Positions 1-64,000 of a stretch of 64,000 nt of DNA are shown here, piece by piece. Numbering within the stretch: position 1 is the stretch's first letter; each line of letters starts with the position of its first letter. The DNA comes from an uncultured Gammaproteobacteria bacterium (GTDB lineage Bacteria > Patescibacteriota > Patescibacteriia > Magasanikbacterales > GWA2-37-8), in the NCBI GenBank assembly GCA_964496095.1, contig CAZBWU010000001.1, forward strand, positions 121,474 through 185,473, given 5' to 3'. The notes under the pieces are model-generated. The model was not told the DNA's origin. It did not search any database and saw only the letters and a list, made by a program, of their open reading frames with translations. The position numbers were made by a program, and so were the translations under genes.

Positions 1-3000
1 ATTCTAATGAAATTAGCGGTGTGTTCACTAATATCGCCCTGCGTAAGTCCACCGACAGCGGCGCTACCTGGGGCGCGCGAGTAGATGTGACGGCAAGTGT
101 GACGGCAGGTTCATTTAATCCGATGATTGCTCTGGGTGCTGCTAATAATTTGTATGTAACTTACTATTCTAATGAATTTAACTCCGCGTATACCAACATT
201 GCCTTCCGTACCTCCACCGACAGCGGCGCTACCTGGGGCGCGCGAGTAGATGTGACCGCAAGTGTGACGAGATCTTCACAGAGTCCCCTGATTGCCATGA
301 ATTCTGCTAACGGCAATTTGTATACGGCCTATAGTTCTAGGGAATATAGTAGTGGGACTAATAATATTTCGATCAGGAGCGCAAGCATAGGTAACTACGC
401 TGCTACGGGCAATCTTGTTTCTTCTCCCTTTGACACTCTTGATAATAGAAATATTATAGGTGAGCTAAGCTGGGACGAAGCAGCTTCTTTGCCGGCCAAT
501 ACTGCGGTTACCGTGTCTCTGCGCACTGCTTCTACTTCGGCTTTATTATCTTCGGCTAGCTGGAGTGACTTTACTAACGCCACCGCTAACTGCAGTAAAT
601 CCGACATCACCGTAACTTGTCCGTTATCAGCTTTGCCAGTGGGGATGACTGACGGGTTAAACGATGAGTGGTGGCAATATAAAGTAGCCTTAACCGGAGG
701 GTTTAATACTCCCAATGTTTCTCGCGTGTCGGTAAAATATATAATTAATGCCACTCCGCAAATTCAAGGCGTTACCGCCATCCAAAGTTCATCCACAAAT
801 GACGTTATTATCACTTACGCTGTTCTTGATCCGGACACTTTCAGTGGTACTGAATCTGTCGGTTTCGTCTCTTCCACTTTTCAATACTGCAATAGCGATG
901 GTTCTAATTGCCAGAATATTAGTTCGCAAATGGCAGTAGGTAATTCATCTGTGAGTATCAATAGTTCCACTTTCACCACCACCACTGCTACATGGACTCC
1001 GGCTGGCGCATTTTTAAATATCAACAATGCCAATGCCATGATTAAAGTGACGGTCAACGATAATCAATCGGCAAACAATATTGCTTTAGCTACATCTTCT
1101 CCATTTGTTTTGGATACAGCCGCCCCTTCGGGAGGGTCTATTCTTGTGGACGCGTCTTCAACTCCGGCATTTTTAACAATTTTTGCCACCGACAGCTCTA
1201 CTATGGAAATGAAAATATCTTTAAATAACGATTTAGCCGGGGCTGACTGGCAACCGTATGCAACCACATCCACTGTCGCTCTGGCCACAGACCCAGACAC
1301 TGTTTATATTCAATTTAGAGATGTGCATAACAATACTTCCTCAATTTATTCTGCTACTACTCCCGAGACACCAACCCGAGCTATGATTCAGGATATTTCT
1401 AATGTTAAGGATGGCGCTACTGACTATCGACTTTTCTTTGCTTGGAAAGTCGTTGCCAATCCTAACCCCGGTTTTGCGTCATACCAAATTTATCGATCGA
1501 CCGACCAGGTAGATTGGACTTTGGTAAAAACAGAAACCACTAGAACATCTAATTTTTATACTGACAGCACTATATCTACTGGTGTATTGTATTATTATCG
1601 AGTAATCACATTAGATAGTGCTGGGAATATTTCGCGTTACTCATCTGTTCTTAGGGGTAATCCTAATGGTACACAAGATGGAGATGAAGGTGGAGGAGCA
1701 TCAGCCGTTGCTGCCGTTCCCACTATTACCAACGTTGCTACTTCTTCTGTTAGCCAAAATTCAGTTCTCATTACATGGGATACAGATGTGCTATCTGACT
1801 CCGCGATAATGTACGGTACTGATTCCAGTTCTTTGTCCAACACTGTTACTGTTTCGACAATGTTAGATAACAACACCTCCGTCGGCAACCATCAAGTTGC
1901 TATTATGGGACTTTCTCCAAATACTGACTATTTCTTTAAAGTTATATCAACAAATGTAGATGGTATCGTGGTCAGTTCTACAAATGATGGCCTTGGCTTT
2001 TCTTTTTCCACTCTCAATGGCACCTCTATTTCCAATGTCGCTAACCCCCAAGTCAATAACAACTCCGCCATTATTAGTTGGGAAACAAACGACAGCGCAT
2101 CCGAATATGTCGTCTATTCCACCAGTTCTAACTTTGCATCGTCTCTCACTGTCGGCTCTCCTGGACCTTATACTTTCCACTCCGTTTCTCTTTCCGGTTT
2201 GACTGCTGCCACTAACTATTTCTACTATGTTTATTCCGTTTATAACGACGTCACTTCTACTGATAAAAACATTATCAACGGCAATATTGAGTATTATCGC
2301 TTCAAAACCACCAATGACATTACATTACCCACTGTCACTAGCATTTCTGAATCAACTCTGGTAAACACTACTACTATCACTTGGGTAACCAACAAACAAG
2401 CGGATTCACAAATTATTTACGGCACTTCCACTAATTTTGGTTCTACCACCACTTTGGATTCCGTTCTCACTGTCCAACACTCTGTTACTATCACCGACTT
2501 ATTACCGAACACCCTCTATTATTACAAGATCAGATCCACCGATGCCAATGGTTTGCTCGGTCAATCAGCTGGAGATAGAACATTTACTACCCTCGCTGGC
2601 AATGATGTTACCGCTCCCGTTATTTCCGATATTGCCACTTCAAGCATATTTCTAACTGGGGCTACTGTTACCTGGAATACTGACGAAGTTGCCAATTATT
2701 TAGTTGATTATGGCACCTCCGGTTCTTATGGCTATCTGGCCGGCAACCCTTCAGATTTCTCTGGGACTTCTCATTCTGTCGATCTTGCCAATCTTACCGG
2801 TAACACAGTTTATTACTTTAGAGTAAGATCACAAGATGCAACCGGTAATACAGCCACCAGTTCACAATTATCTTTTACCACTGTTCCAGACATCTCTGAC
2901 CCTATTATTACCAACGTTACCACCGCCGTAGTGAATCAAGATTCCGCTGTGATCACCTGGAACACTAATGAATTGGCTACTTCAGAGATAGATTATAGCA

Positions 3001-4679
3001 CCGATACCACTTCGTTATCTTTTGTTTATACGACATCTACTCTCGACACTACTCATTCTGTTACCATCACTGGTCTCACCAAAGACACAACTTATTATTA
3101 CCTAGTAAAATCTGCTGATGCATCAAACAATATTGCTTCTAGCGACAACAGCGGAAATTATTATACTTTTATTACTCTAAAAACCCCAGGCGACACTACT
3201 ATTGTTATCGGTGGAGGCGGAAGTGGGTCGACGGTGGATAGGACAGCGCCGATTCTAAGTAGTGTAACAGTAAATGATGTAGGGCCAAATGAGACGACAG
3301 TTAAATGGGTTACTGACGAGGAGTCAAGTTCTTTAGTGCGATATGGCACTGCAACAAGTTATGGATATATTGCCGGGAATGACCAAGAGAAAGTTACCAA
3401 TCATTCAGTAGTGTTAAATAATTTGGGCCCAGCTTCAAATTATCATTTCAAAGCGGTATCTTATGATGCATCTGGGAATATGGGTGAATCAGTAGATACA
3501 ATTTTTACTACCCTCAACGAAAATGGAACTGTGGCCACTTCAACACAAACTGCAATAGAACCGTCGGACAGTTTCTTTGTTGCTAAAATAAAAAACGCCT
3601 CTAAAGATACAATAAATACAATTTTGGAAGCCCTAAACAGCAACCCTTCACTGAAGGATGTTTCCGAATCTTCTTTCGTCAAAGCGCTCACCGAAATGAC
3701 CGACAAAGTAGTGTTAGCGCCGTCTATTGTTGGTATCAAACCGCAAGTGGAAGTAAAAGGCACTACCGCAATAATTACTTGGTCCACTGACAAGAAATCA
3801 ACCACGGCGGTTAATTATGCTAAGGAATGGGAGTACAAAGCTTCGGATCCGACCCCTTACGCCAATACGGCTGTTAACGCGGATGAATTTAGTACTACTC
3901 ATCATATTGAATTGGACGGCCTGGATCCGGGCATTACCTATCATTATCAAGTGTCATCCAAAGGCACTATTGGTCCAGAAGCAAGAAGTCAAGATTATAC
4001 CTTCCAAACTACTTCTGAACTTCCAATTATTTCTGACGTTAGAGTGCAAAAGGCAAAAGAATCAGTCGTTACCATTAGTTGGAAAACCAATGTTCCTACT
4101 GCCGCTATTTTGGAATATACCAACCAACGAACTAAGACGACTCTTTCTCAAGGTGACGCCACTCTTCTCATTAACCATGAATTCACTGTCAAAAACTTGG
4201 AAGGAGCTACTACTTACAGTTTGTTAATAAAAGCAACCGATGAATTTAAAAACCAAGCAGTATCTTTGCCTATCAAATTTTCCACCGTCATAGATCAAAT
4301 ACCTCCTGTCATCTCCAAACTTTCTTCCGAATCCACTCTTTATCCAGGTAAAAATTCAAAAGTTCAAACAATTATATCGTGGGAAACAGATGAACCGGCC
4401 ACTTCGCAGTTATTTTATCAAGAAGGGGTCCAAGCCAATGGCACGGTAATCCCTGTGCCTGTTGATACTTCACTCAATACCCGACATATTATTGTGGTCA
4501 CTAAATTCTCGCCTGGGGCCGTTTATAAATACTGGGTGGAATCAAAAGATTTCTCCGGGAACACTTCCAAATCTGAAATATTCTCGCTTCTCGCGCCACA
4601 AGCAAAAGAAACTATAGTTGATATTATTATTAAGAACTTTGAATCTGTGTTTGGATGGACGAAGAATGTAGGAATTTAG
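1..4679 (+). CDS. Giant secreted/surface protein, 5'-truncated at window edge; N-terminal BNR/Asp-box repeats (STDSGATWG) followed by many fibronectin type III-like modules and a Gly-rich linker
   Basis: Reading frame is open back to position 3 and the upstream residues repeat the internal 58-aa unit; SxDxGxTW Asp-box repeats occur twice; a recurring YGT...T...H.V.L..L...T.Y.Y.V pattern is typical of Fn3/PAP-N domains; 174-nt DNA tandem repeat at 40-110 and 214-284. Confidence 0.75.
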   Translation, partial: SNEISGVFTNIALRKSTDSGATWGARVDVTASVTAGSFNPMIALGAANNLYVTYYSNEFNSAYTNIAFRTSTDSGATWGARVDVTASVTRSSQSPLIAMNSANGNLYTAYSSREYSSGTNNISIRSASIGNYAATGNLVSSPFDTLDNRNIIGELSWDEAASLPANTAVTVSLRTASTSALLSSASWSDFTNATANCSKSDITVTCPLSALPVGMTDGLNDEWWQYKVALTGGFNTPNVSRVSVKYIINATPQIQGVTAIQSSSTNDVIITYAVLDPDTFSGTESVGFVSSTFQYCNSDGSNCQNISSQMAVGNSSVSINSSTFTTTTATWTPAGAFLNINNANAMIKVTVNDNQSANNIALATSSPFVLDTAAPSGGSILVDASSTPAFLTIFATDSSTMEMKISLNNDLAGADWQPYATTSTVALATDPDTVYIQFRDVHNNTSSIYSATTPETPTRAMIQDISNVKDGATDYRLFFAWKVVANPNPGFASYQIYRSTDQVDWTLVKTETTRTSNFYTDSTISTGVLYYYRVITLDSAGNISRYSSVLRGNPNGTQDGDEGGGASAVAAVPTITNVATSSVSQNSVLITWDTDVLSDSAIMYGTDSSSLSNTVTVSTMLDNNTSVGNHQVAIMGLSPNTDYFFKVISTNVDGIVVSSTNDGLGFSFSTLNGTSISNVANPQVNNNSAIISWETNDSASEYVVYSTSSNFASSLTVGSPGPYTFHSVSLSGLTAATNYFYYVYSVYNDVTSTDKNIINGNIEYYRFKTTNDITLPTVTSISESTLVNTTTITWVTNKQADSQIIYGTSTNFGSTTTLDSVLTVQHSVTITDLLPNTLYYYKIRSTDANGLLGQSAGDRTFTTLAGNDVTAPVISDIATSSIFLTGATVTWNTDEVANYLVDYGTSGSYGYLAGNPSDFSGTSHSVDLANLTGNTVYYFRVRSQDATGNTATSSQLSFTTVPDISDPIITNVTTAVVNQDSAVITWNTNELATSEIDYSTDTTSLSFVYTTSTLDTTHSVTITGLTKDTTYYYLVKSADASNNIASSDNSGNYYTFITLKTPGDTTIVIGGGGSGSTVDRTAPILSSVTVNDVGPNETTVKWVTDEESSSLVRYGTATSYGYIAGNDQEKVTNHSVVLNNLGPASNYHFKAVSYDASGNMGESVDTIFTTLNENGTVATSTQTAIEPSDSFFVAKIKNASKDTINTILEALNSNPSLKDVSESSFVKALTEMTDKVVLAPSIVGIKPQVEVKGTTAIITWSTDKKSTTAVNYAKEWEYKASDPTPYANTAVNADEFSTTHHIELDGLDPGITYHYQVSSKGTIGPEARSQDYTFQTTSELPIISDVRVQKAKESVVTISWKTNVPTAAILEYTNQRTKTTLSQGDATLLINHEFTVKNLEGATTYSLLIKATDEFKNQAVSLPIKFSTVIDQIPPVISKLSSESTLYPGKNSKVQTIISWETDEPATSQLFYQEGVQANGTVIPVPVDTSLNTRHIIVVTKFSPGAVYKYWVESKDFSGNTSKSEIFSLLAPQAKETIVDIIIKNFESVFGWTKNVGI

Positions 4680-4708
4680 CAATGCGTCTTAGTTTAGTAA
4701 TTTTACTT

Positions 4709-6010
4709 ATGGAACCAATAATAAAAACAGAAGGTTTGAAAGTCATATATAATAAAGGAAAGGATAATGAGTATATTGCTCTCAATGGTATTGATATTGA
4801 AGTTTATCCGGAGGAATATTTGATATTCTTTGGTCCGTCAGGTTGTGGCAAATCAACTTTGCTTTATACTATTTTGGGATTCCAAAGGGCTACTGAAGGA
4901 AAGGTTTATATTAAAGGACAAGACAGTTCTGTTTTTTCAGAAAAAGAAAAAAATAAAACATCTTCACAATTTTTTGGTATAGTTTTTCAAAATTTTAACC
5001 TGATAAATTCCCTAAATGTAATAGATAATATTATGTTGCCACAGGTTTTTGTAAATGCTGAAAAAGAAGAACGAAAAGAAAAAGCCATGGTTCTTTTAAA
5101 GCGTTTTGGAATTGAAACTCGGGCGCACAATTTACCCTTCAATTTATCCGGCGGACAACAGCAGAGAGTGGCTATTTGTCGTGCTCTAATAAATGACCCC
5201 AGCGTTTTACTCGCGGATGAGCCTGTGGGAAATTTGGATAGTGAGTCGGCAAGAGTGGTAATGGAAACCTTGAAGGATATTAATAGAAATGAAAAAAAGA
5301 CGGTAATTTTGGTTACTCATGATGCTAGCTATTTACCTTACGCTGACAGAATTTATTATTTTAAAGATGCTAAATTGGAGCGCATGGTAAAGAATAAGCG
5401 TACGGAACAAGGTCAGTCAACAGCAAATAAGAAAGACCCATTAATAAGTGAATTAGAAAAGTTAGCGCACGTTCATAGCTTTATGACCGTTCCGCAATTA
5501 AAAGCGTGGAGCATTACTAATTATTTAACCGAAAGATTTACAGTCGATCAGACAGAAAGGCTGGAGGCAGTAATGGAACAGATGTTGGGTGGAAAAATTA
5601 GTCAGCATCATTTTTTTGAGAAGTTAAATAGCCCGTATGCAGAAGGTGGAGTTGGTATGTACAAAGCTACTGCTATAAGCTATACCCTTCGTATCGCCGA
5701 AATATTAAAGGAGGTTAAAGCTTGCCTGGTATGTTTGAAAAATAAAAGCGAAGAAGGGAAGCCTAAAATGGTTAAGTTATTACGAAAATTTTTAATTAGC
5801 GATTATCACGGGCATTTAAATAAGGAACACATCGAACGACTCGATAAGGTTATTTATAACCGAGCTTTTGGTTTGTCGAGCGAGCAAGAGTTTCGTCAGT
5901 TTCTCAATTTGCCGATTGCAGATGGTGGTGTTGGTTTACATGTCGCCACGGCGGAACGCTTAGCGGAGAGGTTAGAGATAATCTTAGCACAAATGTATGA
6001 AGCAAAATAA
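4709..6010 (+). CDS. ABC transporter ATP-binding protein (MacB/LolD-like) with ~200-aa C-terminal extension containing an internal duplicated module
   Basis: Walker A GPSGCGKST, signature LSGGQQQRVAICRAL, Walker B LLADEP; alternative in-frame starts at 4655 and 4682; the C-terminal region has two ~60-aa repeats, each ending ...P.A(E/D)GGVG..(K/V)ATA... Confidence 0.8.
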   Translation: MEPIIKTEGLKVIYNKGKDNEYIALNGIDIEVYPEEYLIFFGPSGCGKSTLLYTILGFQRATEGKVYIKGQDSSVFSEKEKNKTSSQFFGIVFQNFNLINSLNVIDNIMLPQVFVNAEKEERKEKAMVLLKRFGIETRAHNLPFNLSGGQQQRVAICRALINDPSVLLADEPVGNLDSESARVVMETLKDINRNEKKTVILVTHDASYLPYADRIYYFKDAKLERMVKNKRTEQGQSTANKKDPLISELEKLAHVHSFMTVPQLKAWSITNYLTERFTVDQTERLEAVMEQMLGGKISQHHFFEKLNSPYAEGGVGMYKATAISYTLRIAEILKEVKACLVCLKNKSEEGKPKMVKLLRKFLISDYHGHLNKEHIERLDKVIYNRAFGLSSEQEFRQFLNLPIADGGVGLHVATAERLAERLEIILAQMYEAK

Positions 6011-6016
6011 TTATAA

Positions 6017-7225
6017 GTGAACTTTGTGAAGCTAGCTGATTTATACAATCTTTCAACTAGAATGTTTAGAACCAGGCCAACCAGAACATGGTTGACCGTT
6101 CTTGGAATTGGCGTGGGAATCAGCGCGGTTTTATTTTTGGTGTCTTTGGGTTATGGGTTACAAAATGTTATTTTGCAAAAAATAGTATTCAACGAGGCGA
6201 TGTTGAGTTTAACAATTACTCCCGGTACAGATTTAATTATTTTAGACAATGAAGCAGTGGCTGATATTTTAAAAATTCAACATGTAACTGACGCATCTCC
6301 TTTAACAAAATTTACGGGTCAAATGGCACTCGGAGATTTAAATGGTACCATGGCGATAAGAGGTGTTAACGCTAATTTTTTTGGTTATTCCGGAACGGTT
6401 GCCAAAGCCGGCGATGTTTTTCTTGAAAACGAATCAGGCCAGATCGTGGTTTCCGAGGCTGTTTTAAAACTTTTCGGCGTGCAAGATCCGAAAGATATAA
6501 TTGGCAAGGAAGTTAGTTTAAAAATATTCATAACCAGCAGTAGTGTCAGTCAATCGCAATTGGAAATTGTCGATGTGCCAACCAATTATATTGTCAAAGG
6601 TGTGGTTGAAGATTCGCAAGATAGTTATATCTACATGCCGCTTAAGGAATTGGCAAGTTATGTGAAAGTAAATAGTTATGAACAAGCCAGGGTAAAAGTT
6701 GATGAAATTAACAATTTACAGTCGGTAAAGGATGCTATGCTTATAAAAGGATACCAGACACAATCACTATCTGAAATAATTGAACAGGCAAATAAAATTT
6801 TTCAAGTTATTCAAATAGTGCTCGGCTTATTTGGAGCTATTGCTTTAGTCGTTTCCGCGATCGGCATGTTTAACACCATGACGGTTACGTTGTTGGAAAG
6901 AACGAATGAAATCGGTATTATGAGATCTTTGGGAGCTAGTAAAGGAAATTTACGAAACTTATTTTTGAGCGAATCGATTGTGATTGGTTTTCTTGGTGGT
7001 GTAGTTGGTATTATAATCGGAATTTTGGGAGGGCAATTTACTAATTTAGTAGTCAATAGCCTGGCGGCAAAATTTGGTGGGACATCTGCAAACCTGTTTG
7101 CTTACCCGGCGTGGTTTATAATGGTAATTCTTTTTTTATCAGTAATTATCGGTTTTTTTTCAGGACTTTTTCCAGCTCGTCGCGCCGCGTCAATGGATCC
7201 GCTTGAAGCATTGAGATATAAGTAA
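6017..7225 (+). CDS. ABC transporter permease, FtsX/MacB-like
   Basis: N-terminal TM segment, large periplasmic-like domain, then a C-terminal cluster of four TM segments (ALVVSAIGMFNTMTVTLLERTNEIGIMRSLGASK is the typical FtsX-family core); GTG start, alternative ATG at 6062. Confidence 0.75.
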   Translation: MNFVKLADLYNLSTRMFRTRPTRTWLTVLGIGVGISAVLFLVSLGYGLQNVILQKIVFNEAMLSLTITPGTDLIILDNEAVADILKIQHVTDASPLTKFTGQMALGDLNGTMAIRGVNANFFGYSGTVAKAGDVFLENESGQIVVSEAVLKLFGVQDPKDIIGKEVSLKIFITSSSVSQSQLEIVDVPTNYIVKGVVEDSQDSYIYMPLKELASYVKVNSYEQARVKVDEINNLQSVKDAMLIKGYQTQSLSEIIEQANKIFQVIQIVLGLFGAIALVVSAIGMFNTMTVTLLERTNEIGIMRSLGASKGNLRNLFLSESIVIGFLGGVVGIIIGILGGQFTNLVVNSLAAKFGGTSANLFAYPAWFIMVILFLSVIIGFFSGLFPARRAASMDPLEALRYK

Positions 7226-7289
7226 TTTGACTTAAAATTCTGTAATGGTAAAATACGAAACAGTTTAAAAAGGAGCAAGTAAATTTTTT

Positions 7290-7736
7290 ATGCAAAATTC
7301 ACAAATTAACCGAGTTATTAAGTTGGTCAGGCGGACAGGGGACAAGGCAGTCATTATGGATAACGAATCAGACTCAGTTATGATGCTTATGGACTTGGAT
7401 GCTTATGAAAAAATGTTAGAAAATTCTGGAAGAGTGGAAACTTTAACCGAAGAAGAGTTGATGGATAGAATAAATAGAGATGTAGCTGTTTGGAGGGCTT
7501 ATAATGACAAAGAACGCTCAGAAAAGTTGGTTGATGAGGAGGTTGTAGAACAAAAACCTATGGCAAAATCAGCGCCAGTTATGGAAGAAAAAAGGCCAAT
7601 ATTAGCCAAAAATAACAGTTTTATTCCGACAGAAGATGCAGATCTAGGTCATACCCCCATCCTTCCTGAAGAATCTGCTGGCGATATCGTGGCCGAAGAG
7701 GAAGAAGAGAAGTTTTATCTTGAGCCCGTAGAATAG
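7290..7736 (+). CDS. Hypothetical acidic protein with Phd/YefM antitoxin-like N-terminal domain
   Basis: AAGGAG Shine-Dalgarno 8 nt upstream; the N-terminal ~45 aa (RVIKLVRRTGDKAVIMDNESDSVMMLMDLDAYEKMLE) resemble the Phd/YefM fold pattern; long Glu/Asp-rich tail; no toxin partner adjacent. Confidence 0.5.
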   Translation: MQNSQINRVIKLVRRTGDKAVIMDNESDSVMMLMDLDAYEKMLENSGRVETLTEEELMDRINRDVAVWRAYNDKERSEKLVDEEVVEQKPMAKSAPVMEEKRPILAKNNSFIPTEDADLGHTPILPEESAGDIVAEEEEEKFYLEPVE

Positions 7737-7782
7737 GCATTATATCCACAGGTTATCCCGTATTTTCTCAAGGCTAGGGGTC

Positions 7783-7811
7783 TTGCAAAGTTTTTAGATA
7801 TCTGTTATAGT
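7783..7811 (+). promoter_or_regulatory. Candidate sigma70-type promoter upstream of tuf (TTGCAA-N17-TATAGT)
   Basis: Hexamers with 17-nt spacing; a 14-bp palindrome CTCAAAATTTTGAG follows at 7821-7834. Confidence 0.4.
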
Positions 7812-7944
7812 GGCTACGTTGCTCAAAATTTTGAGTAATTATACTAATAATTAACGCAATTTTAGTTTTTTTTAAAAAAATATAACGGCTGGACAAAAAT
7901 CTATTCCGACCACTCGGTAATAGTGCCGTGTAAGGATTAAACTT

Positions 7945-9135
7945 ATGGCTGAGTTTATTAGAAACAAGCCACACATCAACATTGGTACTATCGGTCACGT
8001 TGACCATGGTAAGACCACTTTAACTGCTGCTATTTTGGCAGTTTTGCGTAGTCGCGGCGGAGCCGCTTCCAATAAGGGCGTAGATGATTTGGATAAATCA
8101 CCAGAGTCAAAAGCTCGTGGTATTACCATTTCTACCGCTCACGTAGAATATGAAACAGAAAACAGACATTATGCTCACGTTGATTGTCCAGGTCACGCTG
8201 ACTATGTCAAAAACATGATTACTGGTGCTGCTCAAATGGACGGCGCTATCCTTGTTGTTTCTGCTGCTGACGGTCCTATGCCTCAGACCAGAGAACATAT
8301 CTTACTTGCTCGTCAGGTAGGTGTGCCTTATATCGTTGTTTTCTTGAACAAAGTTGACCAAGTAAGTGATCCAGAATTGATTGACTTGGTTGAAGATGAA
8401 GTTCGTGATTTATTAAAGAAATACGGATTCCCTGGTGATACTACTCCAGTTATCCGTGGTTCTGCTTTACAAGCTTTACAAAACCCAACTGACGAAACTG
8501 CTTCTAAGTCTGTTTTAGACTTAATGAAGGCTGTTGACGAATATATTCCTCAACCTCAACGTGATGTAGATAAGCCATTTTTGATGCCTATCGAAGACGT
8601 ATTCTCCATTGAAGGCCGTGGTACTGTTGTAACCGGTCGTTTGGAAAGAGGCGTTATTCACTTGAATGATGAAGCTGAAATCGTTGGTATGCGTGAAGCT
8701 ACCTCCAAGACTGTTATTACTGGTATTGAAATGTTTAATAAACAGTTGAAAGAAGGTCAAGCTGGCGATAACGTTGGTTTATTGCTTCGCGGTACTAAGA
8801 AAGAAGAAGTAGAACGCGGTATGGTTATTGCCAAAGGCGGTTCTATTACTCCTCACACTGAATTTGAAGGTCAAGTTTATATCTTAACAAAAGAAGAAGG
8901 TGGAAGACACAAACCATTCTTCAAAGGCTATAAACCACAATTCTATATCCGTACTACCGATGTGACTGGTGAAGTTGAATTACCAGCTGGCACTGAAATG
9001 GTTATGCCAGGCGATACTATCGGATTTACTGTTAAATTAATCACTCCAGTAGCTATGGAAGAAAAGATGAACTTTGCTATCCGCGAAGGTGGCAAGACCG
9101 TAGGCTCTGGTGTTGTAACTAAGATTTTAAAATAA
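7945..9135 (+). CDS. tuf: Elongation factor Tu
   Basis: [26 protein letters not shown] GTPase motifs; 396 aa. Confidence 0.98.
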
Positions 9136-9145
9136 TTAATAATGA

Positions 9146-9184
9146 CCCCGAGCCGCAGCTGCGGCTCGGGGCATTTTGCTCTTT
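9146..9184 (+). terminator. Rho-independent terminator after tuf
   Basis: Perfect 13-bp palindrome CCCCGAGCCGCAG/CTGCGGCTCGGGG followed by cattttgctcttt. Confidence 0.75.
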
Positions 9185-9538
9185 ATGAAAGATACTCAAA
9201 CAACTAAAAAAACAGTTACCGCCACCGAAGAAGTAAGCACTCGCATCAGAATCAAGGTTCGTGCTTATGATAATAAAATTATCGATCAAGCCGTTAAGAA
9301 CATAATTGAAACTGCTGAAAGACATGGTGCTACTATCGTTGGTCCGATTCCATTGCCAACTGAAAAGACCAAGTTTACTGTTAATCGTTCTACTTTCGTT
9401 CACAAAGATGCTCGTGAACAATTTGAAATGAGAGTCCACAAACGTTTGATTGATATTGTCAATCCTAATGCCAAAACTGTAGACGCTTTGATGAGCCTTC
9501 AAGTGCCAGCAGGTGTAGACATAGAAATCAAAATGTAG
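9185..9538 (+). CDS. rpsJ: 30S ribosomal protein S10
   Basis: [10 protein letters not shown]...VGPIPLPT...HKRLIDI signature; TTG at 9176 is an alternative start. Confidence 0.95.
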
Positions 9539-9540
9539 TT

Positions 9541-9606
9541 TGTCCCGATTTTGCTTCGAGCAAAATTGAGGATCCGCGATTCCGCGACAAAGGGGAATCG
9601 GGACAG
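9541..9606. repeat. Nested-hairpin palindromic intergenic element (outer stem GTCCCGATT/AATCGGGAC with inner hairpins)
   Basis: Inverted repeats read directly; inner hairpin ATTTTGCTtcgaGCAAAAT. Confidence 0.5.
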
Positions 9607-9642
9607 GTCCCAGCTGGCGTTGACATTGAGATAAAGATGTAA
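9607..9642 (+). pseudogene. Second copy of the rpsJ 3' end: encodes [11 protein letters not shown]-stop, identical at amino-acid level to the S10 C-terminus but with ~10 synonymous substitutions; different frame, no start codon
   Basis: gtcccagctggcgttgacattgagataaagatgtaa versus rpsJ gtgccagcaggtgtagacatagaaatcaaaatgtag. Confidence 0.55.
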
Positions 9643-9653
9643 ACCCTTGACAG

Positions 9654-9682
9654 GTAATAAAAATTGTAGTAAAATCTAGATA
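9654..9682 (+). promoter_or_regulatory. Candidate promoter TTGACA-N17-TAAAAT driving the rplC leader
   Basis: Consensus -35, 17-nt spacer, AT-rich -10. Confidence 0.5.
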
Positions 9683-9790
9683 AATAAAAAAGTTTGTTCA
9701 GACTGAGTAAATAAGATCTAAAAGCCCTGATATTACTGAATATTTAAGACGGGCGAAGAAAACATTTACAAGGTCAGAAAAAACTGGAGG

Positions 9791-9884
9791 AAAAATATTT
9801 AACAATTCACCCAGTGAAATAATTCCGATAAAATCGGAATTGCCACAAAGTGGCATTTCACAGGGTAAACAAATTAAGCCATTC
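9791..9884 (+). ncRNA. Conserved structured leader RNA motif, copy 1 (three-way junction: 10-bp closing stem CCAGTGAAAT/ATTTCACAGG, hairpin AATTCCGATaaaATCGGAATT, hairpin GCCACaaaGTGGC, tail GGGTAAACAAATTAAGCC)
   Basis: Second copy at 55486-55574 shows compensatory changes (GAT/ATC to GAC/GTC; GTGGC to GTGGT); preceded by a TTTAACAAT boxA-like string. Confidence 0.6.
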
Positions 9885-9945
9885 TAAAATTCCTTAAAGT
9901 AAGGATGTTCGCTTAGATATAAATTTGAGCGAACAAGCAAGAAGG

Positions 9946-10002
9946 CTAGAAACGAAATCGTGATTAAGTAAGATTAATTTCGCTGTCGTTTCTAGTTTTT
10001 TA
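9946..10002 (+). terminator. Leader terminator/attenuator upstream of rplC
   Basis: Stem CTAGAAACGAAAT...ATTTCGctgTCGTTTCTAG followed by TTTTTT; additional hairpin GTTCGCT...AGCGAAC at 9907-9934. Confidence 0.6.
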
Positions 10003-10038
10003 ATTAAGACTTATCTCGTATATCTGGATATTACTAGT

Positions 10039-10752
10039 ATGAAATTTATTCTAGGCAAAAAAATAGGAATGACTCAGGTATTTTTGGCAAACGGTGTCGT
10101 TGTGCCTGTTACTAAAGTGCAAGCAGGTCCTTGCCAAATCGTTGAAGTACGAGAAAATAAAAAAGCTGGCACCAAAGCTGTGCAAATTGGTTTTGAAGAA
10201 ACAAAAGAAAGCCGATTAAGTAAGCCAGAGCTTGGTCATTTGAAAGATTTGGATAAGGTAAGAAATTTAAGAGATTTCAAAGTTGATAATAATGCTGAAG
10301 TAAAAAGAGGTGACGCAATCACAGTTGAAACTTTTACAGTTGGTGACAAGATAAATGTAGTTGGTGAATCCAAAGGTAAAGGTTTTGCCGGTGTAGTTAA
10401 GCGTCATCATTTCCGCGGTGGTCCTGCTTCTCACGGTCATAAAGATAACTTGCGTATGCCTGGTTCTATCGGAGCTGGTGGTGTGCAGAGAGTCTTCAAA
10501 GGCATGAGAATGGGCGGACACATGGGTACTGATCGTGTGACAATTAAAAATCTTGAAATTGTACAAGTTCACCCTGAAACAAATATTTTATATATCAAAG
10601 GCGCAGTTCCGGGCGGAAGAAATGGCTTATTGCTTATTAGTGGTGAAGGCGAGTTGAAATTAAATGTTTCAAATCAAATTGTTCCTGCTCAAGCAGAATT
10701 AGCTGTTGAAGCCGTTGTTGAAAATCAATCAAGTAATGAAGTTCAAGTATAA
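10039..10752 (+). CDS. rplC: 50S ribosomal protein L3
   Basis: GKKIGMTQVF...KGKGFAGVVKRHHF motifs. Confidence 0.95.
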   Translation: MKFILGKKIGMTQVFLANGVVVPVTKVQAGPCQIVEVRENKKAGTKAVQIGFEETKESRLSKPELGHLKDLDKVRNLRDFKVDNNAEVKRGDAITVETFTVGDKINVVGESKGKGFAGVVKRHHFRGGPASHGHKDNLRMPGSIGAGGVQRVFKGMRMGGHMGTDRVTIKNLEIVQVHPETNILYIKGAVPGGRNGLLLISGEGELKLNVSNQIVPAQAELAVEAVVENQSSNEVQV

Positions 10753-10757
10753 TCCAT

Positions 10758-11390
10758 ATGAAGACTAAAGTCTACAATTTAGAAGGTAAAGAAACCGGAG
10801 AAATGAATCTTTCCGAAGAAATTTTTGGAATTAAAATCAAGCCGGAAGTTGTGCATGAAGTTTTTGTAGCTTTAACCAACAACCAAAGAGAACCATGGGC
10901 TGACACCAAAGGTAAAGGTGAAGTTCGTGGTGGTGGTAAGAAACCTTGGCAACAAAAAGGTACTGGTCGCGCTAGACACGGTTCTATTCGTTCTCCAATC
11001 TGGAAGGGCGGCGGTGTCACTTTTGGTCCATTATCTATCCGTAATTATAAAACTAAAATTAATAAAAAAATTAAAAAGTTGGCTACCAAAATGTGTTTGG
11101 CAGATCGCGCTCAAAATAATTCCTTCTTGGTAGTTGAAGATTTTAATTTCTCTGAACCAAAGACAAAATTATTTGTAAAATTTATCGCCGCTTTACCAAA
11201 AAAATTCAAATCATTTTTAGTGCTTACTCCTGGTAAGAATGATAACTTGATCAGAATGACTAGAAATTTGAAATCAATCCAAACTACCAGAATCGAAGAT
11301 GTGAATGTGATGGATTTACTATCAAATACAGCTGTGATTATCAATAAGTCAGGCGTAGAAAAATTAGAAACCGCTTTTAGTAAAATTTAG
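10758..11390 (+). CDS. rplD: 50S ribosomal protein L4
   Basis: KGTGRARHGSIRSPIWKGGGVTFGP motif. Confidence 0.95.
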   Translation: MKTKVYNLEGKETGEMNLSEEIFGIKIKPEVVHEVFVALTNNQREPWADTKGKGEVRGGGKKPWQQKGTGRARHGSIRSPIWKGGGVTFGPLSIRNYKTKINKKIKKLATKMCLADRAQNNSFLVVEDFNFSEPKTKLFVKFIAALPKKFKSFLVLTPGKNDNLIRMTRNLKSIQTTRIEDVNVMDLLSNTAVIINKSGVEKLETAFSKI

Positions 11391-11398
11391 TTTATTAT

Positions 11399-11905
11399 AT
11401 GGGTTTGATTAACAACTGGTTAAACAAGAAAGAAAAAGATCAATTAAAAGATGCAAGTGAGAAAAAAACTCCGAAAGTTTTGGTTGCTAAAGAAAAAGTG
11501 GTTAAAGCCAAAGCAGTTGCAAAACATGTTGGCCACGACCACAGTGAAGAAAAAGTTGTTAAATCAAAAAAAGCAAAAGAAGCAGAACCAGTTAAAAGTA
11601 AATTGAAATTATCAAATCATAGCACTGCTTATAGAGTTTTGGTAAAACCACTTGTTACTGAAAAGAGCGCTATTGCCGAAAGTAAAAATAAATATAGTTT
11701 TGTAGTTAGTCGCAATGCTAACAAGAATCAAGTAAGAGAAGCTGTTTCTGAGATTTATGGAGTAAAGGCAGTTAAAGTAAATATTATAAATACAGACGGA
11801 CGACCAATGCGTTTTGGTAGATCAATGGGAAGACGCAGTGATTATAAAAAAGCAATTGTAACTTTGCCTGTTGGCTCTACAATTGATATTCATGCAGGAG
11901 TTTAA
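11399..11905 (+). CDS. rplW: 50S ribosomal protein L23 with ~68-aa Lys/Ala-rich N-terminal extension (or a separate small K-rich ORF plus L23 starting at TTG 11603)
   Basis: C-terminal 100 aa (YRVLVKPLVTEK...GRSMGRRSDYKKAIVTL) are canonical L23; no internal ATG before the domain. Confidence 0.85.
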   Translation: MGLINNWLNKKEKDQLKDASEKKTPKVLVAKEKVVKAKAVAKHVGHDHSEEKVVKSKKAKEAEPVKSKLKLSNHSTAYRVLVKPLVTEKSAIAESKNKYSFVVSRNANKNQVREAVSEIYGVKAVKVNIINTDGRPMRFGRSMGRRSDYKKAIVTLPVGSTIDIHAGV

Positions 11906-11913
11906 TATTATTT

Positions 11914-12759
11914 ATGCCAATTAAGATTTATAAACCAACCAGTGACGGCAGAAGACATTCAAGTGTTGATACTTTTTCTGATATTACAAAAAATAAACCG
12001 GAGAAATCTTTAATTGTTCGTTTGAAATCTCATTCCGGTCGCAACAACCAAGGTGTTATTACCGTTAGACACCAAGGTGGAGGTGTTAAACAATTTTATC
12101 GTTTAGTTGATTTTAAATTACAAAAATTTGATATCGAAGCTACTGTTTCCTCTATCGAGTATGATCCAAATCGTGGTCCTCGTATTGCTTTGGTGCAATA
12201 TACTGATGGTGTGAAGGCTTATGTTTTGGCTCCGGAAGGACTCAAAGTTGGAGACAAGATTATTTCATCCAAAAATGCAATTGAAGCTAAGCTTGGCGCT
12301 CGCATGCCTCTTGGATTTATTCCAGTCGGTATGTTTGTCCACAATTTAGAGCTTACTCCAGGCAAGGGCGGACAATTGGTTCGTGGTGCTGGTCTAGGCG
12401 CTCAAATTTTGGGAGTAGAAGATGATTATGTTTTGGTAAAATTGCCATCTGGAGAAGTAAGAAAAGTTTTGAAAGAATGTACTGCTTCAGTAGGAACTAT
12501 GGGAAATGCAGATTACGCTTTGATTCGTTGGGGTAAAGCCGGAAGAAACCGAATGCGAGGTATTCGTCCTCGTGTAAACGGTAAGAATATGAACCCTGTT
12601 GATCACCCACACGGTGGTGGTGAGGGCCATAACCCAATCGGTCAAAAGAGAGGTCCACAAACTGTCTACGGTAAGCCTGCTAGAGGTGTTAAGACTCGTA
12701 AGCCTAGCAAGTGGAGTGATAAATTTGTGGTTAAGTCTCGCAAGGTAAAATCTAAATAA
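11914..12759 (+). CDS. rplB: 50S ribosomal protein L2
   Basis: GRNNQGVITVRHQGGG...HPHGGGEG motifs. Confidence 0.97.
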   Translation: MPIKIYKPTSDGRRHSSVDTFSDITKNKPEKSLIVRLKSHSGRNNQGVITVRHQGGGVKQFYRLVDFKLQKFDIEATVSSIEYDPNRGPRIALVQYTDGVKAYVLAPEGLKVGDKIISSKNAIEAKLGARMPLGFIPVGMFVHNLELTPGKGGQLVRGAGLGAQILGVEDDYVLVKLPSGEVRKVLKECTASVGTMGNADYALIRWGKAGRNRMRGIRPRVNGKNMNPVDHPHGGGEGHNPIGQKRGPQTVYGKPARGVKTRKPSKWSDKFVVKSRKVKSK

Positions 12760-12793
12760 TCCCAAATAAAAAAATAATAAGTTAATCATAAAT

Positions 12794-13138
12794 ATGTCTA
12801 GAAGTTTAAAAAAAGGTCCTTACGTTGATCCTAGAGTTCTAAGCAAAGTTTTGAAAATGAAAGCTAGTGGCAAAAGAATGCCAATCAAAACTTGGTCAAG
12901 AGCTTGTGTTATTTCTCCGGAAATGGTTGCAACAACCTTTTTAGTGCACAACGGTAAAGATTTTTTGACTGTTTTGATTGATGAAAATATGGTAGGTCAT
13001 CGTTTGGGTGAATTTGCGCCAACCAAGAAGTTTATTCGTCATGGTGGTAAGATGGCTAAAGATCAAGAAGGATCAGCTGCCGCTACTGCCGCTGCCGGTG
13101 CAAAACCTGCTCCAGCCGCTGCCGCAAAAAAGAAATAG
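12794..13138 (+). CDS. rpsS: 30S ribosomal protein S19 with ~22-aa Ala-rich C-terminal tail
   Basis: SLKKGPYVD...HNGK...[12 protein letters not shown] core; tail [20 protein letters not shown]. Confidence 0.95.
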
Positions 13139-13171
13139 ATTTTAAAGAATAAAGCATAGTGATACATTAAT

Positions 13172-13543
13172 ATGACAGAAGTAACAGCAAAATTGAGATT
13201 TCTAAGAATGGGGCCACGCAAGGTTAGACTTGTGGTAGATATGATTCGCGGAAAAAAAGTTACAAGAGCCCTAGATATTTTATCAGTTTTGCCAAAAAGA
13301 GCAGCTTTACCAATTTTAAAATTACTAAATTCTGCAATTGCCAATGCTAAACACAATCATTCCTTGGCAGTTGAAGATTTAAAAGTGGCTCAGATTTATG
13401 TAGATGGCGGACCGGTACTGAAAAGATCCATGCCCAAAGCTCATGGCCGCGCTACCCCAATCCGAGAAAGAACGAGTCATATCAATTTAGTGTTAACAAA
13501 GTTTGAAACAAAAGCAAAGGCGGAAAAAAAGGAAACTAAATAA
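13172..13543 (+). CDS. rplV: 50S ribosomal protein L22
   Basis: Position in operon; RMGPRKVRLVVDMIRG motif. Confidence 0.93.
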   Translation: MTEVTAKLRFLRMGPRKVRLVVDMIRGKKVTRALDILSVLPKRAALPILKLLNSAIANAKHNHSLAVEDLKVAQIYVDGGPVLKRSMPKAHGRATPIRERTSHINLVLTKFETKAKAEKKETK

Positions 13544-13573
13544 TAATTTAATTACTGCTCACTCATTTCGAAT

Positions 13574-14269
13574 ATGGGACATAAAGTACATCCGAAAATT
13601 CACAGAATACCAACTATTTATACTTGGGATTCAAAATGGTTTGCAAAGAACAAGCAGATGCCTTTGTTTTTAGAACAAGAAACCGCTATTAGAAAATTGT
13701 TAACCAAAAAATTGAAAGATTCTTTACTTGATGGTATTAGTATTGAGAGAACTCCAAAGGATCTAACAGTTTATATTCTTTCTGCAAAACCAGGTACTAT
13801 TATCGGCCGAGGCGGACAAGGTTTGGAAGGTTTATGCAGACAAATTGAAAAAGAAATTTTACAACAAAAATTAAAAGTTAAAATTAATGTTTTAGAAGTA
13901 CGCCAACCATCTTTGTCAGCTCAGATTATGGCGCAAAATGCAGCGACCGATATTGAAAAACGTTTTCCTTTCCGCAGAGTTATGAAACAATTGATTGAAA
14001 GAGTAATGACTGCTGGCGGACAGGGTGTTAAGATTTGTATGAGTGGACGCTTAAATGGCGTAGAAATTGCTAGAACTGAAAAACTAAGCGCTGGTAAAAT
14101 GTCACTTATTACTGTTCGTAGTGATGTTGACTATGCTTTGGCTGAAGCTCAAACTTTATATGGAAAAATTGGTATTAAGGTTTGGATTTATAAAGGTGAA
14201 GCATTTAGTCGTCGAGATAAATTTGCTAAAAAAGACGATGAGCCAAAGGTAGAAGGGAAAAGAAAATAA
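13574..14269 (+). CDS. rpsC: 30S ribosomal protein S3
   Basis: MGHKVHPKIHR... KH and S3-C domains; conserved CTCACTCATTTCGAATATG motif at the start. Confidence 0.96.
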   Translation: MGHKVHPKIHRIPTIYTWDSKWFAKNKQMPLFLEQETAIRKLLTKKLKDSLLDGISIERTPKDLTVYILSAKPGTIIGRGGQGLEGLCRQIEKEILQQKLKVKINVLEVRQPSLSAQIMAQNAATDIEKRFPFRRVMKQLIERVMTAGGQGVKICMSGRLNGVEIARTEKLSAGKMSLITVRSDVDYALAEAQTLYGKIGIKVWIYKGEAFSRRDKFAKKDDEPKVEGKRK

Positions 14270-14278
14270 TTTGAGTCT

Positions 14279-14692
14279 ATGTTATTACCAAAAAAAGTAT
14301 TACACAGAAAATGGCACAAGGGCCGACGTAGAAATTTGGGTGTAGCTACCCGTACTAATTTTGTAGCCTTTGGTGAATATGGTATTAAAAGTTTAGAACA
14401 CGGCTGGATAAATAGCAGACAAATTGAAGCTATCCGTCGTGTGCTTACTCGCTATGTGAAAAAAGGTGGAAAGATTTGGATTAGAGTTTTTCCAGACAAG
14501 CCAATTACTAAAAAAGGTAATGAAACCCCGATGGGTGGAGGTAAAGGTGCTCCAGATCACTATGTTGCTGTTGTAAAGCCTGGAACTGTTATGTTTGAAA
14601 TGGGTGGCGTGTTAGAGAAAGACGCTAAAGAAGCTATTGAGTTAGCCTCATATAAAATCAGTGTTAAAACTAAATTTGTCACTAAACACTAA
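14279..14692 (+). CDS. rplP: 50S ribosomal protein L16
   Basis: [19 protein letters not shown]...[14 protein letters not shown]. Confidence 0.96.
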
Positions 14693-14695
14693 GAT

Positions 14696-14890
14696 ATGTC
14701 ATGGGAAGATTTAAAAAATAAAAATGAAAAAGAGCTGGCTGAATTGTTGTCTGAAAACAGAAACGAATTAAGAAGTTTAGAGTTTCAGGCTCATAGTCGC
14801 CAATTAAAACAAGTTAATAAAATTAACTTAGTTAAAAAAACCATCGCTCGTATCAGTATGTTGCTGGCCGGTTTTTCTAAAAAGAAATAA
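14696..14890 (+). CDS. rpmC: 50S ribosomal protein L29
   Basis: Size and position; ELRSLEFQ coiled-coil. Confidence 0.85.
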   Translation: MSWEDLKNKNEKELAELLSENRNELRSLEFQAHSRQLKQVNKINLVKKTIARISMLLAGFSKKK

Positions 14891-14895
14891 TTTAT

Positions 14896-15156
14896 ATGAC
14901 AGAGAAACAAACACAATTAGCCAATACCAGAAAATTTGAAGGTGAAGTCGTGTCCACAGCCATGAACAAAACTATTATAGTTAGAGTTGATGCAATGGTT
15001 TTAAATACAAAATATAATAAAAACTATAAAGTAAGTAGAAGATACGCTGTGCATGATGAAAAAGCGATTGCTAAAAAAGGCGACAGAGTCCAAATCGTGG
15101 AATGCAGACCTATTTCAAAAACAAAAAAATGGAGATTGTTAGAAGTTTTAAAGTAA
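14896..15156 (+). CDS. rpsQ: 30S ribosomal protein S17
   Basis: GEVVSTAMNKTIIVRVD...YAVHDE OB fold. Confidence 0.93.
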   Translation: MTEKQTQLANTRKFEGEVVSTAMNKTIIVRVDAMVLNTKYNKNYKVSRRYAVHDEKAIAKKGDRVQIVECRPISKTKKWRLLEVLK

Positions 15157-15179
15157 TATAAAGTTGAAAGAAGAAGTAT

Positions 15180-15551
15180 ATGATACAACATCGCACAATG
15201 CTAAAAGTAGCCGATAACAGTGGAGCAAAAAAATTGCAATGCATCCGTGTTTTGGGTGGCTATAAAAAAAGATATGGCATCATTGGCGATATCGTGACTT
15301 GTTCTGTCAAAGAAGCTGCTCCGCATGGTTTGGTAAAAAAAGGTGAAGTAGTCCATATTGTAATTGCTAGACAAAGACAAGCTACTCGCCGAGCAGATGG
15401 AACTTATATTCGTTTTGATGATAATGCTGGTATTATTATAGATCGCAAGAGTAAAGAACCAAAAGGAACTCGTATTTTGGGTCCGGTAGCCAGAGAATTA
15501 CGCAGTAAAGGTTTTCAAAAAATTATTTCCTTAGCTCCGGAAGTTTTATAA
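15180..15551 (+). CDS. rplN: 50S ribosomal protein L14
   Basis: [17 protein letters not shown]... Confidence 0.97.
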
Positions 15552-15563
15552 TAAGTATTTGTT

Positions 15564-15872
15564 ATGAAAATAAAAACAAACGACAATGTTAAAGTGATGA
15601 GCGGAAAAGATGCTGGCAAAACCGGTAAAGTTATTCAGGTTTTTCCAAAAGAAGAAAGAGCAGTTGTTGAGGGGGTTCACACCATGAAGAAAAAAATGAA
15701 GGCCAATAAGAGTGGAGAAAAAGGACAGATGATTGAATTATCAGCTCCTTTACACATGAGTAAGTTGATGTTGGTTTGTCCAAAATGCAGTAAAGAAACC
15801 AGAGTTGGTTATAAGGTAGAAGCTGGAGATAAGAAAAGAATTTGTCGCAAATGCAAAGAATTAATTGACTAA
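15564..15872 (+). CDS. rplX: 50S ribosomal protein L24 with C-terminal C4 zinc-ribbon (CPKC...CRKC)
   Basis: KOW domain KVMSGKDAGKTGKV; C-terminal CxxC-x17-CxxC. Confidence 0.9.
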   Translation: MKIKTNDNVKVMSGKDAGKTGKVIQVFPKEERAVVEGVHTMKKKMKANKSGEKGQMIELSAPLHMSKLMLVCPKCSKETRVGYKVEAGDKKRICRKCKELID

Positions 15873-16422
15873 CCAAAATATGAAAGTAAATTTATACGAA
15901 AAATATAAAAAAGAAATTGTACCTGCAATGCAGAAAGAGTTTGGTTTTAAGAATGTGATGCAAGTGCCAAAACTTAAAAAATTAGTTCTTAATGCTGGTA
16001 TTGGTCGTTTTGTAAAAGAACCTCGTTTTATTGAAAATGTGGAAGCGACTTTAAGTAAGATTTCTGGTCAAAAACCAATCCGCACTAAAGCCAAGAAATC
16101 TATTTCTAACTTTAAAACACGTGAAGGTATGGAAATTGGTGTGGCTGTCACATTGCGCGGTGTTAAGATGTATCAATTTTTAGAAAAATTAGTTTCCATT
16201 ACTTTGCCTCGTGTTCGCGACTTCCGCGGATTATCTGAAAAGAGTTTTGATAAGAACGGAAATTACACAATCGGTTTTAAAGAAAATTTAGCTTTTCCTG
16301 AAATTAAAGCTGATGAAATTGAAAAGATTCACGGTTTGCAAATTATTATCAATACTAATGTAAAAAACAAAGCAGAAGGTAAAGCCCTGTTAACTCACCT
16401 GGGATTGCCCTTTGTAAAATAA
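15865..16422 (+). CDS. rplE: 50S ribosomal protein L5
   Basis: Order and size; GMEIGVAVTLRG motif. Confidence 0.95.
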   Translation: MTNQNMKVNLYEKYKKEIVPAMQKEFGFKNVMQVPKLKKLVLNAGIGRFVKEPRFIENVEATLSKISGQKPIRTKAKKSISNFKTREGMEIGVAVTLRGVKMYQFLEKLVSITLPRVRDFRGLSEKSFDKNGNYTIGFKENLAFPEIKADEIEKIHGLQIIINTNVKNKAEGKALLTHLGLPFVK

Positions 16423-16428
16423 TTAAAT

Positions 16429-16614
16429 ATGGCAACACAATCACAAATTGCAAAATCAAACAGAAAACCAAAATTTTCCACCAGAATCGTAAGACGTTGT
16501 TGGAAATGCGGAAGAAATCGTAGTTTTATGGGTGCGTTTGGTTTGTGCAGAATTTGTTTTCGTGAATTGGCAAACCAGGGCAAGATCTCCGGTGTGCGCA
16601 AGTCAAGTTGGTAA
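16429..16614 (+). CDS. rpsZ: 30S ribosomal protein S14 type Z (zinc-binding)
   Basis: 61 aa; CWKCGR...CRIC. Confidence 0.95.
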   Translation: MATQSQIAKSNRKPKFSTRIVRRCWKCGRNRSFMGAFGLCRICFRELANQGKISGVRKSSW

Positions 16615-16678
16615 ATATTTATTAAAACATTTAATTTTAAATAATAAAAATCTACAAAGTTAATAAGAAATATATATG

Positions 16679-17065
16679 ATGACGGATCCTATCGCTGATA
16701 TGTTAACCCGCATACGCAATGCCTCTCTAGTTAATAAAAAAGAGGTAGTTTTGCCATACTCCAAAATCAAGCTTGCTATTGCTAATATTTTGGTTAAAGA
16801 GGGTTATCTAAAAAAAGCAGAGGAAAAGAAAGATGTGCATCCTTATATTTTGTTGACCTTACAATATAATAATGGCGCTCCAGCGGTCAATTTTATCAAA
16901 AGAGTAAGTAAGCCAGGACACCGCAGGTATGTAAAGAAAGATGATATTGAAAAAGTATTGAGCGGTTTCGGGGTTGCAATTTTATCTACTCCAAAAGGTT
17001 TGCTTACCAACAGTGAAGCCAGACAAGAGCAAGTTGGCGGAGAATTGATTTGTGAAATATACTAA
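16679..17065 (+). CDS. rpsH: 30S ribosomal protein S8
   Basis: DPIADMLTRIRNA motif; ATG at 16676 is an alternative start. Confidence 0.96.
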   Translation: MTDPIADMLTRIRNASLVNKKEVVLPYSKIKLAIANILVKEGYLKKAEEKKDVHPYILLTLQYNNGAPAVNFIKRVSKPGHRRYVKKDDIEKVLSGFGVAILSTPKGLLTNSEARQEQVGGELICEIY

Positions 17066-17119
17066 TTAAAAGCGCCGCGTCTCAAATGACGTTACGCGGC
17101 ATGATTTCGTTAAACCAAT

Positions 17120-17665
17120 ATGTCCAGAATAGGTAAACAAAAAATTTCCTTGCCAAACGGCGTCACAGCTGGAATTGAAAAAAACCAGATTTTTGTGAAA
17201 GGTCCAAAAGGCGAATTGCGTCAAGCTGTTCACCCTCGTGTTATTGTGGCTGTAGATGGGAATGAAGTTTCTGTTTCAGTAGTAGATGAAAACAACAAAC
17301 AAGACCGTTCGTTGTGGGGAACTTTTTCTAGCCTAGTCCAGAATATGGTAGAAGGAGTAACTAGTGGATTTAAAAAACAACTTGAAATTAATGGTGTGGG
17401 CTATAAAGTAGCTATGAAAGGCGCTAACTTGGCTCTTGAAGTCGGGTTTTCTCACCCAGTAGAAATCAAACCATTACCAGGATTAAAATTTTCCGTAGAA
17501 AAAAACATGATTACAATTGAAGGATCTGATAAACAAATGGTTGGTGAGATGTCAGCTCAGATTAGAAAGATCAAGAAACCAGAACCATATAAGGGTAAAG
17601 GTATTAAATATTCAACTGAAACTATTCGTCGCAAGGCTGGTAAGACAGCTGCTAAAGGCGCTTAA
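17120..17665 (+). CDS. rplF: 50S ribosomal protein L6
   Basis: MSRIGKQKISLPNGV... Confidence 0.95.
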   Translation: MSRIGKQKISLPNGVTAGIEKNQIFVKGPKGELRQAVHPRVIVAVDGNEVSVSVVDENNKQDRSLWGTFSSLVQNMVEGVTSGFKKQLEINGVGYKVAMKGANLALEVGFSHPVEIKPLPGLKFSVEKNMITIEGSDKQMVGEMSAQIRKIKKPEPYKGKGIKYSTETIRRKAGKTAAKGA

Positions 17666-17691
17666 GTAGATTAATTAAAAAACAAACTAGT

Positions 17692-18066
17692 ATGAAGCGA
17701 TTATTTATTAAAAACAAAAGCAAACTACGCGAAATTCGCCATCTCAGAGTGCGTAAGGGTATTAGTGGTATTGCGTCTGAGCCACGTCTTTCTGTTTTTC
17801 GTAGTAATCGAGGCATGACTGTTCAGCTTATTGATGATACAGCTGGAAAAACACTGTGCTATGCAGATGCTAAGGAAGTAAAAGAAAAATCAAGTAAAGA
17901 CAGATCAGGAAAAGTAGCTATTAGCTTTAATTTGGGAAAAATTTTAGCAGAAAAAGCAAAAGCTAAAGGTGTTAGTAAGGCCAGATTTGATAGAGGTGGT
18001 TATAAGTACCATGGCCGCGTGCAAGCTTTGGCTGACGGAGCCAGAGAAGGTGGATTAATTTTCTAA
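17692..18066 (+). CDS. rplR: 50S ribosomal protein L18
   Basis: RLSVFRSNRGMTVQLIDD motif. Confidence 0.93.
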   Translation: MKRLFIKNKSKLREIRHLRVRKGISGIASEPRLSVFRSNRGMTVQLIDDTAGKTLCYADAKEVKEKSSKDRSGKVAISFNLGKILAEKAKAKGVSKARFDRGGYKYHGRVQALADGAREGGLIF

Positions 18067-18087
18067 CAAGATAAATAAGCTAAAAAT

Positions 18088-18579
18088 ATGAGCAAACCAA
18101 TGGGTAGAAAAGGCGATAGACAGAAAGAAAAACCTGAATTTGATCAGTATATTTTAGATTTGGCCAGAGTAACTCGTGTTACCAAAGGTGGTAAGCATAT
18201 GAGTTTTCGCGCTGGTGTTATTTTGGGTGATCGCCACGGTAAAGTTGGTTTTGGTTTAGCTAAAGGAAAAGACGTTCAGCTCGGCGTAGACAAAGCCATG
18301 CATCAAGCTAAGAAAAATATGATTGTGGTACCGATTGTTAATGAAACTATTCCTCACGCTGTTGTTTGTAAATTTAAAGCGGCAACTGTATTTTTAAAAC
18401 CAGCTCCAAAAGGTTCTGGAATTATTGCTGGTGGCGCTACTCGCGCGATGCTTGAACTTGCCGGTATTCCGAATGTATCTTCCAAGATTTTAGGTAAAAC
18501 AAAAAATAAAGTGACTATCGTTAAGGCGACCTTTAATGCTTTGCAGATGTTTAAAAAAACCACACCTAAAGAAATTTAA
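18088..18579 (+). CDS. rpsE: 30S ribosomal protein S5
   Basis: RVTRVTKGGKHMSFRAGVILGD motif. Confidence 0.96.
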   Translation: MSKPMGRKGDRQKEKPEFDQYILDLARVTRVTKGGKHMSFRAGVILGDRHGKVGFGLAKGKDVQLGVDKAMHQAKKNMIVVPIVNETIPHAVVCKFKAATVFLKPAPKGSGIIAGGATRAMLELAGIPNVSSKILGKTKNKVTIVKATFNALQMFKKTTPKEI

Positions 18580-18590
18580 AACCCGAAATT

Positions 18591-19040
18591 ATGTCTTTAC
18601 ACATTCATACAATTGGACCTGCTAAAGGAGCAAAATCTGCCAGAAAATTACTTGGTAGAGGTAGTGCTTCCGGACGTGGTACAACCGCTGGCCGTGGTGG
18701 AAAAGGACAAACTGCCAGATCTGGTGGTAGTCATGGCACTGTGCGCCGTGGTTTTAAGTTTCAATTACAATCAACTCCAAAACTTCGTGGTTTCAATAGT
18801 TTCCGAAACAAACCAGCTGAAGTGTATTTGTCTGATTTAGAAAATAAATTTGCCGAAGGTGAAGTTGTAAATATTGCTTCTTTGAAAGAAAAAGATCTGA
18901 TTAATACTCAAGTCAAAACTGCTAAGGTTTTGTCTACTGGAGAAATCACCAAAAAATTAGTTATAGAAGGCCTCTTATTCACTAAAGCTGCAGCTGAGAA
19001 AATTAAAGCTGTTGGCGGTGAAATTCACCCTGTTAAATAA
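18591..19040 (+). CDS. rplO: 50S ribosomal protein L15 (no rpmD/L30 between S5 and L15)
   Basis: GRGSASGRGTTAGRGGKGQ motif. Confidence 0.95.
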   Translation: MSLHIHTIGPAKGAKSARKLLGRGSASGRGTTAGRGGKGQTARSGGSHGTVRRGFKFQLQSTPKLRGFNSFRNKPAEVYLSDLENKFAEGEVVNIASLKEKDLINTQVKTAKVLSTGEITKKLVIEGLLFTKAAAEKIKAVGGEIHPVK

Positions 19041-19127
19041 TTTCAAATTCCATAATATTTTGTTATACTTAATGTATTAAGAATAGGTAGGTAAAAGAAA
19101 TTACACGGGGTTTATTAATAATTTGAA

Positions 19128-19160
19128 ATTAAGATTTAAGCGTACCGCTTAAATCTTATT
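19128..19160 (+). promoter_or_regulatory. Perfect 14-bp hairpin TTAAGATTTAAGCG-tac-CGCTTAAATCTTAT immediately upstream of the secY start; extended -10 TGTTATACT at 19063-19071
   Basis: Inverted repeat read directly, 13 nt before ATG. Confidence 0.45.
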
Positions 19161-19173
19161 TAACAGGGTAAAT

Positions 19174-20448
19174 ATGTGGGAAAAAATACAGCAAATTTGG
19201 AAGATTAAAGATATTAGAAATAAGATCTTGTTTGTGGTTGGTATGCTCGTAGTTTTTAGATTGGTTGCTCATATCCCAGTGCCGGGTGTAAATATCGCAA
19301 ACTTACGTCAATTTTTAGCAGGTAACCAAATCTTTGGTTTGTTAGATGTTTTCTCTGGTGGTACCATGAAAAACTTTTCTATTGTCATGTTAGGTGTTGG
19401 CCCTTATATCACTTCTTCTATTATTTTCCAATTACTTACGATGATTTCTCCAAAGTTGGAAGAACTTTCTAAAGAAGGGGAAGCTGGACAACAAAAAATT
19501 AACATGTACACCAGATTGCTTACTGTGCCTTTGGCCTTTTTGCAATCTTATGCCATGATCAAAGTGCTTAACCGCTCTTCTTTGCCGATCATTACAGATT
19601 TGAGCTTTTTCCGTTTGGTCACAATTATGATGACCATTACCGCCGGTACTATGTTTTTGATGTGGATTGGCGAGCTTATTTCTGAGAAGAAAATTGGTAA
19701 TGGTGTATCATTTCTCATCTTTGCGGGTATCGTTTCCGGTTTTCCAGGCGCGATTCGTAATTTTTCTATCAACTATAACTCAGCTGATTTTTATACTTTG
19801 ATTTTGTTTGGTGCTATTGCTATCCTCACTGTGGTTGGCGTGGTATTTATCAATGAAGGTCAACGCAATATCCCTGTCAGTTATGCCAAGCAAGTGCGTG
19901 GTAATAATATGTATGGTGGTAATAGTTCTCACTTGCCACTACGCGTCAACATGTCTGGCGTGATTCCAATTATCTTTGCAATTTCCTTGGTTTTGTTCCC
20001 ATCTCTAATTGCTCAGTTTTTTGTCCAAGCCCAAACTGCTTGGTTGGCTAATTTGGCTGCCGGCACAATTAGATTATTCCAGAATCAATTATTCTACGGT
20101 ATTATCTATTTCTTGTTAGTATTTGGTTTTACCTATTTCTATACCGCTATTATCTTCCATCCGCAAAAAATGGCTGAGAATTTACAAAAACAAGGCGGGT
20201 TTATTCCTGGTATTCGTCCTGGCACAGAAACAGAAAAGTATTTGGGTCAGACCATGAACAGAATCAATCTTACCGGTGCTTTATTCCTTGGTGTGATTGC
20301 TATTTTGCCACTCTTGGCTCAATATTTTATGGGTACTCAAAATTTGGCTTTAGGTGGTACAAGTTTACTAATCGTAGTATCAGTCGCTATTGAAATTTCA
20401 AAACAAATCAGCGCTCAACTTACAATGCATGCTTACGATAATGTTTAA
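19174..20448 (+). CDS. secY: Preprotein translocase SecY
   Basis: 10 TM helices; LGVGPYITSSIIFQLL signature. Confidence 0.97.
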   Translation: MWEKIQQIWKIKDIRNKILFVVGMLVVFRLVAHIPVPGVNIANLRQFLAGNQIFGLLDVFSGGTMKNFSIVMLGVGPYITSSIIFQLLTMISPKLEELSKEGEAGQQKINMYTRLLTVPLAFLQSYAMIKVLNRSSLPIITDLSFFRLVTIMMTITAGTMFLMWIGELISEKKIGNGVSFLIFAGIVSGFPGAIRNFSINYNSADFYTLILFGAIAILTVVGVVFINEGQRNIPVSYAKQVRGNNMYGGNSSHLPLRVNMSGVIPIIFAISLVLFPSLIAQFFVQAQTAWLANLAAGTIRLFQNQLFYGIIYFLLVFGFTYFYTAIIFHPQKMAENLQKQGGFIPGIRPGTETEKYLGQTMNRINLTGALFLGVIAILPLLAQYFMGTQNLALGGTSLLIVVSVAIEISKQISAQLTMHAYDNV

Positions 20449-20544
20449 AGAATAGTTATAGGTGTAGGGTTGAAAATAAACAGATAAAATGATAAACTGA
20501 AAGGGCTGATGAAGCCTTTTTTGTTTAGATTATTCCTATTTTGT

Positions 20545-21201
20545 ATGAATAAAATTATTATCATGATGGGCCCGCCAGGATCTGGTAAGGGGACACAGGC
20601 CAAAAAAATTGCCCAAAAGTACGATTATTTGCATCTCTCCACCGGAGACTTGCTTCGCGCTTTGGCCAATAAAACAGATCTAAATGCCGATGAGGCCGAG
20701 GCGTTAGAGCAAATCAAAGTCGGTACTTTGGTTTCAGACAATCTGATTTTTAAATTGGTGTTTGGTAAAATAGAAAGCGAAATTAATTCTGGACGAGGAG
20801 TAGTGCTTGATGGCGCTATTCGTACTCTCAACCAAGCCAAAGAATATCAGAATTTTTTTACAGAGAAGAATTGGTTGGATGAAATTTTGGTTTTAGAAAT
20901 CGCGCTCAGTGATGAAGAGTCTTTGAATAGATTGGCTAGTCGTCGGGTTTGTAGTAGGTGTGGAGAAATTATTCCCGCCAGTGCCCACCTAGTTGGCTCA
21001 GCTTGTCCAAAATGCAAGGGTGAATTGATGGTAAGAGAAGACGATGATGTAGAGATTGTAAAGCAACGCATTGTAAAGCAAGGCAACAAAGCGATGGAGC
21101 CAATTATAAATTTTTATAAAGAACTTGGAATTTTAAAAACTGTTGATGGTAGTCAAACGATTGAGAATGTGGAAAATGATATTGCTAACATTTTAATTTA
21201 G
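20545..21201 (+). CDS. adk: Adenylate kinase (zinc-binding lid)
   Basis: GPPGSGKGTQA P-loop; lid CSRCGE...CPKCKGE; ORF-track start at 20509 includes a weak hairpin and is unlikely. Confidence 0.93.
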   Translation: MNKIIIMMGPPGSGKGTQAKKIAQKYDYLHLSTGDLLRALANKTDLNADEAEALEQIKVGTLVSDNLIFKLVFGKIESEINSGRGVVLDGAIRTLNQAKEYQNFFTEKNWLDEILVLEIALSDEESLNRLASRRVCSRCGEIIPASAHLVGSACPKCKGELMVREDDDVEIVKQRIVKQGNKAMEPIINFYKELGILKTVDGSQTIENVENDIANILI

Positions 21202-21204
21202 TTT

Positions 21205-22023
21205 ATGTTAATCAAAACCCCTGAAGAAATAAAATTACTCAAAGAAAACGGAGAGCTCATCGGGCAAATTTTGGAAGATTTGGCCAAGATGTGTAAACCC
21301 GGCGTAACTCCATTTGAGATAGACCAAGAAGCCGAAAAAAGAATTATTGCCGTTGGAGGCAAGCCGGCTTTTAAAGGGTATAAAACTAGAGTGGCTGATA
21401 TTCCTTTTCCAGCTACTATTTGTGCTTCTAGAAATGAAGAACTTGTGCATGGGATTCCTACCAAAGTTCCTTTGAAAGATGGAGATATTTTTACGATTGA
21501 TATTGGGATGGAATATCCAGCTCCAGGTAAAGGAGCAAAAGGAAAGGGTTTAAATAGAGGGTTTTTTTCAGACACAGCTCTTACTATTCCCATTGGTAAG
21601 ATTTCACCAAAAAACAGAGAGCTTATCCGTGTTACTCAGGAGTCTCTAGAGGCTGGAATTCGGGCTGTGAAGCCTGGTAATTCCGTAGCTGATATTGGTA
21701 AGGCTGTGGAAGATTATGTGAAGTCTCAGGGCAAATATGGCATTGTGCGTGATTTGGTTGGCCATGGGGTGGGGCATGAAGTGCATGAAGAGCCGAGAAT
21801 TCCAAATTATTATGATCGTAACTTGGATTATATAATTTTGAAACCTGGCATGGTGATAGCGGTGGAACCAATGTTGTCTTTGGGTGGGTGGAGAGTAGTG
21901 ACAGCTGACGATGGTTGGACAATCAATATGGCTGATGGGTCCATGAGTGCTCATTTTGAACATACAATTATTATTACCAAAAGTGGAAATATTGTGGCTA
22001 CCAGAAGACCAAGTGAAAAATAG
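21205..22023 (+). CDS. map: Methionine aminopeptidase type I
   Basis: pita-bread fold motifs GHGVGHEVHEEP, EPML. Confidence 0.95.
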   Translation: MLIKTPEEIKLLKENGELIGQILEDLAKMCKPGVTPFEIDQEAEKRIIAVGGKPAFKGYKTRVADIPFPATICASRNEELVHGIPTKVPLKDGDIFTIDIGMEYPAPGKGAKGKGLNRGFFSDTALTIPIGKISPKNRELIRVTQESLEAGIRAVKPGNSVADIGKAVEDYVKSQGKYGIVRDLVGHGVGHEVHEEPRIPNYYDRNLDYIILKPGMVIAVEPMLSLGGWRVVTADDGWTINMADGSMSAHFEHTIIITKSGNIVATRRPSEK

Positions 22024-22025
22024 AT

Positions 22026-22133
22026 TATCCTAAAATCTTAATGATTATTTTTCGCTTTCCTCGCCGCGAGGCTCAGGGATGGTCGCCTCGGGCGACCATA
22101 ACCCGCTTAAAAATAATCATTAAGATTAAAATA
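22026..22133. repeat. Nested-hairpin palindromic element (18-bp AT-rich outer stem TAATGATTATTTTTCGC/GCTTAAAAATAATCATTA, inner GC hairpins CCTCGCcgCGAGG and GGTCGCCtcGGGCGACC)
   Basis: Read directly; replaces the usual infA-rpmJ-rpsM-rpsK-rpoA continuation. Confidence 0.55.
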
Positions 22134-22137
22134 CTGT

Positions 22138-22557
22138 ATGAATTTTCTGGCAATTGATTATGGCACAAAAAATATTGGCCTAGCTCGGGCTAGTAGTAAT
22201 ATAGATTTGGTGTTGCCTTTTGGTAGTGTAGAAAATTCTGATCATCAAATAGCTATTAAAAAATTAGTAGAAATTATAACATCAGAAAAAATAGATAAAG
22301 TTATAGTTGGTTTACCGGCAGGTCTAGATGGAAGTGAAAATAAAAATACAATTAAGGTACGGGCTTTTGTTAAAGATTTAGAAAAAGAAATTGCCGTCAA
22401 AATTGAATTTATGACTGAGGTTTTTTCTTCGCAAGCTGGTGATAGAATGGGCACGGGAGTAAGCCGTGATGAGAAAGCCGCAATGGTAATTTTAGAAGGT
22501 TATTTATCCACCGCCGGCGGGCGGGGTGCCGCCTCGGGGCGGCAAAAAACTCAATAA
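22138..22557 (+). CDS. ruvX: Holliday-junction resolvase-like nuclease RuvX/YqgF
   Basis: LAIDYGTKNIGLA, KIDKVIVGLP motifs. Confidence 0.85.
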   Translation: MNFLAIDYGTKNIGLARASSNIDLVLPFGSVENSDHQIAIKKLVEIITSEKIDKVIVGLPAGLDGSENKNTIKVRAFVKDLEKEIAVKIEFMTEVFSSQAGDRMGTGVSRDEKAAMVILEGYLSTAGGRGAASGRQKTQ

Positions 22558-22567
22558 TTTAAATTGT

Positions 22568-23776
22568 ATGTTATTTTTTAGTACTATTTTGGGAGGTGAT
22601 ATTAAAGATCAGGCCGATGTCGTAGTGGGTAAGGTGGAAGATGTGGTAATAAAAATAACTGAAAGCGGTTTTCCGCGTGTTTTTGGGGTAATGATTACAG
22701 ATAAACAAAAGAACAAAAAAATGATTCCGGTTGTCCATATTGAGACTTTTGGTAAGGATTATCTAACTTTAAAAAATACTTTAGAAGAATTGGTTTTATC
22801 TGTGCCAGAGGATAAAAATTTAGTGCCATTAAGAGAGGTGGTTTTAGATAGGCAGATTGTTGATATGGCTGGTATCCGTGTAGTGCGAGTAAATGATTTG
22901 CAGTTTGGCATGGTACAAGGTCAGATGTCTTTGGTGGCTTTAGATATCGGTAAATTGGGATTACTCAGACGCCTTGGTTTGGGCGGTTTAAACTTTTTAA
23001 ATTTTTTACAGCCAGAATTATTGGAGTGGAAAAATGTGCGTCTGTTGGGGGATAAGCTCCAGCTATCTATGAACAGTAAAGAGATGATCAAACTTCATCC
23101 CGCCGACATTGCTAATATTATTGAAAAATTAAATTTGAACCAAGGTAGTGAATTGCTCCAATCTTTGGATAAAAAAACGGCAGCGCAAGTATTGGAAGAG
23201 TTAGAACCGGAATTACAAAAGATTTTGGTGCAAAATTTGGGAGCCGACCGCGCGGCTAGTGTTATGCAAAAAATGTCTATTGATGAGTTAGTAGATCTTT
23301 TGCAGATGCTTCCGGATTATAAATCAAAAGAAATCATGCAAAGTTTGCCGTCTGATAGTACGCAAAAAGTAAAAAACATTTTAGAATTTGATGAAAATAC
23401 TGGCGGTGGACTTATGACAACAGAATATGTTTCTGCTTTCCTTGGCAATACAGTCAAAGAAGTAGTAGAAAAAATAAAAAATTCTTACCAACTACATAGT
23501 AGTGTCTATTTTGTGTACATTACTGATGAAGAAGGGATTTTTAAAGGAGTAGTATCGGTAAGAAAATTATTGGTTGCCGAATCTGTTCAGACTATGAAAG
23601 AATTGGTTAGTGGGGAAAACAAAGCAACAGCAACGCCGGATCAAGATATTTTGGAAATCGCCGCTTTGATGACAAAGTATAATCTGACATCGATAGCGGT
23701 TTTGGATGAGAATAAAAAAATGTTAGGGGTAATTACTGTTGATGATGTGATGAGGCACTTTGTGCCCAATGCATAA
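22568..23776 (+). CDS. Soluble MgtE-N-terminal domain + CBS-pair protein (Mg2+-sensing module without membrane domain)
   Basis: Acidic helical MgtE-N-like region (ELEPELQKILVQNLGADRAASVMQKMSIDELVDLLQMLP) followed by two CBS motifs; ends before any TM segment. Confidence 0.7.
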   Translation: MLFFSTILGGDIKDQADVVVGKVEDVVIKITESGFPRVFGVMITDKQKNKKMIPVVHIETFGKDYLTLKNTLEELVLSVPEDKNLVPLREVVLDRQIVDMAGIRVVRVNDLQFGMVQGQMSLVALDIGKLGLLRRLGLGGLNFLNFLQPELLEWKNVRLLGDKLQLSMNSKEMIKLHPADIANIIEKLNLNQGSELLQSLDKKTAAQVLEELEPELQKILVQNLGADRAASVMQKMSIDELVDLLQMLPDYKSKEIMQSLPSDSTQKVKNILEFDENTGGGLMTTEYVSAFLGNTVKEVVEKIKNSYQLHSSVYFVYITDEEGIFKGVVSVRKLLVAESVQTMKELVSGENKATATPDQDILEIAALMTKYNLTSIAVLDENKKMLGVITVDDVMRHFVPNA

Positions 23777-23778
23777 CT

Positions 23779-23878
23779 TGTATTTGTTCTGGTAAAATTT
23801 TTGTGGTAGCCAGACTTATCCCGACAAAGTCGGGATTGCCCCTGTGGGGGTGCGATGGCTACAACAAAAATTTTACCA
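23779..23878. repeat. Nested-hairpin palindromic element (outer stem TTCTGGTAAAATTTTTGTGGTAGCC/GGCTACAACAAAAATTTTACCAGAA; inner ATCCCGACaaaGTCGGGAT and CCCCtgtGGGGG)
   Basis: Read directly; lies between the MgtE-N/CBS gene and the NRAMP gene. Confidence 0.55.
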
Positions 23879-23901
23879 GAACATGGTTTGAATTTTTAAT
23901 T

Positions 23902-25140
23902 ATGTTAGTAAAATCAAAGCATTTTTGGCCAAAGCTAATTTTCTTTTTTAGTGTAATTGGCCCTGGAATTATTGCTGCTAACGCAGACAATGACGCAGGC
24001 GGAATAACCACCTATTCTTTGGTGGGCGCTGATTTTGGCATGAAGATGCTATGGGTTTTATTTTTGATTACTTTTTCTTTAGCTATTACCCAGGAGATGG
24101 GTGTGCGTATTGGGTTGGTCACTCGCCAAGGTTTGGGCGGTGTTATTCGTGAAAATTTTGGTTTAAGATGGACCGCATTTGCGATGCTAGCCATGCTTGT
24201 TGCAAACCTCGGTACAATTACAGCTGAGTTTGCGGGTATTGCCTCATCTTTTGAAATATTTGATATTAGTAAGTATCTATCCGTGCCAATCGCGGCTTTA
24301 GTGGTGTGGCTTATTTTATTTAAGGGTTCTTTTAAGACAGCGCAAAAAGTCTTTTTAATTTTTTCGGCTTTTTATATTGTTTATATTATTAACGGTTTCA
24401 TTGTTCGTCCAGATTTTGGTCAGGCATTCAAAAGTTTGATTCATCCAACAATGGAATTTTCCAGTCCATTTTTGTTGGCCATGATAGCGCTTATTGGGAC
24501 GACTATTACTCCTTGGGGTCAGTTTTTTATTCAGTCATATGTGGTGGACAAAGGGCTTGATCTAAAACATTACAAGATAGAAAAGGCGGAAGTTTTTTTG
24601 GGTGCTTTTATTACCAATATTGTTAGTTTTTTTATTATCATCAGTACGGCTACCATCTTCTTTAATCATGGGCTAAAAATTTCTGATGCCAAAGACGCGG
24701 CTATGGGACTAGCACCAATCGCGGGTCATTTTGCGCAAGGCTTATTTGCTTTCGGATTGTTTAGTGCTTCTATGCTTGGCGCTTTTATTTTGCCGGTTGC
24801 GACTGCCTATGCTGTTTGTGAAGCGTTTGGTTGGGAGTATGGTTTTAATACTAACTGGCAAACTGGGAAGATTTTTTATAGTATAATTTTGATTTCAATT
24901 TTCTTGCCGGCATTACTAGTTTTAATACCAGGATTATCATTGTTAAAAATTATGATTTTGTCTCAGGATGTAAACGGCATTTTGTTGCCATTTATTTTAA
25001 TCTTTGTGATGAAAATAATTAATAATAAAAAAATAATGGGTGAACATGTTAATCATCGGGTAGGCAATACGGTCGCTTGGCTGACAATTGCGGGTATCAT
25101 TTTGGCCACAGTTGTTTTGGTGGCTTCAACTTTTATATAA
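23902..25140 (+). CDS. NRAMP-family divalent cation transporter (MntH/NRMT-like)
   Basis: 11-12 TM helices; NRAMP signature GPGIIAANADNDAGG in TM1. Confidence 0.75.
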   Translation: MLVKSKHFWPKLIFFFSVIGPGIIAANADNDAGGITTYSLVGADFGMKMLWVLFLITFSLAITQEMGVRIGLVTRQGLGGVIRENFGLRWTAFAMLAMLVANLGTITAEFAGIASSFEIFDISKYLSVPIAALVVWLILFKGSFKTAQKVFLIFSAFYIVYIINGFIVRPDFGQAFKSLIHPTMEFSSPFLLAMIALIGTTITPWGQFFIQSYVVDKGLDLKHYKIEKAEVFLGAFITNIVSFFIIISTATIFFNHGLKISDAKDAAMGLAPIAGHFAQGLFAFGLFSASMLGAFILPVATAYAVCEAFGWEYGFNTNWQTGKIFYSIILISIFLPALLVLIPGLSLLKIMILSQDVNGILLPFILIFVMKIINNKKIMGEHVNHRVGNTVAWLTIAGIILATVVLVASTFI

Positions 25141-25144
25141 AATT

Positions 25145-25750
25145 ATGTTGGCGATAGTTTTGGCTAGAAAAAATATTCGTGAATTTGACCAGACCGTTTC
25201 TTTATATACGCATGAAGTCGGTAAGGTAGAAGTTTTAGCCAAGGGTATTAAAAAAATTGTCAGTAAAAACTCTTCAAATTTGGAAGTTTTGTCGGTAGTG
25301 GATGTGGAGATTATTCAAGGTAAAGACATTGATTATTTAGGTAGAGTCCAGCCTATAAAAATTTTTAAAAATATTTATTCTGACTTAGATAGGATTTCCT
25401 TGGCAGCGTATGTGGTTAAAATTACCGATATCAATATTTTGGTAGGGGAGAAGGATGAAGATGTTTTTAAGCTAATTTTTAGCTTTTTAGAGTTTTTAGA
25501 TTCTAGTGAGTTAGTTCGATCTTCTCAGTTGGCCACTTCTTTTATCTTTAAGCTTTGGCATTGCCTGGGTTTTAGTGAGTCAGAAACCACATCCGATAGA
25601 TGGGTAGAGAAGAGTTGGGAGTCTGTTAATAGTCTGGATTTGAGCAGGGCAGAGATTGTTCAGAGTTATGATCTCGCTCATAAGTTTGCCCAGCGCCATA
25701 TTGGTGTAAAACTTGCCAAATTCATAGAAAATGATAGGATTACAGTGTAA
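25145..25750 (+). CDS. recO: DNA repair protein RecO (short form)
   Basis: N-terminal OB-fold pattern resembling RecO; weak. Confidence 0.5.
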   Translation: MLAIVLARKNIREFDQTVSLYTHEVGKVEVLAKGIKKIVSKNSSNLEVLSVVDVEIIQGKDIDYLGRVQPIKIFKNIYSDLDRISLAAYVVKITDINILVGEKDEDVFKLIFSFLEFLDSSELVRSSQLATSFIFKLWHCLGFSESETTSDRWVEKSWESVNSLDLSRAEIVQSYDLAHKFAQRHIGVKLAKFIENDRITV

Positions 25751-25768
25751 TTTTCTTATATTATAAAT

Positions 25769-27064
25769 ATGAAACAAGCGTTTATCAAAGACCTGGCAGG
25801 ACTAGTTGATCAAGAAGTAGAAATCAAAGGTTGGCTATACAACCGCCGTTCTTCAGGGCCGATTGCTTTTTTGGAATTACGTGATGGTTCTGGTTGGATT
25901 CAGGCAGTGGCAGTCAAAGCTGATTTGGATCTGGCGATTTGGGAAGAAATAGAAAAATCTACCCAAGAGTCTTCTGTGTTAGTAGTTGGTAACATTGCTA
26001 AGCATCCAAAAAAAGAAAATGTTTTTGAATTGCAAGTTAAAGATTTTAAAATTTTACAATTATCTCAAGAATATCCAATCGCGCTCAAAGATCATGGACC
26101 AGATTTTTTGATGGATAATCGTCATTTGTGGTTACGTAGTAAAAGGCAGTGGGCAATTTTACGCATACGCGATGCGGTCAAAACTGCTATTCATCAATAT
26201 TTACACCAAGAGAATTTTATCAGTGTTGATTCTCCGGTATTTACGCCTAACGCTTGTGAAGGTACTACGACACTTTTTCCTGTGCCTTATTTTGATTTAG
26301 GCGAAGCGTATCTTTCTCAGTCAGGACAGCTTTATATAGAAGCAGCGATTGCCTCAGTTGGTAAGTGTTATGATTTTGGGCCAGTGTTTCGCGCGGAGAA
26401 AAGCAAAACCAAACGTCACCTGACCGAATTTTGGATGATGGATGCGGAAGCAGCTTTTGCAGAGCATGAAGACAATATCAAGACCCAAGAAGGTTTACTT
26501 CGTTTTATTATTCGTCACTGTCTCAATAATTGCCAAGAAGAATTAAAAGTTTTAGAAAGAAATACTGAGCCCCTTGAAAAAGCTGACCAGCCATTTACTC
26601 GTTATACCTATGACCAAGCTATAAAAAAATTAAACGAGATGGGTTCAGATATTAAGTACGGCGAAGATTTGGGTAATGATGATGAAGGATTGCTTACCAA
26701 AGATTCAGCCGTGCCGGTCTTTATCGAAAAATGGCCAAAGAGTATCAAGCCATTCTACATGAAGCAAGACCCTGAAAATCCAGATTTGGTTTTGAATGAT
26801 GATTTGATTGCGACTGAAGGCGCAGGTGAAATTAGCGGTGGTAGTCAGCGTGAAGATAATTTTGAATTGTTGCTAGCAAAAATAAAAGCTGAAGGTTTGC
26901 CTCAGGCAGATTATGATTGGTATTTGGATCTGCGGAAATATGGCAGTGTACCACATTCTGGTTTTGGTATTGGTTTAGAGCGTATTGTGCGTTGGATTAC
27001 CGGCGTAGAGCATATCCGTGAGTGTATTCCTTTCCCTCGAACTATTAGTCGGTTGAGACCATAA
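25769..27064 (+). CDS. asnS: Asparaginyl-tRNA synthetase (class IIb; AspRS-type not excluded)
   Basis: Class II motifs FRAEKSKTKRHLTEFWMMDAE, GGSQRE, GFGIGLERIV. Confidence 0.75.
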   Translation: MKQAFIKDLAGLVDQEVEIKGWLYNRRSSGPIAFLELRDGSGWIQAVAVKADLDLAIWEEIEKSTQESSVLVVGNIAKHPKKENVFELQVKDFKILQLSQEYPIALKDHGPDFLMDNRHLWLRSKRQWAILRIRDAVKTAIHQYLHQENFISVDSPVFTPNACEGTTTLFPVPYFDLGEAYLSQSGQLYIEAAIASVGKCYDFGPVFRAEKSKTKRHLTEFWMMDAEAAFAEHEDNIKTQEGLLRFIIRHCLNNCQEELKVLERNTEPLEKADQPFTRYTYDQAIKKLNEMGSDIKYGEDLGNDDEGLLTKDSAVPVFIEKWPKSIKPFYMKQDPENPDLVLNDDLIATEGAGEISGGSQREDNFELLLAKIKAEGLPQADYDWYLDLRKYGSVPHSGFGIGLERIVRWITGVEHIRECIPFPRTISRLRP

Positions 27065-27156
27065 AATTAATTTATTTGCTATAAATATAGGGGTTTTTGT
27101 TCTTCATTAATATTGACAAAAACCCCTTATTAAACTATAATCTTACATAAGTATTA

Positions 27157-27238
27157 GCCGAAGTGGCGGAATTGGTAGACGCACACGACTCAAAATCGTG
27201 CGGAGAAATCCATGAGAGTTCGATTCTCTCCTTCGGCA
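27157..27238 (+). tRNA. tRNA-Leu (anticodon CAA), long variable arm, CCA not encoded
   Basis: Acceptor GCCGAAG/CTTCGGC, anticodon stem CACGA/TCGTG, loop CTCAAAA, T-arm GAGAGTTCGATTCTCTC. Confidence 0.9.
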
Positions 27239-27325
27239 CATTAAAAATTTGACATGAGTATGGCTACATGATACAGTTTTAATAGTATGATAATGACTGT
27301 CCAACAAAACTTTGCTTACTATTTT

Positions 27326-27400
27326 AGACGCTCTGGCTAGGGACGTGTTATTTTGTTAGTGCAAACAATAACGTCGCTCTAGCCAGAGCGTCTTTTTTTA
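27326..27400 (+). terminator. Long hairpin terminator (15-bp stem AGACGCTCTGGCTAG/CTAGCCAGAGCGTCT + T7)
   Basis: Read directly; preceded by TTGACA-N18-TACAGT near 27250. Confidence 0.65.
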
Positions 27401-27426
27401 TTTTACACAGTTTGTTCTTTACAAAA

Positions 27427-27770
27427 GGTCAGGGCGGTCGCCGGCAAGAGTAGAAAAAGTTTTTCTTTTCTTGCTGGCGACCTCCCTGCCAATGAGTGGG
27501 AGGAGAAAGGGTGGGGCATATGCCCTCCGTTGATCCGACTGTCACTCCTCCGATTGCTGAGCAGCCGGAGGGGCCTACTCCCTCCACGTCTGCTTCTAGT
27601 CCTTCTGGCAGCGACCCCCAGAGAGAGGCTGTGTCTTCGCCTCCGCAAGCTGACAAGCTCGCGGGCGGTAACTGGGGCAAGAAGCCTAGCCTAGGTTGGT
27701 AGAGATGACCAGGCAGGCGCGAGGGCCGCCCTGACCGAGATTCGGTTGGGGCGGCCGCTTTTATTTTAAA
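27427..27770. other. GC-rich (~62%) island bounded by 11-bp inverted repeats GGTCAGGGCGG/CCGCCCTGACC, with terminal GC hairpin + T-run; contains a 60-codon Pro/Ser-rich ORF with Shine-Dalgarno
   Basis: Composition shift versus AT-rich flanks; inverted repeats at 27427-27437 and 27727-27737. Confidence 0.5.
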
Positions 27771-27851
27771 TCTGTCAGAGTATAAGTTTTTTTATATTGT
27801 TATCTTATAGTATAGTATTCCAACGTAATTTTAGAATTTGGGATTTAGTAT

Positions 27852-28604
27852 TTAAGATTTTGCCGTTACAAGTGACCAAGTAAAGTTAAAAAATTGTTGT
27901 AACATTTTTGCTAGCACGGGGGAATCAATAATGATTGAGTTTAACTCGTTTTCTTTTAGGGCAAATAATGCAATTTTATTTCCATAGATATTCATGGTGC
28001 CATCAAATTCAAAATTAGCAGGTAGAAATTTTGTTTCTCTTAAGTCCAGTTCGTTCATCTGAAAGTGGGTGTCGCTTTTAGCATCATATCTCAAAAATGT
28101 TTTAGCGGAAACGCCTAGTTTTTTTCTTTCCTCAATCCAGTTCGGAAAATATTTAGGAAATAAATTAAAGTCCATTGGTGAAGATATAACAAGAATATGC
28201 TTGATTTTGTTTTTCTTAAAATTTTCCAACATTTCATTTCTGGCTCGGATGTAGCCTTCCTTGCCTTTATATAATTTTACTGTTGGCAAAACTTTTGCCG
28301 TATTTATTAGATTAGATAAGTCAGGCAAGATCTCCGTTATTTCTTTCTTTTTTTCTTCTAATACATCAAGCAAAATCTTTGGGTTTTCGGGGGTGTAATA
28401 GCGAACATTATTTCGTAGGCTTGAGTTAACTAGGCCTTTGTTTTTAAGTGTCTCTAAGGCTGTGTAGGTGCTTGTTCGGGGTAAATCTGCATTCTCAGCT
28501 GTTGTATAAGCAGAAGCCTCAACTAGTCTAAGGAGAGCAATATAGACCTTTGTTTCATGGTCTGACAGGCCGTATTTTTTTAGTACTTTAGTGACTTCTT
28601 GCAT
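27852..28604 (-). CDS. TrmB-family transcriptional regulator (wHTH + effector domain)
   Basis: N-terminal LSDHETKVYIALLRLVEASAYTTAENADLPRTSTYTALETLKNKGLV wHTH. Confidence 0.7.
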   Translation of the reverse strand: MQEVTKVLKKYGLSDHETKVYIALLRLVEASAYTTAENADLPRTSTYTALETLKNKGLVNSSLRNNVRYYTPENPKILLDVLEEKKKEITEILPDLSNLINTAKVLPTVKLYKGKEGYIRARNEMLENFKKNKIKHILVISSPMDFNLFPKYFPNWIEERKKLGVSAKTFLRYDAKSDTHFQMNELDLRETKFLPANFEFDGTMNIYGNKIALFALKENELNSIIIDSPVLAKMLQQFFNFTWSLVTAKS

Positions 28605-28753
28605 ATAGTCCAGTTTTTAGACGTCAATGTGTGAGTTGTTTATTGGCTTATAATAACAGAAATTAAGTAGTTTGTCAAGATTTTTATCCTAAAATAGGAC
28701 AATAAAATGCTCTCTTGGTATGCTAATGGTGTTCATTTATTGATTGTTTATCT

Positions 28754-29713
28754 ATGAAAAATACAAAGTTTATAGTGATAGGTATAGTTTTTATTGGATT
28801 AATTATTTTTGGTAAAGCCATATGGCCAAAACCAACAGAAATAAAAAAAATAAAAATGAGTTATCTTCCGGCTACTTGTGATCTGGTAAACTTTATTGCC
28901 TATGAGCAGGGATATTATAAGGATGAAGGACTAAATGTTGAGTTAACCAAATTTGAAACGAGTAATCAAGTTTCTGATGCCTTACTTGCGGGCAGAATTG
29001 ATGTCTCAGGTTGTTTTTCTTATCCTGTAGCTTTTTCTGTAGAGGCAAATCAACCTGATACATTTAGATCTATACGCTCAGTTATTACTTCTTCAGACTA
29101 TCCTTTTTTATGGATAGTAGCTCGTGCTAATGACCAGACAATAAAATCCATAAAGGATTTGGTGGGCAAGAAGGTCGGGCGTTTTCCAGGCACAACCACT
29201 GAGGCTCAGCTTAAGCATGCACTAAAATCAGTTGGAGTTGATCCAAACGCCGTTACTATGCAAGCGATTGCTCCGTCACAACAAATCAATGCTTTAGTAT
29301 CTGGTGTGGTTGATGCTCTGTATGTTTTAGAACCAATTCCGACAATAGCTGAGGAACAAGGTATTGGCAGAAAAGTTGAAGATATTGAAAAATATTTGGT
29401 AGAGCCAAATTATAATGCTTTGTTTGCGGTCACAAAAAATTATTATAAAAATAATAAGGGAATTGTTGGTAGAGTTATAAAAGCGCAAGATAGGGCCGTT
29501 GATTTTCTTAGAAAATATCCTACGGAAGCTAAACAAATTATGACAAAATATACTCCATTAAGTTCTGGTCAAGCTGCAAAGGTTGGTGTTGGTTATCCTC
29601 TAAAGAGCACTGAAACTATTGAGTATGCAAAGGTGCAAGAATATGCGGATTTACTCTTTAATGAAGGAGACCTAAAGATTAAAGTGGATATAGGAAAATT
29701 GTTTAGTAATTAA
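28754..29713 (+). CDS. ABC transporter substrate-binding protein, NitT/TauT (SsuA/NMT1/ThiY-like) family
   Basis: Signal anchor, periplasmic binding fold pattern; operon with matching ATPase and permease. Confidence 0.7.
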   Translation: MKNTKFIVIGIVFIGLIIFGKAIWPKPTEIKKIKMSYLPATCDLVNFIAYEQGYYKDEGLNVELTKFETSNQVSDALLAGRIDVSGCFSYPVAFSVEANQPDTFRSIRSVITSSDYPFLWIVARANDQTIKSIKDLVGKKVGRFPGTTTEAQLKHALKSVGVDPNAVTMQAIAPSQQINALVSGVVDALYVLEPIPTIAEEQGIGRKVEDIEKYLVEPNYNALFAVTKNYYKNNKGIVGRVIKAQDRAVDFLRKYPTEAKQIMTKYTPLSSGQAAKVGVGYPLKSTETIEYAKVQEYADLLFNEGDLKIKVDIGKLFSN

Positions 29714-29717
29714 AAGT

Positions 29718-30467
29718 ATGGTCAAGGAGTTGATTAAAATAGATCGCCTGAGCAAAGTATTTACTGATTCAAGCGGGCGCGAAACAAGAGTTATAAATGA
29801 AATCACCTTCAATATAAATGAAGGTGATTTCATAACTATATTTGGGCCTAACGGTTCAGGTAAGACCACATTACTGAATATTATTGCTAAGTTGGAAACG
29901 TTCACAGGTGGCGATATGGTTTATAGTAAATCCAATTTTAAGATTGGGTATGTCTTTCAAAATTATGATGAGTCGTTACTTCCTTGGAGAACGGTTGAAG
30001 AAAATATTGAGCTTCCTTTGGAAAAAGGTTTATACTCCGAACAGGAAATTACCGAACAAGTAAATAGAGTTATTAATCTTTTGAATTTAGAAAAATATAG
30101 GCAAAAGTATCCTTATATGCTTTCAGGGGGGAAAAAACAATTGACTGCGTTAGCTCGTACATTAGTGATCGAACCCGACCTTTTATTAATGGATGAACCG
30201 TTTTCTTCTTTGGATTTTGATACGACTGTAGAAATGGAACAGTTACTGTTGGATATTTGGGCGAAATTAAATATGACTATTCTATTTGTGTCTCACAACA
30301 TTGATGAAGCAATACTTTTAGCTGACAGAGTGTTAATCTTGTCACATAAATCTTCTATAGAAAATGTTGAAGTAAAACTTGATAGGCCGAGGAATCACGA
30401 TATGTTAGTTTCACAAAATTTTGTGGATATAAAAAAAGAAGTCATAGTCAAATATGGTAGAAGATAA
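29718..30467 (+). CDS. ABC transporter ATP-binding protein, NitT/TauT family
   Basis: GPNGSGKTTLL, LSGGKKQ, LLLMDEP. Confidence 0.85.
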   Translation: MVKELIKIDRLSKVFTDSSGRETRVINEITFNINEGDFITIFGPNGSGKTTLLNIIAKLETFTGGDMVYSKSNFKIGYVFQNYDESLLPWRTVEENIELPLEKGLYSEQEITEQVNRVINLLNLEKYRQKYPYMLSGGKKQLTALARTLVIEPDLLLMDEPFSSLDFDTTVEMEQLLLDIWAKLNMTILFVSHNIDEAILLADRVLILSHKSSIENVEVKLDRPRNHDMLVSQNFVDIKKEVIVKYGRR

Positions 30468-31212
30468 TCATAAACAATCCTTAGCTGAAGGCCCATTACT
30501 GATATTGGTAGTTTGGATTATTATTACAAATTTTGGGTTGATAAACCCTCTTTTTTTACCAACCCCACAAAAGGTTGCTGTTTCTCTAATTGATTCTATA
30601 TCTAATATCGATATTTGGCGTGACTTGGGCCTTACTCTTTATAGGGCTTTTATGGCTTTGGCTTTAGGTGGGATTGTGGGGGTGCCACTTGGTTTATTAA
30701 TGGGTTATTTTGATCGCTTTTATAAATTTTCTGAGTTTATCATTGAGTTTTTTAGGGCCACACCAGCCACAGCATTATTTCCGTTATTTTTATTGTTATT
30801 TGGTATTGGTGATTTGGCAAAAATAGCGCTTGTGTTCTGGGCTGTTGTTTTTATAATAATTATTCATTCTATTTATGGGGTGCGTTTAGGCAAACGCTCA
30901 CGTTACCGCGTAGCGAAAATAATGAGGTTCTCAGGCTTTCTGCTTTTTAAAAAGTTTATTTTTCCTGAAGCCCTACCTCAGATTTTAGTTGGTCTGCGAA
31001 TTGCCATGTCTAATTCTTTAGTAATTGTGGTGGTGATGGAAATGTTTATCGGTACCAAATTTGGCCTGGGTAAAAGAATTATTGATTCGCAAATGGTCTA
31101 TAGAATACCAGACATGTATGCGACTATACTACTGGTGGGTAGTGTCGGTTATCTTTTGAATCAGTTATTCAGTAAAGTAGAGAAAAGAATTGTCCATTGG
31201 TCGGGTAGGTAA
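30454..31212 (+). CDS. ABC transporter permease, NitT/TauT family (BPD_transp_1)
   Basis: 6 TM; EAA-like loop. Confidence 0.8.
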   Translation: MVEDNHKQSLAEGPLLILVVWIIITNFGLINPLFLPTPQKVAVSLIDSISNIDIWRDLGLTLYRAFMALALGGIVGVPLGLLMGYFDRFYKFSEFIIEFFRATPATALFPLFLLLFGIGDLAKIALVFWAVVFIIIIHSIYGVRLGKRSRYRVAKIMRFSGFLLFKKFIFPEALPQILVGLRIAMSNSLVIVVVMEMFIGTKFGLGKRIIDSQMVYRIPDMYATILLVGSVGYLLNQLFSKVEKRIVHWSGR

Positions 31213-31246
31213 ACAATTTAACTCTCTATAGAATAGGTGATTAATC

Positions 31247-31300
31247 CTCATTGATGCAATTTTCAATGAGTTTTTTTATTTTTCAGCTTGTGGTATAATA
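31247..31300 (+). promoter_or_regulatory. Terminator hairpin CTCATTGA...TCAATGAG + T-run, then extended -10 promoter TGgTATAAT for parA
   Basis: Read directly; identical TTGTGGTATAAT promoter string recurs at 44551-44564. Confidence 0.55.
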
Positions 31301-31358
31301 TTCTCGTCTAGATTTATTCTGATGAAGATTTATTTTATAGTTAGAATTTTCAAAGTTT

Positions 31359-32126
31359 ATGGCTGAAATAATCGCCGTGGTAAACCAAAAAGGCGGGGTA
31401 GGGAAGACTACCACCGCCGTCAATCTAGCCGCAGCTTTGGCTGAAAGCGGTAAGTTTGTGTTACTTGTTGATTTGGATCCTCAAGGTAATGCTACTTCTG
31501 GATTGGGAATAAAGTATCAAGAATTAGAACAAGGTTTGTATCATAGTTTGTCTGGACAGGTTAGACTTCACGATGTCGTACTTAATACCGCCCATGCGGG
31601 TCTGCGCGTGGCACCAGCAACACCTGATTTGGCAGGGGCTAATGTAGAGCTGGTGAGTGTTGAAAATCGTGAGCGAAAACTACATGGGATTTTGTCTGAA
31701 GTAGCCCATGCTTATGATTATATTATTATAGATTGTCCGCCGTCCCTTGGAATTCTTACTCTCAACGGGCTGATTGCTGCTGACCATATTCTTATTCCCG
31801 TGCAGGCCGAATATTATGCTTTGGAAGGGTTGGGGCAACTGCTCAAAACCATAGAGATGATTCGAGTAAATTTAAAACCAGAATTAAAAATTTTGGGAGC
31901 AGTGCTGACTATGTATGATTCACGTAATAGCTTATCAGCTGAAGTTATGGATGAGCTTTATAAATTTTTCCCTGACAGTATCTTTCGATCAGTTATTCCT
32001 CGCACTGTACGATTGGCAGAGGCGCCAAGTTTTGGGAAAAGTATTTTTCATTATGACGCTAGTGGTAAAGCCGCTAAGGCATATGAGAGGCTGGGCCGAG
32101 AATTTTTGGATAGGTTTGAACAATAA
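31359..32126 (+). CDS. parA: Chromosome partitioning ATPase ParA/Soj
   Basis: KGGVGKTTT deviant Walker A. Confidence 0.93.
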   Translation: MAEIIAVVNQKGGVGKTTTAVNLAAALAESGKFVLLVDLDPQGNATSGLGIKYQELEQGLYHSLSGQVRLHDVVLNTAHAGLRVAPATPDLAGANVELVSVENRERKLHGILSEVAHAYDYIIIDCPPSLGILTLNGLIAADHILIPVQAEYYALEGLGQLLKTIEMIRVNLKPELKILGAVLTMYDSRNSLSAEVMDELYKFFPDSIFRSVIPRTVRLAEAPSFGKSIFHYDASGKAAKAYERLGREFLDRFEQ

Positions 32127-32127
32127 T

Positions 32128-32221
32128 CAATTGTCATCGCGAGGCCAAAGGCCGTGGCGATCCCATAGTATGGTAGTGGAACCATGAGATTGCTTCGTCG
32201 CTAGCTCCTCGCAATGACACA
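32128..32221. repeat. Palindromic element with TGTCAT-type terminal inverted repeats (AATTGTCATCGCGAGG...CCTCGCAATGACACAATT)
   Basis: Read directly. Confidence 0.5.
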
Positions 32222-32246
32222 ATTTTTAAACTTGTAACTTATTAAT

Positions 32247-33092
32247 ATGGCTTTAGGTAAAGGACTCGGCGCCTTGATAGCAGGTGCGCCAAAACAATAC
32301 AGATCAGAAACTCCAGCTTCTAACGATGGTCAAGAGCGAATTTGGCATATTCCGGTAACAGCTATATCTCCTGGTGCCAATCAGCCCCGTAAAAGTTTCA
32401 CTACTCCCGAGCTAGATGATTTGGCTGCTTCCATAAAAGAACACGGCATCCTGCAGCCGTTAATTGTGACCGAAAGCATTGATGGTGGTTATGAGCTTAT
32501 TGCCGGTGAAAGGCGATGGCGAGCGGCGCAACAAGTAGGCCTGGCGACAGTGCCAGCGATTATAAAAAAATTAGCTGATCGTCAAAAGTTAGAGATAGCT
32601 TTGATAGAAAATATTCAACGAGAAAATTTAACTCCGATCGAAGAAGCGTTTGCCTACCAGCGTTTGATGGAAGAATTTTCTTTGACTCAACAAGAAGTGT
32701 CAGAGAAGGTTGGCAAGAGTCGTCCGGCTGTAGCCAACACTATTCGATTGCTCAGTTTACCAGCAGAAGTACAAGCCGCTCTGACAGATAAAAGAATTAA
32801 TATGAGTCAGGCACGCGCTTTATTGTCTTTAGAAAATCAAAAACAGCAACTGGATATGCTGTCTTCGATGCTAGGGCAACGCATTACCGTGCGAGAGCTT
32901 GAGAGAAATGTTAGTATTAAAAATCCTGCCAAGAGTCATCGCGATCCAAACCTGGCTTATCTAGAAGACGAACTTCGTACAGCTTTAGGGACCAAAGTTT
33001 CAATTACCAAAAAAGGGGAGAGGGGTACAATTCTTATTGATTTTTATTCAGGAGAAGAATTGAATAGACTGATTAAAAAAATTACTGAATAA
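32247..33092 (+). CDS. parB: Chromosome partitioning protein ParB/Spo0J
   Basis: GERRWRAAQ motif, HTH. Confidence 0.93.
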   Translation: MALGKGLGALIAGAPKQYRSETPASNDGQERIWHIPVTAISPGANQPRKSFTTPELDDLAASIKEHGILQPLIVTESIDGGYELIAGERRWRAAQQVGLATVPAIIKKLADRQKLEIALIENIQRENLTPIEEAFAYQRLMEEFSLTQQEVSEKVGKSRPAVANTIRLLSLPAEVQAALTDKRINMSQARALLSLENQKQQLDMLSSMLGQRITVRELERNVSIKNPAKSHRDPNLAYLEDELRTALGTKVSITKKGERGTILIDFYSGEELNRLIKKITE

Positions 33093-33102
33093 ATAAAATT
33101 GT

Positions 33103-33168
33103 CATGCTGAATTTATTTCAGCATCCCACAGAATTCTAGAGATCCTGAAACAAGTTCAGGATGACACC
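33103..33168. repeat. TGTCAT...ATGACA palindromic element with two inner hairpins (ATGCTGAAatttaTTTCAGCAT; ATCCTGAAacaagTTCAGGAT) between convergent parB and relA
   Basis: Read directly; probable bidirectional terminator. Confidence 0.55.
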
Positions 33169-33173
33169 ACCTT

Positions 33174-34676
33174 TTATTTTTTTGATCTCGGAAGAATAAT
33201 GCTAAGCCATTTATTTTTTTGAGTCTTTAATTTTTCTTTTATTTTTGATTTTGCCTGATGAGTTTTGGCATATTTAATCCAATCCTGACTTGGACCCTTG
33301 CGGTTTTTATCGGTAGTAATTTCCACGACGTCGCCGTTTTTTAAGGGTGTATTAAGGCTGACCAATTGGTCGTTAATTTTGGCACCGTTGCATTGGTTGC
33401 CAATGTCCGTATGAATATGATAAGCAAAATCAATCGGGGTAGCGTCTTCCGGCAAATCAATGACGTCCCCTTGGGGGGTAAAGACAAAAATTCGGTTTTT
33501 GAAAAAATCTACTTTTAATTCATCAATGTCTGATAATTTTCCGAGCAAATTTTTTTGAATTTCAGCGAGTTCTTTGGCCCAGAAAATATCGCGCGAAGGC
33601 AAGCGGGAACCTTTTTCATCGTAATGCCAATGAGCAGCAATACCATACTCAGCTTCATCGTGCATAGACTTGTCGCGAATCTGAAATTCCACAATTTGAC
33701 CCTCGTTGCAAAATACGGTGGTATGTAGTGACTGATAGCCATTGGGCTTTGGTTGGGAAATATAATCTTTGATGCGCCCTTTTAAGGGTTTCCAAAGTTT
33801 ATGGATAATGCCTAGCGTCGCGTAGCAGTCAGCCATATTTTTGACAATAATGCGAACAGCGATGACATCATAAATTTGGGCGGTATTTTCCCAGCCGCCT
33901 TTGCTGAGAATTTTTTGGTATAAACTATATAATGTTTTGACGCGGCCATGCACGCTGACTGCTTCAATTTCAGCGGTTACTAATTCTTTTTTTAACGTAT
34001 CCATGACAGTTTCCAAATAAGCACTCCGTTGGGTGACCAAGGCTTCTCGCAGGGTTTTTGTTTTTTCGTATTCTTTTGGAAAAATATAAGGAAACGACAG
34101 GTCTTCCAACAAGCTTTTGAATTCACCAATGCCCAAGCGTCCGGCAATCGGCGCATAGATTTCTAAGCTTTCCAGAGCAATACGGTGTTGCTTTTTGGGA
34201 GGGAGAGAATTAAGGGTAGATAAATTATGAACTCGGTCGGCAAATTTGATAATCATTACTCTGATGTCTTCGGCCATAGCCACAAACATTTTGCGAAGGT
34301 TTTCGATATAGCGCTCAACGCCCCGATATTTTAATTTTCCAAGCTTGGTAATACGTCTAATCATGCCGGCGATGTCTGGGCCGAAATTTTTTTCAATTTC
34401 TTCAAGGGTAACATTGGTGTCTTCGGGTACGTCATGGAGAAGGGCAGCGACAATAATATTTGGATCAATACGCATGCGCGCCAAAATCATTGCCGTAGCC
34501 ACTGGGTGAACTATGTATGGTTCGCCGGATTGGCGGAATTGACCACGATGGGCTTTTTCCGCGAATTCATAAGCGAGCTGAACCATATCAGTGTCTTCTT
34601 GGCGGTAATATTTTTTTATTTGCGCCATCAAGTCCTCGATATTTGGTTTTGTAGGAATGATATCTTTGTAAGGCAT
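33174..34676 (-). CDS. (p)ppGpp synthetase/hydrolase RelA/SpoT homolog (HD + synthetase + TGS; short, no ACT)
   Basis: HD motif HDVPEDT; synthetase domain; TGS near C-terminus. Confidence 0.9.
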   Translation of the reverse strand: MPYKDIIPTKPNIEDLMAQIKKYYRQEDTDMVQLAYEFAEKAHRGQFRQSGEPYIVHPVATAMILARMRIDPNIIVAALLHDVPEDTNVTLEEIEKNFGPDIAGMIRRITKLGKLKYRGVERYIENLRKMFVAMAEDIRVMIIKFADRVHNLSTLNSLPPKKQHRIALESLEIYAPIAGRLGIGEFKSLLEDLSFPYIFPKEYEKTKTLREALVTQRSAYLETVMDTLKKELVTAEIEAVSVHGRVKTLYSLYQKILSKGGWENTAQIYDVIAVRIIVKNMADCYATLGIIHKLWKPLKGRIKDYISQPKPNGYQSLHTTVFCNEGQIVEFQIRDKSMHDEAEYGIAAHWHYDEKGSRLPSRDIFWAKELAEIQKNLLGKLSDIDELKVDFFKNRIFVFTPQGDVIDLPEDATPIDFAYHIHTDIGNQCNGAKINDQLVSLNTPLKNGDVVEITTDKNRKGPSQDWIKYAKTHQAKSKIKEKLKTQKNKWLSIILPRSKK

Positions 34677-34830
34677 AGTAATTAAATTTTATCCTATTTT
34701 TTTGATTAAGGCAATTACCATTGACATTCTGTCTCCTTTGTGGTAAGGTGCGCCCCGACCCATCTAGCCCGGCATATCGCTGGAGGATGAGGGGTCATCT
34801 CACCAGTTCCGTTACTCGTCGGAGGATTCC

Positions 34831-35187
34831 ATGAACCGCTTCGGTGGTCTCTCGTTCGTCACCCTCGTCACCCTCGCCATCACCGCCTGCACCGAGTCCG
34901 CCGACATCGAGTCGGCGCCGGTCATCACCGATCCGCACGGCCGCGAGGCGGCCGTCGTGGACATCAGCGAGCTGGACCTCGACATGCGGGCGATCGCGAC
35001 CGATCTGGTCGATGAGGTCAGCACGACGCCGCCGCCCAGCGGCGGCGTCATCGAGAAGGGGTGCCGCTGGCTGGAGCTCGATTTCCTCGGTTGCGCGGTG
35101 TCGGTCGGCGCCTGCTTCATCCCGAGCTCCTTCGAGCCGGGCTGGTCGGTGGCGGTGCTCGTCACCGAGCCCTACTGCGAGCCCTAG
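34831..35187 (+). CDS. Putative lipoprotein of foreign (high-GC, actinobacterial-like) codon usage inside a ~560-bp ~68% GC island
   Basis: GGAGG 7 nt upstream; lipobox LAITAC; GC3 near 90% versus ~25% in neighbours; GGGCttcGCCC hairpin after stop; overlapping ORFs in other frames are composition artefacts. Confidence 0.55.
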   Translation: MNRFGGLSFVTLVTLAITACTESADIESAPVITDPHGREAAVVDISELDLDMRAIATDLVDEVSTTPPPSGGVIEKGCRWLELDFLGCAVSVGACFIPSSFEPGWSVAVLVTEPYCEP

Positions 35188-35412
35188 CGGGCTTCGGCCC
35201 CTGGGAGGTCACCGGCGGGTGCCTCGACCGGTCCCCTGCCCGCGGACGTAGAGCCGCGGAGAGGCGCAGCCGTTCACGCGCTGCCGCCTGGTCGTTCGTT
35301 GTCGCGTAATGTTTATAAATTATTTGTAGATATTACCCGAACGATCAGGATTTTTTTAAAAAACACTGCTTAGTAATAGGCGGTGTTTTTAATATGTATG
35401 AATTAATAAATA

Positions 35413-35445
35413 AAAATCCTAGATTTTAATCTAGGATTTTTATAG
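35413..35445 (-). terminator. gyrA terminator: perfect hairpin AAAATCCTAGAT-ttta-ATCTAGGATTTT
   Basis: Read directly; second hairpin at 35358-35390. Confidence 0.6.
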
Positions 35446-35459
35446 TTTTTTTGATTATA

Positions 35460-37922
35460 TTATATGAGCGTCACACTTGCCACCTTGTCACCTTCTTCCT
35501 TAAATCTCATCAGGCGCACGCCTTGAGTAGCTCGGCCAGAAGTGGAGATAGAGGTAAATGGTAAGCGGATGACTTGGCCTTTGGCAGACATCAAGAGCAA
35601 ATCTTTTTCCTTCATTTCTACCGCGTCTACGACTTTGGCAAAAGTCAGGTTGCCGGTCTTGGCGGTAATTTCCGCGGTTTTAATACCGCTACCACCACGT
35701 CCCTGCACTTTATATTCATCAAGTTCAGTACGTTTACCGACACCATTTTCACCAACGGTTAGAAAAGCTAAGCTCTTATTTTTTGGATCAACGATGTCCA
35801 TACCAATTACTTCGTCACCACTCTTGAGGCGCATACCGCGAACACCGCTAGCTGTGCGTCCCATTTCGCGGACATCTTTTTCTTTGAAACGGATTGCCTG
35901 GCCTTGTTTGGTAGCTACCATGACTTCGTCGTTGCCAGTTGTTGGTTTGACCCATTCCAAGTTATCGTCTGGTTTGAGCTTGATAGCAATGAGGCCGCTA
36001 CGGCGAACATTGGCAAAGTCTGATAAGTTGGTTTTTTTGATATTGCCCCTGGTGGTAGTCATCATCAAGTATTTTATATTTGTCAGATCGCTCATACCAA
36101 GGAGGGCTGTTACTTTTTCATTTGGCGCTAATTGCAAGAAGTTAATGAGTGCTTGCCCTTTGGCAGTACGACTAGCTTGAGGAATGTCATAGGCCATAAG
36201 TTGGAAGACACGTCCACGATTGGTAAAGAAGAGCATGTTGTCGTGGGTGTTGGTTGAGACCAAATTCTGCACGCTTTCTTCTTCTTTGGTATTGGTACCA
36301 ATCACGCCCTTGCCACCACGAGATTGTTGGTGGAAAGTATCTGGAGGTAGGCGTTTGATATAGCCATCGGAAGTGACCATGACAATGGTCGCTTCATTGG
36401 GGATAAGATCTTCGGTGGTAAATTCTTTAATACCATGAGAAATAATCTGGGTGCGTCTTGGTTGGCCGTATTTTTCTTTGATAGCCAAAGTTTCATCTTT
36501 GATAATTTTTAGTATTCTAGCTTTGGAAGCGAGGATTGATTCAAGTTCTTTGATAAGCGCTCTTTTTTCTTTTAATTCATCTTCAATTTTTTGTCTTTCC
36601 AAATTGGCGAGTTGTTGTAATTTCATTTCCAAGATGGCAGTAGCTTGTCTGTCGGAAAATTTAAATTTAGAAATCAAATTTGCTTTGGCTTCTTCTTTGT
36701 CTTTGGAAGCGCGAATAGTTTTGATAATTAAATCAATTTTATCAAGCGCCATACTCAAGCCTTCCAAGATATGAGCGCGGTCCTGAGCTTTGGCTAAATC
36801 ATATTCAGTACGACGGCGAATGATAACTTGGCGATGTTTGATAAACTCTTCTAAAATATTTTTGATGGTCAGTACGCGTGGTTGGATACCATCAACAAGC
36901 GCCAACATGTTGAAGTGGAAAGTAGTTTGGAGTTCGGTCATCTGGAACAATTTGTTCAGCACTTTCTTTGGGTAAGCATCTTTTTTGAGATCAATTACAA
37001 CACGCACGCCGTCTTTGTTGGATTCGTCGCGCAAGTCTTTGATGCCTTCGATTTTTTTCTCTTGCACCAAGTCCGCGATTTTTTCTATAAGAGTGGCTTT
37101 ATTGGTATTATATGGAACTTCAGTAATAATAATTTTAAATTGATCAGCTTTGCCTTCTTGGATTTCGGCTTTGGCGCGCATGACAATACCGCCACGTCCA
37201 GTGGAGTAGGCAGTGAGAATGTCTTTTTTATTATAAATAATACCGCCGGTAGGGAAGTCTGGGCCTTGGATAAGGGTAGCCAGTTCTTCAATAGAGGTTT
37301 CAGGGTCATCAATTATCTTGGCCAAACCATTACATAACTCAGTAAGGTTGTGAGGGGCAATAGAAGTAGCCATACCAACCGCAATACCCATGGTACCGTT
37401 GAGGAGTAGGTTAGGAAGTTTGGCTGGCAAGATGGCTGGTTCGGTATGGGAACCGTCGTAGTTGGGGGTAAAAGCCACAGTGTCCTTATCAATATCAAAT
37501 AACATTTCTTCAGCCACAGCCGTTAGTTTGGCTTCGGTATAACGCATAGCAGCGGCGTTGTCGCCATCCATAGAACCAAAGTTTCCTTGACCATGCACCA
37601 GAGGATAGCGCATAGAAAAATCTTGCGCCATACGTACCATGGCATCATAGATAGAAGCATCGCCGTGAGGGTGGTACTTGGCCATCACTTCACCGACTAC
37701 GTGCGCGGATTTGCGGAATCTGGCAGTGTGTCGTAAACCAATATCCCACATGGCATAGAGAACACGACGGTGAACAGGTTTGAGACCATCACGGACATCT
37801 GGTAAAGCGCGAGAGACAATAACACTCATCGCATATTCCAAATACGAGGTCTGCATTTCTTGTACAAGTGAGGCTGGGGTGATGATGCCAATTTCTTGAG
37901 GGGGGATTAGTTTTTCTTGCAT
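35460..37922 (-). CDS. gyrA: DNA gyrase subunit A
   Basis: EMQTSYLEYAMSVIVSRALPDVRDGLKPVHRR; active-site region; C-terminal beta-pinwheel repeats. Confidence 0.97.
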   Translation of the reverse strand: MQEKLIPPQEIGIITPASLVQEMQTSYLEYAMSVIVSRALPDVRDGLKPVHRRVLYAMWDIGLRHTARFRKSAHVVGEVMAKYHPHGDASIYDAMVRMAQDFSMRYPLVHGQGNFGSMDGDNAAAMRYTEAKLTAVAEEMLFDIDKDTVAFTPNYDGSHTEPAILPAKLPNLLLNGTMGIAVGMATSIAPHNLTELCNGLAKIIDDPETSIEELATLIQGPDFPTGGIIYNKKDILTAYSTGRGGIVMRAKAEIQEGKADQFKIIITEVPYNTNKATLIEKIADLVQEKKIEGIKDLRDESNKDGVRVVIDLKKDAYPKKVLNKLFQMTELQTTFHFNMLALVDGIQPRVLTIKNILEEFIKHRQVIIRRRTEYDLAKAQDRAHILEGLSMALDKIDLIIKTIRASKDKEEAKANLISKFKFSDRQATAILEMKLQQLANLERQKIEDELKEKRALIKELESILASKARILKIIKDETLAIKEKYGQPRRTQIISHGIKEFTTEDLIPNEATIVMVTSDGYIKRLPPDTFHQQSRGGKGVIGTNTKEEESVQNLVSTNTHDNMLFFTNRGRVFQLMAYDIPQASRTAKGQALINFLQLAPNEKVTALLGMSDLTNIKYLMMTTTRGNIKKTNLSDFANVRRSGLIAIKLKPDDNLEWVKPTTGNDEVMVATKQGQAIRFKEKDVREMGRTASGVRGMRLKSGDEVIGMDIVDPKNKSLAFLTVGENGVGKRTELDEYKVQGRGGSGIKTAEITAKTGNLTFAKVVDAVEMKEKDLLLMSAKGQVIRLPFTSISTSGRATQGVRLMRFKEEGDKVASVTLI

Positions 37923-37924
37923 AT

Positions 37925-38176
37925 TTTATTAGCTTACCACCGCCATGAGGCGGGGTCCCGCTGTAGCGGGATTAGGTTGTAGCTTTTTAGCATGTTAGTG
38001 ATCAATGGTTTTCGTCTGTCATCCTGAATGAAATGAAGTATCCCTGTTAGTTTCGTTCGTTGTCATTCCCAACTTGATTGGGAATCCAGGGTGCGTTCGA
38101 ATTGTCTGGATTCCCGCTTTGGCGGGAATGACATTGTGCGGACAGAGATTCTTCGCTCTGCTCAGAATGACAGTTT
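37925..38176. repeat. Cluster of hairpins and TGTCAT(T/C)CC repeats (direct at 38016 and 38061; inverted GGGAATGACA at 38124) in the gyrA upstream region
   Basis: Hairpins CCGCCatgaGGCGG, TCCCGCTgtAGCGGGA, ATTCCCaacttgatTGGGAAT, GGGAATCCAG...CTGGATTCCC. Confidence 0.55.
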
Positions 38177-38521
38177 TTATAATGTTGAGGTGGTAGAACT
38201 ATTAGTTGTTGGCACGGTCGTGGTAGTAGAAATTGTAGTAGTTGGCGTGCTCGTGGTCGTCGCTTCAGTGACAATTTTATTTAAGACAGTTTTTAACTGA
38301 TTTTTTATTCTTTCATTTTTGATGCGGTCGGTTTCATTATTAAAAAGTTTATCCCAATCATCTTGTCTACTATCAATTATTTTTTTCTCAGGGGTTTCAT
38401 TCCAACGAAATGAGCCCAAGCTGATTTTGGTTGCCCACCCCCAGAGTGCGAGAATAATAATAGTAAAAAAACTTACCCATATCCAGAGCCATCGTTTGGC
38501 CGCGGCATTTGGTGTTGGCAT
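38177..38521 (-). CDS. Hypothetical membrane-anchored protein with Thr-rich C-terminal tail
   Basis: ORF with N-terminal TM; operon with upstream gene. Confidence 0.45.
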   Translation of the reverse strand: MPTPNAAAKRWLWIWVSFFTIIILALWGWATKISLGSFRWNETPEKKIIDSRQDDWDKLFNNETDRIKNERIKNQLKTVLNKIVTEATTTSTPTTTISTTTTVPTTNSSTTSTL

Positions 38522-38525
38522 ATTT

Positions 38526-39140
38526 TTATTCTTTTTCTAAAACCATTAATTTTGTTTCTTCTTGTGGTAGATCTTTTTTCTTGATAATAAATTTCTTTTC
38601 CGTCGCTTCCGGTTTTAACCCTAATTCTTTAATAAAAGCAGTGATTGGAGCTGCGTCAGGATCAGTATCACAATTATAGGCAATAGGAATAATAATTCTC
38701 GCTTCTAGGGTATTAGCTAGCTGGGCAGCTGTTTTGGCATCCAAGTAACTTTCGCCCCCTCCGACGGGTATAAATAAGATGTCAGGGCTCATGATTTTTT
38801 CCATTTCAGAGTTTTCTAGAGGTTTTTTGAGTCTGCCCAAATGTACCATGTTTAGGTTTTCGGCATTGAGCTTGTAGATAACACTACTTTCAAAACCTGG
38901 AAGAGAGTAAATCATGACATTTTTGACTTCCATTTCTCCTAAAGAATCAACGACAAAAGTGTCAGGGGAGATAGTAGAGGAATTGTCTTGTCCTTGAGAA
39001 AAGAGAGCAATGTCAGGACTGAAATTGCGTGGAAAGTCTCCCTTTTTAGGCTTGTAGGCATCAATTAAAATAATAACATCCTTATCTTGGTTTTTGGTCT
39101 GAAGTTTGATACAAGTTTGTCCGAGCCAGCTAATATGCAT
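38526..39140 (-). CDS. Hypothetical protein (weak resemblance to MBL-fold hydrolases; HxHxDH motif absent)
   Basis: 204-aa ORF; 4-nt spacing to the downstream gene. Confidence 0.4.
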   Translation of the reverse strand: MHISWLGQTCIKLQTKNQDKDVIILIDAYKPKKGDFPRNFSPDIALFSQGQDNSSTISPDTFVVDSLGEMEVKNVMIYSLPGFESSVIYKLNAENLNMVHLGRLKKPLENSEMEKIMSPDILFIPVGGGESYLDAKTAAQLANTLEARIIIPIAYNCDTDPDAAPITAFIKELGLKPEATEKKFIIKKKDLPQEETKLMVLEKE

Positions 39141-39353
39141 AAGAGTATTTTTTAGAAATAATATAAGGGTCAGAGCCTTGACTAAAGGGTCAAGTAATGA
39201 TAAAGTGAGATGACGATTGAGACTAGTTTAACATATCATTTATAGGGATACAAGGGTAGGCGACAAGGTCTGAGTATAACCCTTGACAAAACCCGAAAAA
39301 TAGTGTATATTAAGACGTTACTTAAATTAATAAAAATCATTAATAATATAGAT

Positions 39354-42300
39354 ATGCAAAAGCAAAACCTCGGGAAGTTTAAATCAGTGGCTAGTTTAGC
39401 CATTTTTGGCGTTATGGCTGTCGTTGGTATTTTAGGGACAAGTTTGGGCGCGAAGGCTGCGTTGATAAATGCAGACCAGGTATTAGGGCAATTAGATGAA
39501 ACTGGTCAGCCAAACTTTAATCAAGGTTTGACCAACAGTTCGTTTGTAAATAATTATGGCTTTAGTAGTCCATATGGGATAGCGATGGATAAAGTTGGTC
39601 ACCGCCTATTTGTGGCTGATAATCCTAATCATCGTGTCTTGGTATTTAGTCTTGGTAATGATAATAATTTATTAGATTTTCATGCAGACCATGTTTTAGG
39701 TCAAAATAATTTTAGTGATAGTACGTATAACAATGGTGGTAATCCAGGTATAGACGGTGACGGAGATGTAATAATTGTGCCAGGCGCAGGATCTTTGTAT
39801 TCTCCAACAGCTCTTTTATTTAATCCAGCTAGCAATACTCTGTATGTTGCTGATTCTGGCAATAATCGCGTTCTTGTCTTTGACGTTGCCGTTATCGATA
39901 ACGGTGAAGATGCGGGTAGTGTTTTAGGTCAGAATGATTTTATAAGTTTTTTCTCAAATAAGGGTGGTCTTATAGGTGTCAGTACTTTAAAAAATCCTTC
40001 TGGTTTGGCTTTCGATTCAACTAGTAAAATTTTGTATGTTTCTGATTCTGGCAATCACCGTGTCTTAGCTTTTGATGCCACCACTATTGTTAATGGTGAG
40101 GACGCAGTTAATGTCATAGGACAGGCTGATTTTTTAGGTGGTTCTTCTAATCAAGCTAGTATTGTTGGTACCTCCACTTTAAATAATCCTATTGGAATTT
40201 CTTTAAATCCTGCTAGTCATATATTATATGTTGCCGATTCTGGCAATCACCGTGTCTTAGCTTTTGATGCCACTACTATTGTTAACGGTGAGGATGCGGT
40301 CAGTGTATTAGGACAGGCTGATTTTTTAAGTGGCACACCAAATGGGGGTACTTTTGTAGGAGCGGGGACTATGTTCTCCCCTCAGTATGTTTCTTTTAAT
40401 TCAGTTAGTAATTATTTATTAGTTTCAGATTCTGTTAATAATCGTGTCTTAGCTTTTGATGCCACTACTATTGTTAACGGTGAGGATGCGGTCAATGTAT
40501 TAGGACAGGCTAATTTTGTTGGCCATACAGCCAACCGTGGTGGGGCTGTTGGAGCTGGGACAATGAGTTACCCTTCAGGTTTTTTTTATAATTCTGATAA
40601 CAGTAAGTTGTATGTGCTTGATGTAAATAATCACCGTGTGCTAATTTTTGATGTATCTATTCCTGCCGCTATTGATAATGGTGAAAATGCAATTTCAGTT
40701 TTAGGCCAATTGGACTCATTGGGCCTTCCAAGCTATAATCAAAAGCTTGCTAACAGTACTCTAGTAAGTGATTTTGGTTTTGATCCAAATTATACATATG
40801 GAGCCTCAGTTAGTGTGGACTCTGCTGGTCATAGATTGTTTGTTTCAGACACAGGGAATAATCGTGTCTTAGTTTTTAATTTGGATAATGATAATAAGCT
40901 AGTAGATTATCACGCTGATTATGTTTTGGGTCAGGCTGATTTTGTTAGTAATTATTCTAATCGAAATGGCGTGTTGGGAGCCGGAACTTTAAGTAATCCA
41001 ACAAGTATTTTTTTTAGTGCTAGTAATAATACCTTGTATGTAGCTGACAATGATAATTATCGTGTCCTTGCCTTTGATGTTGCTACCATTGCTAATGGTG
41101 AAAATGCTGTTAACGTTTTAGGTCAAACAGATTTTACAAGATTAGACAGAGAGTTGGGACCTGCAACTTTTAATTATCCAGGAGGCATTTCACTGGATAC
41201 TATTAAACATATTTTATATGTAGTTGACCCAGGTAATAATCGTGTCCTTGCCTTTGATGTAACTACTATTGATAATGGTGAAAACGCAGTAAATGTTTTA
41301 GGCCAAGCAGATTTTGTGAGCGGGGCTCCTAATCGTGATGGTGCTATTGGTGCCAATACATTGCGTCAACCCAACGAAATTTCATTAGATTCTACTAGAA
41401 ATATTTTGTATGTAGCGGACACTTTCAACAATCGTATCCTTGCCTTTGATGTAACTACTATTGATAATGGTGAAAACGCAGAAAATGTTTTAGGCCAAGC
41501 AGATTTTGTGAGTGGCGGCCTTGCTATTGGCGCCGGAAGAATGAATTGGCCTGTGGGTGTTTCTTACGACCCTGGTAGTAATGGATTATTTGTAACAGAT
41601 TTCTTTAACAAACGGGTTCTTGTCTTTGATGTCTCTACCATTGATAATGGTGAAAATGCGATTAATGTCTTAGGTCAAGCTGATTTTAATTCTGCTACAA
41701 ATGGTTTAGAAGTTAATAAAGATAAATTTAATGGGCCTGCTAGTTTAACCTTTAATACAGTTAATAATAATCTTTACGTGTTTGATAGGAATAATAATCG
41801 CATTTTAGCTTTTGACATTCTTAGTTTGCCTAGCGTTGCCTTATCTAAAGGTTCAGTCTTCGTAGCGTATAACCAAACATTAAATTCAGCTATAAACGGT
41901 AGGGGTGAAGTTACATATAGTGTGACTGCTGGAGCTTTGCCTACTGGATTAAGCCTAGTTGGTCGAGTAATTAGTGGTACTCCTACTGTAGCTGGAACAT
42001 TTAATTTTACAGTTACTGCTCTTGATACATTTACTAATGGTACTACCTATAATGATGCAAAAGCATTTACTATTATTGTTGACCCAGCTCAAGGTGGTAA
42101 CGGTGGTGGAGGCGGAGGGGGCGGCGGTGGAGGTGGTGCTGGTGGTGGAGGATCTCCTGTATTTAACGCTCCAGTTGGAGGATTTAGTGTGGCCGTACAA
42201 AGTGTAGTTGCTGGCACAAATCCTGCTCAAGTTAACCTAGTATTAAATGGTGGTACAGCTACTCGTATGGTTATTGCCAATACTCCAGATTTTGCTGGAG

Positions 42301-42860
42301 CTAGTCAAGTAGTATACAGAACAAGTACTGTACATACTTTGACTGCTGGAAATGGAATAAAAACTATCTACGCCAGATTCTTTGACTCTTCTGGTACTGC
42401 TTCGGTGGTTGTGACTGCAACTACTTCTATTACCAGTACTCCAGTTAGTGTTGCACCTGCGCCTATCACTCCGGAAGTTTTGGGTGTGAAAATTACTAGA
42501 CTTGATGAGTTGGTCGCCAAGCTTAAAGCTGGTCAAACAAATAGTGAAGTAATGGAAATGCAAAACGAACTGAAGAAAGCCGGTTATTTTGCTAAGACCT
42601 TCAAAGCCACCAAATACTATGGCGCTATGACTAAAACTGCTGTCCAGAAATATTTAGCTGATAAGAATAAAAAGCCAGTGGTTGCAAAGACTCTGGATGA
42701 ATTAGTCGCTACTCTCAAACTTGGTCAAAAGAGTGATTTGGTAAAACAATTGCAAACTGAACTCAAGAAATTGAAATTCTTCCCTGCTAATATAGTTGCT
42801 ACTGGTTATTATGGTCCAGCTACCAAAACAGCGGTAAATAAATATTTAGCTTCCAAGTAA
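39354..42860 (+). CDS. Secreted NHL-repeat protein (~15 NNRVL(A/V)FD repeats) with Gly-rich linker and two C-terminal peptidoglycan-binding-like (PG_binding_1-type) modules
   Basis: Signal peptide MQKQN...FGVMAVVGILG; repeat unit about 63 aa; C-terminal L..G..S..V..LQ.ELKK.G...G.YG..T..AV.KY modules; GTG at 39303 is an alternative start. Confidence 0.8.
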   Translation: MQKQNLGKFKSVASLAIFGVMAVVGILGTSLGAKAALINADQVLGQLDETGQPNFNQGLTNSSFVNNYGFSSPYGIAMDKVGHRLFVADNPNHRVLVFSLGNDNNLLDFHADHVLGQNNFSDSTYNNGGNPGIDGDGDVIIVPGAGSLYSPTALLFNPASNTLYVADSGNNRVLVFDVAVIDNGEDAGSVLGQNDFISFFSNKGGLIGVSTLKNPSGLAFDSTSKILYVSDSGNHRVLAFDATTIVNGEDAVNVIGQADFLGGSSNQASIVGTSTLNNPIGISLNPASHILYVADSGNHRVLAFDATTIVNGEDAVSVLGQADFLSGTPNGGTFVGAGTMFSPQYVSFNSVSNYLLVSDSVNNRVLAFDATTIVNGEDAVNVLGQANFVGHTANRGGAVGAGTMSYPSGFFYNSDNSKLYVLDVNNHRVLIFDVSIPAAIDNGENAISVLGQLDSLGLPSYNQKLANSTLVSDFGFDPNYTYGASVSVDSAGHRLFVSDTGNNRVLVFNLDNDNKLVDYHADYVLGQADFVSNYSNRNGVLGAGTLSNPTSIFFSASNNTLYVADNDNYRVLAFDVATIANGENAVNVLGQTDFTRLDRELGPATFNYPGGISLDTIKHILYVVDPGNNRVLAFDVTTIDNGENAVNVLGQADFVSGAPNRDGAIGANTLRQPNEISLDSTRNILYVADTFNNRILAFDVTTIDNGENAENVLGQADFVSGGLAIGAGRMNWPVGVSYDPGSNGLFVTDFFNKRVLVFDVSTIDNGENAINVLGQADFNSATNGLEVNKDKFNGPASLTFNTVNNNLYVFDRNNNRILAFDILSLPSVALSKGSVFVAYNQTLNSAINGRGEVTYSVTAGALPTGLSLVGRVISGTPTVAGTFNFTVTALDTFTNGTTYNDAKAFTIIVDPAQGGNGGGGGGGGGGGGAGGGGSPVFNAPVGGFSVAVQSVVAGTNPAQVNLVLNGGTATRMVIANTPDFAGASQVVYRTSTVHTLTAGNGIKTIYARFFDSSGTASVVVTATTSITSTPVSVAPAPITPEVLGVKITRLDELVAKLKAGQTNSEVMEMQNELKKAGYFAKTFKATKYYGAMTKTAVQKYLADKNKKPVVAKTLDELVATLKLGQKSDLVKQLQTELKKLKFFPANIVATGYYGPATKTAVNKYLASK

Positions 42861-42865
42861 TAAAA

Positions 42866-42897
42866 TAAAAAATCCATCCAAATTTGGGTGGATTTTT
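42866..42897 (+). terminator. Rho-independent terminator AAAAAATCCATCC...GGGTGGATTTTTT
   Basis: Same architecture as terminators at 44514 and 47942. Confidence 0.75.
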
Positions 42898-42914
42898 TGT
42901 TAGCATTTATAATT

Positions 42915-44498
42915 ATGCAAAAACAAAATCAGACAAGTTTAAAACAATTTATAAGAATAGCACTTTTTGGTGTTATGGTTATAATTGGTTTATTTGATTT
43001 TGGCAAATATTCGCAAGCGGTGTCTGCGCCGATTTATGTACAGTTTAGATCTATTATAAGCTCTGCTCAAGAAAATGTTAGTATTGTGCCGGTGCAGCTT
43101 ACATTTATTGGTTCTAACTCCAAAAGTGTTTATCATGACAAAATGGATGTTTATTACCAAATATATGGAACTGCCAGTTCTTTGGATTATTCTTTCAATG
43201 GGCAGGCTAATATTGGATCTGGAGTAATTCATATTCCGGCTGGTTCTGGTGATTACACTGTAAATCTTAGACAAACAAATGATTCGTTAGTTGAAAATGA
43301 TGAGCAAATAGTGATTAAAATTAGTTCTGTTGTTAGTAGAAACTTATCTATCTTTGCAACCCCGGTCAGAGTAGGAACAAATAATGTTTTTACTCACACT
43401 ATTATCAATGATGATTTGCCAACTAGTTTGGATATTACCAACGTCAATGATAATTCGACAGCCTCAAGAATATATTCTCCGGATTTAACATTTGTGCAAT
43501 TGGGTAAATGGAATTTTTTTGCATCTAATAATAATGTCATATTAAGCAAATTAACATTGCAGAGTATAAATCCAAACGGGGGAGCGGTTTTGACTAACTT
43601 AGCTAGTTTTAGTTCGTTAGCTTTGTATGATGACTCTAATTTCCTTGGGCTCGGTAGTTTTACTAATGGTGATCTTGTTTTTAGAAATTTTAGTTCTGTA
43701 ATTCAAGCCAATAGTTCGAAAGTTTATACTCTTAGAGGCTATATCAACGCTTCTGGTACAATGACCAGAAACACGCCTGTGGCTTTTGCAATAAAAAGTG
43801 ACAGTAGCGCTGATATATTAGCGACAGCTAGCACAGGGGCTTTGTTGGGTGTAGCTGATATTAATTATGATTCTGTAAGTAATGTCGGCCTAGCTGAGTC
43901 TAGATTTGCCAGATCCACAGTGTATATATTTCATGATGCTTATCCGGCTGTGTCTGCCATGTCGTTAGGAGAAAGTTTATCTTGGGATGTTCAAGCTAAG
44001 ATTTTTAAGTTTAGAGTTGCAAATGTCGGAACAGTAGATTTACGTATTTATGAAATCATACCCTCCTTTGATATATCGGGTTTAGTTTTTGGAAGTATTA
44101 GTGATTTTAGATTATATGAAGATGATGGTGTGGGAGGTCTAGGAACATACTTTGGCCAAAATAATATAACGGTGCAGGCCAATACCGCCAATTCAGTTTC
44201 TACTTTGTTTGATTATAGTAACGATCAAAATAATTCATTTGAAACTTTGACTATTGCTCCTGGTACCACTAAGACATTTATTATTACCGCGAACACCGCT
44301 AATATGATGGCTGGCAAAAGTACAGGCTCCATAAGGGTGTCTTCTAAGATTGTTGGCTCTACCGGTTGGAACGGAACTGCTTGGAATGTAGGTAATATTA
44401 GATATGGTTATACTCCCACCGATTGGTTTCCACAGGGTGTTTTTTCAGCCTCTGATTCTTATGATGTAGATGGGGGAGATTTGGTTTATACTTTGTAA
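42915..44498 (+). CDS. Secreted Calx-beta domain protein
   Basis: Signal peptide MQKQN...FGVMVIIGLF shared with the upstream gene; Calx-beta-like DY..F.G.......G...V...D...E.DE.I segment. Confidence 0.65.
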   Translation: MQKQNQTSLKQFIRIALFGVMVIIGLFDFGKYSQAVSAPIYVQFRSIISSAQENVSIVPVQLTFIGSNSKSVYHDKMDVYYQIYGTASSLDYSFNGQANIGSGVIHIPAGSGDYTVNLRQTNDSLVENDEQIVIKISSVVSRNLSIFATPVRVGTNNVFTHTIINDDLPTSLDITNVNDNSTASRIYSPDLTFVQLGKWNFFASNNNVILSKLTLQSINPNGGAVLTNLASFSSLALYDDSNFLGLGSFTNGDLVFRNFSSVIQANSSKVYTLRGYINASGTMTRNTPVAFAIKSDSSADILATASTGALLGVADINYDSVSNVGLAESRFARSTVYIFHDAYPAVSAMSLGESLSWDVQAKIFKFRVANVGTVDLRIYEIIPSFDISGLVFGSISDFRLYEDDGVGGLGTYFGQNNITVQANTANSVSTLFDYSNDQNNSFETLTIAPGTTKTFIITANTANMMAGKSTGSIRVSSKIVGSTGWNGTAWNVGNIRYGYTPTDWFPQGVFSASDSYDVDGGDLVYTL

Positions 44499-44513
44499 TT
44501 AGATAAAATAAAT

Positions 44514-44546
44514 AAAAATCCAGCCCCAAAAGGGCTGGATTTTTTG
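44514..44546 (+). terminator. Rho-independent terminator AAAAATCCAGCCC-caaaa-GGGCTGGATTTTTT
   Basis: Perfect 9-bp stem + T6. Confidence 0.8.
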
Positions 44547-44555
44547 TTCATTTTG

Positions 44556-44592
44556 TGGTATAATACAATTATATGAATTAAAAATTCATATA
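44556..44592 (+). promoter_or_regulatory. Extended -10 promoter TGgTATAAT followed by perfect palindrome ATATGAATT-aaa-AATTCATAT (operator-like) upstream of the CAP-domain gene
   Basis: Read directly. Confidence 0.5.
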
Positions 44593-44684
44593 AACTCATT
44601 CGCTCGGAAATACTCAGTTCAATATTTATAATTCGTAATCGATTATAAATATCTCACCGACTATTTCACTCGCTCATTTCGATT

Positions 44685-45641
44685 ATGAAAAAAATACTAA
44701 AAAAGTACTTTATTTCTCATAAAGAAAATAATTTTCATGCCCACCTACTTCACACGAAGCGGGCAGTTTTTTATGGCTTGGTTTTTTTATTGACCAAGAT
44801 TATTTTGGTTACTTTTGTTTTGTTTTTACCCGTTGGCGTATTTGTCTTGCCTGATGTCTTGGCCGAAGAACAAAAACAAATTTTGGCTTTGACCAATCAG
44901 CTTAGACACAATAAAAAACTAGCAGTATTATCCGAGATGGACAAGTTAAACCTATCAGCTCAAAACAAAGCAGAGGATATGGCCAATAATAATTATTTTG
45001 CTCATTCTATTGATGATAAGAGTTTGTCTACCTGGCTACAAGGAGCAGGTTATAAGTATGAAGTAGCGGGGGAGAATCTGGCAGTTGGTTTTAGTAGTGC
45101 CCAAGATATATTAACTGCTTGGGAAAAAAGCCCAACCCATTATGCAAATTTAATTGACCCAGACTTCAAAGATTTGGGGATTGGTTTGGCTGGAGGAGTA
45201 TATAAAGACCAACCCACGGTTTTTATTGTTCAACATTTTGCTACGCCAGTTGCAGTAGTCAAAGAGGAGCCGGCTAAAAAAATAATTGGCAAAAAATCTT
45301 CGGTGGTGGAAATAAAAGTTGAAAAAGATCTTATTCCAGAGCCTGATGCGCAAGAACCACAGTTGGTTTTGGGAGGAAAAATAAAAAACGAAGAATCTCA
45401 AAATCCCATAGTTAGTCAAAATCAATCTTCACCTGTTGAAAAATATATCCAAGCTAAGAATGTTTTATCACCGCTGACAAATATTTTTGCTGTATCACAA
45501 AATATTTATTTTGGAGCTATGCTTTTTTTTGCTTTTGTGTTACTTTTAAACATAGTCATTCATTTGCGCAAACAGCACTACCATATTATAGCTCAAACTA
45601 GTGGCTTAATTGCTTTGCTGTTTATTTTTTGGAAATTTTAA
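44685..45641 (+). CDS. CAP/SCP (YkwD-like) domain protein with N- and C-terminal TM anchors
   Basis: CAP motifs ...NNNYFAHS...GENLA...AWEKSPTHYANL. Confidence 0.75.
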   Translation: MKKILKKYFISHKENNFHAHLLHTKRAVFYGLVFLLTKIILVTFVLFLPVGVFVLPDVLAEEQKQILALTNQLRHNKKLAVLSEMDKLNLSAQNKAEDMANNNYFAHSIDDKSLSTWLQGAGYKYEVAGENLAVGFSSAQDILTAWEKSPTHYANLIDPDFKDLGIGLAGGVYKDQPTVFIVQHFATPVAVVKEEPAKKIIGKKSSVVEIKVEKDLIPEPDAQEPQLVLGGKIKNEESQNPIVSQNQSSPVEKYIQAKNVLSPLTNIFAVSQNIYFGAMLFFAFVLLLNIVIHLRKQHYHIIAQTSGLIALLFIFWKF

Positions 45642-45659
45642 TTATATAATTGTATACAT

Positions 45660-47561
45660 ATGCGAAAAAAAATATTAGCGATCATTTCAATTTTGAGTCT
45701 GCTGTTGACGTTAGTGCCGGGTATAAAAACCATTCAGGCTGCCCCGGGGGGGCAGATAGTTGGATTTGATGGTATAAGCAGTCAGGCTGTTGAAGGTGAA
45801 ATAAGATATGTTAAATTTAAACCAGAAGTCACGATGAGCCCTTCTGATTATATTGATGTTCATTATACAATAAGTGGTACGGCTTCAGATTCAGATTATT
45901 ATTTTAATGATGGTACCGGTATAGCTAGAATTAAAAAGGATCAATTATCATTTCCTTTATATTCTGTTGATGAAGGCGGGCTTGAGAACGACGAAAAGGT
46001 AATTATTACTATTACGAGCGCTACTGATCAAAGTGGGCAAGCAGTAGATTTAAAGCCATTTAGTAAGGTATATACGCATACTATTTGGGATTATAACGGA
46101 CCTCCAAAATTGAGTTTTTTGTATGATACTGCCAGTTCAAACGAGAACGGCAATCCCGGCGTTTTTACTGTCTATCTTTCTCGAGCCACAAACGCTAATG
46201 TTACATTCAAGTGGGGGTTTATTGGGCTTCCTTTTTTTACAGCTACTAATGAGTCAACGGTTATTAATGGCCACACCTTTCCTCCAGATTTAACAACCCC
46301 ACCCACAGGTGTTTTTCAGGATGCAGTCATACCGGCGGGGCAGACTTCAATATCTATACCCTTAAATATTCAGGATGATAATCTTATTGAAGATAATGAA
46401 ACATTTCAACTTTCATTAGGAGCAGCTGCGACTATACATAATGCCGTTGCCGGTTCAGTGTTGAGTCAGACTTATACGATTATAGATAATGAAGGAATAC
46501 CTACTATTTCTTTCCAATCAGGCAATGCCTCTGGTTCAGAAAATCTTACTACTATTAATACAACCGTAGTACTTTCAGAAGCTTTATTATCTGATACTAC
46601 TTTTTCTCTAGTGGTAGATCAAGCCCATAGTACGGCAATAGCGGGTGGTCAGGATTGGAATTTGCCCTTAGCAGTGGCTCCACTTACTATTCCGGCTGGT
46701 GCTACCTCGGCTAATGTTGCCTTTACTGTCGTTAATGACAATATTCAAGAGGGGGATGAAACTGCCACGATTTCTATTACAAATATCCTTAATGCAGGAG
46801 TTGACGTATCTGCAGGCCAGAACATGTCTTTTACTTATACAATTTTAGATAATGATACGCCAGCGCCAGTTGTGCCACCGGTCGTTGTACCTCCAGGAGG
46901 AGGTAATGGAGGGGGCGGAGGTTCGACATTACCGAACAACGGCGTTTGTCCTGTCCTAAATCCCGGAGATATGATTAAAGTTGCAGGTAATCCAGCTATC
47001 TATGTAGTCAATCGATTTAATAAAATCATGTATTTCCCTTCGGGAGACGAATATAAGAGTTGGAATGAAGGCGAAGGTTATGGTGGGTATATTACTGTTA
47101 CTCAAAATTGTTTTGATAATGGTTTGCAAGTGCCGAGCGGTCCACCAGCTGGAGTGAATTATCGTTCAGGCTCATATATAATTCAAAAAGAAAATACCAG
47201 CCAATTGTATGCGGTATTACCAAATAACACTATCGCAAAAATTAGCACAGCTGATGCGCAAGCTTTGTATGGTACAAATTATAAAGTAATGACTGTGAAG
47301 TTTATTTTCTGGTCAAATTATATTAACACGGCTTCAGAAATTTCTGGTAAAGCTCATAGTGGAATGTTGGTAAGAAAAGATAATAAAGTTTGGTATGTGG
47401 ATGGAAATAATTTACGAGAAGTGCCAGTCAATCAAATGTCTGTCAATCGTTTCAAATCCGTTTTTGTGCATACTGTGCCAGCTTCTTATCTGACAGGTTT
47501 TGGTACAGGCGCGCCGATTGATGGTGAAGTCACAAGTCTTACTAACAGAACACAATTATAA
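45660..47561 (+). CDS. Secreted multi-Calx-beta domain protein with Gly-rich linker and C-terminal repeat domain
   Basis: Signal peptide; at least 3 Calx-beta-like modules (DY..F...G......DE...I.I). Confidence 0.65.
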   Translation: MRKKILAIISILSLLLTLVPGIKTIQAAPGGQIVGFDGISSQAVEGEIRYVKFKPEVTMSPSDYIDVHYTISGTASDSDYYFNDGTGIARIKKDQLSFPLYSVDEGGLENDEKVIITITSATDQSGQAVDLKPFSKVYTHTIWDYNGPPKLSFLYDTASSNENGNPGVFTVYLSRATNANVTFKWGFIGLPFFTATNESTVINGHTFPPDLTTPPTGVFQDAVIPAGQTSISIPLNIQDDNLIEDNETFQLSLGAAATIHNAVAGSVLSQTYTIIDNEGIPTISFQSGNASGSENLTTINTTVVLSEALLSDTTFSLVVDQAHSTAIAGGQDWNLPLAVAPLTIPAGATSANVAFTVVNDNIQEGDETATISITNILNAGVDVSAGQNMSFTYTILDNDTPAPVVPPVVVPPGGGNGGGGGSTLPNNGVCPVLNPGDMIKVAGNPAIYVVNRFNKIMYFPSGDEYKSWNEGEGYGGYITVTQNCFDNGLQVPSGPPAGVNYRSGSYIIQKENTSQLYAVLPNNTIAKISTADAQALYGTNYKVMTVKFIFWSNYINTASEISGKAHSGMLVRKDNKVWYVDGNNLREVPVNQMSVNRFKSVFVHTVPASYLTGFGTGAPIDGEVTSLTNRTQL

Positions 47562-47577
47562 AATTTAGTTTTTAGGT

Positions 47578-47934
47578 ATGAATAATAAAAAAATAATTTT
47601 TATAGGTGTGGTAGTAGTGGTGGTAGTCCTTGGTATTTATATGTTAAAAAATAATCCAAAAGTAGATAAGGATGATAAATTAAGAACGTCTACATACTCT
47701 ATTCCTATGGGAGCGACCAATGCTCCAGACCCAATTGTAATGGTCAGAATTTCTAGGGAAAAAGTAGATGCCTTGCTTAAAGAAGTAAAACAAGGTCAGA
47801 CAAGTGACAAGGTGCTTGAATTACAAACAGAGTTGCAAAAACTTGGTTATATAGTAAAGAGTTGGAAGCCGACTAAATTTTATGGAACTGTGACAGCCGG
47901 CGCTGTGACCAAATATCAAGCGTCAAATAAATAA
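47578..47934 (+). CDS. Small membrane-anchored protein with one PG_binding_1-like module
   Basis: TM at N-terminus; the module matches the C-terminal repeats of the NHL protein. Confidence 0.6.
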   Translation: MNNKKIIFIGVVVVVVVLGIYMLKNNPKVDKDDKLRTSTYSIPMGATNAPDPIVMVRISREKVDALLKEVKQGQTSDKVLELQTELQKLGYIVKSWKPTKFYGTVTAGAVTKYQASNK

Positions 47935-47941
47935 AAAAAGT

Positions 47942-47976
47942 AAAAAATCCACCTTTAAATCAGGGTGGATTTTTTG
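47942..47976 (+). terminator. Rho-independent terminator AAAAAATCCACC...GGGTGGATTTTTT
   Basis: Read directly. Confidence 0.75.
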
Positions 47977-48054
47977 TTTCTAGCATTGACAAAATGACTT
48001 AGAGTGGCTATTATACCTCTATAAGAACCGAGAAATCGGCGATTTTGCGTATTT

Positions 48055-48107
48055 ACCCTGTTAAATGTCGCTTTGCGACACCCGACCTTGTCGGGATTTA
48101 ACAGGGT
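48055..48107. repeat. Nested-hairpin palindromic element (outer ACCCTGTTAAAT/ATTTAACAGGGT; inner GTCGCtttGCGAC and CCCGACcttGTCGGG)
   Basis: Read directly; shares a CCCGAC...GTCGGG hairpin with the element at 23779. Confidence 0.55.
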
Positions 48108-48124
48108 AAACCTATTAATAAATT

Positions 48125-50023
48125 ATGTCGTTATTTCAATTAAAATCTAAATTTCAACCCGCGGGGGATCAGCCCGAAGCTATCAAGAAATTGATGGCTA
48201 GTTTGGATAAAGGAAATAGGTACCAAACATTGCTGGGCGTGACTGGGTCTGGTAAAACTTTTACTGTGGCCAATGTAATTAAAGATTTTGATCGGCCCGT
48301 TCTGATTATGGCGCCAAATAAAGCCTTAGCGGCGCAGTTGTATCGTGAATACAAAAATTTCTTTCCGGAAAATTCGGTAAATTATTTTGTGTCATACTAT
48401 GATTACTATCAACCTGAGGCATACATGCCAACCAGTGACACCTACATTGAAAAAGAATCAATGATCAATGAAGAGATAGATAGGTTGCGTCACCAGGCCA
48501 CCAGCGCCTTAATGTCTCGCAAAGATGTGATTGTCGTGGCGTCTGTGTCTTGTATTTATAATCTCGGCGTGCCGATAAATTATTTTGATTCAGCTTTACA
48601 TTTGGAAGTTGGTCAGCCTATGGTGCGAGCGGACTTGATGCGACAACTTATAAAAATTCAGTTTGCGCGTACGCCTGGATTATTAGAAAGAGGTAAATTT
48701 CGTGTGCGAGGCGAGGTTTTTGAGATTGCGCCAGCCTCTGAGAAGTTTGTTTATCGAATAGAAATAGTAAATCAAAAAATTGCGGAGATTGGCGTGGTAG
48801 ATGCGTTGACCAAAACTATCAAAGAACAAATGAAAGAGGCAATAATTTTTCCGGTAAAACATTTTGTCTCTTCTGAACCACAGATGAAAGAAGCTTTGAA
48901 AGAAATAAAAACAGAACTTAAAGAACGCTTGGCCTATTTTAAGAAAAAAGAATTATATCTAGAAGCTGAGCGACTAGAGCGTCGCACTCGTTATGATTTA
49001 GAGATGTTAAAAACTTTGGGTTTTTGTCATGGGATTGAAAATTATTCTAGGCATTTGGCAGGTAAGTTGGTAGGCGAGGCGCCAGATACTTTACTTTCAT
49101 ATTTTCCTTGGAAAAAAGATAAAGACGGTAAAAATATTCCTGATTTCCTTACGATTATGGATGAGTCGCACATTGGTCTGCCTCAGGTGCGAGGTATGTA
49201 CGCGGGGGATAGAAGTCGTAAAGATACTCTAGTTCAGTATGGCTGGAGATTGCCTTCGGCTCTTGATAATCGCCCGCTTAAGTTTGATGAATTTGAAAAA
49301 AGAGTAGGACAAGTTGTTTTTACTTCGGCAACTCCGGGAGATTTTGAGATGAGCCATTCGGCAGTAGTGGCTGAGCAGGTCATTCGTCCGACAGGTCTCA
49401 TTGATCCGCCGATAGAAGTGCGTCCAGTATTTAATAAACAAACAAACAGAGGCCAGGTGGATGATATTATTAGCGAGATTGAAACAATTATTAAAAACAA
49501 AGAAAGAGTGATTATTAATGTCCTGACCAAAAAAATGGCCGAGGAATTATCTGAATTTTTGAAACAAAAAAATTATCCAGCCAATTATTTGCATTCAGAT
49601 GTAAAAACTTTGGAACGTACAGAAATTCTTATGGCTTTTCGTGAAGGTAAGTTCAATGTGCTAATTGGTGTTAATCTTTTGCGTGAAGGTTTGGATTTAC
49701 CAGAGGTGACTCTTGTTGCCATTATGGATGCTGATAGGGAAGGGTTTTTACGCAGTGAAGAATCCTTGATGCAGACCATGGGTAGAGCTGCCAGAAATGT
49801 AAAAGGCAAAGTTATTTTGTACGCCGACAGTATTACAAGATCTATGAAAGCGGCGATGAAAGAAGTGGATAGGCGCCGTAAGGTGCAGATAGCCTATAAT
49901 ACCAAACATGGTATTACGCCACAGACAACAAATAAAGATATAGAACAGTTTTTGGATATGGCTACTGTGGATTTGAATTTGCCGGTACGGGAGAAGCGGT
50001 CTGGGAGAAAAAGTAAAAAATAA
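48125..50023 (+). CDS. uvrB: Excinuclease ABC subunit B
   Basis: GVTGSGKTFT; helicase motifs; beta-hairpin region. Confidence 0.95.
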   Translation: MSLFQLKSKFQPAGDQPEAIKKLMASLDKGNRYQTLLGVTGSGKTFTVANVIKDFDRPVLIMAPNKALAAQLYREYKNFFPENSVNYFVSYYDYYQPEAYMPTSDTYIEKESMINEEIDRLRHQATSALMSRKDVIVVASVSCIYNLGVPINYFDSALHLEVGQPMVRADLMRQLIKIQFARTPGLLERGKFRVRGEVFEIAPASEKFVYRIEIVNQKIAEIGVVDALTKTIKEQMKEAIIFPVKHFVSSEPQMKEALKEIKTELKERLAYFKKKELYLEAERLERRTRYDLEMLKTLGFCHGIENYSRHLAGKLVGEAPDTLLSYFPWKKDKDGKNIPDFLTIMDESHIGLPQVRGMYAGDRSRKDTLVQYGWRLPSALDNRPLKFDEFEKRVGQVVFTSATPGDFEMSHSAVVAEQVIRPTGLIDPPIEVRPVFNKQTNRGQVDDIISEIETIIKNKERVIINVLTKKMAEELSEFLKQKNYPANYLHSDVKTLERTEILMAFREGKFNVLIGVNLLREGLDLPEVTLVAIMDADREGFLRSEESLMQTMGRAARNVKGKVILYADSITRSMKAAMKEVDRRRKVQIAYNTKHGITPQTTNKDIEQFLDMATVDLNLPVREKRSGRKSKK

Positions 50024-50063
50024 ACTACTTATACTTTTTGTCACCAAAAAGTATCAAAAATTG

Positions 50064-50136
50064 TTGGGGGTGACAGAACTCACCTTGCTACAAGGTTGGT
50101 TCTGTAAATATGTTAGTTCGAACAGCTGTCACCCCA
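50064..50136. repeat. Nested-hairpin palindromic element (outer TTGGGGGTGACAG/CTGTCACCCCAA; inner CCTTGctaCAAGG) between uvrB and uvrA
   Basis: Read directly; preceded by hairpin TACTTTTTG-tcac-CAAAAAGTA at 50027-50051. Confidence 0.5.
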
Positions 50137-50212
50137 AACCCCTTTGTACAAGTAGCTTATTTATTAAGAAAACTTTTAAACTATTCAACCAGTTAACAAA
50201 TAAACTAATTCT

Positions 50213-52711
50213 ATGGAAGACAAAATCATAATTAAAAAAGCTCGGGTACATAATCTCAAAAATGTATCTTTGGAAATTCCGAAAAACAAACTGATTGTTT
50301 TTACGGGTGTGTCTGGGAGCGGTAAATCCTCCCTTGCTTTTGATACTATTTTTGCGGAAGGACAGCGTCGGTATATAGAATCTTTATCACCTTATGCTCG
50401 CCAGTTTTTGGGGCAGATGGAGCGAGCTGATGTGGATGAAATTACCGGTTTGTCACCAGCCATTGCTATTGGTCAAAAGGCGCTGAGCCATAATCCAAGA
50501 TCTATTGTTGGGACGCTCACAGAAATCTATGACTATTTGCGCGTGCTTTATGCCAGACTGGGAGAAGTATTTTGTCCAACTTGTGGCACAAAAATAGAAA
50601 AATTATCTCCAGAAGAAATGATTGATATTATTTTGGGGATGGCCAAAGAGCTAAATCAAAAAACGGTGACGATTTTATCTCCCGTGGTGCGTGGTCGCAA
50701 GGGTGAGTACTATCAATTATTGTATGATTTTTTGAACGAAGGTTTTGAGCAGGCGCGTGTGGATGGCAAAATGCATTCATTGCATGATCGCATAGAATTA
50801 TCTAGAAATAAAATACACAACATAGAAGTATTGGTAGATAGAGTGATGATTAGCGACGAGAGCCGTTTGTTTGAGGCTGTAGAAGGCGCCTTACAACACA
50901 GTAAAGGGCTAGTGACGGTTTTGTTTGGTGAAAATACCAAGAATCCAATTGAAAGATTGTTATCTAGCCACTGGTCTTGTCCGGAAGATGGTTTTTCTTT
51001 TCCTGAGATTGAACCTCGTCTTTTTTCTTTTAACTCTCCAGCAGGAGCTTGTGTGGCCTGTGGCGGTTTGGGCAAAGCCGAAGTTTTTAGTAAAGAAATT
51101 TGTCCCGAATGTGTTGGTAAAAGACTCAAGCCCGAAGCCTTATCTGTACGGATTAAAAATAAAAATATTTATGAAGTTTCAGCCATGACCATAGAAGAAG
51201 GTTTTGATTTTTTCAAAGAGTATGGCAAGAAACTAAACGAACGCCAGACCATGATTGCTCACAATATTATTAAAGAAATAAACGACCGGTTTAAATTCTT
51301 ACTTGAAGTGGGCTTGGATTATATTACTCTTAATCGCGAGGCACATACCTTGTCTGGTGGGGAAGCGCAACGTATCCGCTTGGCCTCGCAGATTGGTTCG
51401 CATCTTTCTAATACGTTATATGTGTTAGATGAGCCAACCATTGGTTTGCATGAGAGAGATACAGAAAGATTGGTTAATACCTTGAAGGCGCTTCGTGATG
51501 AAAATAATACAGTGATTATTGTGGAACATGATGAGCGAACCATAAAAGAGTCTGATTATTTGGTTGATCTTGGTCCGATGGCTGGTGAGCTCGGCGGAGA
51601 AGTGGTTTATAGCGGACCAACCAAAAGTATAAAAGATGAAAAAAATAAATCTCTGACTTTGAAATATTTAACTGAAGAAGTAAAAATAGAAGTGCCAAAA
51701 AAACGTCGCTGGAAAGAAACTGAAGAAATTTCGATTGTCGGCGCACGCGCCAATAATCTCAAAAATATAAATGTGAAAATTCCGTTGCGAAAGTTTGTTT
51801 GTATTTCCGGTGTTTCCGGCGGTGGCAAGTCGTCTCTTCTATATGATGTGCTCTACGAAAATGTGGCCAGAATAAAAAGTCGATTTAAGAAGTTAGAAGA
51901 TGTCAGTAAAATTACTGGCACTGAGTATGTAGATAAAGCCGTGATTGTCGATCAAGCGCCAATTGGCCGCACGCCGAGGTCAAATCCCGCCACCTATACT
52001 GGCATCTTTACCCCGATTCGTGATTTTTATACCAGCTTAGAAGAGGCAAGAGTGCGCGGTTATACTCATTCCCGGTTTTCTTTTAACGTACCCGGTGGTC
52101 GTTGTGAATCTTGCCAAGGAGCTGGTTTTAATACGATTGAGATGCACTTCATGCCTGAGGTAGAAGTGCCTTGCGAAGTCTGTCATGGCAAGCGCTTTAG
52201 CCGTGAGACGTTGCAAGTTAAGCATAAAAATAAAAACATCAGTGATGTCCTCGAGATGACCGTTAACGAGGCGGTCAAATTTTTCGAGCATATTTATCAA
52301 ATTACTGATAAACTAAAGGTATTGCAAGAAGTTGGTTTGGGCTATTTGCGTTTGGGGCAAAGTGCCACAACCCTTTCTGGTGGAGAAGCACAGAGAATAA
52401 AATTGGCTCGCGAATTAGCGGCGCCACTAGGCAAGAAAAATTTGTATCTGCTAGACGAACCGTCAGTTGGGTTGCACTATCACGATATTGAGATGTTATT
52501 GGCAGTGTTGAACAAATTAGTTGATAAAGGAAATTCAGTCGTGGTGATTGAACATAACTTGCATATTATCAAGTGCGCGGATTATATTATAGATATGGGT
52601 CCTGAGGGTGGAGCTAAAGGTGGAATAGTCGTAGCCAAAGGCACGCCTGAAGAAGTCGGCGATAATCCAAATTCTTATACGGGAATGTATTTGAGACCGT
52701 ATTTGGATTAG
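50213..52711 (+). CDS. uvrA: Excinuclease ABC subunit A (compact, 832 aa)
   Basis: Two ABC cassettes ([10 protein letters not shown]; [10 protein letters not shown]), LSGGE signatures, zinc modules CxxC. Confidence 0.95.
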
Positions 52712-52815
52712 AATTTGTTTAGTTTTATTTACTGTAAACTTGTAATGAGTTTGTTAACTGTCATTCGCTCAAAAATATTTTAGCTAGCTAAATATTTTAT
52801 TCACTCATTTCGTAT

Positions 52816-53652
52816 ATGAAAAAAATAATTGCCCTGTTCGCAGTCATCGCAGTCTTAGGTGTTATAGTTGTTTTTTATAATTCCAGAAAACCAATCTCGC
52901 AAACTGATGAATATAATAATGGGATAGAAGATTTGGCTGGTTTAATTATAGAAAATGTAGAATCGGGTAGTATTATTTTATCGCCCTTGAAAATTATAGG
53001 GCGTATTACTGGTGATGGTTGGATCGGTTTTGAAGGTCAGGTAGGTAATGTTAGTTTAGTAGATAGAGAAGGTAATGTATTAGATACTAAGCCACTGACT
53101 GCTACTTCCGATTGGATGACTTCGACCGTCCGTTTTGAAGCTAATATAGAATTTTTTACCACTGCTACGTCGGGTAAACTTGTCTTTAGAAATGAAAACC
53201 CGAGTGGGGAGCCATCAAGAGACAGATCTGTTTCTCGGAATATAAAATTCGCTCCAGCTGGAGAAGTGGTGAATTTAAAAGCGTATTTTAGTAATAGTAA
53301 TCTTGATCCAAAGATTACTTGCAAAGAAGTTTTTCCTGTGGCTAGGACTGTGGCCAAGACTGCAGGAGTAGCCAGAGCCGCGCTTGAAGAAATGCTCAAA
53401 GGTCCAACTTCGCAAGAACAGGCCGGCGGGTTTGCTAGTATGATTAACCTTGGTGTAAAGATTAATAGTCTCACTATAGATAAAGGCGTAGCCAAAGTTG
53501 ATTTTGATGGGACAATTCAGCAAGGCGTAGGTGGGTCATGTCGGGTAAGTATGATGAGATTGCAAATAGAGCAAACTTTAAAACAATTTCCAACTGTACA
53601 GAGTGTGATTATTTCTGTTGATGGTAAGACAGAAGATGTTTTACAACCATGA
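52816..53652 (+). CDS. Membrane-anchored GerMN/Gmad2-like domain protein
   Basis: N-terminal TM; C-terminal GerMN-like region; 4-nt overlap with uvrC; conserved CACTCATTTCGTATATG start motif and 26-bp perfect palindrome AAAATATTTAGCTAGCTAAATATTTT upstream. Confidence 0.55.
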   Translation: MKKIIALFAVIAVLGVIVVFYNSRKPISQTDEYNNGIEDLAGLIIENVESGSIILSPLKIIGRITGDGWIGFEGQVGNVSLVDREGNVLDTKPLTATSDWMTSTVRFEANIEFFTTATSGKLVFRNENPSGEPSRDRSVSRNIKFAPAGEVVNLKAYFSNSNLDPKITCKEVFPVARTVAKTAGVARAALEEMLKGPTSQEQAGGFASMINLGVKINSLTIDKGVAKVDFDGTIQQGVGGSCRVSMMRLQIEQTLKQFPTVQSVIISVDGKTEDVLQP

Positions 53653-54824
53653 ACATTGTAGACCAAGCCAAACAATTTCCTCTCAGTCCGGGAGTATACA
53701 TATACAAAGATAACAGTGGTAAGCCTCTCTATGTTGGCCGAGCCACTTCTTTGCGTCGGCGGGTTTTACAGTACTTCCGTAAAGATATTGACCCGCGCAT
53801 TGGCGAGATGGTGGCTTTGGCTTACAAGGTTGACTATATACAAACAGAGACGGTTTTGGAAGCGATTATTTTGGAAGCCAACCTGATCAAAAAATATTGG
53901 CCAAAGTACAATGTCAAAGACAAAGACAATCGTTCGTTTATTTTTTTGGTTTTTCCCAAAAGTGATTTTCCGAAGCCGATTATTGTGCGGGGGAGAGAGT
54001 TAGAAAGTTTTCCAACTTCGCAAGCCAAAATTTTTGGCCCCTATCAGAGTCTAACAGTTGTCCGCAATGCCTTGCAAATTATTCGTCGGATTTTTCCATA
54101 TAGTCTATGTAAGACTGTGGGAAAACCATGTTTTGATTATCAGATTGGCTTATGCCCGGGAGTTTGTGTGGGAGCGATTACGAAAAAAGATTATCAGAAA
54201 AATATTAACAATATTGTTTTACTACTCAAAGGCGAAAAGAAAAAATTATTAAAAAAACTGTCTAAAGAAAATCCGCAGGCCGCAATTTATCTCAAACATA
54301 TTCAGGATGTGACGCTGGTTTCGCGGGATGAATATGGGGTAGAAGCAGGCTCGGAGAATTTTAATAGGATTGAGGGCTATGACATATCGCATTTTGCCGG
54401 TAAAGAAACCTATGGCTCAATGGTAGTTTTTACCGACGGCAAGCCGGACAAAGCTCAGTATAGGTTGTTTAAAATAAAAGACGCGCCTGCTAATAATGAT
54501 TTGGAATCGCTCAAAGAAATGCTAGAGAGAAGGCTCAAGCACACCGAATGGCCAAAACCAGATTTGATTCTCATTGATGGTGGTAGACCGCAGATAGATT
54601 ATTTGGCCAAAACTATGGAGCAATTTCAAGTAAAAAGTCCGTGGTTGGGATTATCAAAATTAAATGGTGATCATTTGGTATTTGCCCCAGGAACAAAAAA
54701 TGTGTTCAAGGATTTGGCTGAAACTATTAAAAGAACTTTACAGCAAGTGCGTGATGAGGCGCATCGATTTGCGAATAGAGGACGAAGTAGAAGGTATTTT
54801 AATGATAACCTTGGCAGTAGGTAA
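53649..54824 (+). CDS. uvrC: Excinuclease ABC subunit C, short form (GIY-YIG + RNase H-like endonuclease domain; no C-terminal HhH)
   Basis: GIY-YIG PGVYIYKD...LYVGRA; IEGYDISH motif. Confidence 0.85.
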   Translation: MNIVDQAKQFPLSPGVYIYKDNSGKPLYVGRATSLRRRVLQYFRKDIDPRIGEMVALAYKVDYIQTETVLEAIILEANLIKKYWPKYNVKDKDNRSFIFLVFPKSDFPKPIIVRGRELESFPTSQAKIFGPYQSLTVVRNALQIIRRIFPYSLCKTVGKPCFDYQIGLCPGVCVGAITKKDYQKNINNIVLLLKGEKKKLLKKLSKENPQAAIYLKHIQDVTLVSRDEYGVEAGSENFNRIEGYDISHFAGKETYGSMVVFTDGKPDKAQYRLFKIKDAPANNDLESLKEMLERRLKHTEWPKPDLILIDGGRPQIDYLAKTMEQFQVKSPWLGLSKLNGDHLVFAPGTKNVFKDLAETIKRTLQQVRDEAHRFANRGRSRRYFNDNLGSR

Positions 54825-54897
54825 AATTGACAAAAAGCCATTTTTGGCATATAAACAAGCGATAAGTCGTTCTTTAAAAAGACATCATACGTAACAT

Positions 54898-54954
54898 AAC
54901 AAACTAGGATTTTAAATTATCTATAGATTAGGTAATTTAAAATCCTAGTTTGTT
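54898..54954. repeat. Perfect 21-bp inverted repeat AACAAACTAGGATTTTAAATT / AATTTAAAATCCTAGTTTGTT with 15-nt loop
   Basis: Read directly; sits at the left edge of a GC-rich island. Confidence 0.7.
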
Positions 54955-55022
54955 CCGAACGTTCATCACCAATGCCCCTGTTGGAGGGGAAGAAAGAAAA
55001 AAGGGAGGGGGTGATATATCAA

Positions 55023-55340
55023 ATGAGCAAAGACGAAAAGCTGGACTATCCGGCCGAATTCGTCGCGGCAGTCGCGGCTGAGTGGCCGCCACCCAACGAC
55101 AAGGTGATACCTGGGAGGTTGGCTGAAGGAGACCCGAAGATCGGGGCGCTTCTTGCCCAAGCTTCAGAGGATCCTTTCACGCCCCAAGAGGTCGTCAAGT
55201 TCTTGGAGGCAGGTCAGGGGGCAGATCTCCTGAGTCAAGCTCAGCGGAGAATCCGGCTGGGCAAGCTCTTCGAGCAGTGGTTGAAGATCGTTCAGCCATC
55301 AACACCATCACCTCGTCGGTCTCGTCGTCGCGCTCGGTAG
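55023..55340 (+). CDS. Hypothetical 105-aa protein with Arg-rich C-terminus, in a ~58% GC island (54955-55430) of atypical codon usage
   Basis: GGAGGGGG Shine-Dalgarno before ATG; composition shift; GTCAGCggagcgatGCTGAC hairpin after stop. Confidence 0.45.
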   Translation: MSKDEKLDYPAEFVAAVAAEWPPPNDKVIPGRLAEGDPKIGALLAQASEDPFTPQEVVKFLEAGQGADLLSQAQRRIRLGKLFEQWLKIVQPSTPSPRRSRRRAR

Positions 55341-55452
55341 GATGATGTCAGCGGAGCGATGCTGACGGCCAGGCACAAAGCCCAGGGCGCCGTCGCTCCG
55401 GCCCCGCATTATCCTTATCAATACTGGTAATGATAATCTAGGGCCTAAATTT

Positions 55453-55481
55453 GACAGTTTTGTCCATATATAGTATAATTT
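55453..55481 (+). promoter_or_regulatory. Consensus sigma70 promoter TTGACA-N17-TATAAT for the rpsA leader
   Basis: Exact hexamers, 17-nt spacer. Confidence 0.7.
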
Positions 55482-55485
55482 AGGT

Positions 55486-55574
55486 ATTAAAAATATTGAC
55501 CCAGTGAAATAATTCCGACCAAGTCGGAATTGCCACAGAGTGGTATTTCACGGGGTAAACCAATTAAGCCCTTC
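55486..55574 (+). ncRNA. Conserved structured leader RNA motif, copy 2 (upstream of rpsA)
   Basis: About 85% identical to 9791-9884 with compensatory base-pair changes in two helices. Confidence 0.6.
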
Positions 55575-55641
55575 CAATTTAGAGAAGAGCACCCGTAGCC
55601 AATTTATTGGCAGGGATAAGGAGTATTTTTTTGTTAAATAT

Positions 55642-56805
55642 ATGTCAGAAGAAAAAAACCAAAAAGAAGTTCAGGACTTCAAAACCCTGCTCGCGTCTTA
55701 TCAACTTACCATTCCAAAAGAAGGGGATGTTGTTAAGTGTAAAATAATTTCTATCGACAAAGGTGAAGTGCATGTAGACATCGAGGGTTTGACTGTGGGT
55801 GTGGTTCGTGGACGAGAATTGTTTGCCGAGTCCAAGGAATACATGAGTCTAAAAGTGGGCGACGAAGTAGAGGCCACTGTTTTGGATCTAGAAAATGAAA
55901 ATGGCGAAATGGAATTATCATTCCGCATTGCCGGTTATCAACGCGCTTGGGGTAATGTCAAGAAATGGATGCAAGACAATATTACTATCAAAGGAAAAGT
56001 GTTGGCTGCTAATAAAGGTGGTTTGATGATGCAGGTAGAAGGCTTGGCTGGTTTTATGCCAGTTTCTCAGCTTAACCCTGATCACTACCCAAGAGTTACA
56101 GGTGGCGACAAAAATCGTATTTTAGAAAAATTACGAGAATTGATGAATAAAGAATTAGAAGTGAAAGTAATTGATGTTAATGAGAAAGAAGAAAAATTAA
56201 TCGTTTCTGAAAAAGCCGTTTGGGAAGATGCTCAAAAGACTGTTTTGGAATCATACAAAGTTGGCGACGCAGTAGAAGGAGAGATCTCTGCTTTAACTTC
56301 CTTTGGCGCCTTTGTGAAATTTGGTCAAGACTTAGAAGGTTTGGTTCATATTTCCGAAATCGCTTGGCAGCGTATTGATCATCCTAAGGATATTCTCAAA
56401 GTGGGTGATAAGGTTAAAGCTCAAATTATCCAACTCGACAGATCCAAGATTTATTTGTCTATCAAACGTTTGGTAGATGATCCATGGAAGACTGTAAAGG
56501 ATAAATATAAAGTTGGCGACAAGGTTGAAGGTAAGATTTTGAAGATTGAACCGTTTGGTTTGATGGTTGCCTTGGACAAAGACATTCACGGCTTGGCTCA
56601 CATCTCTGAGTTAGCTGATGAAGGTATTACCAATATCTCCGAGAAGTTCAAGATCGGTCAAACTACTGACTTTGAAGTTGTTTCCTTAGAACCACCAGAG
56701 CACCGATTAGGTTTGAGATTATATGGTGTTAAAGGAAAAGCCAAAAAAGTAGAAGAAAAGCCAGTCGACGAAGCCAAGAAACCAGCTGAGGAGAAAAAGG
56801 CTTAA
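55642..56805 (+). CDS. rpsA: 30S ribosomal protein S1 (four S1 domains)
   Basis: Repeated S1 OB-fold motifs (G..V.G.V......G.FV); the ORF-track start at 55540 overlaps the leader motif and is unlikely. Confidence 0.9.
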   Translation: MSEEKNQKEVQDFKTLLASYQLTIPKEGDVVKCKIISIDKGEVHVDIEGLTVGVVRGRELFAESKEYMSLKVGDEVEATVLDLENENGEMELSFRIAGYQRAWGNVKKWMQDNITIKGKVLAANKGGLMMQVEGLAGFMPVSQLNPDHYPRVTGGDKNRILEKLRELMNKELEVKVIDVNEKEEKLIVSEKAVWEDAQKTVLESYKVGDAVEGEISALTSFGAFVKFGQDLEGLVHISEIAWQRIDHPKDILKVGDKVKAQIIQLDRSKIYLSIKRLVDDPWKTVKDKYKVGDKVEGKILKIEPFGLMVALDKDIHGLAHISELADEGITNISEKFKIGQTTDFEVVSLEPPEHRLGLRLYGVKGKAKKVEEKPVDEAKKPAEEKKA

Positions 56806-56919
56806 TAAAGTTTAAAAAAACATAAAAATTACAAACCCTTCGTCAAAAACGAGGGGTTTGTTTATCCCTTGCCTTTTTGGTTGAAAAAAGGTAATATTTA
56901 TTAACAATTTAAAACAAAT

Positions 56920-57001
56920 ACATAATAATTTTTTAGCGTCCAAATGCCCTGCGGGCACCCCTGCGGGGGTTGGTGATGGACGCTGTAAAAAATTATTATG
57001 T
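56920..57001. repeat. Nested-hairpin element with conserved core GCGTCCAAA...GGTTGGTGATGGACGC (22-bp AT-rich outer stem, inner TGCCCtgcGGGCA and CCCCtgcGGGGG)
   Basis: Read directly; paralog at 61690-61790. Confidence 0.6.
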
Positions 57002-57032
57002 ATTCTTAAATCCTTATAAATAAAAAATCCTT

Positions 57033-58865
57033 ATGCGCAACTTTATCAAAAATTTCCTTATCGTTTTTATCGCACTTTTTCTGTTTGCCGGTGTTTGGGG
57101 TTATTTTAAATCTCAACAAAGTAAAAGTCCTGAGGTTGTCAGTATTAGTAAGATGGTAGAGGAGATTAAGTCAGGCCAAATTAAGCAAGTAATTGTAAAA
57201 GGTGATACGCTTAACATTACATTGAAAGATGAAAACGCCAAACCACAACAAGTAACTAAGGAAGCAAGCGCTACTTTTGATGAGCTTGCTAAAAATTATG
57301 GCATCAGCGCTGAGCAGTTGACTGCTTTGGGAGTAGAAGTAAAAGAGGATGCTTCTTGGAAATTCTGGGTAGGAAATTTGTTGCCGATTTTGTTGCCTTT
57401 AGCTATTTTTATATTATTCTTTTATTTCATGACTCGTGGAGTACAAGGAATGAATAACAAAGCGATGGGTTTTGGTCAGAGCAATCCTCGTCAGACTAAT
57501 CCTGATGATAAAAACAAAAAAACTTTTGCTGATGTCGCTGGTGCTAAAGAAGCCAAGCAAGAGTTGGTTGAAATAGTGGATTTCTTAAAAGATCCAAAAA
57601 AGTTTACTGACATGGGCGCTAAGATTCCTAAGGGTGTGTTATTGGTTGGTACTCCTGGTACTGGTAAAACATTGCTCGCTAAGGCGGTAGCCGGTGAAGC
57701 TAATGTGCCTTTCTTCAATATGTCTGGTTCAGAATTTGTCGAGATGTTTGTTGGTGTGGGCGCTTCTCGTGTGCGTGATTTATTTTCTAAAGCCAAAAAA
57801 GATGCCCCGGCAATTGTGTTTATCGATGAAATTGATGCGGTTGGCAGACGTCGTGGTGCCGGTCTTGGCGGTGGTCATGATGAAAGAGAGCAAACTCTCA
57901 ATCAAATTTTGGTTGAGATGGATGGTTTTGATCCAAACTTGGGAGTAATTGTGATGGCCGCGACCAATCGTCCAGATGTACTTGACCCGGCTCTTCTTCG
58001 TCCAGGTCGTTTTGATAGACGTGTGACACTTGATTTACCTGATATTAATGATCGCACCGAAATTTTGGGTATTCATGCCAAGAACAAACCTTTGGAAGAA
58101 GGCGTGTCTTTGCGTAAGGTAGCTGAACGTACTCCCGGATTTTCCGGAGCTGATTTGGCAAATCTTCTTAATGAAGCTGCTATCTTGGCTGTACGCCAAG
58201 GCAAGAAAAGAGTAAGTGAACTTAACATTTTAGAAAGTATTGAAAAAGTTCTGCTTGGACCTGAGAGAAAAAATCGTATTATTAGTGATCAAGAGAAAAA
58301 GATGACAGCTTATCATGAAGCTGGTCATGCGGTAGTTGGCCATTTCTTGCCAAACGGTGATCCTGTTAGAAAGGTCTCTGTGATTTCTCGCGGTCAAGCC
58401 GGCGGTTATACTCTCAAGATGCCAACTGAAGATAAACACTATCATACTCTTGCTCAATTCAAAGATGAATTAGCAATGATGATGGGTGGTTATGTAGTAG
58501 AGAAGTTAATCTTTGGCGACCAGATGCTTTCAACCGGCCCTTCTTCTGATTTAACCAACGCTACCAAGGTGGCTTATGATATGGTAGTGCGTTATGGTAT
58601 GAGCGCTATGGGTCCTAGAACTTTTGGCGATCAGCAAGAAATGGTTTTCTTGGGTAGAGAAATCTCTGAACAAAGAAATTATAGCGAGAAGACAGCCGAA
58701 GGCATTGACAGAGAAGTAGGTGAGCTGCTAGCAGAAGCTGAGAAGCGCGCCAAGCAGGTGGTAGAAAGTCATCGTCCACAAATGGAAGAAATGGTAAAGG
58801 AATTAATGGAAAAAGAAACAATAGAGCAAGATGATATAAATAGAATTCTCGGGCCAAGACAATAA
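57033..58865 (+). CDS. ftsH: ATP-dependent zinc metalloprotease FtsH
   Basis: AAA+ GPPGTGKT; SRH; HEAGHAVV zinc site. Confidence 0.97.
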
Positions 58866-58881
58866 AATTAGCTAGTAGTAC

Positions 58882-58934
58882 AAAAAACGTCCTTATTGTA
58901 AGGGCGTTTTTGTTTGTCTAAAGTTGTGTTATAA
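58882..58934 (+). promoter_or_regulatory. ftsH terminator hairpin (AACGTCCTT...AAGGGCGTT + T-run) followed by extended -10 TGtTATAAT
   Basis: Read directly. Confidence 0.55.
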
Positions 58935-58972
58935 TATAGCAAGCTTAATTATTTCGCTCACTCATTTTGTAT

Positions 58973-59941
58973 ATGAAAGAACCAACATATCGTCAAACTC
59001 TTGGGTATGCCTGGGAAGCGGTTTGGCATAATAAAATTTTATGGGTATTTGGTCTGTTGTCTGTATTTTTAGGGCAATTAGGTTTTAGCGATATTTTTGG
59101 TAAAATTTGGTCCGTGCTTGATGCGAGCAGTTTGGCTGAGGATAATATTAGTATCTTGTCAACCTTTAATATTAGTATTCCGGTAGGTGTTTGGAATATT
59201 TTGGGTATAGTTTGGTTAACAATAATTTGTGTATCAATAGCGGTGACGGTTGTTTTTTTGGCAGTCACTTCTCAGGGAGCTTTGATTTCGTATTCAGCCG
59301 ATTGGTTCAAAACTCGTAAGCATAAAGAAATAGATAAATCTTGGCATAATAGTGTTAAGCATTTTTGGAATATTTTATTAATAAATTTGGTCCGCCAAGC
59401 AATCCTTCTGGGTTTGCTTGTTGGTTTTGTGTTTGTTGCTAAATATTTTTTTAGTTCACAATCTTGGTCGCAAGGATTATTGTTTGCTTTAGCCTCGTTT
59501 TTAGCCTTATTTATTTCTTTATTCTTATCTGTTTTTTCAGTTTATACTTTATGTTATGTAGTTTTAGATGGTAAAGGTTTAGTAAAATCTGTCAAAAAAG
59601 CTTGGCTCTTACTTTCTGATCACTTTTTAGTTTCTTTGGAAGTTGGCGTTGTCTTAATGCTCTTGAATTTACTTTTGGTGGCGGTTATTATTGGGGGGTC
59701 ATTTTTTGCCTTTTTACCAACTGCCTTTATTTGGATAGCTGCCGGTATTAGTAATTCTGTTTCCTTGGCAGTTTTAGGATTAATTTTCGGTATATTTTTA
59801 GTCTTGTTATTTATTGTTTTGGTTGCAGGGTTGTTTAACGCATTTACAACTAGCGCTTGGGTTTTCTTGTTTATTAAAATGCATAAAGAAGGTATTTCTA
59901 GTCGCTTAGTTCATTATGTAAAGCACATGTTTTCTAGATAA
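58973..59941 (+). CDS. Hypothetical polytopic membrane protein
   Basis: 7-8 TM helices; conserved CTCACTCATTTTGTATATG start motif; TTG at 58967 is an alternative start. Confidence 0.55.
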   Translation: MKEPTYRQTLGYAWEAVWHNKILWVFGLLSVFLGQLGFSDIFGKIWSVLDASSLAEDNISILSTFNISIPVGVWNILGIVWLTIICVSIAVTVVFLAVTSQGALISYSADWFKTRKHKEIDKSWHNSVKHFWNILLINLVRQAILLGLLVGFVFVAKYFFSSQSWSQGLLFALASFLALFISLFLSVFSVYTLCYVVLDGKGLVKSVKKAWLLLSDHFLVSLEVGVVLMLLNLLLVAVIIGGSFFAFLPTAFIWIAAGISNSVSLAVLGLIFGIFLVLLFIVLVAGLFNAFTTSAWVFLFIKMHKEGISSRLVHYVKHMFSR

Positions 59942-59949
59942 ATAATTGT

Positions 59950-61680
59950 ATGAGTGATTTTCCTTCAATTAATAATTTGCTCGGTAAGTCTGCAAAAAGT
60001 ACTGCAAATACAAATAGTACTTTGCCAAGCGTCAGCGATGGCGCTGAAGAAAAATTTGATAAAAAGATTCATCAGATGGATCTTAAAAATAAAGAGGATT
60101 TGGTTGTTCAGCAAGCCGCTTCTATTGGTTTACCTCATATTGATTTAACCTCTTTTCCTATTACTGTGGAGGCTTTAAGAACAATTCCTGAAAAAGATGC
60201 TTTATCTCAAAAAGTTATTTGTTTTTTTAATGTGCCGGAAGAAATTAGACTAGCCTGTTTAGATTTTAATGATCAAATAAAAGAGTTGGCGTATCAGTTG
60301 GGCGAAAAATATCATGCTAACACTAAAGTTTATTTAATTTCTGAAAATAGTTTTACCAAAGCCATGAAGCTGTATAAGAATTTGCCCGTCGTAAAACCAA
60401 TCAGCAAAGATATAAATATTACCGATGAAGAGTTAGAAAAGTTTAAATCAGGTGTGATTGATTTTAGAAGTCTGGAGAAGCAGTTTTTAAATGTTTCTAT
60501 TAGTGATATTTTGACGCTGATGATTGCGGCGGCTCTCAAAGTTGACTCGTCAGATGTGCATGTGGAAGCCGAGGAAAACGGTATTATGGTTCGCTATCGT
60601 ATTGACGGCGTATTACACGACGTCGCTACTTTGCCAAAAGACCAATGGAAAAAGTTTATTTCTCGTATCAAACTTTTGGCAGCTTTGAAAATAAATATTG
60701 AAGACCGCCCACAGGATGGTCGTGTGACTTTGAAGTTATCTTCGGGCAGTCTCGATGTCCGTGTTTCTACTATGCCCACTATTTATGGTGAGAGTGTGGT
60801 GATGAGAATTTTGCACAGCGGTAATAAAGGTGTTACCTTTGACGAGTTAGGGCTTCGTGGTGATGCCTACGCCAAATTAAAAAAAGAAGTGGAGCGTCCA
60901 AATGGGATGATTATTACAACCGGTCCGACTGGAAGCGGAAAGACTACTACCATGTATGCTATTCTGCGTTCTCTTAATAAACCGGGTGTAAAAATTATTA
61001 CTTTGGAAGATCCGGTAGAAATTAAAATTGACGGCATTAATCAAAGCCAGGTAGATACTAGTCATGATTATACCTTTGCTAAAGGTTTGCGTAGTTTGTT
61101 ACGTCAAGATCCAGATATTTGTCTGGTTGGTGAAATCCGTGATTTAGAAACAGCTGAGATTTCAATCCAGGCAGCTTTAACCGGGCACTTAATGCTTTCT
61201 ACTATTCATACCAACAGCGCATCGGGAACTGTGCCAAGATTTTTGTCTATGGGTGTGAAGCCGTTTTTGTTGGCGCCGGCGCTTAACTCGGTGATTGGAC
61301 AGAGATTAGTTCGTAAGGTTTGTCCGCATTGTCAGGAAGAGGATAAGCTATCTTCGGAAGACATGGAAAGAATTATGAAAAATTTGGAGACTTTACCGGA
61401 AGTAGAAAAAAAGAATGTTGATTTTAAAAATTTGAAATTTTATAAAGGCAAAGGTTGTCAGCAGTGCAGTGGTTTGGGTTATAAAGGGAGAATTGGGATT
61501 TATGAAATTTTTATCATGAATAAAGAATTGGAACAGGTGATTTTGGGTAGCCAAATTTCAGAGTATATTATTCAAGATTGGGCGGTAAAAAATGGAATGG
61601 TGACGATGGTACAGGATGGACTGCTCAAAGCTTTAGATAAAATTACAACAGTAGAGGAAGTATTTAGAGTTATTGAGTAG
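59950..61680 (+). CDS. Type IV pilus / type II secretion assembly ATPase (PilB/GspE family)
   Basis: GPTGSGKTTT Walker A; Asp and His boxes; C-terminal CxxC...CxxC. Confidence 0.9.
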   Translation: MSDFPSINNLLGKSAKSTANTNSTLPSVSDGAEEKFDKKIHQMDLKNKEDLVVQQAASIGLPHIDLTSFPITVEALRTIPEKDALSQKVICFFNVPEEIRLACLDFNDQIKELAYQLGEKYHANTKVYLISENSFTKAMKLYKNLPVVKPISKDINITDEELEKFKSGVIDFRSLEKQFLNVSISDILTLMIAAALKVDSSDVHVEAEENGIMVRYRIDGVLHDVATLPKDQWKKFISRIKLLAALKINIEDRPQDGRVTLKLSSGSLDVRVSTMPTIYGESVVMRILHSGNKGVTFDELGLRGDAYAKLKKEVERPNGMIITTGPTGSGKTTTMYAILRSLNKPGVKIITLEDPVEIKIDGINQSQVDTSHDYTFAKGLRSLLRQDPDICLVGEIRDLETAEISIQAALTGHLMLSTIHTNSASGTVPRFLSMGVKPFLLAPALNSVIGQRLVRKVCPHCQEEDKLSSEDMERIMKNLETLPEVEKKNVDFKNLKFYKGKGCQQCSGLGYKGRIGIYEIFIMNKELEQVILGSQISEYIIQDWAVKNGMVTMVQDGLLKALDKITTVEEVFRVIE

Positions 61681-61689
61681 CAATTAGCA

Positions 61690-61790
61690 AAAGACTAATT
61701 TTATTGCGTCCAAACAGCCACTCGCTTGGGCGAGCAGCTGCCTCTGCGGAGGTTGGTGATGGACGCTACCAAAATTAGTCTTTTTTTGTT
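61690..61790. repeat. Nested-hairpin element, second copy of the GCGTCCAAA...GGTTGGTGATGGACGC core; followed by T7 (probable terminator of the ATPase gene)
   Basis: Outer stem AAGACTAATTTTATTGCGTCC/GGACGC..AAAATTAGTCTT; inner hairpins of different sequence but same layout as 56920. Confidence 0.6.
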
Positions 61791-61812
61791 AAACTTTAGG
61801 TAAGTTTATTGT

Positions 61813-63894
61813 ATGGATTTAAATACAAAAATATCTGAATTGGGTAAAGTTGGCAAAAAAGTAGCCAAACTTTTTGATTCTCTTGGTGTAAAAAAAGCCA
61901 AGGATTTGTTGTATTATTTTCCTTTTAGGTATGAAGATTATAGGCAAATAGTTTCAGTCGCGGATTTAAAGGAAGGAGAGTTGGTTACTATTTGTGTGCA
62001 AGTAGAACTTGTGGCCAATAAGCGAAGTTTTAAAAGTAGAAGAATGATTACTGAGGCGTTAGTGTCAGACAAGAGTGGAAGTGTCAGAGTGAAATGGTTT
62101 AATCAGCCGTATATAATTAAAAATATAAAGACAGGGGATGTAATTTATCTTTCAGGGAAAGTAAAATCTGATATGTTGGGGCCGCAGTTGGTCAGTCCGC
62201 TTTATGAAAAGTACAAGAAAGAAACAACCCATACCGCTCGCTTAGTGCCGATATATCCGCTTACAAAAAGTTTAACTCAAAAGCAGGTAAGATTTTTGAT
62301 GAATGAAGTGGTTGGTTTGTTAGAGAAGATTGAAGATTGGTTGCCAAAAAATATCTTGGAGTTTGCTGATCTAACACCGCTTGCCAATGCTTTACGAGGA
62401 ATTCATTTCCCGACTGACGAGCATGAATTAAAATTGAGCGAGGATAGATTAAAATTTGATGAGTTATTTTTGGTGCAGATGAAAGCCGAATTGGCCAAAA
62501 AGGGTAAGGAGTTATTGCGAGCGCCAAATATTATTTTTCAAGAAGAAAAAATTAAACAGTTTGTATCGTCTCTGCCTTTTTCTCTTACTAAATCGCAGAA
62601 AGTTTCCGCTTGGGAAATTCTACAAGATATAAACAAAAATTCGCCAATGAACCGTTTGGTTTCGGGGGATGTGGGGTCTGGCAAGACAGTCGTAGCGGCC
62701 ATGGCTATGTATGATGTTTTTCTAAATGACTATCAGGCGGTGATAATGGCGCCAACTGAAATTTTGGCCTTTCAGCACTATCAATCCTTAGTAAAATTAT
62801 ATAAAGGATTAAATATTACCGTGGCTTTGCTTACGGGCAACCAGATGCAAATCAATGACCAAGTTGAACCTGAGAAGATTAGTAAAAAAGTTTTTTTAGA
62901 GCAAATAAAAAATGGGAACATAAATATTATTGTGGGTACGCATGCTTTGCTTTCAGACAATGTTATCTTTAAAAAATTGGGATTGGTGGTTGTGGACGAG
63001 CAGCACCGTTTCGGGGTAGAACAAAGAAAGTTAATAAAAACCAAAGGCACGGGGGCGCATTTTTTGAGTATGACCGCTACCCCTATTCCTCGATCGTTGG
63101 CCCTGATGATTTATGGTGATTTGGATGTTTCTATTATCAATGAATTGCCACCAGGCAGAAAAACTATTATCACTAAACTGGTAGAGCCTATTAAACGCGA
63201 CAAGGCTTACCAGTTTATTCGGGAGCAAGTAAAACAAGGCAGGCAAGTATTTGTTATTTGTCCGCTTATTGAAGTAGCTGACACTGAAGGGCAGACTTTG
63301 ATATTTGGTGCTGAGGACAAAAAAAGTGTTTTAAGCGAGTATGAAAAATTATCAAAGCAAACCTTTCCTGATTTAAGGGTTGGGTTTTTGCATGGGAAGT
63401 TAAAGCCAAAAGAAAAAGACGAGGTAATGGGGAAATTTAAAAATGGCGAAATAGATTTACTTGTTTCTACTTCGGTGGTGGAGGTAGGCGTGGATATCCC
63501 TAATGCTAGCGTGATGATGATAGAAGGGGCGCAGAGTTTTGGTTTGGCACAGTTACACCAGTTTCGTGGTCGGGTTGGGCGGTCTGTGCATCAGTCTTAC
63601 TGTTTGTTATTTACGGCTTCTAGCTCGGTCAAATCAATGGAAAGGTTAAAATTTTTTGAACAGCACAATGACGGGTTTCAACTCGCTGAAAAAGATTTGG
63701 AAGTACGTGGGCCGGGAGAAGTCTATGGTACAGAGCAGAGTGGAGAAATAGGTTTGCGTCTGGCTAAATTAACTGATAGAGAACTGATAAAAAAAGCGCG
63801 CGAGGCGGCAAAAATTGCTATGGAAAATATAAAAGACAACCCGAAATTGTTAGCAAGGGTGAAAGATTGGAAGAAGGAAACGCATTTGGAGTAA
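61813..63894 (+). CDS. recG: ATP-dependent DNA helicase RecG
   Basis: Wedge domain, helicase motifs GDVGSGKT, DEQHRFG. Confidence 0.93.
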   Translation: MDLNTKISELGKVGKKVAKLFDSLGVKKAKDLLYYFPFRYEDYRQIVSVADLKEGELVTICVQVELVANKRSFKSRRMITEALVSDKSGSVRVKWFNQPYIIKNIKTGDVIYLSGKVKSDMLGPQLVSPLYEKYKKETTHTARLVPIYPLTKSLTQKQVRFLMNEVVGLLEKIEDWLPKNILEFADLTPLANALRGIHFPTDEHELKLSEDRLKFDELFLVQMKAELAKKGKELLRAPNIIFQEEKIKQFVSSLPFSLTKSQKVSAWEILQDINKNSPMNRLVSGDVGSGKTVVAAMAMYDVFLNDYQAVIMAPTEILAFQHYQSLVKLYKGLNITVALLTGNQMQINDQVEPEKISKKVFLEQIKNGNINIIVGTHALLSDNVIFKKLGLVVVDEQHRFGVEQRKLIKTKGTGAHFLSMTATPIPRSLALMIYGDLDVSIINELPPGRKTIITKLVEPIKRDKAYQFIREQVKQGRQVFVICPLIEVADTEGQTLIFGAEDKKSVLSEYEKLSKQTFPDLRVGFLHGKLKPKEKDEVMGKFKNGEIDLLVSTSVVEVGVDIPNASVMMIEGAQSFGLAQLHQFRGRVGRSVHQSYCLLFTASSSVKSMERLKFFEQHNDGFQLAEKDLEVRGPGEVYGTEQSGEIGLRLAKLTDRELIKKAREAAKIAMENIKDNPKLLARVKDWKKETHLE

Positions 63895-63895
63895 T

Positions 63896-64000
63896 TGTGT
63901 TTTTGTCATTCCGAACCCTTTACGGGGTGAGGAATCTCTGTCCAGTTCAATCGTTGTCATCCTCGACTTGATCGGGGATCTAACGTCCAGTTGAATTGTC
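63896..64000. repeat. TGTCAT(T/C)CC palindromic repeats (two units; hairpin GATCCTCGacttgaTCGGGGATC related to 38064-38086) and direct repeat GTCCAGTTSAAT
   Basis: Read directly; truncated by window end. Confidence 0.45.

What the first reader, a model, noticed from the sequence alone, without database searches (positions are those of the whole stretch)
9607..9642. Relic second copy of the rpsJ 3' end with exclusively synonymous divergence
About 100 nt after the rpsJ stop, the sequence gtcccagctggcgttgacattgagataaagatgtaa encodes [11 protein letters not shown] followed by a stop. This is the exact S10 C-terminus, yet 10 of 11 codons differ at synonymous positions. It is in a different frame and has no start codon. 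It is the footprint of a divergent rpsJ homolog, consistent with recombination, lateral acquisition or duplication when the 500-bp leader module was inserted between rpsJ and rplC. It abuts a nested-hairpin element.
Basis: seen in the sequence. Interest (0 to 1): 0.6.

Follow-up and report, generated by a model that had tools for sequence, protein, structure and literature searches.

The report
Displaced native end of rpsJ
In this Patescibacteria (CPR) genome, about 110 bases of foreign DNA replaced the last 12 codons of the ribosomal protein S10 gene; the original end survives untranslated just downstream, and similar scars recur at other conserved translation genes in this bacterial group.

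Summary
Window 9604-9642 re-encodes [12 protein letters not shown] plus a stop, 65 nt after the rpsJ stop. It differs from the functional end at 10 of 39 bases, all silent.

It is not an assembly artefact. Two per-run assemblies are identical to the window here, and a 98%-identical strain from another sample carries the same structure with its own SNPs.

- The downstream copy is the native end. It abuts the conserved rplC-operon promoter exactly as the functional end does in relatives without the insert.
- It differs from the native end of the sister lineage (L186) at the backbone rate, 4 of 39 against 8%.
- The functional end (about 9496-9538) and the 65-nt double hairpin (9539-9603) are a small import. 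They differ from that native end at 23-26%.

The sister lineage has a different hairpin and a shorter relic at the same gene end. Eight further loci with the same anatomy turned up at rpsJ, tuf, a probable fusA and rplC in other Patescibacteria. The promoter and leader are ancestral, not co-inserted.

The likeliest mechanism is homeologous or illegitimate recombination with DNA from a related species. A dedicated ORF-less cassette is not excluded. The closest known analogue is endonuclease-linked C-terminal swapping in fungal mitochondria.

The parts
7945..9135 (+). tuf (EF-Tu), the gene upstream of rpsJ
   Evidence: A 396-aa ORF with a typical EF-Tu sequence. It is aligned with the L001 tuf.
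9146..9171 (+). GC-rich perfect palindrome in the tuf-rpsJ spacer (terminator-like). L001 has a hairpin at the same position with a different stem.
9185..9538 (+). rpsJ (ribosomal protein S10), the functional gene, 117 aa
   Evidence: Pfam PF00338 is recorded for this exact protein on other contigs.
9496..9538 (+). Imported, translated 3' end of rpsJ ('F1': agc ctt caa gtg ... atg tag)
   Evidence: SNP density against the sister lineage L186 jumps from 20/251 (8%) in 9245-9495 to 11/43 (26%) here (Fisher p = 0.0018). F1 differs at 9 of 39 from the native end of L186 (p = 0.003). Its nearest relatives are L193, L001 and L187. The left boundary is approximate, somewhere in 9482-9500.
9539..9603 (+). 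Insert 'X': a 65-nt double hairpin, 51% GC in a 39% GC genome, that came in with the imported gene end
   Evidence: The fold has z = -4.0 as RNA and z = -3.5 as DNA. It is absent from L001 and other relatives. It occurs once in the window, has no Rfam match, and shows no similarity to the inserts of L186, L189 or L193.
9604..9642 (+). Relic: the native last 12 codons and stop of rpsJ, untranslated
   Evidence: It is contiguous with the promoter, as the functional end is in L001. It is nearest to the L194 and L188 functional ends (3 and 5 of 39 differences) and to the native end of L186 (4 of 39).
9647..9675 (+). Sigma-70-type promoter of the rplC operon (TTGACA, 17 nt, TAAAAT). It starts 4 nt after the relic stop.
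   Evidence: It matches 11 of 12 consensus positions and is conserved in L001, L083, L186, L187, L189, L193, L194 and L196.
9676..10038 (+). Leader of the rplC operon. It contains conserved blocks and an attenuator-like hairpin followed by T6 (9946-10001).
   Evidence: Alignments, and sequences. No Rfam family matches.
10039..10752 (+). rplC (ribosomal protein L3)
   Evidence: Pfam PF00297 is recorded on the identical contig.

Best explanation
The fragment at 9604-9642 is the original 3' end of rpsJ. A short piece of DNA from a related but distinct member of the same S10 '[12 protein letters not shown]' clade entered the gene about 40 nt before its stop. That piece is roughly 9496-9603. It carries the donor's version of the last 12-14 codons, a stop codon, and 65 nt that fold into two hairpins.

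Translation now ends in the imported copy. The native end was pushed downstream unchanged and is no longer translated.

The two copies differ only at silent sites because they diverged as working genes in two lineages. The relic is too young to have decayed.

Inference, not shown:
- The left junction was a homeologous crossover inside rpsJ, and the right junction was an illegitimate join at the foot of the hairpin. This is the geometry of homology-facilitated or short-patch illegitimate recombination after DNA uptake.
- The native end was kept because it lies at about -40 to -75 of the rplC-operon promoter. Only insertions that leave it next to the -35 box and bring their own gene end are tolerated.
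- The hairpin may serve as a 3' stem-loop for the tuf-rpsJ transcript.

The confidence given (0.72) is for the core claim: native relic plus a small lateral import. The specific recombination route is less certain.
For: 1. The structure is real. Three independent assemblies or samples carry it.

2. The relic is native.
- The junction TAA-ACCCTTGACAGG is identical to the L001 functional end plus promoter.
- Clade members without the insert have an 'att gaR ata aaR atg' end followed directly by the promoter region.
- The relic differs at 3 of 39 from the L194 functional end and at 4 of 39 from the native end of L186. The latter matches the 8% backbone divergence (binomial p = 0.38, so no excess).

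3. The translated end is foreign and the import is small.
- Divergence from L186 is 8% over 9245-9495 and 26% over 9496-9538 (p = 0.0018).
- F1 differs from the L186 native end at 9 of 39 (p = 0.003).

4. The copies did not diverge in place. All 10 differences are silent (about 2e-7 if the relic had drifted neutrally).

5. The process recurs.
- The sister lineage L186 (97% S10 identity) has an unrelated 64-nt hairpin and a shorter relic (att gaa ata aag atg taa) at the same gene end. The window's relic is uninterrupted, so the two events are separate.
- The same anatomy occurs at rpsJ in L023, L047 and L108, at tuf in L013, at a probable fusA in L065, and at rplC in L098 and L117.
- In L117 the relic is a different L3 C-terminus type from the translated end, one that other lineages use.

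6. The neighbourhood is mosaic. Divergence from L186 ranges from about 5% in rplC to about 30% in part of tuf.

7. A type IV pilus (PilB-type) ATPase lies in the window.
Against: - No donor carrying F1 and X contiguously was found, so the junction microhomology cannot be checked.
- The homologous anchor implied by the data is under about 50 nt, and donor-recipient identity is about 80%. That is shorter and more diverged than in classical HFIR experiments (PMC6382021, read).
- Relic lengths are narrowly distributed (5-16 codons in all cases), which a random illegitimate join does not obviously predict.
- Some inserts at different genes and in different genomes share motifs. L098 and L117 share GGTGCRGCTTGCCCCGTAGT. 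L065 and L013 share CCTGCCC(G)CCGTAGCT...AAGGAGG. This hints at an element rather than random donor flanks.
- The relic uses codons that are rare in this genome (0.9th percentile). However, those codons are typical of native rpsJ ends in the clade.
- The roles proposed for the relic (UP-element region) and for the hairpin are untested.
Confidence: 0.72

Rival explanations
1. A dedicated, ORF-less 'gene-end replacement cassette'. In this reading a small selfish hairpin element homes into the conserved 3' ends of translation genes. It carries a recoded copy of the displaced codons, so the host gene survives and the new allele is no longer a target. A nuclease or recombinase encoded elsewhere mobilises it. 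This would be the ORF-less counterpart of the endonuclease-linked C-terminal swaps of fungal mitochondria.
For: - Two different events hit the same gene end in sister lineages.
- Eight further loci occur in other Patescibacteria at four conserved genes.
- The import is precise and tiny, and relic lengths are narrow.
- 50 of 64 codons that could vary silently differ between the paired copies, against 62% for random ortholog pairs (p = 0.0045). This could reflect selection for dissimilarity.
- Inserts share motifs across genes and genomes.
- The relic frame is open through the insert in 5 of 8 cases, against about 2.2 expected. This could be the remnant of an ORF fused to the native end.
- Active homing endonucleases are known in CPR rRNA genes (PMC11270868).
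Against: - No ORF or nuclease lies in or beside any insert. ORFs in long rpsJ-rplC spacers gave no endonuclease domain.
- X, X' and the L189 and L193 hairpins share no sequence.
- X is single-copy in the 64-kb window, which holds only four GC-rich perfect hairpins.
- No Rfam family matches.
Confidence: 0.17
2. The translated end and the hairpin are resident, and the relic, promoter, leader and downstream operon were brought in from another lineage.
For: - The relic's codon usage is atypical for this genome, while the translated end looks ordinary.
- The insertion boundaries of a direct duplication are inherently ambiguous.
- Synonymous codon identity to L001 is lower in rpsJ (0.50) than in tuf or rplC (0.64).
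Against: - Against the sister L186, the rpsJ core, the relic, the leader and rplC all diverge at 5-10%. Only 9496-9538 is an outlier at 26%.
- L186 carries an orthologous relic next to the same promoter (1 of 18 nt different) behind a different insert.
- The promoter and leader are shared by the whole clade.
Confidence: 0.04
3. The copies arose by duplication in place and then diverged. The trigger would be a long target-site duplication made by a hairpin element, or a replication template switch.
For: Recent-looking versions with near-identical repeats exist elsewhere:
- L029 has a 57-nt exact repeat.
- L031 has 36/37-nt repeats flanking a roughly 520-nt cassette with one ORF.
- L093 has 21-nt exact repeats around a 27-nt palindrome inside rplC.
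- In L023 the 23 nt after the stop are an exact inverted copy of the gene end.
Against: - All 10 differences between the window's copies are silent (about 2e-7 under neutral drift of an untranslated copy).
- Silent sites are near saturation (9 of 11), while first and second codon positions are untouched.
- The relic tracks the backbone divergence and F1 does not.
- In L117 the relic is a different L3 C-terminus type.
Confidence: 0.03
4. The structure is an assembly chimera of two co-occurring strains.
For: Conserved genes in metagenomes are prone to strain-level graph tangles. All sequences used here are metagenome-derived.
Against: - Two per-run Logan assemblies give identical structure, and a different ENA sample gives the same structure with its own SNPs.
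- The two copies share no run longer than 5 nt, so no k-mer path could join them.
- The 65-nt spacer belongs to neither allele.
Confidence: 0.01
5. The second copy is used. Ribosomes would reach it by frameshifting, readthrough or bypassing, giving an S10 isoform with an internal extension.
For: The relic frame is open from 9469 to 9642, and the zero frame is open for 31 codons after the TAG. In L013 the relic is in frame with tuf and open after its stop.
Against: - An open frame through X is expected by chance about one time in three.
- In L065 and L117 the relic frame is closed.
- No slippery site or matched take-off and landing codons were identified.
- The product would duplicate or disrupt a conserved C-terminus.
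- Relatives lack the structure altogether.
Confidence: 0.02

Closest known systems
Mobile-ORF (homing endonuclease) mediated C-terminal swapping in fungal mitochondria: Allomyces macrogynus atp6; Glomus sp. atp6, atp9, cox2, nad3; Rhizopus atp9; Mortierella cox2 (PMC3630166, read)
   Same: A foreign copy of the last part of a conserved gene is inserted in frame and becomes the translated end. The native C-terminus remains downstream as an unexpressed relic. The native relic matches close relatives, while the inserted end is more divergent. Differences between the copies are largely synonymous. The events recur at several genes.
   Different: In those cases a LAGLIDADG or GIY-YIG endonuclease ORF of about 1 kb sits between the two ends and is the demonstrated motor. 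Here the spacer is 65 nt of hairpin with no ORF, the host is a bacterium, and the targets are translation genes in the str/S10 region.
Homology-facilitated illegitimate recombination (and short-patch illegitimate recombination) during natural transformation: de Vries & Wackernagel 2002; Prudhomme et al. 2002; Meier & Wackernagel 2003, as summarised in PMC6382021
   Same: Foreign DNA is integrated with one end in homologous or homeologous sequence and the other joined illegitimately nearby. This works between sequences 15-23% diverged. It would naturally favour highly conserved genes as anchors.
   Different: Those are laboratory events with longer anchors, and they usually delete recipient DNA. 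Here nothing is lost, the implied anchor is under 50 nt, the donor is unknown, and junction microhomology could not be examined.
Integrative elements that enter the 3' end of a gene and supply a replacement end: prophage e14 / phage 21 in E. coli icd (icdC pseudogene); streptococcal ICEs at rpsI, rplL, rpmG. This entry rests on my own knowledge and was not checked here.
   Same: The gene stays intact because the incoming DNA carries its own, slightly different copy of the 3' end. The native end is displaced.
   Different: Those elements are kilobases long, encode an integrase, and leave an identical core in both repeats. Here the insert is 65 nt, has no gene, and the longest run shared by the two copies is 5 nt.
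Small palindromic mobile DNAs that enter genes: Rickettsia palindromic elements, yeast mitochondrial GC clusters, Allomyces double-hairpin elements. These rest on my own knowledge; the double-hairpin elements are also mentioned in PMC3787672.
   Same: They are short, GC-richer than the genome, and fold into one or two hairpins. They are found at gene ends and in spacers.
   Different: Those are multi-copy sequence families and do not carry a copy of the host gene's end. X is single-copy in the window and unrelated to the other inserts.

Membership tests
Endonuclease-linked (mORF) C-terminal swap | A foreign C-terminal segment is fused in frame to the native gene body and ends translation | tested here: met
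   F1 (about 9496-9538) is in frame and diverges 23-26% from the sister lineage, against 8% for the gene core.
Endonuclease-linked (mORF) C-terminal swap | The native C-terminus is retained downstream as an untranslated relic that matches close relatives | tested here: met
   The relic at 9604-9642 differs at 3-5 of 39 from the L194 and L188 functional ends and at 4 of 39 from the L186 native end. It has no start codon.
Endonuclease-linked (mORF) C-terminal swap | A homing-endonuclease ORF lies between the inserted and native ends | tested here: not met
   Only 65 nt separate the two ends and they contain no ORF. None of the other cases has an ORF with an endonuclease domain.
Integrase-mediated insertion (attL/attR around an element) | An identical core sequence is present in both direct repeats | tested here: not met
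   The longest identical run between the copies is 5 nt, and identity is 29 of 39.
Integrase-mediated insertion (attL/attR around an element) | A recombinase gene or element body lies between the repeats | tested here: not met
   The spacer is 65 nt of non-coding hairpin.
Transposable element / MITE with target-site duplication | The flanking direct repeats are identical at insertion, and the non-functional copy then decays at all codon positions | tested here: not met
   All 10 differences are silent (about 2e-7 under neutral decay).
Transposable element / MITE with target-site duplication | Multiple related copies exist in the genome | tested here: not met
   There is one copy in the 64 kb, even allowing 3 mismatches, and no shared 12-mers of note. 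The rest of the genome was not available.
Homology-facilitated illegitimate recombination | One junction lies in homologous sequence and the other at a non-homologous site with microhomology | tested here: inconclusive
   The left boundary lies within homologous rpsJ sequence, shown by the step in SNP density at about 9496. The right junction (9603/9604) is non-homologous. The donor is unknown, so microhomology cannot be scored.
Homology-facilitated illegitimate recombination | A DNA-uptake and recombination apparatus is present in the host | tested here: inconclusive
   A PilB-type T2SSE ATPase, RecG and UvrAB are in the window. comEC and recA were not seen in these 64 kb, and the rest of the genome is not available.
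Known structured RNA (Rfam): ribosomal-protein leaders, ribozymes, riboswitches | A match to a curated covariance model | tested here: not met
   No credible hit in 9000-10200 at E up to 10. The only matches are hairpin look-alikes far below gathering scores. The six other loci also gave nothing.
Programmed recoding (frameshift / bypass / readthrough) | A recoding signal, and a second frame that is conserved as open among relatives | tested here: inconclusive
   The relic frame is open through X, but the chance probability is about 0.33. It is open in 5 of 8 cases against about 2.2 expected, and closed in L065 and L117. No signal was identified and translation was not testable.

The most novel reading that the evidence does not exclude
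Patescibacteria may harbour a previously undescribed kind of minimal selfish or semi-selfish DNA: ORF-less 'gene-end replacement cassettes'. Each would consist of a recoded copy of the last 5-16 codons of a highly conserved translation gene (rpsJ, tuf, fusA, rplC), a stop codon, and 50-150 nt of hairpin. They would insert repeatedly and precisely into those gene ends, moved by a factor encoded elsewhere, and leave the native end as a datable fossil.
Probability: 0.17. Interest if true: 0.8.

Novelty: new variant of a known kind. Interest (0 to 1): 0.6.

Why it matters
- Even the most conserved, essential operon region of these reduced genomes is repeatedly rewritten on a 100-nt scale by DNA from other lineages. 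The encoded protein does not change, so protein-level comparisons and ribosomal-protein phylogenies cannot see these events.
- The relics record the direction and relative age of the transfer. They give a simple, scalable way to measure fine-scale recombination in uncultured bacteria.
- The anatomy mirrors endonuclease-driven C-terminal swaps in fungal mitochondria but lacks the endonuclease. Either illegitimate recombination alone can produce this pattern again and again, or an unknown mobilising activity exists. A genome-wide census could decide between the two.
- The retained relic also suggests that the end of rpsJ doubles as upstream promoter sequence for the rplC operon.

Tried and rejected
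- Rfam scans of the region and of six other relic-bearing loci found nothing. ARAGORN found no tRNA or tmRNA nearby.
- Searches for further copies of X found none, either in the window or in 160 related loci. A 19-nt core of X has no exact match in viral contigs.
- The GCTTGCCCCGTAGTNAA motif gave 22 viral-contig matches. By my rough estimate that is about the chance number for 16 specified bases, so I did not follow it up.
- ORFs in long rpsJ-rplC spacers gave no endonuclease domain. They yielded only DUF4258, a weak DUF6293_C match, and unrelated accessory genes.
- X, X' and the L189 and L193 hairpins show no significant similarity to each other.
- Close CCGAT...ATCGG pairs are not enriched in the window: 3 found against 2.1 expected.
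- Polarity could not be decided from L001 alone. F1 and the relic differ from it at 6 and 7 of 39. It was resolved only after fetching closer relatives.
- The codon-usage argument that the relic is foreign was dropped once native ends in the clade proved to use the same codons.
- A scan for relics 400-3500 nt downstream of genes, which would reveal ORF-containing cassettes, found only L031. A scan for 5'-end duplicates found nothing convincing.

Full report
**Observation**

rpsJ occupies 9185-9538 on the + strand and ends caa gtg cca gca ggt gta gac ata gaa atc aaa atg tag. Sixty-five bases later, 9604-9642 reads cag gtc cca gct ggc gtt gac att gag ata aag atg taa. This again encodes [12 protein letters not shown] followed by a stop.

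The two copies share 29 of 39 bases, with no identical run longer than 5. All ten differences are silent third-position changes, including the stop.

The second copy is 104 nt out of register with the first. No ATG, GTG or TTG precedes it in its frame.

The intervening 65 nt (9539-9603, 51% GC in a 39% GC window) fold into two adjacent hairpins (-30.7 kcal/mol, z = -4.0). They match no Rfam family and occur once in the window.

**Is it real?**

The organism is a member of the Patescibacteria (CPR). The exact S10 protein is encoded on contigs from two other sequencing runs, assembled separately. Both are identical to the window across the whole structure. A strain from a different study (L185, 98% S10 identity) has the same arrangement with 17 SNPs over 838 nt, one in the hairpin and one silent change in the relic. 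The two copies share no k-mer that could mislead an assembler. I therefore reject an assembly artefact.

**Which copy is the original?**

The first close relative available, L001 (87% S10 identity), has no insert. Its stop codon TAA is followed directly by ACCCTTGACAGG..TAGTAAAATCTAG. That is the same sequence that follows the relic's TAA in the window, and it is a near-consensus promoter, TTGACA-17-TAAAAT at 9647-9675. L001 alone could not settle polarity, because it differs from the two copies at 6 and 7 of 39 positions.

A protein search showed that the window belongs to a large clade whose S10 ends in [12 protein letters not shown]. I fetched the gene neighbourhoods of ten members. Three results followed.

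- Members without an insert (L001, L187, L194, L196) have 'att gaR ata aaR atg' ends followed directly by the promoter region. The window's relic is of this type and differs from the L194 functional end at only 3 of 39 positions.
- The sister lineage L186 differs from the window by 8% over the rpsJ core (20/251) and by about 5-8% in the leader and rplC. Over 9496-9538 it differs by 26% (11/43; Fisher p = 0.0018).
- The native end of L186, reconstructed below, differs from the window's relic at 4 of 39 positions, as the backbone rate predicts. It differs from the translated end at 9 of 39 (p = 0.003).

So the relic is the resident end. The translated end and the hairpin, about 110 nt in all, are the import. 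The donor belonged to the same clade: both copies encode Q-V where most other Patescibacteria in the sample have L in place of V. It was a different sublineage, since the translated end is nearest to L193, L001 and L187.

The relic's odd codon usage for this genome is simply the usage of native rpsJ ends in the clade.

**Why only silent differences?**

The two copies diverged as working genes in separate lineages. The insertion predates the window-L185 split (2.8% core divergence) and postdates the split from L186, so the relic has had little time to decay. Duplication in place followed by drift is excluded. Only 21% of single substitutions in the relic would be silent, which gives about 2e-7 for ten of ten.

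**A second, different event next door**

L186 also has an insert at the end of rpsJ, but a different one. Its translated end is cag gta cca gct ggt gtt gat | ata gaa att aag atg taa. A 64-nt single long hairpin follows, unrelated in sequence to the window's. Then comes a short relic, att gaa ata aag atg taa, and then the same promoter.

Its first seven codons resemble the window's relic (3 of 21 differences) more than the window's translated end (5 of 21). Its relic differs from the window's at 1 of 18. Its native end is therefore those seven codons plus the short relic.

The window's relic is uninterrupted, so the window lineage never carried the L186 insert. This means two separate events in sister lineages. 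Other clade members have a bare hairpin (L189, L193) or a small ORF (L188) between the stop and the promoter, without a relic.

**Recurrence elsewhere**

I scanned every ORF in the window and in 160 related loci for a second copy of its own C-terminus within 400 nt downstream. The same anatomy turned up at:
- rpsJ in L023, L047 and L108;
- tuf in L013 (15 codons, 11 silent differences, none replacing);
- a probable fusA in L065;
- rplC in L098 and L117.

Controls using the reversed peptide gave only weaker, partial matches.

L098 and L117 share the start of their insert, GGTGCRGCTTGCCCCGTAGT, which is better conserved than the flanking coding sequence. In L117 the relic (GVPGKNGILLEIISLK*) is a different L3 C-terminus type from the translated end (...GHKGTLLEIRGE*), and other lineages use endings of that type.

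Across seven of these cases (L117 was not tallied), 50 of 64 codons that could vary silently do differ between the paired copies. Random ortholog pairs differ at 62% (p = 0.0045).

Versions with near-identical repeats also exist (L029; L031, which has a roughly 520-nt cassette; L093, which is inside rplC).

**The leader**

The promoter and several leader blocks, including an attenuator-like hairpin followed by T6 (9946-10001), are shared by relatives with and without relics. Spacers of 100-500 nt between rpsJ and rplC are normal in this group. The leader is ancestral. The window lineage has merely added further segments within it.

**Mechanism**

Shown:
- a small lateral import with its left boundary inside homologous coding sequence;
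- a right boundary at the foot of a hairpin;
- no loss of recipient DNA;
- recurrence of the pattern.

Inferred: the event was a homeologous crossover combined with an illegitimate join after DNA uptake. This is the geometry described for homology-facilitated illegitimate recombination (PMC6382021). Conserved translation genes would be the only usable anchors between diverged lineages. The region is visibly mosaic, and a type IV pilus ATPase lies in the window.

Also inferred: the native end is kept because it occupies about -40 to -75 of the rplC-operon promoter. By analogy, at other genes it may hold the initiation region of the next gene. Only insertions that bring their own gene end and leave the native one in place would then be viable. 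The hairpin may act as a 3' stem-loop for the tuf-rpsJ transcript; it lacks a U-tract.

Points against simple recombination:
- the anchor is very short;
- relic lengths are narrow (5-16 codons);
- some inserts share motifs;
- the relic frame is open through the insert more often than expected (5 of 8 against about 2.2).

A dedicated ORF-less cassette therefore remains possible, at about 0.17. No nuclease or ORF was found in or near any insert.

**Comparison with known systems**

The closest described phenomenon is C-terminal swapping by mobile endonuclease ORFs in fungal mitochondria (Allomyces atp6; Glomus atp6, atp9, cox2, nad3). There a foreign C-terminus becomes the expressed end. The native C-terminus persists downstream, matches close relatives, and differs from the insert mainly at silent sites (PMC3630166).

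Two of three defining features are met here. The third, the endonuclease ORF, is absent. The window's structure works like that system but is not a member of it.

Integrase att duplications and transposon target duplications fail their defining tests (no identical core, no element body, no neutral decay). I found no description of this in CPR protein genes. The CPR literature I read concerns insertions in rRNA genes (PMC11270868).

**Verdict**

The feature is real and well explained. It is a new variant of a known kind. Its interest comes less from this single relic than from the recurrence of the pattern across conserved translation genes in Patescibacteria.

Noticed in passing
window 9647-10038: The rplC operon has its own near-consensus promoter 4 nt after the relic stop. 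Its leader has blocks conserved across the clade (GTAAATAAGAT, AAAACATTTA) and an attenuator-like hairpin followed by T6 (9946-10001). No Rfam family matches, so this may be an undescribed ribosomal-protein leader, perhaps responsive to L4 or L3.
   Followed up: partly
window 9723-9759 and about 9800-9870: These are segments of the leader specific to the window/L185 lineage and absent from L186 and L001. One contains the hairpin AATTCCGAT-AAA-ATCGGAATT (9821-9841), whose stem shares AATCGG with insert X. CCGAT...ATCGG pairs are not enriched overall (3 found against 2.1 expected).
   Followed up: partly
L013 2597-2695; L065 1227-1342; L098 2532-2617; L117 about 1797-1893; L108 2621-2799; L023 3310-3477; L047 3319-3418: Other Patescibacteria loci have an untranslated second copy of a gene's last 5-16 codons behind a hairpin-forming insert. 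The genes are tuf, a probable fusA, rplC (twice) and rpsJ (three times). Where the amino-acid sequence is kept, nearly all differences between the paired copies are silent.
   Followed up: partly
L186 821-902: The sister lineage of the window has a different 64-nt hairpin insert and an 18-nt relic at the same rpsJ end. Its imported codons (ata gaa att aag atg) are identical to the L193 functional end.
   Followed up: yes
L031 3902-4510: A cassette of about 520 nt sits in the end of rplC. It has its own TTGACA promoter-like site, one 142-aa ORF with no Pfam match, and a terminator. It is flanked by 36/37-nt direct repeats of the rplC end. It looks like a gene-carrying version of the same kind of insertion.
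   Followed up: partly
L093 about 975-1045: rplC carries an in-frame 27-nt perfect palindrome (GATGAAGCT-AA-AGCTTCATC core) flanked by exact 21-nt direct repeats (PFAVAQV ... PFAVAQV). The same contig also has a larger near-duplicate upstream that may be an assembly loop.
   Followed up: no
L023 3282-3332: The 23 nt after the rpsJ stop are an exact inverted copy of the last 23 nt of the gene, placing the stop codon in the loop. A GC-rich (61%) insert and the relic follow. This suggests fold-back or template-switch synthesis at the junction.
   Followed up: no
window 9478-9490: Five of the 17 SNPs between the window and the 98%-identical strain L185 fall within 13 nt, just upstream of the imported segment. 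This looks like a very short conversion patch.
   Followed up: no
window 8723-8901 (tuf): Against L186, this part of tuf differs at about 30% of positions, while the rest of tuf, rpsJ, the leader and rplC differ at 5-10%. The region is a recombination mosaic.
   Followed up: no
L030, L124 (rplW N-termini); L141 (rplD); L013 insert: A GC-rich motif of the form CCTCCTTCGC..AGCT.CGG.GG.CA (encoding SFAKASEDK or SFAPASAEATAGK) appears in N-terminal extensions of L23. It appears in reverse orientation in the L013 tuf insert, and related sequence lies inside L4 of L141. It may be a dispersed palindromic sequence that is tolerated inside genes.
   Followed up: no
L071, L050, L070, L188 (rpsJ-rplC spacers): The rpsJ-rplC junction is a hotspot for accessory genes in these bacteria. 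Examples are a DUF4258 protein (Pfam match), other spacer ORFs not checked against Pfam (L050, L070) and small ORFs of unknown function.
   Followed up: partly
window 59950-61680: A PilB-type T2SSE ATPase lies here, with RecG (61813-63894) and UvrB and UvrA (48125-52711) nearby. These are components relevant to DNA uptake and repair in this reduced genome.
   Followed up: no

What the first reader, a model, noticed from the sequence alone, without database searches (positions are those of the whole stretch)
9654..10005. Autonomous promoter-leader-terminator unit with a conserved structured RNA between rpsJ and rplC
S10 is separated from L3 by about 500 bp containing a consensus promoter and an ~85-nt element folding as a three-way junction: a 10-bp closing stem and two hairpins. 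An intrinsic terminator follows before the rplC ATG. The motif recurs at 55486-55574 in front of rpsA with compensatory substitutions (AATTCCGAT/ATCGGAATT to AATTCCGAC/GTCGGAATT; GCCAC/GTGGC to GCCAC/GTGGT). That pattern indicates selection on RNA pairing rather than on sequence. A promoter, structured leader and attenuator is the layout of r-protein autoregulatory leaders, such as L4-controlled attenuation of the E. coli S10 operon, but this sequence matches no leader or riboswitch I can recall. A boxA-like string TATTTAACAATTCA directly precedes copy 1 and sits next to the nusE homolog rpsJ.
Basis: partly seen in the sequence, partly recalled or inferred. Interest (0 to 1): 0.85.

Follow-up and report, generated by a model that had tools for sequence, protein, structure and literature searches.

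The report
Mobile three-way hairpin in gene leaders
The "conserved structured RNA" is a 60-base palindromic insertion, most likely mobile DNA, that landed in the leaders of three genes in this genome, is missing at two of those sites in its closest relatives, and recurs in many bacterial phyla; it is not a ribosomal-protein regulator, although the leaders it sits in are conserved and may be.

Summary
Two near-identical about 66-nt three-way junctions (3WJ) lie behind consensus promoters before rplC (9805-9870) and rpsA (55495-55560), and they differ by pair-preserving changes.

The interpretation mostly fails. Five relatives keep the promoter, structured leader and terminator before rplC but lack the 3WJ. 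The closest one (L3 92% identical) shows a clean 60-nt empty site. Four relatives, including one with S1 99% identical, lack it before rpsA. There is no target-site duplication.

The same arms (…CCCAGTGAAAT / ATTTCACnGGGTAAAC) enclose at least 10 unrelated pairs of inner hairpins in about 40 loci: CPR, Bacteroidota, Desulfobacterota, Bdellovibrionales, Cloacimonadota and phage-like contigs. Copies occur in both orientations, nested, in tandem and several per genome. They also sit in frame inside genes (KsgA, a glycosyltransferase). No Rfam family matches, and no transposase lies nearby.

Best reading: a non-autonomous miniature palindromic mobile element riding passively in 5' leaders. How it moves is unknown. 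The host rplC attenuator-like leader and the covarying rpsA leader are the real regulatory candidates.

The parts
9185..9538 (+). rpsJ (S10), last gene of the upstream tuf-rpsJ unit
   Evidence: Pfam Ribosomal_S10, E = 4.5e-36. Gene call of 117 aa in L001.
9539..9642 (+). Scar after rpsJ: a 68-nt structured spacer (9539-9606) plus a second copy of the last 11 codons and stop of rpsJ (9607-9642). Not part of the 3WJ element.
   Evidence: Both copies encode [11 protein letters not shown]. They differ at 9 nt, all synonymous. The remnant is closer to relatives than the live copy.
9647..9675 (+). Promoter of the rplC leader (TTGACA-17-TAAAAT)
   Evidence: 11 of 12 matches. Invariant in six genomes.
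9676..9810 (+). Host rplC leader, 5' domain: a long irregular hairpin (about 9691-9785) with a variable tip, then a poorly conserved linker
   Evidence: Conserved blocks, with 5 of the 47 pairs predicted for the whole rplC leader showing compensatory changes. Folds as its own domain.
9811..9870 (+). 3WJ element, copy 1: the 60-nt inserted block. The palindromic arms read from 9805 (ATTCACCCAGTGAAAT ... ATTTCACAGGGTAAAC).
   Evidence: Absent from L061 and from L053-L057 at exactly this point. Fold. Covariance model (CM) score 62.8 bits.
9871..9939 (+). Host rplC leader, middle part: conserved box AAATTAAGCCATTCTAA followed by two variable hairpins
   Evidence: The box is conserved in relatives that lack the 3WJ. 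Hairpins.
9940..10001 (+). Host rplC leader: terminator-like stem (9946-9955 / 9986-9995, variable tip) plus T6 (9996-10001)
   Evidence: Stem and T-run invariant in six genomes. -26.5 kcal/mol, z = -4.2.
10039..10752 (+). rplC (L3), followed by rplD, rplW, rplB and so on
   Evidence: Pfam Ribosomal_L3. Gene order.
47986..48014 (+). Promoter-like site before uvrB (TTGACA-17-TATTAT)
   Evidence: Read from the sequence. Not tested further.
48051..48111 (.). 3WJ element, copy 3. Arms TTTACCCTGTTAAAT / ATTTAACAGGGTAAA are fully paired, the inner hairpins are different, and it ends 14 nt before the uvrB ATG (48125).
   Evidence: CM scores 51.1 bits (+) and 43.1 bits (-). Fold -33.4 kcal/mol, z = -7.4. 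The downstream gene is UvrB by Pfam.
55451..55479 (+). Promoter of the rpsA leader (TTGACA-17-TATAAT)
   Evidence: Read from the sequence. Conserved in relatives.
55501..55560 (+). 3WJ element, copy 2: the 60-nt inserted block. The arms read from 55495.
   Evidence: Absent from L062, L063 and L072 (S1 99% identical; about 90% nt identity) and from L058-L060. The BLAST alignment breaks exactly here. CM score 63.5 bits.
55561..55641 (+). Host rpsA leader: box CAATTAAGCCC, hairpin A, hairpin B, then GGGATAAGGAG and a T-run
   Evidence: Consensus structure of 16 pairs, 9 with compensatory changes in 5 genomes.
55642..56805 (+). rpsA (S1, 387 aa)
   Evidence: Pfam S1 domains. Homologue P0121 is 387 aa.

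Best explanation
The three-way junction is a copy of a small (about 60 nt) non-autonomous palindromic mobile DNA element, not a dedicated regulatory RNA.

Anatomy. An imperfect 11-16-nt inverted repeat, (G/A)TT(T/C)A-CCC-A-GTGAAAY ... RTTTCAC-N-GGG-TAAAC, encloses two short hairpins that abut each other.

In this genome. Copies were inserted into the transcribed leaders of rplC and rpsA, at the same point just 5' of a box (AAATTAAGCC) that both leaders already shared. A diverged copy lies in the uvrB leader.

When the leaders are transcribed, the insert should fold as a separate, stable domain. It leaves the neighbouring conserved structures intact: the rplC 5' hairpin and terminator, and the two rpsA hairpins. 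Its effect on expression is probably neutral or mild, at most extra structure near the 5' end.

Shown: insertion polymorphism, absence of a target-site duplication, a multi-copy family spanning several phyla, and tolerance inside reading frames.

Inferred: movement depends on an enzyme supplied in trans that recognises the conserved arms, probably in a folded single strand, since the inner hairpins keep pairing while their sequence turns over. That enzyme was not found.

The real candidates for r-protein autoregulation are the host leaders.
For: 1. Empty sites.
- L061 (L3 92% identical) reads ...AAAAATTTAC|AAATTAAGCC..., where the window has ...AACAATTCAC[60 nt]AAATTAAGCC...
- L062, L063 and L072 (S1 99% aa identical, about 90% nt identity) read ...AAAAATATTAC|TAACTAAG..., where the window has ...AAAAATATTGAC[60 nt]CAATTAAG...
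- The BLAST alignments break exactly at the insert and nothing is duplicated.
- The more distant relatives L053-L060 also lack it, yet keep the leaders.
- The covariance model finds 3 copies in the window and none in about 60 kb held from relatives, some of it overlapping loci.

2. Family.
- An exact-pattern scan of one genome per species returned 49 loci. About 40 score with the model.
- They come from Moraniibacteriota, Liptonbacteria, Bacteroidota, several orders of Desulfobacterota, Bdellovibrionales, Cloacimonadota and Neomarinimicrobiota.
- Several MAGs are hit on 2-4 contigs, and single loci hold up to 6 copies.
- Three phage-like contigs carry a simple-hairpin variant.

3. Structure kept while sequence is replaced. 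Of 25 three-way-junction copies, 22 interiors fold on their own as two abutting hairpins. These interiors fall into about 12 unrelated sequence types, with mean z = -3.3.

4. Contexts.
- Both orientations, between convergent genes, nested and in tandem.
- In frame inside KsgA, as a 16-residue insert relative to PDB 6ifs, located exactly at the element.
- Three tandem 36-nt units inside a glycosyltransferase.
- The subfamily closest to the window copies lies upstream of serS, between rpoB and rpoC, and before an unknown gene.

5. No functional signature.
- Orientation is random relative to GC skew (17 against 20) and to the majority coding strand (11 against 15).
- 138 neighbouring ORFs hit 156 Pfam families, none with more than 3 members.

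6. No Rfam match at any threshold tried.

7. The insert folds independently within the full leader, and it is equally stable as single-stranded DNA.
Against: - No transposase or recombinase was found in the window or near any family member, so mobility is inferred from distribution, not from machinery.
- No empty site could be obtained for the uvrB copy.
- Both r-protein copies sit at the same position relative to a box shared by the two leaders. This could reflect target preference, gene conversion between the leaders, or selection for a function.
- Roughly half of the classifiable family members lie in the sense orientation in front of a gene. Six of them end only 2-22 nt before the start codon. 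Co-option as a 5'-UTR module is therefore not excluded.
- Maintenance of the inner hairpins shows that something selects for structure.
- The family was collected with a pattern that fixed the arms, so their 'invariance' is partly imposed by the search.
Confidence: 0.8

Rival explanations
1. One reading: the three-way junction is a cis-regulatory leader RNA shared by the rplC and rpsA operons. A ribosomal protein such as L4 or S1 would bind it to control attenuation or translation.
For: Two copies sit in r-protein leaders behind strong promoters, and one is followed by a conserved terminator. The differences between the copies keep the pairing.
Against: It is absent from the same leaders in every relative examined, including near-identical strains. 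A third copy precedes uvrB. Family members occur in unrelated contexts, in antisense orientation and inside ORFs. The leaders are conserved without it.
Confidence: 0.04
2. The element is mobile but has been co-opted. As a stable, self-contained structure near the mRNA 5' end, or just upstream of start codons that lack a Shine-Dalgarno sequence, it would protect transcripts from 5'-end-dependent decay or insulate the start region. Insertions in leaders of highly expressed genes would then be retained.
For: All three window copies are in 5' leaders in the sense orientation. Elsewhere six copies end 2-22 nt before a start codon. The structure folds independently. From general knowledge, 5'-terminal stem-loops stabilise bacterial mRNAs (ompA, ermC, aprE leaders).
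Against: About half of the family is not in that arrangement, and orientation is random relative to coding strand. Close relatives express the same genes without it. In rplC the element lies about 130 nt from the predicted transcription start, not at the 5' end.
Confidence: 0.15
3. It is a DNA-level site. Either it is a palindromic operator for a transcription factor, for example a DNA-damage regulon given uvrB, xth and dnaA as neighbours, or it is a recombination site of the integron attC or Xer type.
For: The arms are conserved and palindromic. Some neighbouring genes are DNA-repair or replication genes. Folded attC sites also pair conserved ends around a variable terminal structure (own knowledge).
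Against: The half-sites are 25-35 nt apart and are separated by hairpins that keep their pairing, which a double-stranded operator does not need. Copies occur inside ORFs, in tandem and nested. The ends do not fit the attC cores RYYYAAC...GTTRRRY (read from the sequences). No integrase or cassette-array layout is seen, and neighbours are diverse.
Confidence: 0.05
4. Only one true insertion happened. The second r-protein copy arose by gene conversion between the two leaders, using the short homology on either side (AAAAATATT ... AATTAAGCC), rather than by a second transposition.
For: Both copies are at the identical position relative to a box that the two leaders share even in genomes without the element. 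The two copies differ at only about 5 of 60 positions.
Against: The flanking homology is very short, about 9 nt on each side. The third copy and the family-wide spread need real mobility anyway.
Confidence: 0.2

Closest known systems
REP / REPIN elements mobilised by RAYT (Y1 HUH) transposases (PMC3116915, PMC2817692, PMC3733652)
   Same: Short, multi-copy, mostly intergenic palindromes. The hairpin is maintained while copies diverge. They are non-autonomous, leave no target-site duplication, and form nested or doublet arrangements.
   Different: No GTAG or CGTC tag at the stem foot. The architecture is a three-way junction with two inner hairpins. Copies occur inside reading frames. The same arms are found in several phyla rather than in one lineage. 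No RAYT gene was seen in the sequence held.
IS200/IS605-derived palindrome-associated elements (PATEs) and single-strand transposition, as for IS608 (own knowledge)
   Same: No target-site duplication. An imperfect hairpin is the conserved feature. The three window copies follow T-N-AC, and both empty sites read TTAC at the junction, which resembles the TTAC target of IS608. The tandem arrays would fit insertion after the element's own ...AAAC end.
   Different: There is one composite palindrome instead of separate left- and right-end hairpins. No orientation bias relative to GC skew (17 against 20). The T-N-AC flank is missing in the Desulfobacterota subfamily and at the KsgA site. No Y1 transposase was found.
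Rickettsia palindromic elements (RPEs) (review PMC10969869)
   Same: Palindromic selfish DNA that is tolerated in frame inside conserved protein genes as well as in non-coding regions. The mobilising enzyme is unknown.
   Different: RPEs are about 100-150 bp and confined to Rickettsia and relatives. This element is about 36-70 nt and occurs in several phyla. Sequence similarity was not tested.
Classical prokaryotic MITEs such as Correia, ERIC, Chunjie and QMITE (PMC10969869, PMC3184786)
   Same: Terminal inverted repeats, small size, AT-rich intergenic targets, transcripts that form stable stem-loops, and presence/absence polymorphism.
   Different: No target-site duplication at the two sites where an empty allele is available. 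No parent IS with the same ends was found. The element is much smaller than most MITEs.
E. coli S10-operon leader with L4-mediated attenuation, and other r-protein leaders (own knowledge). This comparison concerns the host leader, not the 3WJ.
   Same: Own promoter, structured leader and an intrinsic-terminator-like hairpin directly before an L3-L4-L23-L2... operon. The unit is conserved across relatives.
   Different: Here the unit starts at rplC rather than rpsJ. There is no sequence or Rfam similarity. The regulator is unknown and nothing has been tested experimentally.

Membership tests
Ribosomal-protein autoregulatory leader RNA (the claim for the 3WJ) | Conserved at the orthologous leader position in related genomes | tested here: not met
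   Absent in L053-L057 and L061 at rplC, and in L058-L060, L062, L063 and L072 at rpsA. The leaders themselves are conserved.
Ribosomal-protein autoregulatory leader RNA (the claim for the 3WJ) | Restricted to 5' UTRs of r-protein or translation genes, in the sense orientation | tested here: not met
   The third copy precedes uvrB. Relatives of the element lie near or before xth, dnaA, purN, serS and rpoB-rpoC, between convergent genes, and inside KsgA and a glycosyltransferase. Orientation is random.
Ribosomal-protein autoregulatory leader RNA (the claim for the 3WJ) | Binds its r-protein, often by mimicking the rRNA site | not testable with these tools
   Needs binding and regulation assays.
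Ribosomal-protein attenuator leader (host rplC leader without the 3WJ) | Promoter, conserved structured leader and intrinsic terminator directly upstream of the operon, conserved among relatives | tested here: met
   The promoter and the terminator stem plus T-run are invariant in 6 genomes. 5 of the 47 predicted pairs show compensatory changes.
Any curated Rfam family | Score at or above the family's gathering threshold, or a plausible sub-threshold hit | tested here: not met
   The window at gathering threshold gives only a tRNA. Region 9500-10100 at E up to 10 gives only chance miRNA and other hits. Eighteen family loci give only a tmRNA.
Classical MITE (DDE-transposase derived) | Terminal inverted repeats | tested here: met
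   Imperfect 11-16-nt arms, fully paired over 15 bp in copy 3.
Classical MITE (DDE-transposase derived) | Target-site duplication flanking the insert | tested here: not met
   Comparing filled and empty alleles at two sites shows a clean 60-nt indel with nothing duplicated beyond an ambiguous 'AC'. The longest shared words in family flanks are only slightly above control, and they come from tandem repeats rather than from adjacent duplications.
Classical MITE (DDE-transposase derived) | A parent IS with the same ends | tested here: inconclusive
   None in the window or in about 360 kb of family loci. Whole genomes were not available.
REP / REPIN-RAYT | Conserved GTAG or CGTC tetranucleotide at the foot of the palindrome (PMC3733652) | tested here: not met
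   The arms start (G/A)TT(T/C)ACCC or, in Desulfobacterota, directly CCCC. There is no such tag.
REP / REPIN-RAYT | A RAYT gene in the genome, typically flanked by REPs | tested here: inconclusive
   A signature search for Y1 transposases and a Pfam survey of 138 neighbouring ORFs found none. Only fragments of the genomes are held.
IS200/IS605-type single-strand element (PATE) | Insertion 3' of a fixed tetra- or pentanucleotide without duplication | tested here: inconclusive
   T-N-AC precedes all 3 window copies, and TTAC sits at the junction of both empty sites. Other subfamilies and the KsgA site have different left flanks.
IS200/IS605-type single-strand element (PATE) | Orientation bias towards the lagging-strand template | tested here: not met
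   The top strand is on the G-rich strand in 17 loci and on the C-rich strand in 20. The proxy is noisy because the loci are only 8 kb.
Integron attC site | Core sites R'' RYYYAAC and R' GTTRRRY at the ends, in cassette arrays next to intI | tested here: not met
   The ends read GTTTACC... and ...GGTAAAC, the opposite arrangement, as read. No integrase or cassette-array pattern appears among the neighbours.
Rickettsia palindromic elements | Palindromic repeat inserted in frame in conserved protein genes | tested here: met
   A 16-residue insert in KsgA relative to PDB 6ifs, at the element. Three tandem 12-codon units in a GT4 glycosyltransferase. This is a resemblance in behaviour only; homology to RPEs was not tested.

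The most novel reading that the evidence does not exclude
This may be an undescribed family of about 60-nt 'three-way-junction' palindromic insertion elements that spans several phyla. The arms are conserved, the paired interior is freely replaced, there is no target-site duplication, and copies are tolerated inside essential genes. An enzyme that has not been identified would move it, acting on the folded strand. In small CPR genomes it may be partly domesticated as a 5'-leader module. Separately, the rplC and rpsA leaders it invaded would be two new r-protein leader RNAs specific to CPR.
Probability: 0.4. Interest if true: 0.6.

Novelty: new variant of a known kind. Interest (0 to 1): 0.45.

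Why it matters
For annotation. Repeats like this imitate the signature of a functional RNA: recurrence plus 'compensatory' changes. They will mislead motif discovery in CPR and sediment metagenomes. Empty-site comparison with close relatives is a cheap filter.

For mobile-DNA biology. The same 16-nt arms occur in CPR, Bacteroidota, Desulfobacterota, Bdellovibrionales and phage-like contigs. The interior hairpins are maintained, and there is no duplication and no known transposase. This points either to a very widely shared mobilising activity or to frequent horizontal spread, and it gives a concrete sequence handle for finding that activity.

For RNA biology. With the insert removed, two conserved, structured leaders remain: an rplC leader with a terminator and an rpsA leader with covariation. 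These are testable candidates for r-protein feedback in Patescibacteria, a group whose gene regulation has hardly been studied experimentally (own knowledge).

Tried and rejected
- Rfam, at gathering threshold and at E up to 10, on the window, the locus and 18 family loci: nothing relevant.
- Full-text search for the arm sequences: only chance primer matches.
- Searches on palindromic repeats in CPR and on MITEs: no description of this family.
- One preprint on ncRNA mining could not be read.
- boxA / antitermination idea: the string is not conserved in relatives and overlaps the element's arm.
- parS, Cra, LexA or ARG-box-like operators were considered because of the GTGAAA/TTTCAC half-sites. 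Rejected because the halves are outward-facing, 25-35 nt apart and separated by hairpins, and because copies occur inside ORFs.
- CRISPR repeat, type III toxin-antitoxin RNA, self-cleaving ribozyme, put-type antiterminator and tRNA-like RNase P substrate were considered from memory. None fits the conserved nucleotides or the in-frame copies. No test was possible beyond Rfam.
- Target-site duplication: apparent 7-13-nt direct repeats on both flanks in other phyla turned out to be tandem, mostly heptamer, repeat arrays around the element and not adjacent duplications.
- Transposase hunt: signature regexes, Pfam on the window's minus-strand and unassigned ORFs, and a Pfam survey of 138 neighbouring ORFs all found nothing.
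- Strand-bias test for single-strand transposition: no bias.
- Empty site for the uvrB copy: the only close relative's contig starts inside uvrB.
- A MAFFT alignment of the family could not put the inner hairpins in register. The covariance model therefore uses the arms only, and conservation of interior structure was measured per sequence instead.
Full report
**What is there**

The window comes from a CPR bacterium close to Candidatus Magasanikbacteria. The best L3 and S1 homologues carry that name.

rpsJ ends at 9538 and rplC starts at 10039. Between them lie:
- a consensus promoter at 9647-9675;
- about 130 nt of leader;
- the reported element at 9805-9870;
- a conserved box;
- two small hairpins;
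- a long terminator-like stem with six T at 9940-10001.

A second copy sits at 55495-55560, about 15-20 nt downstream of the predicted start site of the promoter TTGACA-17-TATAAT (55451-55479) and 81 nt before the rpsA ATG at 55642.

Both copies fold as a closing stem with one A·N mismatch plus two abutting hairpins. Energies are -27.5 and -27.7 kcal/mol, with z = -6.1 and -3.7. They differ by U-A to C-G in hairpin 1, by G-C to G-U in hairpin 2, and at loop positions. Three independent assemblies carry the rplC copy.

**A third copy**

A relaxed pattern, and then a covariance model built on the arms, find exactly three copies in the 64 kb. The third is at 48051-48111.
- Its arms are TTTACCCTGTTAAAT / ATTTAACAGGGTAAA and are fully paired.
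- Its inner hairpins are unrelated to those of the other two copies (GTCGC/GCGAC and CCCGAC/GTCGGG).
- The fold is -33.4 kcal/mol, z = -7.4.
- It lies behind a promoter-like site and ends 14 nt before the ATG of uvrB.

The motif is therefore not specific to r-protein genes, even within this window.

**Relatives keep the leaders but not the junction**

I fetched the rpsJ-rplC region of genomes whose L3 is 77-92% identical (L053-L057, L061). I also fetched the rpsA upstream region of genomes whose S1 is 90-99% identical (L058-L060, L062, L063, L072).

All keep a long rpsJ-rplC spacer with these features:
- the same promoter;
- a conserved 5' hairpin, with 5 of the 47 pairs predicted for the whole leader showing compensatory changes;
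- the box ATAAGCCAATCTAA;
- an invariant terminator stem plus T-run.

All keep the rpsA promoter and a leader of two hairpins, in which 9 of 16 pairs show compensatory changes. None has the three-way junction, and the model finds no copy in any of these loci.

In the closest relatives the difference is a clean indel.
- L061 reads AAAAATTTAC|AAATTAAGCC, where the window has AACAATTCAC[CCAGTG...GGGTAAAC]AAATTAAGCC.
- L062 and L072 (about 90% nt identity over 18 kb) read AAAAATATTAC|TAACTAAG, where the window has AAAAATATTGAC[60 nt]CAATTAAG.
- The BLAST alignments break exactly there.

Nothing is duplicated at the junctions.

**The element belongs to a widespread repeat family**

A scan of one genome per species for AGTGAAA-N30-55-TTTCACNGGGTAAAC returned 49 loci, and about 40 of them score with the model.

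- Taxa: Moraniibacteriota and Liptonbacteria (CPR), Bacteroidota, several orders of Desulfobacterota, Bdellovibrionales, Cloacimonadota and Neomarinimicrobiota.
- Copy number: several MAGs are hit on 2-4 contigs, and single 8-kb loci hold up to six copies.
- Closest subfamily: a metagenome scan for the window's own hairpin 1 found three more members with the same first hairpin but a different second one. They lie upstream of serS, between rpoB and rpoC, and before an unknown gene.
- Phage-like contigs: three carry a single-hairpin variant.

Of 25 three-way-junction copies, 22 have interiors that fold alone into two abutting hairpins with only the loops unpaired. The interiors fall into about 12 unrelated sequence types. 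Within subfamilies, loops vary freely and stems change through U-A, U·G and C-G. Structure is therefore maintained while sequence is replaced.

Other variants are a bare 36-nt hairpin, tandem arrays, and copies nested in the loop of another copy. One interior (L011) is the reverse complement of another (L022, L032) inside arms of the same orientation. This is what recombination between the inverted arms would produce.

**Contexts argue against a dedicated RNA function**

- Members occur in both orientations, between convergent genes, inside operons and in 5' UTRs.
- Two lie in frame inside conserved genes.
  - In L050 the element adds 16 residues to KsgA relative to PDB 6ifs, exactly where the DNA element lies.
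  - In L025 three tandem 36-nt units read PSEIQDKFHGVN-like repeats inside a GT4 glycosyltransferase.
- Orientation is random with respect to GC skew (17 against 20) and to the locally dominant coding strand (11 against 15).
- 138 neighbouring ORFs hit 156 Pfam families. None has more than three members and none is a transposase.
- No Rfam family matches.

**How it most likely works**

Shown:
- insertion polymorphism between close strains;
- no target-site duplication;
- multi-copy spread across several phyla;
- tolerance in coding sequence;
- conserved imperfect arms with interchangeable paired interiors.

Inferred: a non-autonomous element moved in trans by an enzyme that recognises the arms, probably on a folded single strand, because the inner pairing is maintained and the fold is as stable in DNA as in RNA.

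All three window copies follow T-N-AC, and both empty sites have TTAC at the junction. Together with the tandem arrays after ...AAAC, this recalls the behaviour of IS200/IS605 elements. But other subfamilies have other flanks, there is no strand bias, and no Y1 transposase was seen. I rate that specific mechanism at about 0.3.

Alternatively, the rpsA copy could have arisen from the rplC copy by gene conversion across the shared box.

In the transcripts, the insert is predicted to fold as a separate domain that leaves the host structures intact. Its effect is probably neutral. Because several family members sit just upstream of start codons, some co-option as a stabilising or insulating 5' structure cannot be excluded.

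The promoter-leader-terminator unit before rplC is real and conserved. It resembles in layout, not in sequence, the L4-controlled attenuator of the E. coli S10 operon (own knowledge). The rpsA leader shows clear covariation. Neither is in Rfam, and both are reasonable new r-protein leader candidates. The 3WJ is an intruder in them.

**Limits**

- Only a 64-kb window of the source genome was available.
- The family was collected with patterns that fix the arms.
- Gene calls in the loci are ORF-based.
- The empty site for the uvrB copy could not be obtained.
- No experiment was possible.

Noticed in passing
window 9503-9642: The last 11 codons and stop of rpsJ occur twice: at 9503-9538 in the live gene and at 9607-9642 as a remnant. 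A 68-nt structured spacer separates them (GTCCCGATT...AATCGGGAC, -30.7 kcal/mol). Both copies encode [11 protein letters not shown]. All 9 differences are synonymous, and the remnant is closer to relatives (3 differences from L061) than the live copy (7). This looks like a recombination scar where a diverged tuf-rpsJ allele replaced the native one, or a small insert that carries its own gene end.
   Followed up: partly
window 55561-55641; also L058-L060, L062: The rpsA leader is conserved, with two hairpins in which 9 of 16 pairs show compensatory changes in 5 genomes, followed by GGGATAAGGAG and a T-run. It is a candidate S1 autoregulatory leader and has no Rfam match. In L059 and L060 about 100 extra nt, with a second TATAAT-like box, separate it from the ATG.
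   Followed up: partly
window 9871-9887 and 55561-55577; relatives L053-L062: The rplC and rpsA leaders share a box AAATTAAGCC(A/C)nTC even in genomes without the 3WJ, and the 3WJ sits immediately 5' of it at both loci. Whether the box is a common regulatory signal, an insertion target or a coincidence is open.
   Followed up: partly
L051 4560-4690; L039 3560-3860; L023, L044, L007, L037, L045, L067; L073, L074: In other phyla the element is embedded on both sides in short tandem repeats, mostly heptamers: GCATGGG, CCGTAAC/ACTCGTAAC, TATAACTT, GAAAATT, AACATCG, GGTTCAG. These are not target-site duplications. Heptamer repeats upstream of start codons with a patchy distribution across phyla have been reported before (PMC4679880). 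No explanation was found here.
   Followed up: partly
L011 7925-7986 compared with L032 4433-4494 and L022 597-658: The same two inner hairpins occur in opposite order and orientation inside arms that keep their own asymmetry. The interior has apparently been inverted between the inverted arms.
   Followed up: no
window 9717-9760, with aligned positions in L053-L056 and L061: The tip of the conserved 5' hairpin of the rplC leader and the tip of the terminator stem are replaced by unrelated sequences of different length in each relative. These are further hot spots for small insertions or deletions in the same leader.
   Followed up: no
window 1-64000: GC skew is positive over the whole window and almost all genes are on the + strand, so the window probably lies on one replichore with genes co-oriented with replication. 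One tRNA with a long variable arm lies at 27157-27238.
   Followed up: no

What the first reader, a model, noticed from the sequence alone, without database searches (positions are those of the whole stretch)
13545..13576. Conserved non-Shine-Dalgarno start-proximal motif CTCACTCATTTCG(N2)TATG at four genes
Nearly identical 17-19-nt pyrimidine-rich strings end at the ATG of four genes: rpsC (13552-13576, inside the polycistronic r-protein mRNA), the CAP-domain gene (44660-44687), the GerMN gene (52797-52818) and a membrane-protein gene (58956-58975). None has a purine-rich Shine-Dalgarno sequence. The rpsC instance is intragenic in an operon, so the motif acts at the RNA level, as a translation-initiation enhancer or processing site, rather than as a promoter.
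Basis: seen in the sequence. Interest (0 to 1): 0.65.

Follow-up and report, generated by a model that had tools for sequence, protein, structure and literature searches.

The report
Structured repeat element abutting start codons
The 13-base string seen before four genes is the conserved tail of a previously undescribed, roughly 90-base folded repeat that sits flush against start codons in a group of ultra-small groundwater bacteria that do not use the usual ribosome-binding signal, so it may reveal how these organisms start or control protein synthesis.

Summary
CTCACTCATTTCG (at most 1 mismatch) occurs four times in the window against 0.05 expected, always on the + strand and always 3 nt before an ATG.

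The 13-mer is only the tail of a larger element found in Candidatus Magasanikbacteria-like CPR genomes. The layout is hairpin hp1, CTCATTCGYTC, variable hairpin hp2, CTCACTCATTTCG, NNN, ATG. More than 160 copies were recovered from at least 25 genome assemblies and from groundwater metagenomes.

- hp2 shows strong covariation.
- A long-range helix, P1, also covaries. It pairs ATANNC upstream with GNNTAT(G), which includes the start codon.
- In a sample not selected for ATG, 78 of 110 copies are followed by NNN-ATG.
- The element persists before the same genes (L11, S14, L24, L31) in organisms whose proteins are 50-92% identical. The L11 pair shows compensatory changes.

The window holds two near-complete copies (GerMN, CAP), one partial copy (membrane gene) and one vestige (rpsC).

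The organism lacks Shine-Dalgarno sequences generally. A relative's 16S rRNA has a normal anti-SD and no complementarity to the motif, so the rRNA-pairing idea fails. No Rfam family or paper matches.

The best reading is a multi-copy cis-acting 5'-UTR or intercistronic RNA module that governs downstream initiation. That function is inferred, not shown.

The parts
13529..13576 (+). rpsC copy, a vestige. Degenerate remnant of hairpin hp2 at 13529-13557, perfect 13-mer CTCACTCATTTCG at 13558-13570, spacer AAT at 13571-13573, ATG at 13574-13576. It lies 14 nt after the rplV stop codon (13541-13543). There is no hp1, no linker and no P1.
   Evidence: sequence and significance. (model R1, 13.4 bits, E = 1.6, model positions 44-84 only). 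(no motif at the rplV-rpsC junction in L061, L063, L065). (a full element before rpsC in L230:4419-4510).
44556..44687 (+). CAP-gene copy, near complete and of the enlarged-hp2 subfamily.
- Extended -10-like TGgTATAAT at 44556-44564.
- hp1 variant TTATATGAATT-aaaa-AATTCATATAA at about 44569-44593.
- P1 5' strand TATAAAC at 44589-44595.
- Linker CTCATTCGCTC at 44595-44605.
- hp2 base GGAAATA...TATTTCA enclosing a 49-nt insert with its own hairpin, 44606-44668.
- 13-mer CTCGCTCATTTCG at 44669-44681.
- P1 3' strand G-ATT-ATG at 44681-44687.
   Evidence: R1 44.1 bits, E = 1e-8, 44587-44687. (linker exact match at 44595, upstream sequence). (bidirectional terminator at 44514-44544 just upstream, so the element lies in a new transcription unit). 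The same enlarged subfamily appears in L121, L266, L063 and L235.
52733..52818 (+). GerMN-gene copy in the uvrA-GerMN intergenic space.
- Diverged hp1 region at 52733-52759.
- Linker GTCATTCGCTC at 52760-52770.
- hp2 AAAAATATTTTAGC/GCTAAATATTTTA at 52771-52799.
- 13-mer TTCACTCATTTCG at 52800-52812, TAT at 52813-52815, ATG at 52816-52818.
- The P1 pairing is broken in this copy.
   Evidence: R1 50.6 bits, E = 2e-10; four P1 pairs flagged as non-standard.. (the same arrangement on an independent Logan contig, L001).
58927..58975 (+). Membrane-protein-gene copy, partial.
- Extended -10-like TGtTATAAT at 58927-58935, overlapping the left arm of an hp2-like hairpin (58930-58956).
- 13-mer CTCACTCATTTTG at 58957-58969, TAT at 58970-58972, ATG at 58973-58975.
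- No linker and no hp1.
- The predicted 5' UTR is only about 30 nt.
   Evidence: R1 22.1 bits, E = 0.007, 58889-58975. (sequence). (terminator at 58883-58911 directly upstream).

Best explanation
**What it is.** The 13-mer is the most conserved single-stranded segment of a lineage-specific, multi-copy structured element of about 85-95 nt.

**Anatomy, 5' to 3'.**
- hp1: a short G+C-cored hairpin, typically TATAKGGGC-loop-GCCVCATATA.
- Two variable bases (NN).
- Linker: CTCATTCGYTC.
- hp2: a 10-13-bp A+U-rich hairpin whose sequence varies but whose pairing is kept.
- CTCACTCATTTCG.
- Three variable bases (NNN).
- ATG.

A further helix, P1, pairs ATA-NN-C (the end of hp1's 3' arm plus NN and the first C of the linker) with G-NN-TAT(G). 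P1 therefore includes positions -4 to +3 of the downstream gene. The two pyrimidine-rich conserved strands face each other as an internal loop between P1 and hp2.

**How it most likely works.** The element is transcribed as the 5' UTR of first genes, or as the intercistronic spacer inside operons. It acts in cis on the downstream ORF in an organism that does not use Shine-Dalgarno pairing.
- The unpaired C/U-rich strands serve as the landing or recognition site. The likeliest partner is the 30S subunit through its S1 protein, or a dedicated RNA-binding protein.
- The hairpins protect and insulate the mRNA.
- hp1 and P1 compete for the same AUAUA bases. This competition gates access to the start codon.
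- The stop codon of the upstream ORF often lies at or inside hp1. A terminating ribosome would therefore melt hp1 and let P1 form.

**Shown.** The anatomy, copy number, covariation, flush position at start codons, conservation before orthologous genes, absence of rRNA complementarity, and absence of SD use.

**Inferred.** That the element is transcribed, the identity of the partner, and the direction of the effect (activation or repression).

**The four window copies.** Two are near complete (CAP, GerMN), one is partial (membrane gene) and one is a vestige (rpsC). In the partial and vestigial copies the part that survives is the 13-mer next to the ATG, which argues that this part matters most.
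For: - The hits in Magasanikbacteria and Patescibacteria MAGs are followed by long ORFs and share a conserved ~75 nt upstream.
   - Hits in other phyla, and in viral contigs, are singletons without ORFs.
2. **Unbiased sample.** A metagenome scan for CTCATTCGYTC-N18-40-CTCACTCATTTCG, with no ATG in the pattern, gave 110 unique copies.
   - 78 have NNN-ATG, 72 of them with an ORF of at least 50 aa.
   - 107 of 110 have AT at +4/+5.
3. **Covariation in P1 and hp2.** On 106 copies, 90.4% of cells are paired against 72.4% in shuffles and 38-55% when partners are slid.
   - There are 335 double-change cells against 101 in shuffles, and 0 of 500 shuffles reach the observed values.
   - 12 of 13 hp2 pairs and 3 of 7 P1 pairs covary.
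4. **P1 in detail.**
   - Offsets 1-3 are Watson-Crick in 91, 102 and 108 of 110 copies, against 38.8, 55.8 and 83.7 expected.
   - The same NN bases pair with positions -3/-2 of the start in 43 and 47 of 52 copies. They pair with the bases 5' of hp1 in only 14 and 17 of 52, so P1 is not an extension of hp1.
5. **Orthologous conservation.** The element precedes rplK (proteins 86% identical), rpsN (92%), rplX (63%), rpmE (69%) and an MBL-fold gene (50%).
   - In these pairs hp1 and hp2 sequences have diverged, while the conserved strands stay identical or nearly so.
   - Between the two rplK loci the one difference within hp2 and the one within P1 are each a compensatory pair (G-C to U-A).
6. 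**Orientation follows the gene.** Two back-to-back divergent copies each abut their own ATG in L198.
7. **A general-purpose element.** 90 downstream proteins hit 134 different Pfam families, including ribosomal proteins, glycosyltransferases and RecA.
8. **Intercistronic packing.** For 39 ATG-linked copies an upstream co-directional ORF stop could be placed.
   - In 20 of them the stop lies 1-30 nt before the linker.
   - That puts it at or inside hp1, for example TAG within TATAGGGGC or TAA in the loop.
9. **Translation background.**
   - SD-like cores occur at the background rate (4 of 47 genes against 7.8%).
   - The relative's 16S carries a canonical GGATCACCTCCTTTCT.
   - An S1-domain protein is encoded at 55540-56805.
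10. **In the window.** Covariance model R1 finds exactly the four reported sites and nothing else at E below 3.
Against: - No transcript, ribosome or protein-binding data exist. Every functional step is inference.
- P1 is predicted to be thermodynamically weak.
  - In full-length folds its mean pair probability is 0.09, because hp1 wins.
  - Without hp1's left arm it rises only to 0.26.
  - If P1 matters it probably needs a partner or a ribosome-driven rearrangement.
- About 10-15 of the 110 copies lie antisense between two genes on the other strand (for example L294 between rpsM and rpsK, and L201 before rplL). Others have no adjacent gene. A purely cis-acting 5' UTR would not be kept in that orientation.
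- Nearly identical hp2 variants sit before unrelated genes in different genomes. Occupied and empty orthologous sites also alternate between relatives. The family therefore behaves like copy-and-paste DNA.
- A strand-asymmetry test (G.U pairs against A.C mismatches) that could have proved sense-strand RNA folding was inconclusive.
- Sequestering a start codon in a helix normally inhibits initiation, so 'enhancer' is not the obvious direction of effect.
Confidence: 0.55

Rival explanations
1. The element is selfish miniature mobile DNA, like a MITE or REP element. It spreads by copy-and-paste and has an insertion or retention bias for the A/T-rich WWT-ATG context. The hairpins serve its mobility, for instance as single-stranded DNA, and any effect on the neighbouring gene is incidental.
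For: - The same hp2 variant (GGAAATAATCAAAnACATTTGATTATTTCT) sits before unrelated genes in several MAGs.
- Presence and absence alternate at rplV-rpsC, rplN-rplX, secY-adk and upstream of rplW among relatives.
- Antisense and gene-less copies exist.
- Multi-module arrays look like tandem duplication.
- Decayed copies occur in the window.
Against: - The terminal inverted repeat would be only 7 bp and varies between copies.
- hp2 differs widely within a single genome, so one transposase could not recognise every copy.
- No target-site duplication appears when occupied and empty rplN-rplX or rplV-rpsC sites are compared.
- 65-71% of copies are in sense orientation with an exact 3-nt spacing to a native start codon.
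- The element is kept before the same genes across 50-92% protein identity. The rplK pair shows compensatory substitutions.
- No transposase gene was identified, although this was not searched systematically.
Confidence: 0.2
2. The element is mainly an RNA processing and stability signal. The P1, internal loop and hp2 structure would be cut by a double-strand-specific or loop-specific endoribonuclease, as RNase III cuts the intercistronic sites of phage T7. This would separate cistrons. hp1 or hp2 would remain as protective end hairpins, and cleavage would free the start codon.
For: - The geometry is a lower stem (7 bp), a conserved internal loop and an upper stem (10-13 bp), which resembles T7-type RNase III sites. 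This resemblance rests on general knowledge and was not tested here.
- Copies occur between co-directional genes inside ribosomal-protein operons.
- In Neisseria, NEMIS/Correia repeats close to start codons are RNase III substrates (general knowledge).
- When the element precedes a first gene, hp1 sits where a 5'-terminal protective stem-loop would be. Examples are the window CAP copy (-10-like box at 44556-44564) and L198.
Against: - RNase III recognition is mostly structural and would not require two invariant pyrimidine strands.
- The 13-mer is retained on its own in decayed copies that lack any helix (rpsC in the window; rplN in L152).
- No cleavage data are available, and no nuclease gene was examined.
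Confidence: 0.15
3. The 13-mer is a promoter element for an unusual sigma factor. Transcription would start at or just before the ATG, giving leaderless or very short-leader mRNAs. That would explain the fixed distance to the start codon.
For: - The spacing to the ATG is fixed, the element is strand-specific, and it occurs inside operons.
- The organism lacks SD sequences, as lineages rich in leaderless mRNAs do.
Against: - Positions -12 to -7 relative to the ATG read CTCATT, with T where the near-invariant A of a sigma-70 -10 box should be (sequence).
- The related linker CTCATTCG is followed by hp2, not by a gene.
- Good TATAAT or extended -10 boxes lie upstream of the whole element in first-gene copies.
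- The P1 and hp2 covariation has no explanation under a promoter model.
Confidence: 0.05
4. One reading: the motif is a translational enhancer that base-pairs with the organism's 16S rRNA outside the anti-SD.
For: It is a pyrimidine-rich, single-stranded, start-proximal motif in an SD-less genome.
Against: - The test used the 16S rRNA of a motif-bearing relative, L096:4074-5697 (Candidatus Magasanikbacteria RIFOXYD1_FULL_40_23, whose RpsC is 84% identical to the window's).
- The best duplex for the 13-mer is -10.6 kcal/mol, against a shuffled mean of -13.7. 98% of shuffles pair as well or better.
- Extended versions of the motif also fall within the shuffle range.
- The caveat is that this is a relative's 16S, not this genome's own.
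Confidence: 0.03

Closest known systems
NEMIS/Correia repeat-enclosed elements of Neisseria, and similar co-transcribed intergenic repeats such as ERIC/IRU, BOX and RUP
   Same: - Short (about 100 nt), multi-copy and lineage-specific.
- Fold into long hairpins.
- Frequently lie just upstream of ORFs or between cistrons and are co-transcribed.
- Can alter the stability or processing of the neighbouring mRNA.
- Presence and absence vary between relatives.
   Different: - Correia elements have 26-bp conserved terminal inverted repeats and a TA target duplication, occur in both orientations, and sit at variable distances from the ATG.
- Here the outer inverted repeat is only 7 bp, varies with compensation and contains the start codon itself.
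- The spacing to the ATG is fixed at 3 nt in about 70% of copies, and no target duplication was seen.
- The comparison with these families rests on general knowledge. Only the features of the present element were tested.
REP/BIME/REPIN elements (with RAYT transposases) of Proteobacteria
   Same: - Abundant imperfect palindromes in transcribed intergenic regions of operons.
- Pairing is maintained by compensatory change.
- Thought to act as mRNA stabilisers.
   Different: - REPs are 20-40 nt with a conserved GTAG head and lie mostly downstream of genes with no relation to start codons.
- This element has two invariant pyrimidine strands that stay unpaired.
- It is oriented with the downstream gene and is flush with its ATG.
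SD-independent translation initiation regions: S1-dependent pyrimidine/AU-rich leaders (such as the E. coli rpsA leader with hairpins separated by single-stranded stretches) and the SD-less initiation of Bacteroidetes
   Same: - Initiation without SD pairing despite a conserved anti-SD.
- Single-stranded pyrimidine- or A/U-rich tracts next to hairpins, upstream of the start.
- An S1-domain protein is encoded in the window.
   Different: - Those leaders are gene-specific or merely compositional, not a 13-nt invariant word repeated before dozens of unrelated genes.
- None is known to place the start codon in a covarying long-range helix.
- S1 binding to this motif is untested.
cis-acting RNA switches that mask the start region by alternative pairing, such as RNA thermometers and translational-coupling hairpins in ribosomal-protein operons
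   Same: - The start codon and positions -4 to -1 lie in a weak A/U-rich helix (P1).
- P1 competes with another hairpin (hp1) for the same bases.
- The upstream ORF's stop codon lies at hp1, the arrangement used for translational coupling.
   Different: - Known examples are single-locus and mask an SD sequence.
- Here a portable module is reused at many loci, and there is no SD to mask.
- The trigger (temperature, ribosome or protein) is unknown.

Membership tests
rRNA-complementary translational enhancer (Shine-Dalgarno-like or other 16S pairing) | Complementarity of the motif to an accessible part of 16S rRNA beyond what chance gives | tested here: not met
   The 16S of a motif-bearing relative was used. 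The 13-mer duplex is -10.6 kcal/mol against a shuffled mean of -13.7 (98% of shuffles are as good or better). The 3' tail is a canonical anti-SD. This genome's own 16S is not in the window.
Sigma-70-type promoter | -10 hexamer (TAnnnT) and -35 hexamer at the correct distance from a transcription start | tested here: not met
   The 13-mer contains no TAnnnT at -12..-7 relative to the ATG. Promoter scans call nothing on the + strand that uses the motif, except a weak 9-of-12 match whose -10 lies inside the GerMN ORF. TATAAT boxes lie upstream of the element instead. Transcription starts cannot be tested with these tools.
MITE (for example Correia/NEMIS) | Conserved terminal inverted repeats of at least about 10 bp, recognised by a transposase | tested here: not met
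   The outer inverted repeat (P1) is 7 bp. Three of its pairs vary between copies with compensation.
MITE (for example Correia/NEMIS) | Target-site duplication flanking the insertion; both orientations about equally frequent | tested here: not met
   No duplication appears when occupied and empty rplN-rplX and rplV-rpsC junctions are compared. 65-71% of copies are sense and flush with an ATG, and about 10-15% are antisense. Only a few site pairs were compared.
REP/REPIN | 20-40-nt imperfect palindrome with a conserved GTAG head, mainly 3' of genes, with a RAYT gene in the genome | tested here: not met
   There is no GTAG head, and the conserved parts are the unpaired strands (A2, A3). The position is 5' and flush to start codons. 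Presence of a RAYT gene was not tested.
Any curated Rfam family | Covariance-model match at the gathering score or at E of 1 or less | tested here: not met
   (gathering threshold: window plus 18 loci with full copies, only tRNAs found). (E-value mode: no hit overlapping any element).
Structured cis-acting RNA element (generic criteria) | Helices supported by covariation above shuffle and slide controls | tested here: met
   90.4% of cells paired against 72.4% in shuffles and 38-55% slid. Covariation score 0.425 against 0.146, with 0 of 500 shuffles reaching it. 15 of 20 pairs have double changes.
Structured cis-acting RNA element (generic criteria) | Fixed position and orientation relative to the regulated gene, conserved at orthologous loci | tested here: met
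   78 of 110 with NNN-ATG; rplK, rpsN, rplX, rpmE and an MBL gene across 50-92% protein identity; divergent pair in L198.
Structured cis-acting RNA element (generic criteria) | Demonstrated transcription and an effect on expression | not testable with these tools
   No transcriptome or reporter data are available.
RNase III-type intercistronic processing site (T7-like) | Irregular hairpin with lower stem, internal loop and upper stem, lying between cistrons | tested here: inconclusive
   The geometry fits: P1 of 7 bp, a loop of about 10 by 12 nt, and hp2 of 10-13 bp. P1 is predicted to be weak. Cleavage cannot be tested.

The most novel reading that the evidence does not exclude
The element is a portable, SD-independent start-site module.
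- Its conserved pyrimidine loop would be a dedicated landing pad for the ribosome or an initiation partner.
- The hp1/P1 toggle would physically hand a ribosome terminating on the upstream ORF to the downstream AUG, across an ~85-nt structured spacer. The upstream stop codon lies at or inside hp1.
- This would be a bacterial counterpart of termination-reinitiation or ribosome shunting.
- It would have spread through the genome as a reusable cassette in a lineage that has given up Shine-Dalgarno pairing.
Probability: 0.15. Interest if true: 0.9.

Novelty: new variant of a known kind. Interest (0 to 1): 0.7.

Why it matters
CPR/Patescibacteria make up a large share of bacterial diversity, are almost all uncultured, and how they express their genes is nearly unknown. 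This window shows a lineage with a canonical anti-SD but no SD use. The same ~90-nt folded module sits before roughly one gene in ten to twenty, with the start codon inside one of its helices.

If the module directs or gates initiation, it is a new solution to start-site selection. It would also be a ready-made, sequence-defined handle for experiments: S1 or 30S binding, structure probing, and reading of existing metatranscriptomes. If it is instead a domesticated mobile repeat, it is a clear case of a genomic parasite supplying 5' UTRs.

There are practical uses either way.
- The covariance model marks true start codons and operon boundaries in these MAGs.
- The element is a clade marker that exposes mislabelled bins.

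Tried and rejected
- **16S pairing.** Tested against a relative's 16S and rejected.
- **Pairing with a putative small RNA in the rpsJ-rplC gap.** No better than shuffles.
- **Known RNA families.** Four Rfam searches found nothing.
- **Literature.** Searches for the sequence strings and for SD-less initiation or repeats in CPR bacteria found nothing relevant. One search failed on syntax.
- **Conservation at rpsC.** Expected, but not found in three relatives. This redirected the work to a collection-wide motif scan.
- **Viral contigs as a control.** Only 59 singleton chance hits.
- **G.U against A.C strand-asymmetry in hp2.**
  - The MFE-based count favoured sense-strand RNA, with 32 G.U pairs against 5 A.C mismatches.
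  - That result was driven by terminal G.U pairs. An unbiased gapless count gave 6 against 14.
  - The test is inconclusive and is not used.
- **UNCG tetraloops in hp1.** This early impression was dropped. The commonest loops are UAAA and 3-nt UUC or UAC within GGC-UUC-GCC, not canonical C(UUCG)G.
- **A two-fold-symmetric internal loop for a dimeric protein.** Rejected on re-reading the strand polarity. The two UCAUU(U)C tracts both adjoin P1, so the arrangement is not dyad-symmetric.
- **hp1 as an intrinsic terminator.** Rejected. It has no T-tract, unlike the genuine terminators at 44514-44544 and 58883-58911.
- **P1 as an extension of hp1.** Rejected.
- **Naming the source genome.** The cluster look-up gave no name.
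Full report
**1. The observation**

- 13558-13570, before rpsC.
- 44669-44681, before a CAP-domain gene.
- 52800-52812, before a Germane/GerMN gene.
- 58957-58969, before a membrane-protein gene with no Pfam hit.

Pfam confirms the gene identities. Allowing one mismatch to CTCACTCATTTCG, these are the only four matches on either strand. Dinucleotide shuffles expect 0.05, and none of 100 shuffles reaches four. With three mismatches the count is at chance, so the window holds no halo of weak copies.

**2. Background of the organism**

RpsC homologues place the window in Candidatus Magasanikbacteria (CPR/Patescibacteria). The identical protein lies on a 457,569-bp NCBI contig. G+C is 38.8%.

Shine-Dalgarno sequences are essentially unused. 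Four of 47 ATG genes carry GGAG, GAGG or AGGA at -20..-4, against 7.8% of random 17-mers. The generic start context is WWT-ATG, with T at -1 in 44 of 47 genes. Hence 'no SD' and '(N2)TATG' are properties of the genome, not of these four genes.

The 16S rRNA of a motif-bearing relative (L096:4074-5697, RIFOXYD1_FULL_40_23) ends in a canonical GGATCACCTCCTTTCT. An S1-domain protein is encoded at 55540-56805.

**3. The motif is the tail of a larger element**

The rplV-rpsC junction of three relatives (RpsC 90%, 84% and 79% identical) has no motif. The same genomes carry it before other genes such as adk.

- About half lie in Magasanikbacteria or Patescibacteria MAGs, or in MAGs labelled otherwise that have 37-49% G+C.
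- There are several hits per assembly, at least six exact ones in MFRA01. Each is followed by a long ORF.
- Hits elsewhere are followed by stop codons.
- Viral contigs gave only 59 singletons.

Extending the true hits upstream exposed a common architecture:

[TATAKGGGC-loop-GCCVCATATA] NN CTCATTCGYTC [hp2, arms variable but complementary] N CTCACTCATTTCG NNN ATG

Some loci carry a third, upstream copy of the 13-mer directly before hp1.

**4. A sample not biased towards ATG**

It gave 110 unique copies. After the 13-mer:
- 78 have NNN-ATG, 72 of them with an ORF of at least 50 aa.
- 20 have NNN-ATA, 5 have ATT, 4 have ATC, and 3 have something else.

Of the 72 ATG-linked copies with an ORF, 48 follow a co-directional gene and 13 follow a divergent one. 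In a stricter search, a co-directional upstream stop codon could be placed for 39 copies. In 20 of them it lies 1-30 nt before the linker, at or inside hp1.

Roughly 10-15 of the non-ATG copies lie antisense between two genes on the other strand. Examples are L294 between rpsM and rpsK, and L201 before rplL.

Covariance model R1 found 118 copies in 862 kb of related loci. Seventeen of these match neither search pattern:
- 8 are flush with an ATG and an ORF.
- 3 appear to have a start within about 12 nt.
- 6 have no adjacent gene.

**5. Structure**

*Overall covariation.* RNAalifold and explicit pair counts support hp2 and a long-range helix, P1. On 106 copies:
- 90.4% of cells are paired, against 72.4% in shuffles and 38-55% with slid partners.
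- There are 335 double-change cells against 101 in shuffles.
- The covariation score is 0.425 against 0.146, and 0 of 500 shuffles reach it.

*P1.* It pairs U-A-U-A-N-N-C, which ends at the first C of the linker, with G-N-N-U-A-U-G.
- The three variable positions are Watson-Crick in 91, 102 and 108 of 110 copies, against 38.8, 55.8 and 83.7 expected.
- The G of the ATG pairs with U as a wobble.
- The NN bases do not pair with the bases 5' of hp1 (14 and 17 of 52). They do pair with -3/-2 of the start (43 and 47 of 52). P1 is therefore selected in its own right.

*hp1.*
- It is more stable than shuffles: mean -6.2 against -2.4 kcal/mol, and 65% against 13% of sequences at or below -5.
- hp1 and P1 share the AUAU bases, so they compete.
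- In thermodynamic folds hp1 wins. The mean P1 pair probability is 0.09 in full-length RNA and 0.26 without hp1's left arm.

*The conserved strands.* The two strands, UCAUUCGYUC and CUCACUCAUUUC, face each other between P1 and hp2. They are predicted to be mostly unpaired (0.71 for the 13-mer).

**6. Evidence for selection**

The element precedes the same gene in organisms whose proteins have diverged:

| Gene | Protein identity |
|---|---|
| rplK (L11) | 86% |
| rpsN (S14) | 92% |
| rplX (L24) | 63% |
| rpmE (L31) | 69% |
| MBL-fold gene | 50% |

Hairpin sequences differ between these pairs, while the conserved strands stay identical or nearly so.

Between the two rplK loci, the one difference within hp2 and the one within P1 are each a compensatory double substitution (G-C to U-A).

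Orientation follows the gene, not the replicon. L198 has two divergent copies, each abutting its own ATG. Downstream genes are unrelated: 134 Pfam families among 90 proteins. The element is therefore a general expression module, not a regulon signal.

**7. Evidence for copy-and-paste behaviour**

- Near-identical hp2 variants precede unrelated genes in different MAGs.
- Occupied and empty sites alternate among relatives. rplV-rpsC is full in L230, a vestige in the window and empty in L061, L063 and L065. rplN-rplX is full in L101, L152 and L216 and empty in the window. The site upstream of rplW is occupied in L063 and empty in the window.
- Antisense and solo copies exist.
- No target duplication or long terminal repeat was seen.

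**8. The four window copies**

Model R1, run with filters off, finds only these four:

| Copy | Coordinates | Score | State |
|---|---|---|---|
| GerMN | 52733-52818 | 50.6 bits | Linker, hp2 and motif present; P1 broken |
| CAP | 44587-44687 | 44.1 bits | hp1 variant, P1 with one mismatch, hp2 enlarged by 49 nt |
| Membrane gene | 58889-58975 | 22.1 bits | hp2-like hairpin and motif |
| rpsC | 13529-13569 | 13.4 bits, E = 1.6 | Vestigial hp2 and a perfect 13-mer |

The CAP and membrane-gene copies follow terminators at 44514-44544 and 58883-58911. Each has an extended -10-like box upstream, TGgTATAAT at 44556-44564 and TGtTATAAT at 58927-58935. The element, or what remains of it, would then be the 5' UTR.

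In the decayed copies the surviving part is the 13-mer next to the ATG.

**9. Interpretation**

The data fit best a cis-acting RNA module that serves as 5' UTR or intercistronic spacer and governs initiation at the adjoining ATG in an SD-less lineage.
- The C/U-rich strands would be the recognition surface.
- The hairpins would protect the mRNA.
- The hp1/P1 competition would gate the start codon, possibly driven by ribosomes terminating at hp1.

These functional steps are inferred. The rivals are a selfish miniature repeat, a processing site, an unusual promoter, and rRNA pairing. They are weighed in the rival-explanations section. Only rRNA pairing was directly tested, and it failed.

**10. 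Comparison with what is known**

No Rfam family matches at the gathering threshold or at E of 1 or less. No paper in the searchable library contains the sequences or describes such an element in CPR bacteria.

The nearest known kinds are co-transcribed intergenic repeats (NEMIS/Correia, ERIC, REP/BIME) and SD-independent, S1-type leaders. The present element differs in three ways: its exact abutment to start codons, the covarying helix that contains the start codon, and its invariant unpaired strands.

I rate it a new variant of a known kind. The structural description is secure. The mechanism is open.

Noticed in passing
window 9539-10038 (also L061:6001-6391, L063:6081-6380, L065:6415-6585): A 300-500-nt non-coding gap between rpsJ and rplC is conserved in relatives. 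It holds a TTGACA-N17-TAAAAT promoter-like block, about 300 nt of conserved sequence, and a terminator-like CTAGAAACGA...TCGTTTCTAGTTTTTT. It looks like an independent small RNA gene inside the S10 operon. There is no Rfam match even at E of 1, and no special complementarity to the 13-mer.
   Followed up: partly
window, all gene starts (for example 10039, 12794, 13172, 14896): The base at -1 is T in 44 of 47 ATG-initiated genes, and AAT or TAT dominate -3..-1. SD-like cores occur only at the background rate (4 of 47 against 7.8%), although a relative's 16S keeps a canonical anti-SD. This is a Kozak-like start context in a CPR bacterium.
   Followed up: partly
window 55540-56805 (+): An S1-domain protein with three S1 repeats, likely ribosomal protein bS1. 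It is a candidate partner for the pyrimidine-rich motif. Its listed GTG start is uncertain.
   Followed up: no
window 18088-19040: rpsE is followed directly by rplO with no rpmD (L30) between them. The same order is seen in L061, L063 and L065. This is the ribosomal-protein loss typical of CPR bacteria.
   Followed up: no
related loci, for example L260, L223, L228, L185, L204: The common hp1 variants contain stop codons that upstream ORFs appear to use: TAG within TATAGGGGC and TAA in the loop of GGGC-TAAA-GCCC. The TATATGGGCTAAAGCCC variant also spells a mini-ORF, ATG-GGC-TAA.
   Followed up: partly
loci L099 (DATION01, 'Candidatus Udaeobacter'), L083/L094/L095/L130 (CAZXML01), L076/L119/L127/L129 (CAZETA01) and other 'uncultured Gammaproteobacteria' assemblies: MAGs labelled Udaeobacter or Gammaproteobacteria carry several canonical copies of the element. 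One 'Udaeobacter' RpsC is 83% identical to the window's CPR protein. These bins are probably mislabelled Patescibacteria, so the element works as a clade marker.
   Followed up: no
window 44606-44668; L121:4942-5067, L266:1309-1434 and 6356-6481, L063:16968-17094, L235:3796-3922: A subfamily of the element has hp2 enlarged by a ~49-nt insert with its own conserved hairpin (ATATTTATAAnTCGnnnnCGAnTATAAATAT), flanked by CTCAG/CTCAC-like strings. It recurs in several genomes.
   Followed up: partly
window 7290-7736 (+); L061:3732-4178, L063:3682-4137: A conserved ~150-aa protein with no Pfam hit on record lies directly upstream of tuf. This is where rpsL, rpsG and fusA would normally be expected.
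   Followed up: no
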